Origin: Ophelia neglecta
Lineage: Eukaryota
Reading direction: 5' to 3'
Assembly: GCA_965285935.1 (NCBI GenBank)
Contig: OZ260661.1
Coordinates: 120,032,001 to 120,096,000 of the forward strand
DNA length: 64,000 nt
This document shows positions 1 to 64,000 of the stretch, in pieces (the first letter of the stretch is position 1; every line of letters starts with the position of its first letter). A program made the position numbers and the translations under genes. The notes below the pieces were generated by a model. The model was not told the DNA's origin. It saw nothing but the letters and a program-made list of their open reading frames with translations, and made no database searches.

Positions 1-345
1 AAGTCAGTTGTAACACAAGGTGAAACACATTTTTATACATTTTCACTAAATTTGAGAAAAGAAAGGGTGGGCTTTGCAATTTAATGATACAATCAGACGC
101 CTTTATCTGTCCAAACCATCTTATATATTATGAGAATGGAATGTTTCTGGTACGTAAGAAAGATGCAGTGACTGATATAATTTGAGCCTCAGGTAAAATC
201 CCTATGTCTGGATCCACCTTGTACCCCGACTGGACTTGTTTCAATGTATTATAACATGTAACACTTTTCTAATGACGTCATTACGCGCCCTATCATAATA
301 CCAAAGTCATCCTACAAAATAACATATATAATATGGTCGGCGTCA

Positions 346-1700
346 TCAATGAAAGAAGACATTGAAGGAGTAACATACGTATTCAGGTATTGATACATAA
401 ACTTTTAGGTTGGTGGCAATTAGCAATATACCTGTGCTCAAAGCACTAAATTGCACTTTCGATCTTTTCGATACGACGAAACAAATTTTGAAGGAAAATT
501 TCTTAGGACAATTGCAGTGATCACGATTTATCTTATTATGCGTAGGGGAAGTTCTTCCAATTTCGCGCACTTTTTTGCAACTTTTTCGGAGCCGGGAATA
601 AATGATGGAAACAGAAAACAAGTAGCATGGTTAAATTTGGATGTGACGCTGCGGAGACCTATGTCCGTAACATAGCTTTGGGTTACATATATAGCAAGTA
701 GCCTGTTTGCAGCTAAATAATGATGTTATTAATCGAAATAAGATAAAGCACATGTTATAGTAAGTGGAGTAATTTATTTGAGTATACTTGTAAAATTCAA
801 TTCAAATACAGCGCGAAGTAAGGTCATGTCGGCGCGCGAAATTAGGAAAACATATCCTAATATATTTCTTGCAATAATACCTCCGTTGATTGCTGTAACT
901 GATCAAAATATAATAGGCCTATAACCTAAAAACAACAAAATATGAATTTCTAATGTAATAATATTTCACCAGGTGTATTTCTGGCATCTGCTGACTAGCA
1001 GGGTGTCTCCTAATACTCGTTTTCACTATAATGTGCTATTTGTAAACAAAAAAGAATTAAAGTCAATATAAATTTGAAATTTCAATACATGTCCTCAGCA
1101 TCTTCCCACAAGATACGAACATCAATTAACGGTGCCATTTGATAGATGATGGCCACCAGAGCTACAAATATATGTTTACCTGGCGCTACTCATGGCTTCA
1201 TTACAAATGATTCAGTTTAGGCGCGCCTAGTCAGGCAAAGTTAGGCGGTCTGGTTGTCTCTCAGTTTAATTTATCCCGTATTGACTGAGCCCGAATTGAA
1301 CCTTTACCAGAGACTAGTTCTAGAACTAGAAACTAAATGAGTAGTGATTTCCAGTCCCGCGTTTTGTGACCCCTCTATTTAATCAGATCAGTATCCGCCT
1401 CCCCCTCTCGTGATAAATTATGTCCGTTCCCTAATATAACACTACTCACGTTACTCATCTTGAAGGACATTCCCCTACGAATTTATTGTTGTTAGGGCCA
1501 TTGCAAATCTCAATCAGTCGCATATAGTGACTGGATAACATCAGCGAGTTGCAGCTAGGGCTCGCCCATCCTTTGCAAGACAGTTAGACCTGCTAAGTCG
1601 AAATGGTATAGATTCATCTGGAATCTTGAGCAGCACTGATAAGATTTTTTTGTCATCGTTCACTACTTTCACAAGCTCTCCGAAACTCCAAGTCCACTAC
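346..1700 (-). pseudogene. Possible decayed F-box/LRR gene relic
   Basis: Minus-strand fragments in shifting frames: LLKIPDE..FDLAGLTV..CKGW.RALA (F-box-like, about 1555-1635) and VTDIGLRSVTSKF..EKVAKKCAKLEELPL (LRR-like, about 545-670), plus exon-like pieces with AG/GT at about 1091-1166 and 971-1003; several stops and frameshifts. Confidence 0.3.
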
Positions 1701-2774
1701 TTTACCTCTTTACAAATGATCAGTATGCTTGGACCGCCCATGGAGACCCGGGGGGGGGGGGGCATGGCCCGATTCTTGTGCCGGGGTCTTGTGTCTGGTT
1801 GAGTATCGTTCGAAGCAGCTTTTTATAGTCCTAAAGGCTACAAGCAAATGTTTTCTATTGAAAAAAGAACTGTTGCATGCTTCATTTTGTTGTTAAATAA
1901 TATTCAATGTTTTGAAATGATGAATGTCATATTTAATCAGATACAATATGGAGGGGTGGAGGTGTGCCGGCGTGGGTGTACCCAGTTACAACCGGGTTAT
2001 TGTTGATGACCGCGGGGTGGAGGGTGGCGTTGGGGTACCCAGAAAGTTTTAATTGCCAATGAAATTTTTTCGCTGAAAGTTTGTTGTAGCCAAGTTTTGT
2101 TGTTTTGTCTCTCATATTATTTGTCCACAAAGTGCTCCCTCGCAATGGCAATAATGCTGATTTTCCAGCCAACGGTAGGACTGCCACTTCGTGCTTTTAT
2201 ATGCCTACTCAAGCTAGGGGCCTATCCTCTTGACGTTGAGAACTGCGCGGTTTGAGTACCAGCTGTCAACTTACTTGGTAGGCCTACTATATTTTTACCA
2301 TGGATGCCACCAATTTCGTACTTGTTTCCGCGTGTTGAAATTAAGTGACCATACATACGTGCATACGTGCGTCTTACAAGCCCCGCAATGTGAAATGTGA
2401 CCGAGCTGGTAGTAGCCTATGGGAAGGGCAAATCATAGGCGGCCGGTTTACGGTAAATTGTTGGTGTAAAAGGTGTTTGTGATATGATAGCTGCCACTAA
2501 CAAAACAAAGTAGAGATCTTAACTGATAGCTGTCATATTCCAAATGGCTTTTTTTCACTGAATTTTGCAAATGGGCGCCTATCAGCCCCCTCCCCCCACC
2601 CCGCAGATAATTTTCTGACTGGTCTATAAGCTGGTAATTTTAGCCACAAGATGTCTCTACCTACGGCTAGCCACATGACCTGACATGTCCAATCAACGTT
2701 CTTGTTTGGTGTTGAAGTGGTCTCGAATATCAAGGTGAAAATCATCAATTGACCGGGGTAAAATTACCCTAGAA

Positions 2775-43353
<40,579 letters not shown>

Positions 43354-46300
43354 ACACTCCCTAGTTGGGCATGCTCAGTCACCTCTGACCTCCTATAATC
43401 AGGGCCCCTAGCATCAAGAGGACAAGTCCCTGAGCCAGAAAAAAAAACATTGGGAATGCATGTTTTGTACTGACATTCAGCCATATATATATAAAAATAT
43501 ATACAGAGATATTTTAATAAATACTATTGATTAAAATACTTAATTATGAAGAGTATAGATTTATGATTGTGTGACTATTCATCATTTGCAGCCAACTAGC
43601 TAATGTGCCTATCATCATTCCAAACTATGTGACAAATGAAAGACTATTTAAAGGAAACGCTTTTGATTTCATGCTCATTTGCCAAGTTTGCTGCGCATTT
43701 TTGTACCCTATCAGTCAGAATTTCATTGTGAAACATGCTCAGGCCATGAATCTTCTGCAGATGCAGTCCACTATAAAAGCCATTCGTGTAACCAGTTTGA
43801 CCTTACAAAAAGAATTTGATTCCTGCCTTTTGCATGTGAATGACTAGCATACTTTAATTCCTGTGTGATAGTTGGATGTAGGCCTGACTGGTAACATTAT
43901 GACATAGAATTCTCTTTTTCGTTATCATTTTATCCATTGTGACTCCCTCTATACCTACCGGTACTGGAAGCATTATTATATATCGTAAGATACAGTATTT
44001 ATTTAGACCAAATTTGCATTTTAGTTGCTACACAGGTATTTTTCTTGAACTAGCTTTTATATTACACCACTATAATCATGTAAACAAAATGAAAATTCAG
44101 AACAGTAGGTTGAGTCTGTGAAGCTCGAAATGTGCACATCTTTGTCAACAATTTGCTTTCTTATTCTACTGGCTGACAATTGTTACAATTTTGAAATGTG
44201 TAATATTTACCAAATAATAACTATAGACATGATGAATTAAAAAGGAAAATGAATATTATTTGTGATTAGTAAAGCTTATAGCAAATTCCTGTTAATATGA
44301 AAAGATGCACAGTGCCCTGTGAAGTCGCAGGGTGCTTAATCTGTCTCTAGGTAATTTAAGATGATTTGTGAAGACACTGATATTTCAACATTTTGCTCTG
44401 GTGGACTTATCAAAAATGTTGATACATGCACATTGTTCATGGTTGTTGAATTTTTTATTTTTTGCTCCAAACCTGTTCCATATGATGTTCATTTGTACAT
44501 GCTATCTAGGAGTTGTGTAAATTATTTTATGAAAGGATTTTATCAAAGCTTTGGGTACTTTGTAAACAACATGTGATTTTAATTTGCAGCCTCCATGGGC
44601 TACATTGACTGAGTATGATACCAAGTTAACTGTCACACCCTTTTGGTTGTTATACTGGAACTTAAATAGATAGCCTGTCGTTCATTGTTAGACCACTCCT
44701 ATGATTTCTTCAATTTCTCAAATCAGCAAGGGCTTTTCCATTTAAATCAGTGATCGGGAGTTGGGTGCAATGTACTCTCTGTAGATTCACCCCTGATCCT
44801 AAGTATTAATGTCCTGAAAATGGGTAAAAAAGTGACCCCCCCCCCATCCACCCCAGATCATGTTTTAAAATGGAATAACCCTAGGAATAAAGAATTAAAC
44901 AAATCTTCTGTTCAGTAAGAACAAGCCACCTCACTCTATATATAAAACCCAGATTAATGGTAAGCATTTCTACCAGTGTTCAGTATTTCAGTAGTAAATT
45001 TTGTACTGGTATTTCCTCAATAGCTTTCTACACGTGTACATGTTCTAGTCACATGACATGTTACAATTGATTTGGGTGTCCTGTCATCAGACAGAACATG
45101 GCGACATTGCTAGGTATCTTCAGTTAAGAGTCTACAGGTTCTGTGTGTAATACCATTGCATAGCTTGTAATTGTTCACATGGGGCTCAGCCACTGTGTAT
45201 TTGTAGAATCAATGATATATTTATGTGACCCATATTTTGAAACTAAGAGTGTTTGGTCATTGTCTGTTGTAACATGGAGTATCGGTCTCAACAGTCAGCT
45301 TGTAAATGGGTAGCTGCAAAAATCTGGCTTCTTGCTAGAGCAAATGGGTGTAAATAACTTGTTTGTAAAGATTGTGATATTTAAGTAACAGACATACTTG
45401 TGGGAGATTGTAAATGGGTATGATTCAAGGGACAAGTGGAACCTCTTCATACCAAGCTAGTTGTGAGATTGTAGAGATATAATACCTCGGCCGAGACTCT
45501 CCAATTCTATTTTGCGAGGTAGTCTTTCATTTTCATTAACTTCGAAGTACCAAGTTGTTTTGCAGCTTACAATATTGCCAGTGGGGTTTGATAACGATTT
45601 GTACACATTTCATTATACTTTTGAAGTATTTTCATGGCACTGATTCCCTATGCCTAGTGTGATCATAACATGGCCTCATGTCATGTTGAATTTTTTCAGT
45701 ACATATACTTTATTTGCTTGTGTATAAAACTTAATTTATTTGTGTATCTCAAATTTGCTGTATATATGGAGACTGTATATGGCGCAATTTCCGTTGTAAT
45801 GATACCAGTGATTTCGGATGGGTGTACTTTATACTTTACTATAACACATCATTCTAGAATTACCACGGACAGGATTTTTACAACTACAAGATTGACCATT
45901 GTTTTAACCTGTAGCGAAAGAGAACTCCATCGATATTTCTTTGAAAACTGGTGCTTCAGGGGCACACCAGTAGTATGTAATCATTCACTAGAATAACTGC
46001 TGTAATTTTTATACTGTACAAGCTGGTGATTTTTCCTACCTAGGACTAGTTCCATGCATAGAGTTACCATATCATCACCCCTTCCCTAGGCTCAATACAC
46101 AAAAATGTGCCAAGCAGCCTTCAATTGTTGTAAGTAGTTGCCATGCCAAATGTAAATTCTCTATACCTCTTATATTGTCAAGTGTGGACTTTGGATAAAC
46201 AGTGTACAAGCTCGACTAGTCATTTTCTCATTGATCACATGCACATAATTGTACATCAGATGCCTGTGTCCTGACGAATAGAAGATAGAGCCTGTTATTA

Positions 46301-46601
46301 GAAGGTATTCCATTGTAAATGCTTTTGTAAACACCTACCATGCGAATAATGTTATGTTGACAAATTAGTATTGTGCTGTCAAGTTTGATACTACTCTGAT
46401 AGCAACAACTGTTTCATAGTAGTGTGGAACTTTGACATCCATCCTCATTGATGCACCAGTGTACAGTGTTAGCATTTGTATAAATATATTGCTGTAGAGT
46501 AGCGGGGGAAGTGATTTTAAATCTACAATCCAAAGAAGACATCCACATACTGTGTATATCTGTGACTGTTGTAAACAAACTCACAAAAGTGTCTTCTGTA
46601 A

Positions 46602-46607
46602 AATAAA
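46602..46607 (+). terminator. Probable distal poly(A) signal of the B56 gene (about 3.2-kb 3' UTR)
   Basis: AATAAA after a long TGTA-rich UTR-like tract, followed by a T-rich downstream element. Confidence 0.45.
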
Positions 46608-48591
46608 AGAATTGTACTCTTGACAAATTGCTCTTTTTGCCTTTCATTTCTCAGAACAGATCTTTTAAGTATTTTGTAAGCTGTGGCTAGGTGTAACTTC
46701 TGCTATTAGCCAGTATCAATCAAAGAACCATTTGTTGTAAACCGCTTTAAAGTTGTGGCCCTTTACTGTTTTGTGACACATGTTATTTGCTTCTTTTAAT
46801 TCTGTTTTCAAGAGGCATCTACAGTAGGTATAGATCTACATGCTGGGCCTCAAATTTCCTGTGGGTGTTTTAATTTTGCCCAACTGGCAAACTTTGTGCG
46901 CAAAGGGGCTTGCGAAATTAATGTGTTTACAATAAGTAACTTATCTATTACCTTTAAACCCCTAATGTGATGCAAGAGAGAACCATGATAAATTAAGTAC
47001 TTATTATGCTGACCTATTGTACATGCCTATAAAATGCAAACTTTATGAGTGGAAACATTATTCTTTATAAACCACTAGGGGAATATTCAGGGAAAAAGTT
47101 ATGGGGTTTTGCAGTATAATAATGATTAAAAGGATGTTTTCAAAAAATAAACTTTGGTAGTGTCCTACAAAACTCCTTCATTTCAAATAGTGTCCTTTAT
47201 GCCTTTGCTCTGCAATTTCAAGGTCAAATCACAACAAGACATTGAGACATGCACACCCTAGCCCCCCCCCCCCCCCCACTCACACTTGACTAATTATATC
47301 CGCGAAATGCAAATATTATGGAAGCGGGCTCGCCGCCACTGCCACTTTCGTAGTTGCTGGGACACGCATTTTGTCAGGCATGTTTAAGTCATGAAAACTA
47401 CATGTATATACATGTACATTTACAATACCAACTGTTTATTTTTATTGACATCCACAAGAAAAGATGATAAAACAATTAATCAACTTTGCTTGGTTTTAGG
47501 TTCAACCAGCAAGTTTTATTAGAGAGTTGCATATTTGCAAAGTTCATACTTTTGTTTATACAGAAAGAAACCTTTTCTTTGACTACTAAATACACATTCT
47601 CTTTCTCACTGGATAACAATTAGGTGACCATACAATTTTATGGTTGAATCCATACTGTGATGATTAGAATATTCACGCTGGATTAAATCTTCAAATTTTG
47701 TGAAAAAACCAGACCGAAATGAAATCTAACTTCGTATAATAGCGTATCAACATGCTACATAAGCCACTAAATAAATAACAAAGCGAACATTGTCACCATT
47801 ACAATAGATAATTTATACTGGATATTAAGTGATGGTTGAAGACTTGGTTTAATTGGCAGATACAGTATTGTTAATGTTAAAGGTTTGGTCTCAGTTTAAT
47901 GACTAGCCAACCATCTGAGGTAGAACAGATGAAACACCCATGTAGTAATAACAAAAGTTGTCACCTAAAAAATCAAGTGTATGTCTACACCATAAAACTG
48001 ATATAATATGATAATAATATTTGTGCTAATGTGGCAGCAGGACTTACTGTCCAAAAAATATTAAAACAAATTGAAAGTAAAATCACCTGTATCAGTTTTA
48101 GTTGTTTAAAGATAAATATGTGTTGTTGTGGTGTCATGCATTCTAATATATTATTCAATATATATATATATATATATTGATTACAACAAGGCAGGTCTTT
48201 TGAGGAGTGTTTTCCCCACAAGTAAACTGCCAGACTAGTATTCTGTGCTAACAGATCCAGGAAAAGCAGACTAAAAGTTATCAACTACATGCATGTACTA
48301 GGCAAAAAGCTAGACTGGAGTAACACCTTTATATTAAAACTAGACACCCATGTTCTATGAGCTAACTGTCAGTCTGTGCCTTCCTCTCTTGAATGAATTA
48401 ATTCATTATGCAAACTCTACAGTCTGGGGGGGGGGGGGGGGGAATTGATACTAGTGTTATAATGTTTGGACTAATAGTATTCCATTCTTTTATTAAAAGT
48501 ATTTGGCACAGACTGAACTTCTAGTCTAGAATGACCAAATCTATTGAATGCTAGACTTCTTTTAAACTAATATCAGTCATTGGGTAAGATA

Positions 48592-48703
48592 AGAGTGATC
48601 AACAACAGACTAAAATGCTAGATTGGAGTGATCAACAACAGACTGAAATGCTAGATTAGAGTGATCAACAACAGACTGAAATGCTAGATTAGAGTGATCA
48701 ACA
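48592..48703. repeat. Tandem repeat, about 3.4 copies of a 33-bp unit (AGAGTGATCAACAACAGACTGAAATGCTAGATT)
   Basis: Copies start at 48592, 48625, 48658 and 48691 (partial). Confidence 0.92.
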
Positions 48704-50396
48704 TAATTGCTATGAACTACTATAAAAGTGTAATCTTGGACTAGATAATCCACTGCTATAGTGACATGAAACATTGATAACTTAATTTCATGATTTATAA
48801 CAGTAACTGACCATCATATATTACTTTACATTTGATATGTATTTACTAGTTTATAACTATTGTTATGCTTTTCAGCTTTGTTGAAGGAATAAATAACAAC
48901 AACAACTGCTAGCTCAAGTGACAAACTGCTATGAAATGCAAGACTAGATAATAAACTGCTATGAATCACAACTTAGAGTGACCAACAGGTACATGTATGA
49001 AAAGTTAAAACGAAGAAAAACTCCCTGCTATGATAATATAGCTTTAAACCACTAACTGCTCTAGACTAGACTAGACTAGGCTACTACGCCGGGTCTCCTG
49101 CCGGGTACAGTAATTAACCTGCTAACACCTTTAGTCAATTTTTTATTATGTCTTATGCACATATTTGCAAAATATCTAAAACTGTCTTAGATTTCATGGC
49201 AAAGCCATGCAAAATAAAATCAATTCTGCTTCCCTGAAAATCATCATTTATAGGGCTTTCTCTAGCTTGGCAGGCATGCTAGACCCATATACCAACTGCT
49301 TGCTAGGATGCAGGTAAGTGACTTTCTACATTATCATTACAGCTTTCCACAATTTGTCCAAAGCAGAGGGATGAAGGAAAATTTGTTTTGCCATAGGTAT
49401 AAAATAGAACATTTTGTTTGATGCAACATCAGCAGGTGCACAATAAGTCTGAATAAAAGTGCCTTCATTACCCTCTGGAATAAAAGGAAAACACTTTGAA
49501 TGTATTATTATCATAATAAGTCAAGTCAGTGTCATCTCTGCCAATTGGTTGCCAGATATGCTCAGTTTTAGCTTCATATATTCAATGTTTTGATGAGTTA
49601 TGCATGCGTGCATGCCCCATACACAAATGAGGTCATTAATATACCTCACAAATACAATCATAACATAGCCAGACACTGAGACACTAGAACCAACTCTATT
49701 ATAATATGATCTTCCTATCTACAGCAAAATACAGTTATTCCAGCATTAAAACAATTAACCTTTCAATTCAATTTAAATATGTTAACATATACAAATTAAC
49801 AGGATTTTGAAAATCAAATTTACATGTTATGACTATAGGTCTTTGATAAAAATTACAAATTTATACATTAAGTTGAAAAGTATACTGATTAGTAGTATAT
49901 ATAGATTAGTAATGTATTTAATCTCTAGTAAAACAATGCAAATGGATGTGATAAGGTACATTTGTCTGCCTGAACTTGCCATTTAACTCATTTATCAAAC
50001 GACTAATGACAAATGACAATTAACTCTTTTTTATCAATTCACTAATTTATCAATAGTATATACATGTACATGTAAACTCTGCTTAAAAAGTTATGACACA
50101 CAATCACATATTATAACATGTTTGTAAGGAGATTATGAGCTACATTACAGTATCATATTGTTATCAGAAAACTCTGATTGCTGCCTACATACATGTACAT
50201 CTAGGCTCAATATCTACTATAAGACCCTGGATGTAGTACAAATATACAACACCAAAGAAATTACAACAAAGCTATAAAAACAATCATAGGAAACTAAGAG
50301 AATGTGAGCAAGTATAATCTGTTACATCACAGTTTAAAAAGTTCCCATTTCCCAAACTTAATCACAAACAAGTACCTAATCCTGGTATATGAATTT

Positions 50397-51895
50397 CTAG
50401 TCATTGCGCTGGTGGTGCACAATCTTTTCTTCCAGAGTGGGTCCTATGGCAGTCCACTTCCGGTATGTGCTCTCCATCAGCCAATCAACACTCTTGTCAA
50501 TGGGTTTTATGATGAAAGGAATTGAGCAAAGTCCTATCGCTGTCACGGTCCATTTCCTAATAGGCGTTGGCAAAGAACTGGCCCTCTGGAGTATAATATT
50601 GCTTCCAAAACAGATGCGGTTGATAGTGAGGCCAGGAATGATCACAGATGCTAGGCCTTGCCACATGAGAGTATCCACGACTGCCTGCACTATTCTTGTG
50701 TGGCGTTTTGACTCAGAGGACCAATGGACTTCAGCACATTCAGCACCTTTGCTATAGGCGTCAGCGCAAACATAGCTAGTAGCTACTGCATAGCTGTAAT
50801 CAGAGACATACTCGTACAGTAAATGCTTCAAAGCTATAATAGGGGTTTATATTTTATGTCATATGTCAGACATTAAAACGCTTTATGTCACATATCAACT
50901 TTACAGGAGAAATTCAGAAAATTAAATAAATTGAAATAAATAAAAATAGTGTTCATTGAAGTGTGTCAATTTGTGGATTAAAATATCACACACGTGTTGG
51001 TTCTATAGATACCCAGAGTACAGTGCATACATTTTTTTTGCCATTCTAGGAATAAAAGGTTATATTGGGGGGTCGGGAGGGGGGGGGGAGACTTAGACCC
51101 AGTCCTGTACCTCTGCTGTGTTGTCTGCTCCAGAGGGTAGCATGCTGGTCTAGGGGGTTCTTCAAAATGTATCTTTTTTGAGGGCCAACTGATCAGAGAA
51201 TGTGTTTTAATCTCACATGCCCTAGAACTTTTTAAGATATAGACATGTAACTTTGGCTGTCTGGGATATTGTACACTCACCATCATCACTTCCCCCTGCT
51301 TACTGCGATTTTTTGCCGCACAACCACATACACAGCCTACTCACTGCACTGACCACTACACAACCATCATCTCATCAGCGCTATTCACGAAATGCCCTCC
51401 GGCTGGGGGACGGGTGGGGGGAGGCAACGACTTCCCTGTCGGGGATATGGGTGGTCAAGTAAAAAGCCTGTCCAACATATAGGGGTGAACCTCAAACAGC
51501 ATGTCCGAGGTGCTTTTGGGAGGCAGTGCAGTGCCAGTGCAGTATTCCAGCCAAACTTATCATGTTATATCCACGGACATTTAGCTTTTCCGGGATGTGG
51601 TGGGTTTCAAAAGAAATAGTGTCTTGGGTATGGGGGGGGGGGGGGGGGTGAAAAAAGTTGCCTCCCATCCCACTACTTGAGGACAATTTCTGGTACACAC
51701 GGCATGCGGTAATCAGTGGCAGTGTTAATGGGTTAATCCTCACCTTAATCTCACCCAGTTCACATGAACCTGGGCGCGAAAAGCCTCCCCTATTTCATTA
51801 GCATATCCTAAATATCTGATTGGCGTGTCTCGAAACAAATCGATTTTCGCGTGTCCTGCTGATTTTGATTGATTTCGTGGTAAATCGGAAGACAT
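50397..51895 (-). CDS. MTFP1: Mitochondrial fission process protein 1 (MTP18), complement(join(50397..50793,51744..51895)), 182 aa
   Basis: Exon 1 MSSDLP...DLFRDTPIRYLGYANEIGEAFRAQVHVNWVRL with gtgagg donor (phase 2). Exon 2 after ttacag: SYAVATSYVCADAYSKG...VVDTLMWQGLASVIIPGLTINRIC...IPFIIKPIDKSVD. These are MTP18 signature motifs; 549 nt total. Confidence 0.95.
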
Positions 51896-52473
<578 letters not shown>

Positions 52474-55400
52474 TCTCACATCACGTCAAGGTGAGTTCTT
52501 CAAAAGAGCACAAAGCGATTTATACTGAAGGTGAAATAAACTACATACTGGTATTGATTATTATATTATATTTGGTCTGAGGGGGTGGTAATTTACTATG
52601 GGAGAGGGAGCCACAAATAACTTCTGGAGAGTTGTTAAAAATTATTTCAAAGTGGCTATACTCACGCCCGGCATCCACATAAGTGTTGCGGCGTATTTGC
52701 CAAATGAGCTCATATATTATTATATAGAAGGCAGGTCTTTTCATGCACCTTCAGTACTGCTGCAAGCGTGCAAATAAGTAAGCATTTCTTCTGTAAACAC
52801 TAAAGGTGTGTGTATATAGGAGAAAATTAATTATGAGCATGCTTACATGACTGGCATGAGTATAGTGTGGAAAAAGCAGTATACCCACCCTGGCTTCAGC
52901 AGCATATACATATAGTACAAAAAATTGAGTATATGCAAGCCAGCTTTTCCAGCATGCGTATAGTAGACTCATGGCACCGCTGGGATGCCGCACTGCAAAT
53001 AGTAGAGGGAAATTATTATATATGCCCGTCTCAGGTGCGTATAATAGAGAAAGTTATTTTATGCACGCCAGGTTGCTGGGTTCAATTCAAATTTCCCGTA
53101 AAAAACACCGCTTTTTATTTGCACTCCCGTAAAATGTTGCATTAAAAACAATGGTGTTAGTACTCGGACACTGACTTGTGGCAAATACAAGAAGATTCTT
53201 CTTCTTGTATTTTGTGAACAAAAACAAATGGGCCAAGTTCGAATGATGCTTGCTTATCCTGTTGAATCATATGTGCACTGGTAGGGGTGTTCAATTTGGT
53301 TTGTACCTAGGAGTAAATTGGTATGGATATAATGGGTTCTAAACTTTAAGTACATTATTCTTGACAATGATGGACCCCATTGCGTTATTGTGAACCATGT
53401 TCAGCCATGGTAAATATTAATTACCTGAAATGATTATTTTCTTTAAACTGACCCTAGGATTACCTATTAATTATTTTTTTTTAATTTCTATACTCCCAGA
53501 AATAGCAAGGGCAGTCAAAAATCATGGCTGAAGTAAGTAAGTAGCAAAGATAGGATGGTCCCAGCAAGCTGCTAGCCTAATGGCTGTGCAGAAGCATCAC
53601 TTAAGTTATACGTAGGTAGTAGCAGACAGGCATCTCATAAACCTGTGAATTCTTGTGGTGTTTGCTTCAATCATTATGTTTATTTTCACATTATTGTAAA
53701 TTCTTGAAAAGAAAACTCAGGTCTTTCTGTGTATATTATGTTAATTATGTATATAATTTGTGTGCATATTAGATAAACCCTTTAAATTATGGAAGGTACC
53801 TAATTTATAGTCTTGACTAATTCTTTACATCATTTTGCATCCTGTCTTTAGTATTCTACTGCTAAGTCAATGCAAGTAATGGTTTATGGCCCAATGCGCC
53901 ATTCCCTGGGGTGCCACAGATTTTTCATATGAATATATTTAACTAATTACTTTTAGGTGTTGTCAGGGCAACCCTGCAGGGAAAAAAGAATTATGGCATT
54001 CTCCAGAGTATGGAGTTCTTCAAATTAATGGGTGGCCAGGGGTACAATGGGGTGACTCAGGAATGAAGTACCAAGTAACAAAGTGAAAACCACTGTTGAA
54101 ATAAACCATTTAAAATAGTTTCTTTTTTGTGTTAAAATAATGACTACAGTATATGCATCAGATTCATGATATACTTGCAGCACAGCCTTCAATTGCTAAA
54201 CATCCATTGTTCACCAATTGCATATCTTTAATTTTGGCCATTATTTACAAGTACAAGCGACATAAGGGGAAAAAACATGTACTGTCGAAGCCAAATAATT
54301 TATGTTGTATCATATCTTAATAAAATTATTTTCACAGATTCACAGCATCTGATAATCTTGACCCGGTTGACGAATATGAATTTCAATAAAAAAGAAAATA
54401 TGATATTTACTCAGTATGGTGCATAAATATATACATTTAATTTAAAGTAGAAATCGGGGAAAAAACATGTGTTAACTTCCTAATCTTAGTAAAAATGTAG
54501 TAGATACCTTTGTTCTCATGCAGTGGTGGATAAAAAAAACAAAATTATTGTCACATATCAATGAACACATCAATTTGCTGATCACTAAATTTACTAAGTT
54601 CTGTTTGGTGATTTCAGGTATATTGAAAGGCTGGTCCACAGAATACTCACCTGTCCACTATTACCTGCTACACCTAACACCAGGATCAACATGGTAGCTT
54701 GAAGCAGGCCAAGGTCACGACCTCAGTGTGTTCAGACAGCCAGTGCTAGAGACAGAGAAGTTTTGTCTGGTTTCAGAGATTTCTCTACCTTATCAGGAGC
54801 AGTAATTATCAACACAGTTCCTTTATTTACCTGCATACAATAATCTCCATGACATTAAAAGAAAGGAATTGCTGATATTGGGTTTTTGAAAATTACTTTT
54901 TATTTATTTGTATATTCAAATGTGAGCAGGGGATGGTTCTCTACAATTAAGGGAGATGTAGCTGGCATTACACCATCAACATGTAAATTTTATAAGCATT
55001 AAATCCAGTTCCACACTACCATTCAAAAAAGAAGGAATAATCAAAGCATTTTAGACGGCAGTGTATGAAGCCTACACATGTGCTGGTACTGGTATATAAT
55101 TTTGATTATGATAAGGTTGTTAGTAAATGAAGGTGTATGTGTAGAGCTTACTAGTCAATGTCTAGTCCCATAAGCCATCTGTGGATCCCGCAGTGTGCTG
55201 TGGATCCTTCAGCCCTGTGTATACACTAGCTGACCTGCTCCTCACTGAATGGGAGCTAATGGAACAAGTTACCATGGCAACCTGATAGTTCTAGTCTGGA
55301 ATCATTTGATGGAGGCATGTGTTTAGGAGTTAGTTCACAATAATCTGGGCAATGTGAAGCAAACATTTGTAAAGACTTCTGTCCAGAGATTGATTGTTTG

Positions 55401-58400
55401 ATGTGCCACTGGTGTTAGTCCTTTCAAGTTATGTTCCTGGTAGATCTAAGTGTTAGACAATAGAATGCTGTTGTTCATTTACATTTACAACAATACAGAC
55501 ATGAAATGTGCATGGTGTGGAAAGGAAAATGAAGACACGTCAGATCTTCAGTGGTGGTATGACCATTGGGAGAATATGATGCCTTTGGTTTGGCCTACTG
55601 GTATATGAACTTGTTCATAGAAAATGTATTATTTATTGTTATTTATTTTTCCCAAGTTGTGTTTTGTGTGTATATATATATATTTATGTACATGTATATA
55701 CTAATTACAGTCCTTATTGATTTTTGTAGTTCTTGTACCTGATCTTATGGAATAAGTAATTTTTATTTGTACTCAGTTCTTATGATATTCTTGGTTTTAT
55801 TATGTACCAGCCTGCATTTTGCAAAAGGATAATTATAGATAATGCCATATTTGAATCTCCACAAACAGTGCCATTGATGGTGAACTATTTTTGTCATTTA
55901 AAGCAGTGCCTTTGAATTCATGGCTTAAAGTTATAATAAATAGTTAATAATAATTATTATTATGGACTATGTATTAGCAAATTTACATCTTTTGATGATT
56001 GAAATACTCAGAAACTAAATTTTGTATTTCTAACAATTTGGGCATCCATTTTTAATTCTAAGTGCTCTTTTGCTGGCCAATCTTAATTAAGGACTCTGAC
56101 CATGAAATAAAAAATGTGTTTAATGGTATTGGTAATCTACCGGACCAACCTTTACATTTTGCATTGGAGCATTTAAAAAATGGTTATTATTATTCTTATG
56201 ACTGATAAAATGCAAGATTAAGTGGCAAATAACCTATTTTTAATTATAATGTTTCATTTATGCAATTTCTCAGTTCAATTGAAGCATGTGGCTATGAAGG
56301 AAAAGTTAGTTTTGTAGCTAAGTTTACATTGGTTCTGATTGAGCCACCAGCTTACCAGTGGGCCACCCAGTTTGAGAACCACAGAATTAGTATCAGATGC
56401 CCTTATTAATTTAATATGCTGTTTTCTATAAATTGTCAAACCTGTTAAATTCAAACTCTGTTCATATGGTAGTGATTTTTTCTGTCTTGGAACAGCAAAG
56501 TGTGCCAAGTCAACAACTTGCTTTCATGTTTTACTATTTATAGGTGAATTATTACATACACAGTGTTTTGTCTTTCAGAAATTTAAAGCTAGGCAGTTTT
56601 CACAAAATTGAGATAGTACAAAATGACAGGGTTAAGGTGATGTTATAGGCTATACCTGCTTATCCTCTTATGAAAGTCTCAATTCCAAGGATATTTCCAA
56701 CTTTCCAAAAAAAGTTCCTGCTTTGACTATATAAATGTACAAATTGTCGATAAAAATGATCCTGAAAATATTCAGCATGCCTGCACAACGAAAAACAACC
56801 ATATATTAAGTAAGCTTGCATGTAAATCTATTATGGTGACCACCAATTTTACTTAAATCAAAATAAATCAAAAAGGCACTTGTATAAGTTTAAACTGAAG
56901 TAAGTTAATCTTTTTTCTTTTACATGAGAATTCATTAAAAAAATGTGTATGTTTCTTGTGTACAATACAAGCTAGTCTGAAATTTTTCCTCTGGCTGTGA
57001 CTGTTAAGAGGTGCTTTTCACAAGGACTATTGGACTGACCTTATAGGATGTCTCTATGGTCATTATTACCACATTTTGGTTGGTTCATTTTTGGAAGGCC
57101 TCGGCTTTGAAATGTTATCCTTTTTGGCAGGCCACTCTGTGGATGGCCCTTTTTTCTCAAACCGGGATGGCCTAATGCAAGTGAAGCTAATATTTATAGC
57201 ATTTCTGTCATATATCTATAAAGACGTTTTAAATAGCTATCATATTTAATATGTGTATTAAATTGGACCCTAAAGCTACATACTGTCCTAGGCATTTTCA
57301 TTATATGTTATATACCTGACTTGTGTGTATGCAAATGATGCAGATTTTTATGAATTCATGAACTTGAATAAGTGAAATACCTTTATCATGTGCAATAAAC
57401 TAATGATTGTCATAACTTTTGTAATTAACAAGTACAATACTGATATGCATATTCTATTAAATTGATTTGTTGTGTTTCATACTATTTTCTTTTAACTTAT
57501 TTCATCGCGTCAAAGCGTATAATAATAAATCAAATTTTATGTCTTGTGGTTAAGAAACTGTAACACAGTAACACTGATCCCATTAATTTGAGATTTCACA
57601 TGTAGTAAATAATAGAATAGTTTTGCTAGAGAAAGGGCTTATAATTTTACTGGTTAGTTATATAGTAAGTAAATTTTCTGGCTGGCCCAGGCATGCCTGT
57701 GGAGGGGAGGGGTAAAAGGCACTACAGAAGTAAGTGCCAATGGTGTGAGCAAAAGTCAATATTTACTCTCAAACTCTAGTCGTATTATCCTATGCATGTT
57801 GTTTGTGCTTTGAACATTCATAATCTTACTTTATTATGTTGAGGAGTTACCTTGAAATTATGATTACCCTATTATATTCCTAAGATTAAATATTAAACAC
57901 CATCATTTGTATTTTATGTAAACAGGTCCCCATTGGTAGTAAACCCATTTTTTATCAACTATGCTCCTGATATAATTTTTTTGACATTTTATCTGTAACT
58001 GTTTCCCATTCTATCTACATTTTCTGTAATAATATATTTCCAATATATCTGTGAATGTGAAAAACTCATTTTGGATTGTATGTATTGTAACCAAGTTATT
58101 ATGTCTTTATCTAATGAATATTTATTGTCTGTTTTACAATTTTAGTATTATTTTAACTGTTCATCATTGGAAGTATTTTATTGACTTGGTTACTTGAAAA
58201 TGTCTTGGTTTAATAAAGTGTTTGAATTGAAAAAAAGTGTATTTTGTGGAGTGGGTGACACAGTGTATATATATAGTGGGGGATAAACTCTTAACAGTAG
58301 AACCATACTGCAAGACTAATGGATAAAACTATTGTGTATTAAATTGAAAACTAGATTGGTTTTTTTAGCCTGCATAATTTAGTACAAATGACGGAAGGTG

Positions 58401-58627
58401 CCATCCTAAATTGAGGGGTAAGTTGACTGAGAATGGGTCACTCTTAGTGCTACGGACTTGCACATGTCCTGAACAGAGGGATTTGTGCTTTTGCAAATAA
58501 TGGCAGATCATGGGATTTTAATTTGGCATTTAGCGATTTGGCACAATTCAGTAACTGAGTGATTCTCTTTATTTTCATGCTCCTTTTATGCTGGACCCAA
58601 TACGTAAATCATGAGTTTCAATTGACC

Positions 58628-58985
58628 AATCCTCTGTGGCACAACTGGTGAATGTGTGCACATTTAAAGCATCTGATACGTGACCAGGAGAATGCGTGTT
58701 TGAGTCCCATCAGAAACAGGGGGTTTTTGTCTGCATTCGGCCCCAATCCAGGGTAGGCCAAGGTAGGCCTGCTACAGGCCTAATGGGAAGGTTAAAAGCC
58801 AGGTGAATGAGCATCATCCACTTAAAGGATGTGACAAAGGAGGGTGACCGGGGCTATGACCTAGTATTGTAGGGAGGATTACCCGGCGATCCTGCAGGTG
58901 TCGAAGGGTCAACCGGGCCTGGGTAACTCCGAGGTAGTAGTCGGAATGGTCCGGCAAATGCTAGATCATGACTGGTCACGTTGTT
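58628..58985 (+). mobile_element. tRNA-derived SINE-like element with a GC-rich structured body
   Basis: Pol III A-box-like TGGCACAACTGG (58637-58648) and B-box-like GTTTGAGTCCC (58698-58708), then about 280 nt of GC-rich sequence in AT-rich DNA. Confidence 0.5.
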
Positions 58986-60829
58986 AGAAAGATGGTGCTC
59001 TCACCCTTCATGCAGTCCCTTAGCGAAATGCACCCATATATAGAAAATATATGTAAAAATACGTATGTGGTGTCTTATGTTCATGTCCAATGTATGTGCT
59101 GTGCATATAACAAAAAATGGTCGGCGTTGGCCACAAAAATATTTCAATTGCTACATGAAAAATGAGGTTCATGAAGATATGAATTTACCCCTACTCTAGA
59201 CTTATTAGAATTATTGTTGTCACAAACAATGTTGACCGACACACCAAGGTGGCCATCCTTCTTTTTTAACTGACCCAAAACCCATCTCAGTTCATTTCCC
59301 CCTAGGAAAAATAGCTCCCATGCAGCAGGTATAAAATCTTCCATTTTTCAAGTCTTCCTTGCTTTGGGCCTACTACTACCCTGCTTACAGTTTTCATGTG
59401 GCTAATGCCATAATAGTGACTTTGTAATGAAGTTTCCCTCTGTGAGCGGGGTATAGGTCTACTTGCAAAATTCATGCAATTATCCGATGAAAATTAGTTT
59501 TAACAGTATCTGACAAATATACAATTAAAATACAGTAAGGCAAGAAATACTTGTCAACAGAAAATATTCACGATTTTCCCAACTGATGCAAATATAACAA
59601 TAACTTTCTGCGTGATCATTAACTATTGTGAAAAGTCATTTCACAGTACAGGCCATCAGTGAATATTTCATGAACCAAATCATAGAGCTTAATCTAAATT
59701 CACACTTTCCTCTGGCATAAATTTCTTGGATTATAATAAGACATTTAAGTGCAGCACACATAAACTGCATGGACATGGGTTTGTCAATGCCATCTTGTTT
59801 AATTTTTTTACAGCATAGTATAACTAGGCCCATGCTGTCAGGGGGCAGACAGCAAGGGGTTTATCCGCCAATGTGTGCAATTGTTGATTGGCATACATGC
59901 TACAAGATTGGGTTATGAATATGCTAGTTCTTAGTTTGTACGAAAGACAAGGAAAGTGTTTGCACCATTAATGAAATAAATTAACTGAAATAGTATAATG
60001 ATGTAAATTTTATGACAAAGGCCACATCATGGTCAAACTTCCCTATATAACTCATTAATAAAGAAATAAAAGCTTAACTAATTTTTCTATCATTATCAAT
60101 AAAATAAAACAAAACACCAAGGTATTAATGTCGAATTTTCGGCAGGCAAGCCTGCCTTCTTCTGGACTTTATTTAAAATGAAAGGTTTATATTGACTAGT
60201 GACCCTTCCCCTGTGACGATATACCGTGACTTCATACTCAACTATCGCTACCTTTATCCACCGAGCAAACTTATTCCTGCCCCTACTTCATGCTCCCCAT
60301 CACACGGTGGATTTATTATACGGGTCGCTGAAAAGATACCCATTGGACCGGGCAGTCCTCCAGGCTATCCAACAGCGACCCCTAACTACCATTTCTAACT
60401 ACAAATATCAAAATTTCACACCCTTTAAAAAAAACTTTAGACTAGTTATTAAGTACTGTAAGAATATCCTTTGGTGTTATTTATTATAGAACCCAATGTT
60501 GTCAGCGAGCTACCCAACCCTTACTCCTCCTGGTATTGGTTATATAGGCAGGAGGGGGAGGTATGATTTCCTCAGTGCTGGAACAACCAGAAGTTTACTC
60601 TTCTCGGGATCCATAGTATAGAATAATTAACCTGAGATTATATTTATATAAATTCATTGACACGGACACCACCTTTAGAATCTAAATTTAAATAGGAAAC
60701 CGACCATGGATGATAATGGAATTTTAATAGTGAATGACTTTTACACTCTAATTGTTAAGAAGCTACTAAAAGTTACAAAACACTATAGTTTGTGTCATAC
60801 CATTTAATGTTATATTATATTATATTAAA

Positions 60830-61216
60830 TCACGAGGGTAATAAAATCAACACTAATTTATTTTTATTTAACCCATTAGGCATTAGAGTTTGAAGTTTCA
60901 CAATCCATTTACTCTCTGATATTTTTCTAAGCTGTTCTGGTTTTGTGCCCAAAGCCTCTAAACCCACCACCTTAAAATCCCCCAGGCCATGATCATGTGT
61001 GTTAAAATGAACAGCTACCTCGGAAGTATTACATTTTTGTACCCTTACATTACTAATATGGTTGTTTAATCTTTTGTATAAATCTGTACCTGTTTCCCCT
61101 ACATACACTATTTTTTGGCACCTAGCACACCATATCCCATATACCGCGTTATGCGTCTTACAGTGAATATCCCCAACTATCTGATATTTCTTATCCTTAA
61201 TTTCAATAAACCGCAA
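60830..61216 (-). pseudogene. GIY-YIG endonuclease domain of the Penelope-like element
   Basis: VYGI..YVGETG motif, conserved Arg, HFN, Glu and PNGLN. Confidence 0.9.
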
Positions 61217-61395
61217 TATGGAATCATTCTCTTACATAATACACAATGTTTACTCCCACATGCCCGTGAACCCTCGTCTTTTCTATAGAACATTCTTTCA
61301 TGTTTACTATGTACTAATATGTCCGCTATATTTCTATTTATTTAAAATGACACTAAAGGAGGCTTTTTAAAAACCTCCTTACATCTATCTGAATT

Positions 61396-63187
61396 TTACA
61401 ATAATGACATGTTTCTTCTTACAATACCATGAATATTTGGAAGCCAACTTGAAAAATTTATCACTAACGGAACCCTCACAGTATCATCCCTATTAAGTGT
61501 TTTTCTGTATCTCAGAAGTTCTACTCTATCCGCACTATCCACCCCCTTAACTGACATCCTGAGTTGTTTCCCATCATAGCCTCTTTTTTTCAAATTATTT
61601 ATCATATTATCCCTATTTTGTCGGTACTTTCCCTCATCACTACAAATCCTTTTTATTCTTATTGCCTGTCCTTTAGCTAGCCCTTGCTTTACATGTTTAG
61701 GATGGTCAGAATCTTCGCGAATGTACAGGTGCCGATCCGTGGGTTTAACAAATAAATCTGTCTCTATCTTTGAACCGTTTAAAGTTGTCTTGGTAGCTAA
61801 AAATTCAACTGTTTCGCCATTCCTTAACTCTATTTTAATATTAGGGTGATTATCATTAGCCAACCTCCCAAACTCTTCCAGTTCTAACCTTGTCCCGCCC
61901 CATAATCCCCAAATGTCATCAACGAATCTATAGATCCCATTAGGCTTTACTTTCGCTCTTTCTAGTAGCTCTTTCTCCCATTGAATTAAGTAAGCAGAAG
62001 CATAATTTTTACCTAGTTTACTGCCTATTGCGGTCCCTACCTTTTGTCTGAAATATTTCCCACCGAACTCAAAATAATTGTTTTCCAAAACCAAATCAAT
62101 CATTTGTAATATTCTTTCTGTATGTGTGTCTTTGCAACTTCGGCCTTCCAGTGCTACCTTGCATGCTTCCCTACCTTCCTTACGCGGCACACTAGGGTAT
62201 AATTTATTTACATCCATACAAAATAATATTGCTTTCTCTGGGATTTCTTTTTTTGTTTAGCTCCTCAATTTTTTGAATAAAGTGTGTCGTGTCTTTTATA
62301 AACGTATCTGACTGAACCACAAATTCCTCTAATTCTTTCTCGCAAAATTCTGCTATGGGGGTAGTTGGATGATTCACTGAACTTATTATTATTCTTAAAG
62401 GCTTTTCTGTTTTATGCATTTTTGGATTACCTTTTATTTTCACATAGTTATAGTATTTTGGATTAAAATGGCTTTTACTTCCTCTACTGAACTCCTTATT
62501 ACCAACCTCCCCGTCCAAAAGATTTCTGAGTTTTTTCTTTAGGGTTTTGTCAAAATTTACTTCCGCTTCTTCATATAAATCGGCATTGTCTAATTCCTCC
62601 CTGAGCTTCTGTTCATAATCATTCCTATTTAATACACATATACCCGAACCTTTATCAGCCGGTCTGATGACTATACTGTCATCTTTTAAAATCTCTTTTA
62701 CTGCACTATGCTCCCGTTTAGTAAGATTGCTATCTATTCCTGACTTCAAATTATTTAGGATATCATTTTTTACACTATCGATGTACGCATCTAACCATTT
62801 ATCCCTGCCGTTCGGTGGTGTCCAAGCACTTTTCTTTTTATTCCTAATTTTGACATTTCTTCTCCTACTTACCTCTACCGACTCACCTGTTCCTTGCTCA
62901 TTAACACCTTCATCATAAAAAAATTCTGATAATCTCATTCTCCGTTCCCACTCCTGTAACTGTTGTTTAATTTCGAAGATGTCCGGTCTGTCCCTACTTG
63001 GTATATATTTAAGACCTTTACCAATTACCGATTTTTGTTCATTGGTTAAAACTTTATCCGATAGGTTAAAAATTGTCGCGTCCTGTCCATTACTCTCTTC
63101 TGAACCCTTCCCCGTTTTAGCTCCCCGCACCCGCTTCAGTTTTTTTACTTTTCGAGCTCCCGCTTTTCGCTTACCTTCTGGTTTCAA
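61396..63187 (-). pseudogene. Penelope reverse transcriptase region (frameshifted)
   Basis: ORFs 62204..63187 and 61396..62217 join through a frameshift at an A-run near 62245-62256 (..EIPEKAILFCMDVNKLY..). Confidence 0.9.
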
Positions 63188-63268
63188 TTCACTATCTTCA
63201 TTTAAAATTGGATTTACATCATTTAAACTAAGAGCGTCATACCTATTTACATCTACAAAGTCTTTGGT

Positions 63269-63940
63269 TCATGTCTTTATACCCCTTGTCCGTCCGTATC
63301 CATTTCGTCTGATTCCTACCAATGTCCACTTATTCATATCCTCTATGTCATTTGCGTGTTTTGCAGAATCTGTTGTCTTTACCGGTGTTAGAATATTAAA
63401 ATGTTCATTCTTCAGTCTAAGGTTTATGTCTTTCTGGTTATCTTCTCTATGTCCGCCATTATATTTGATCCATCGTTTACTTGATTCGCAATACACTTTT
63501 ATAACTATACCTAACGAGTCCGCTGTTGCCCCGATCTCACAATCTGTTGCGTATGACTCAGTTGATCCGTCCGTTTTTCGCATATCTTCCATATGTTTGG
63601 CATTATTACCTGTGAAAAATGATTGGTATGCTACATAATTTTGTTCCATATAATCAACCGTTTTGTTCCTAAAATATTTGTGTTTTTCTTCAGTTCCCAT
63701 CATACACTTACTGATACACCGAAAAAAACAATTGCCGTCCCCTTTTACATCTACTATCTGCCAATCATTGTTATCAAACTTCATACAACCTGTATCTATG
63801 TAATCCTCGTTTGTTAAGATAACCTTATTGATCTCTTTGCGTTTTTTCGTTTTATCAACACTATCTTTAACTACAGATCTAAATTTACTTAGCTTTTGGT
63901 CAATCTCTTTCGCTGTTGAATATCCGAGCTCATCTACCAT
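63269..63940 (-). CDS. OTU-family cysteine protease/deubiquitinase domain of the Penelope-like ORF
   Basis: IVDVKGDGNCFFRCIS (Asp/Cys loop), YATDCEIGATA..L..VIKVY, INLRLKNEHFN (His/Asn); same frame as 62204..63187. Confidence 0.88.
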   Translation of the reverse strand: MVDELGYSTAKEIDQKLSKFRSVVKDSVDKTKKRKEINKVILTNEDYIDTGCMKFDNNDWQIVDVKGDGNCFFRCISKCMMGTEEKHKYFRNKTVDYMEQNYVAYQSFFTGNNAKHMEDMRKTDGSTESYATDCEIGATADSLGIVIKVYCESSKRWIKYNGGHREDNQKDINLRLKNEHFNILTPVKTTDSAKHANDIEDMNKWTLVGIRRNGYGRTRGIKT

Positions 63941-64000
63941 ACTCTTGTCTTCTTTCTTTGATTTCTTTGCCCAACGTTTCTAGTTTTTCACAGCACGTCT

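What the first reader, a model, noticed from the sequence alone, without database searches (positions are those of the whole stretch)
62204..63940. Penelope-like retroelement with an in-frame OTU deubiquitinase domain
Seen: the OTU ORF (catalytic Cys codon 63728-63730, His 63401-63403, followed by Asn) ends at a single TGA (63269-63271). The same frame then runs open (TKDFVDVNRYDALSL..) straight into the RT-upstream ORF, with uniform A-rich composition. The ancestral ORF was therefore OTU-RT-Cys linker-GIY-YIG. Known: canonical PLEs encode an N-terminal region, RT and GIY-YIG; OTU/Ulp1-type proteases occur in some DNA transposons, Helitrons, a few LINE clades and viruses, where viral OTUs counter ubiquitin-based immunity. 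I do not recall a described OTU-bearing Penelope family. Inference: a captured DUB for polyprotein processing or for evading ubiquitin-dependent silencing or degradation.
Basis: partly seen in the sequence, partly recalled or inferred. Interest (0 to 1): 0.82.

Follow-up and report, generated by a model that had tools for sequence, protein, structure and literature searches.

The report
Penelope-like retrotransposon carrying an OTU deubiquitinase
The window holds a broken copy of a recently active Penelope-like retrotransposon whose single protein begins with an OTU-type ubiquitin-removing protease, and this fusion marks a whole, apparently undescribed lineage of such elements in aquatic animals.

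Summary
Window 63272-63940 (minus strand) encodes an OTU domain (Pfam E 7e-12). Its Cys is at 63728-63730 and its His at 63401-63403. One TGA (63269-63271) separates it, in the same frame, from the N-terminal region of a Penelope-like element (PLE).

Two other copies in this genome carry an uninterrupted 1123-aa ORF: helical N-terminal domain, OTU, PLE N-terminal region, reverse transcriptase (RT), Cys linker, GIY-YIG endonuclease. They read GGA where the window has TGA. The window copy is a 97.8%-identical pseudogene with three nonsense and three frameshift lesions, and it runs past the window's end.

The fusion is not a chance nesting:
- At least three more divergent OTU-PLE families occur in this genome.
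- 35 distinct protein clusters (50% identity level) in public data show the OTU in PLE context, including a pearl oyster and a sturgeon assembly.
- All 27 OTU-bearing proteins fall in one RT clade (support 100).
- Catalytic Asp, Cys and His are invariant.

The fold matches OTUD1/3/5 and nairovirus OTUs, and a ubiquitin complex model passes its controls. The nearest non-PLE OTUs sit in Helentron and hAT DNA transposons.

No paper in the searched library describes an OTU-bearing PLE. Function is inferred and untested. I rate it a new variant of a known kind.

The parts
63941..64000 (-). C-terminal end of the family's N-terminal helical domain. It is thrown out of frame by a 1-base insertion at 63946. 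The domain and the ORF start (about 64229 in window-extended coordinates) lie beyond the window's end.
   Evidence: Pairwise alignment with the intact copy L031. The intact ORF has about 96 more N-terminal residues. The AF2 model shows three long helices over residues 2-132, pLDDT mostly 80-97.
63395..63760 (-). OTU cysteine-protease (deubiquitinase) domain. Asp is at 63737-63739, catalytic Cys at 63728-63730, His at 63401-63403, Asn at 63395-63397.
   Evidence: Pfam PF02338 E 7.1e-12. Codon positions. Foldseek matches to OTUD5, OTUD3, OTUD1 and CCHFV vOTU.
63269..63271 (-). Copy-specific nonsense mutation: TGA here, GGA (Gly, codon 320) in the intact copies.
   Evidence: None of the 8 other near-identical copies has a stop in the OTU region.
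62204..63268 (-). KR-rich linker, then the PLE-specific N-terminal region upstream of the RT (GLKY, WERRMRL and DKG motifs). A 1-base insertion at 62254 shifts the frame.
   Evidence: Translation, alignment A1, lesion list.
61396..62217 (-). Reverse-transcriptase core (a 273-aa ORF piece in another frame). It ends at a CAA>TAA nonsense mutation at 61396-61398. A second one, AAA>TAA, is at 61342-61344.
   Evidence: A profile of this region across the family hits reverse transcriptases in 18 of its 19 PDB matches, best E 1e-4. Homologues P0236 and P0239 carry RVT_1.
60854..61395 (-). [quoted passage not shown] There is a 2-base insertion at 61218-61219. The original stop codon is mutated TAA>TTA at 60854-60856.
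   Evidence: Pfam PF01541 E 5.1e-7..
60847..64000 (-). In-window part of the main 4.08-kb unit. It is 97.8% identical to the intact unit L031:612-4690 and continues to about 64923 outside the window.
   Evidence: BLASTN, genome DNA search.
60749..60846 (-). Spacer of about 98 bp between the unit's end and the downstream partial unit. It is present in a subset of copies and absent in L031.
60100..60748 (-). Downstream partial unit (pseudo-LTR or tail). It is 94% identical to the first about 670 bases of the unit, the non-coding region that precedes the ORF in the next tandem unit.
60130..60167 (-). Decayed copy of the family's hammerhead-ribozyme-like motif. Its core reads CAGA where intact copies have CUGA.
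   Evidence: Sequence reading. The intact motif is at L031:1216-1243, and its helices covary across families.

Best explanation
Window 60100-64000 (minus strand) is a dead, roughly 2%-diverged copy of an autonomous Penelope-like retrotransposon (PLE). Its single ORF (1123 aa in intact copies) reads: helical N-terminal domain, OTU deubiquitinase, basic linker, PLE N-terminal region, RT, Zn-finger-like Cys linker, GIY-YIG endonuclease.

Shown here:
- The OTU is an integral and ancestral part of a deep PLE lineage, not a nested insert.
- Its catalytic residues are conserved.
- It has a compact OTUD/vOTU-type fold.
- It is modelled to hold ubiquitin with the tail in the active site.
- The element family is young, mostly 5'-truncated and tandemly arranged, and carries a hammerhead-like motif about 70-95 nt upstream of the ATG.

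Inferred:
- The OTU works as a deubiquitinase riding on the RT-endonuclease protein, much as the N-terminal OTU of the nairovirus L polymerase does.
- It would strip ubiquitin, or a ubiquitin-like modifier, from the element's own protein or ribonucleoprotein, or from host factors at the integration site.
- The effect would be to escape ubiquitin-dependent degradation or restriction, or to tune repair signalling during target-primed reverse transcription.
- It probably does not cut the polyprotein.
For: - Intact copies: single 1123-aa ORFs at L031:1312-4683 and L032:3026-6397. The window copy differs by +1 at 63946, GGA>TGA at 63269-71, +1 at 62254, two TAA nonsense codons, and +2 at 61218-9.
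- Other copies: 8 near-identical copies have the OTU region without stops, in open frames up to 1133 aa.
- Family structure: a 4079-bp unit, tandem or partial-tandem. Most copies are 5'-truncated and 98-100% identical.
- Other families in this genome: at least three more divergent OTU-PLE families. One is a tandem array of 1195-aa ORFs sharing 35% OTU identity and 53% RT-endonuclease identity with this one.
- Public data: 35 representatives of 50%-identity clusters have the OTU in PLE context, with Asp 35/35, Cys 35/35 and His 34/34.
- RT tree: all 27 OTU-bearing proteins lie in one clade of 58 (SH-aLRT 100). No protein on the other side of that branch has an OTU.
- Fold: the AF2 model (pLDDT 82) matches OTUD5 3tmp, OTUD3 4bou, OTUD1 4bop and CCHFV vOTU 3phw at E 4e-7 to 1e-5.
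- Ubiquitin complex: with the host's own ubiquitin the score is 0.80, against a best control of 0.08. That mark was reached by 51 of 78 solved complexes and 2 of 108 mismatched pairs. Runs agree in 100% of contacts and partner pLDDT is 93. Ubiquitin residues 71-76 touch OTU residues 163-168 and 275-277.
- PLE hallmarks: GLKY and DKG motifs, CX4CxxC linker, CCHH-type GIY-YIG. The RT profile's PDB matches are reverse transcriptases in 18 of 19.
- Hammerhead-like motif: 85% of cells paired and 7 of 11 pairs changed on both sides, against 31-59% paired in slid controls.
Against: - No enzymatic or expression data. No RNA run holds the element.
- The complex model may score from memory of solved OTU-ubiquitin structures. 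It cannot separate ubiquitin from ISG15 or NEDD8.
- Three in-clade proteins keep the N-terminal domain but lack the OTU (P0194, P0207, P0227), so the OTU is dispensable for at least some lineages.
- Rfam's hammerhead models do not call the motif.
- Pfam RVT_1 does not reach threshold on this family's RT.
- The PLE subclade (Neptune against Nematis) rests on motifs only.
Confidence: 0.7

Rival explanations
1. The OTU is mainly a self-processing protease. It would cut the polyprotein to release the N-terminal module from the RT-endonuclease, as arterivirus PLP2 and tymovirus PRO do, with any deubiquitinase activity secondary.
For: Viral OTU-type proteases can do both jobs (established knowledge; review PMC3968130 listed). 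A poorly conserved, probably disordered linker of 26-192 aa separates the OTU from the PLE N-terminal region. This family's linker holds one VRGA site.
Against: Only 4 of 39 family members have any [LIVR]xG[GAS] site in the linker, and the position is not conserved. The nairovirus precedent shows that an N-terminal OTU on a polymerase needs no processing role. The ubiquitin model fits a canonical S1 site.
Confidence: 0.12
2. Chance chimera. An OTU-bearing fragment, for example from a Helentron, landed in frame inside one PLE copy, so the fusion is not a property of the element.
For: The nearest non-PLE OTUs are in Helentron and hAT proteins.
Against: All copies that reach this region have the OTU. 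Two copies have intact 1123-aa ORFs. Several divergent in-genome families and 35 public clusters share the architecture. All lie in one RT clade. No Rep or helicase domains occur in the ORF.
Confidence: 0.01
3. The OTU is retained but catalytically irrelevant. It would serve as a ubiquitin- or ubiquitin-like-binding or scaffolding module, or it would act on a modifier other than ubiquitin (ISG15-like, NEDD8, SUMO).
For: The complex model cannot tell which family member binds. The third triad position varies: N 19, D 8, S 3, K 1 of 34.
Against: Asp, Cys and His are invariant across 35 clusters at 50% identity or less. This is hard to explain without catalysis.
Confidence: 0.15
4. The in-frame TGA is recoded (selenocysteine or readthrough), as in Naiad PLE selenoproteins, so the window copy is not broken at that point.
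For: Naiad PLEs with in-frame UGA are known (PMC8557442).
Against: The TGA aligns to GGA (Gly), not Cys, and occurs only in this copy. The copy has five other disabling lesions.
Confidence: 0.01

Closest known systems
Canonical C-terminal-endonuclease Penelope-like elements with a Zn-finger linker (Neptune/Nematis type; Arkhipova 2006; Craig et al. 2021, PMC8557442)
   Same: Single ORF. GxKF/Y and DKG motifs. RT. CX2-5CxxC linker. GIY-YIG with internal Cys pair and His (CCHH). Tandem or partial-tandem copies with pseudo-LTRs. 5' truncation. A hammerhead-type motif. AT-rich or (TA)n insertion sites in some copies.
   Different: Carries an extra N-terminal module of about 300 aa (helical domain plus OTU) that the 2021 survey does not mention. 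The hammerhead variant has an extra A after the CUGANGA box and is missed by Rfam. Clade placement against reference sequences was not tested.
OTU domains of animal DNA transposons: Helentrons (Rep/Hel plus OTU, with or without an AP endonuclease) and Ginger1 (integrase plus OTU) (PMC2836005, PMC6431247)
   Same: A transposon-encoded OTU fused to the transposition enzyme. Helentron and hAT OTUs are the nearest non-PLE relatives of this OTU and mix with PLE OTUs in the domain tree.
   Different: Those are DNA transposons, and the OTU position varies (N-terminal, internal or C-terminal). Here the OTU sits at the N-terminus of a retroelement RT.
Josephin-like cysteine-protease extensions in Chlamys-1_cBra (a PLE) and Dualen non-LTR elements (PMC8557442, citing Kojima and Fujiwara 2005)
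   Same: A deubiquitinase-class cysteine protease attached to a retroelement polyprotein, thought to disturb protein degradation.
   Different: A different protease family (Josephin against OTU). Weak homology only. C-terminal position. Algal hosts. Single families rather than a deep clade.
Viral OTU proteases, especially the N-terminal vOTU of the nairovirus L polymerase (e.g. PDB 3phw, 3pse; PMC3968130)
   Same: A compact OTU at the N-terminus of a polymerase protein. Structural matches have TM-scores by target length of 0.57-0.70, E down to 1.6e-6. The vOTU removes ubiquitin and ISG15 rather than processing the polyprotein (established knowledge).
   Different: Only 12-22% sequence identity. 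RNA viruses of vertebrates and ticks. No evidence of shared descent beyond the OTU superfamily.

Membership tests
Penelope-like elements (endonuclease-positive, C-terminal GIY-YIG) | Reverse transcriptase with PLE-specific upstream motifs (GxKF/Y, DKG) | tested here: met
   GLKY and IRPADKGSG are present and invariant in alignment A1. The motif definitions come from PMC8557442. The RT-region profile's PDB matches are reverse transcriptases in 18 of 19. Homologues at 32-33% identity carry RVT_1. Pfam RVT_1 itself is below threshold on this family.
Penelope-like elements (endonuclease-positive, C-terminal GIY-YIG) | [quoted passage not shown] | tested here: met
   PF01541 E 5.1e-7 and 3.8e-6. 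A Cys-x2-Cys lies between the two motifs, with His residues downstream, in the translation.
Penelope-like elements (endonuclease-positive, C-terminal GIY-YIG) | Tandem or partial-tandem copies giving pseudo-LTRs, and 5'-truncated copies | tested here: met
   L031 self-match at period 4077. Genome copies end at unit base 4079, followed by bases 1 to about 700. Inverted pairs are also present. The second family forms a tandem array of period 3748.
Penelope-like elements (endonuclease-positive, C-terminal GIY-YIG) | Hammerhead ribozyme motif in the repeat | tested here: inconclusive
   A CUGANGA...GAAA core with helices I and II lies about 70-95 nt upstream of the ATG in at least 4 divergent families. 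85% of cells are paired and 7 of 11 pairs change on both sides. No Rfam hammerhead model scores it. Self-cleavage was not tested.
Penelope-like elements (endonuclease-positive, C-terminal GIY-YIG) | RT groups with reference PLEs (sister to telomerase RT) in phylogeny | not testable with these tools
   No reference PLE or telomerase RT set could be fetched. The look-alike clusters in the ESM Atlas are PLE-type: DUF8422, HTH_animal, RVT_1, GIY-YIG.
Neptune/Nematis-type PLE (as opposed to Penelope/Poseidon, Hydra, Naiad/Chlamys) | CX2-5CxxC linker upstream of a C-terminal endonuclease, with DKG (not DKT or DKA) and CCHH present | tested here: met
   C-x4-C-x2-C precedes the GIY-YIG. Criteria from PMC8557442. 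This excludes Penelope/Poseidon (no linker), Hydra (DKT, no CCHH) and Naiad/Chlamys (N-terminal endonuclease). Neptune and Nematis were not separated.
OTU deubiquitinases (Pfam PF02338) | Family profile match above the curated cut-off | tested here: met
   46.4 bits against a cut-off of 23.3 on the window ORF. 42 bits on the intact ORFs of two families.
OTU deubiquitinases (Pfam PF02338) | Catalytic Cys and His with the Asp of the Cys loop and an acidic or amide third residue | tested here: met
   DGNC...HFN in the window copy. Asp 35/35, Cys 35/35, His 34/34 and N/D 27/34 in PLE-context representatives.
OTU deubiquitinases (Pfam PF02338) | OTU fold | tested here: met
   AF2 pLDDT 82. Foldseek probability 1.00 to OTUD5, OTUD3, OTUD1 and nairovirus vOTUs, TM-score by target length up to 0.79. 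The ESM Atlas matches are all OTU clusters.
OTU deubiquitinases (Pfam PF02338) | Binds ubiquitin at the S1 site and hydrolyses the isopeptide bond | not testable with these tools
   Model only: score 0.80 against a best control of 0.08. The mark was reached by 51 of 78 solved complexes and 2 of 108 mismatched pairs. 100% contact agreement, partner pLDDT 93. Hydrolysis needs an assay.
Helitron/Helentron | Rep (Helitron_like_N) and PIF1-type helicase domains in the same protein | tested here: not met
   Pfam finds only OTU at E up to 0.05 in the 1123-aa and 1195-aa ORFs. The Helentron proteins P0081, P0083 and P0160 do show those domains.
Selenoprotein-coding PLEs (Naiad type) | In-frame TGA conserved among copies at Cys positions | tested here: not met
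   The TGA occurs only in the window copy and aligns to GGA Gly.

The most novel reading that the evidence does not exclude
An ancient, still active lineage of Penelope-like retrotransposons acquired a helical-domain-plus-OTU deubiquitinase module once and has kept it catalytically intact across bivalves, a fish and many aquatic eukaryotes. The module belongs to a pool of OTUs that moves between unrelated transposon classes (Helentron, hAT, Ginger1, PLE). On this reading it acts as a portable counter-defence cassette against a ubiquitin-based restriction of mobile elements that has not yet been defined.
Probability: 0.35. Interest if true: 0.75.

Novelty: new variant of a known kind. Interest (0 to 1): 0.62.

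Why it matters
PLEs are described as coding only for an RT and a GIY-YIG endonuclease. Here a whole RT clade carries a conserved deubiquitinase as well. That makes PLEs the second retroelement group, after scattered Josephin-like cases, with a ubiquitin-system enzyme, and the first with a deep, conserved one.

The same kind of OTU sits in Helentron, hAT and Ginger1 DNA transposons. This points to a shared need of very different mobile elements to undo ubiquitination, a need that has been suggested but never tested.

A single-ORF element with intact natural copies, a clear active-site residue and a modelled ubiquitin interface makes the question approachable by biochemistry. It also matters for annotation: such proteins are now filed as 'OTU domain-containing' or hypothetical host proteins.

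Tried and rejected
- Rfam scans of L031, L033 and L034, and of the 171-base region around the motif, gave no hammerhead call. The motif was found by pattern search and supported by covariation instead.
- Pfam RVT_1 did not reach threshold on this family's RT, even at E up to 10. A single-sequence PDB search of the RT region found nothing. A family profile then hit reverse transcriptases.
- The profile word search was saturated at 8000 candidates and added little, so the exhaustive HMMER search was used.
- No RNA run holds the element. Read laying was not used, because contigs of the same sample cannot show expression.
- The codon-level dN/dS estimate was dropped. The in-genome families are 66% identical at the DNA level, too saturated, and the within-family copies are too alike or already dead.
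- A conserved ubiquitin-tail-like cleavage site in the linker was looked for and not found.
- The selenocysteine reading of the TGA was rejected.
- The host-gene reading was rejected on copy number, truncations, tandem arrays and decayed copies.
- Two 'Penelope + OTU' paper hits used OTU to mean operational taxonomic unit.
- The scan's earlier findings held nothing for this place or these words.
- The host organism's name is coded and was not pursued.
Full report
**1. The observation**

On the minus strand, window 63269..63940 is a 223-aa ORF and 62204..63187 a 327-aa ORF in the same frame. Translating 62204-63940 gives 579 codons with one internal stop, the TGA at 63269-63271. Pfam scores the upstream ORF as OTU (PF02338, E 7.1e-12, 46.4 bits against a cut-off of 23.3). 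It scores 60833-61216 as GIY-YIG (PF01541, E 5.1e-7). The catalytic Cys codon is at 63728-63730. The His codon is at 63401-63403, with Asn two residues later. Composition is uniformly A-rich on the coding strand from the RT through the OTU.

**2. What the copy is**

A six-frame search of the window's own genome with the OTU ORF found 49 matches. Eight of them are 96-98% identical with no stop inside, in open frames up to 1133 aa.
- Two loci carry an uninterrupted 1123-aa ORF: L031:1312-4683 and L032:3026-6397.
- The ORF order is a helical N-terminal domain, OTU, a basic linker, the PLE N-terminal region (GLKY, WERRMRL, DKG), the RT, a C-x4-C-x2-C linker and GIY-YIG.
- At the window's TGA these copies read GGA.
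- The window copy is 97.8% identical over the 4079-bp unit.
- It is broken by a 1-base insertion at 63946, the TGA, a 1-base insertion at 62254, TAA codons at 61396-98 and 61342-44, and a 2-base insertion at 61218-19. Its stop codon is mutated to TTA at 60854-56.
- The unit runs past the window's end to about 64923. The true ATG is at about 64229.

**3. Family anatomy**

The unit is about 700 bp of non-coding sequence followed by the 3372-bp ORF, and units abut head to tail.
- Across the genome most copies are 5'-truncated. They end at unit base 4079 and are followed by bases 1 to about 700 of the next unit. Some have a spacer of about 99 bp, and some form inverted pairs.
- Many copies are 98-100% identical, so activity was recent.
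- 3' ends fall at two positions about 35 and about 60 nt after a hammerhead-like motif. Two of twelve 3' junctions lie in (TA)n.
- The motif is CUGANGA, an extra A, helix II, GAAAU(A/U)U(A/C), then the helix I partner. It lies about 70-95 nt upstream of the ATG in at least four divergent families.
- On the five-sequence alignment 85% of cells pair. Seven of 11 pairs change on both sides. No shuffle reaches the covariation score, and slid controls pair at 31-59%.
- Rfam does not call it, so I treat it as a probable, untested PLE-type hammerhead.
- The only in-window copy of the motif (60130-60167) has CAGA in place of CUGA.

**4. Is it a PLE, and which kind?**

- The GxKF/Y and DKG motifs, the CX2-5CxxC linker and the Cys pair inside the GIY-YIG are the features Craig et al. 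2021 use for canonical C-terminal-endonuclease PLEs (PMC8557442).
- Together they exclude Penelope/Poseidon (no linker), Hydra (DKT, no CCHH) and Naiad/Chlamys (N-terminal endonuclease). That leaves the Neptune/Nematis type.
- Pfam RVT_1 is below threshold here. However, a profile of the RT region matches reverse transcriptases in 18 of its 19 PDB hits (best E 1e-4).
- Homologues at 32-33% identity carry RVT_1 plus GIY-YIG.
- ESM Atlas look-alikes are PLE-type clusters (DUF8422, HTH_animal, RVT_1, GIY-YIG) in animals. None lists OTU among its common families.

**5. Is the OTU integral?**

Within this genome there are at least three more divergent OTU-PLE families.
- One is a tandem array of 1195-aa ORFs with 35% OTU identity and 53% RT-endonuclease identity to this family.
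- A word search found full-length OTU-PLE proteins of 1017-1107 aa at 34-43% identity from other sources.

An exhaustive HMMER search with a profile of the N-terminal domain plus OTU gave 73 representatives at E 1e-30 or better. Home-made domain HMMs then labelled 35 representatives of 50%-identity clusters as OTU in PLE context. In these, Asp is 35/35, Cys 35/35, His 34/34, and the third residue is N or D in 27/34.

An unbiased search with the RT-endonuclease region returned 69 proteins.
- Named hits include Pinctada imbricata (1069 aa, with OTU), Mercenaria, Ruditapes and Saccostrea.
- A 53-member cluster comes from an Acipenser sinensis assembly that NCBI flags UNVERIFIED_CONTAM.

In the RT-plus-endonuclease tree all 27 OTU-bearing rows lie in one clade of 58 (SH-aLRT 100). 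The 18 rows on the other side have no OTU.
- Inside the clade, most non-OTU rows are truncated or start at internal Met codons.
- Three keep the N-terminal domain but lack the OTU (P0194, P0207, P0227; no Pfam hit). I read these as secondary loss.
- A few others carry unrelated N-terminal extensions, or short leaders whose completeness cannot be judged.
- So the OTU was most likely gained once, at the base of this lineage.

**6. The OTU itself**

- The AF2 model (pLDDT 82) shows three long helices over residues 2-132, followed by an OTU fold.
- Foldseek's best PDB matches are OTUD5/DUBA, OTUD3, OTUD1 and nairovirus vOTUs (E 4e-7 to 1e-5). ESM Atlas structure matches are all OTU clusters.
- With the host's own ubiquitin (L043:2151-2378, minus strand) the complex test gave 0.80 against a best control of 0.08. 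That mark was reached by 51 of 78 solved complexes and 2 of 108 mismatched pairs. Runs agree in 100% of contacts and partner pLDDT is 93.
- In the model the Leu8/Ile44/His68/Val70 face of ubiquitin lies on OTU residues 203-205 and 229-234. The ubiquitin tail (residues 71-76) reaches 163-168 and 275-277, the Cys loop and the His.
- Similar complexes are solved, so this shows likeness, not proof of binding.

**7. Where the OTU came from**

The nearest long non-PLE proteins carry Helitron_like_N plus PIF1, with or without an AP endonuclease. These are Helentrons (P0081, P0083, P0160). Another carries a hAT dimerisation domain (P0086).

In the OTU-domain tree, 34 of 35 PLE OTUs fall in a group of 39 (SH-aLRT 91) together with two Helentron OTUs and one hAT OTU. 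Strongly supported branches do not rule out one origin. Fragments of unknown context were left out of that tree.

OTUs in Helitrons and in Ginger1 transposases are documented (PMC2836005; PMC6431247).

**8. Mechanism**

Shown: architecture, conservation, fold, a modelled ubiquitin interface, and a young mobile family.

Inferred: the OTU acts as a deubiquitinase riding on the RT-endonuclease protein. It would protect that protein or its ribonucleoprotein from ubiquitin-dependent degradation or restriction, or adjust ubiquitin signalling at the nicked target. This resembles the N-terminal OTU of the nairovirus L polymerase.

Self-processing is less likely. Only 4 of 39 linkers contain any ubiquitin-tail-like site, and none is conserved in position.

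**9. Novelty**

- Full-text searches for Penelope-like elements together with OTU or deubiquitinase terms returned no paper describing such an element. Two apparent hits used OTU for taxonomic units.
- The 2021 PLE survey mentions only a weak Josephin-like extension in one Chlamys family.
- Repbase and Dfam could not be queried, so prior cataloguing there remains possible.
- I rate it a new variant of a known kind. The finding is real, broad and testable, but conceptually it is in line with the deubiquitinase domains already known in DNA transposons.

**10. Limits**

There are no expression data and no enzymology. The host name is coded. Subclade placement rests on motifs. The vertebrate occurrence rests on an assembly flagged for contamination. 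Broken pieces were searched apart.

Noticed in passing
L031:1312-1700 (intact copy); window 63941-64000 and beyond the window's end: The N-terminal domain of about 130 aa is predicted as three long helices at high confidence. It is conserved across the OTU-PLE clade (YxSH..FL..C......PxGF.LKW). It persists in three relatives that lack the OTU, has no Pfam match, and its role is unknown (oligomerisation or RNA binding?).
   Followed up: partly
Linker between the OTU and the PLE N-terminal region, e.g. window about 63230-63250 (DFVDV) and the A1 alignment: A short acidic-aromatic motif, D-W-F-(D/E)-(L/M/I/V), recurs in 16 of 39 family linkers that are otherwise unalignable. It resembles an LC3-interacting or other short linear motif. 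Unexplained.
   Followed up: partly
L031:1216-1250; L033:2464-2492; L038:7335-7362 (minus strand): The hammerhead-like motif always has an extra A after CUGANGA and a near-palindromic AUAU or AUUU stretch after GAAA. This fits the dimer-type PLE hammerheads and may explain why the Rfam models miss it.
   Followed up: partly
window 60749-60846, and equivalent places in other copies: A spacer of about 99 bp between the unit's end and the next unit's start splits the family into two subfamilies. The downstream partial units of spacer-bearing copies are about 94-96% identical to L031, against 98-100% for copies without it.
   Followed up: no
L034:5023-7385 (just beyond the window's end, G000:C1:120097022-120099384): More partial copies of the same element lie upstream, some in inverted orientation. 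Together they form the complex tandem and inverted cluster typical of PLE insertions.
   Followed up: partly
L047 (G000:C8:12218857-12219007) and L052 (G000:C2:27941025-27941175): Two of twelve 3' junctions examined abut long (TA)n microsatellites, and the others lie in AT-rich DNA. This is weakly in line with the (TA)n preference reported for linker-bearing PLEs.
   Followed up: partly
G000:C8:12038078-12052363 (L033, L017-L020): A second OTU-PLE family forms a perfect tandem array of at least four 3748-bp units, each with an open 1195-1197-aa frame.
   Followed up: partly
window 58250-59250: GC content rises to 0.40-0.48 against about 0.32 around it, just downstream of the element cluster. 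Not examined.
   Followed up: no
P0092 (892 aa, public protein): One of the related OTU proteins combines a herpesvirus-tegument N-terminal protease domain (PF04843) with an OTU. An ESM Atlas cluster with that pair is mostly from Chordata.
   Followed up: no
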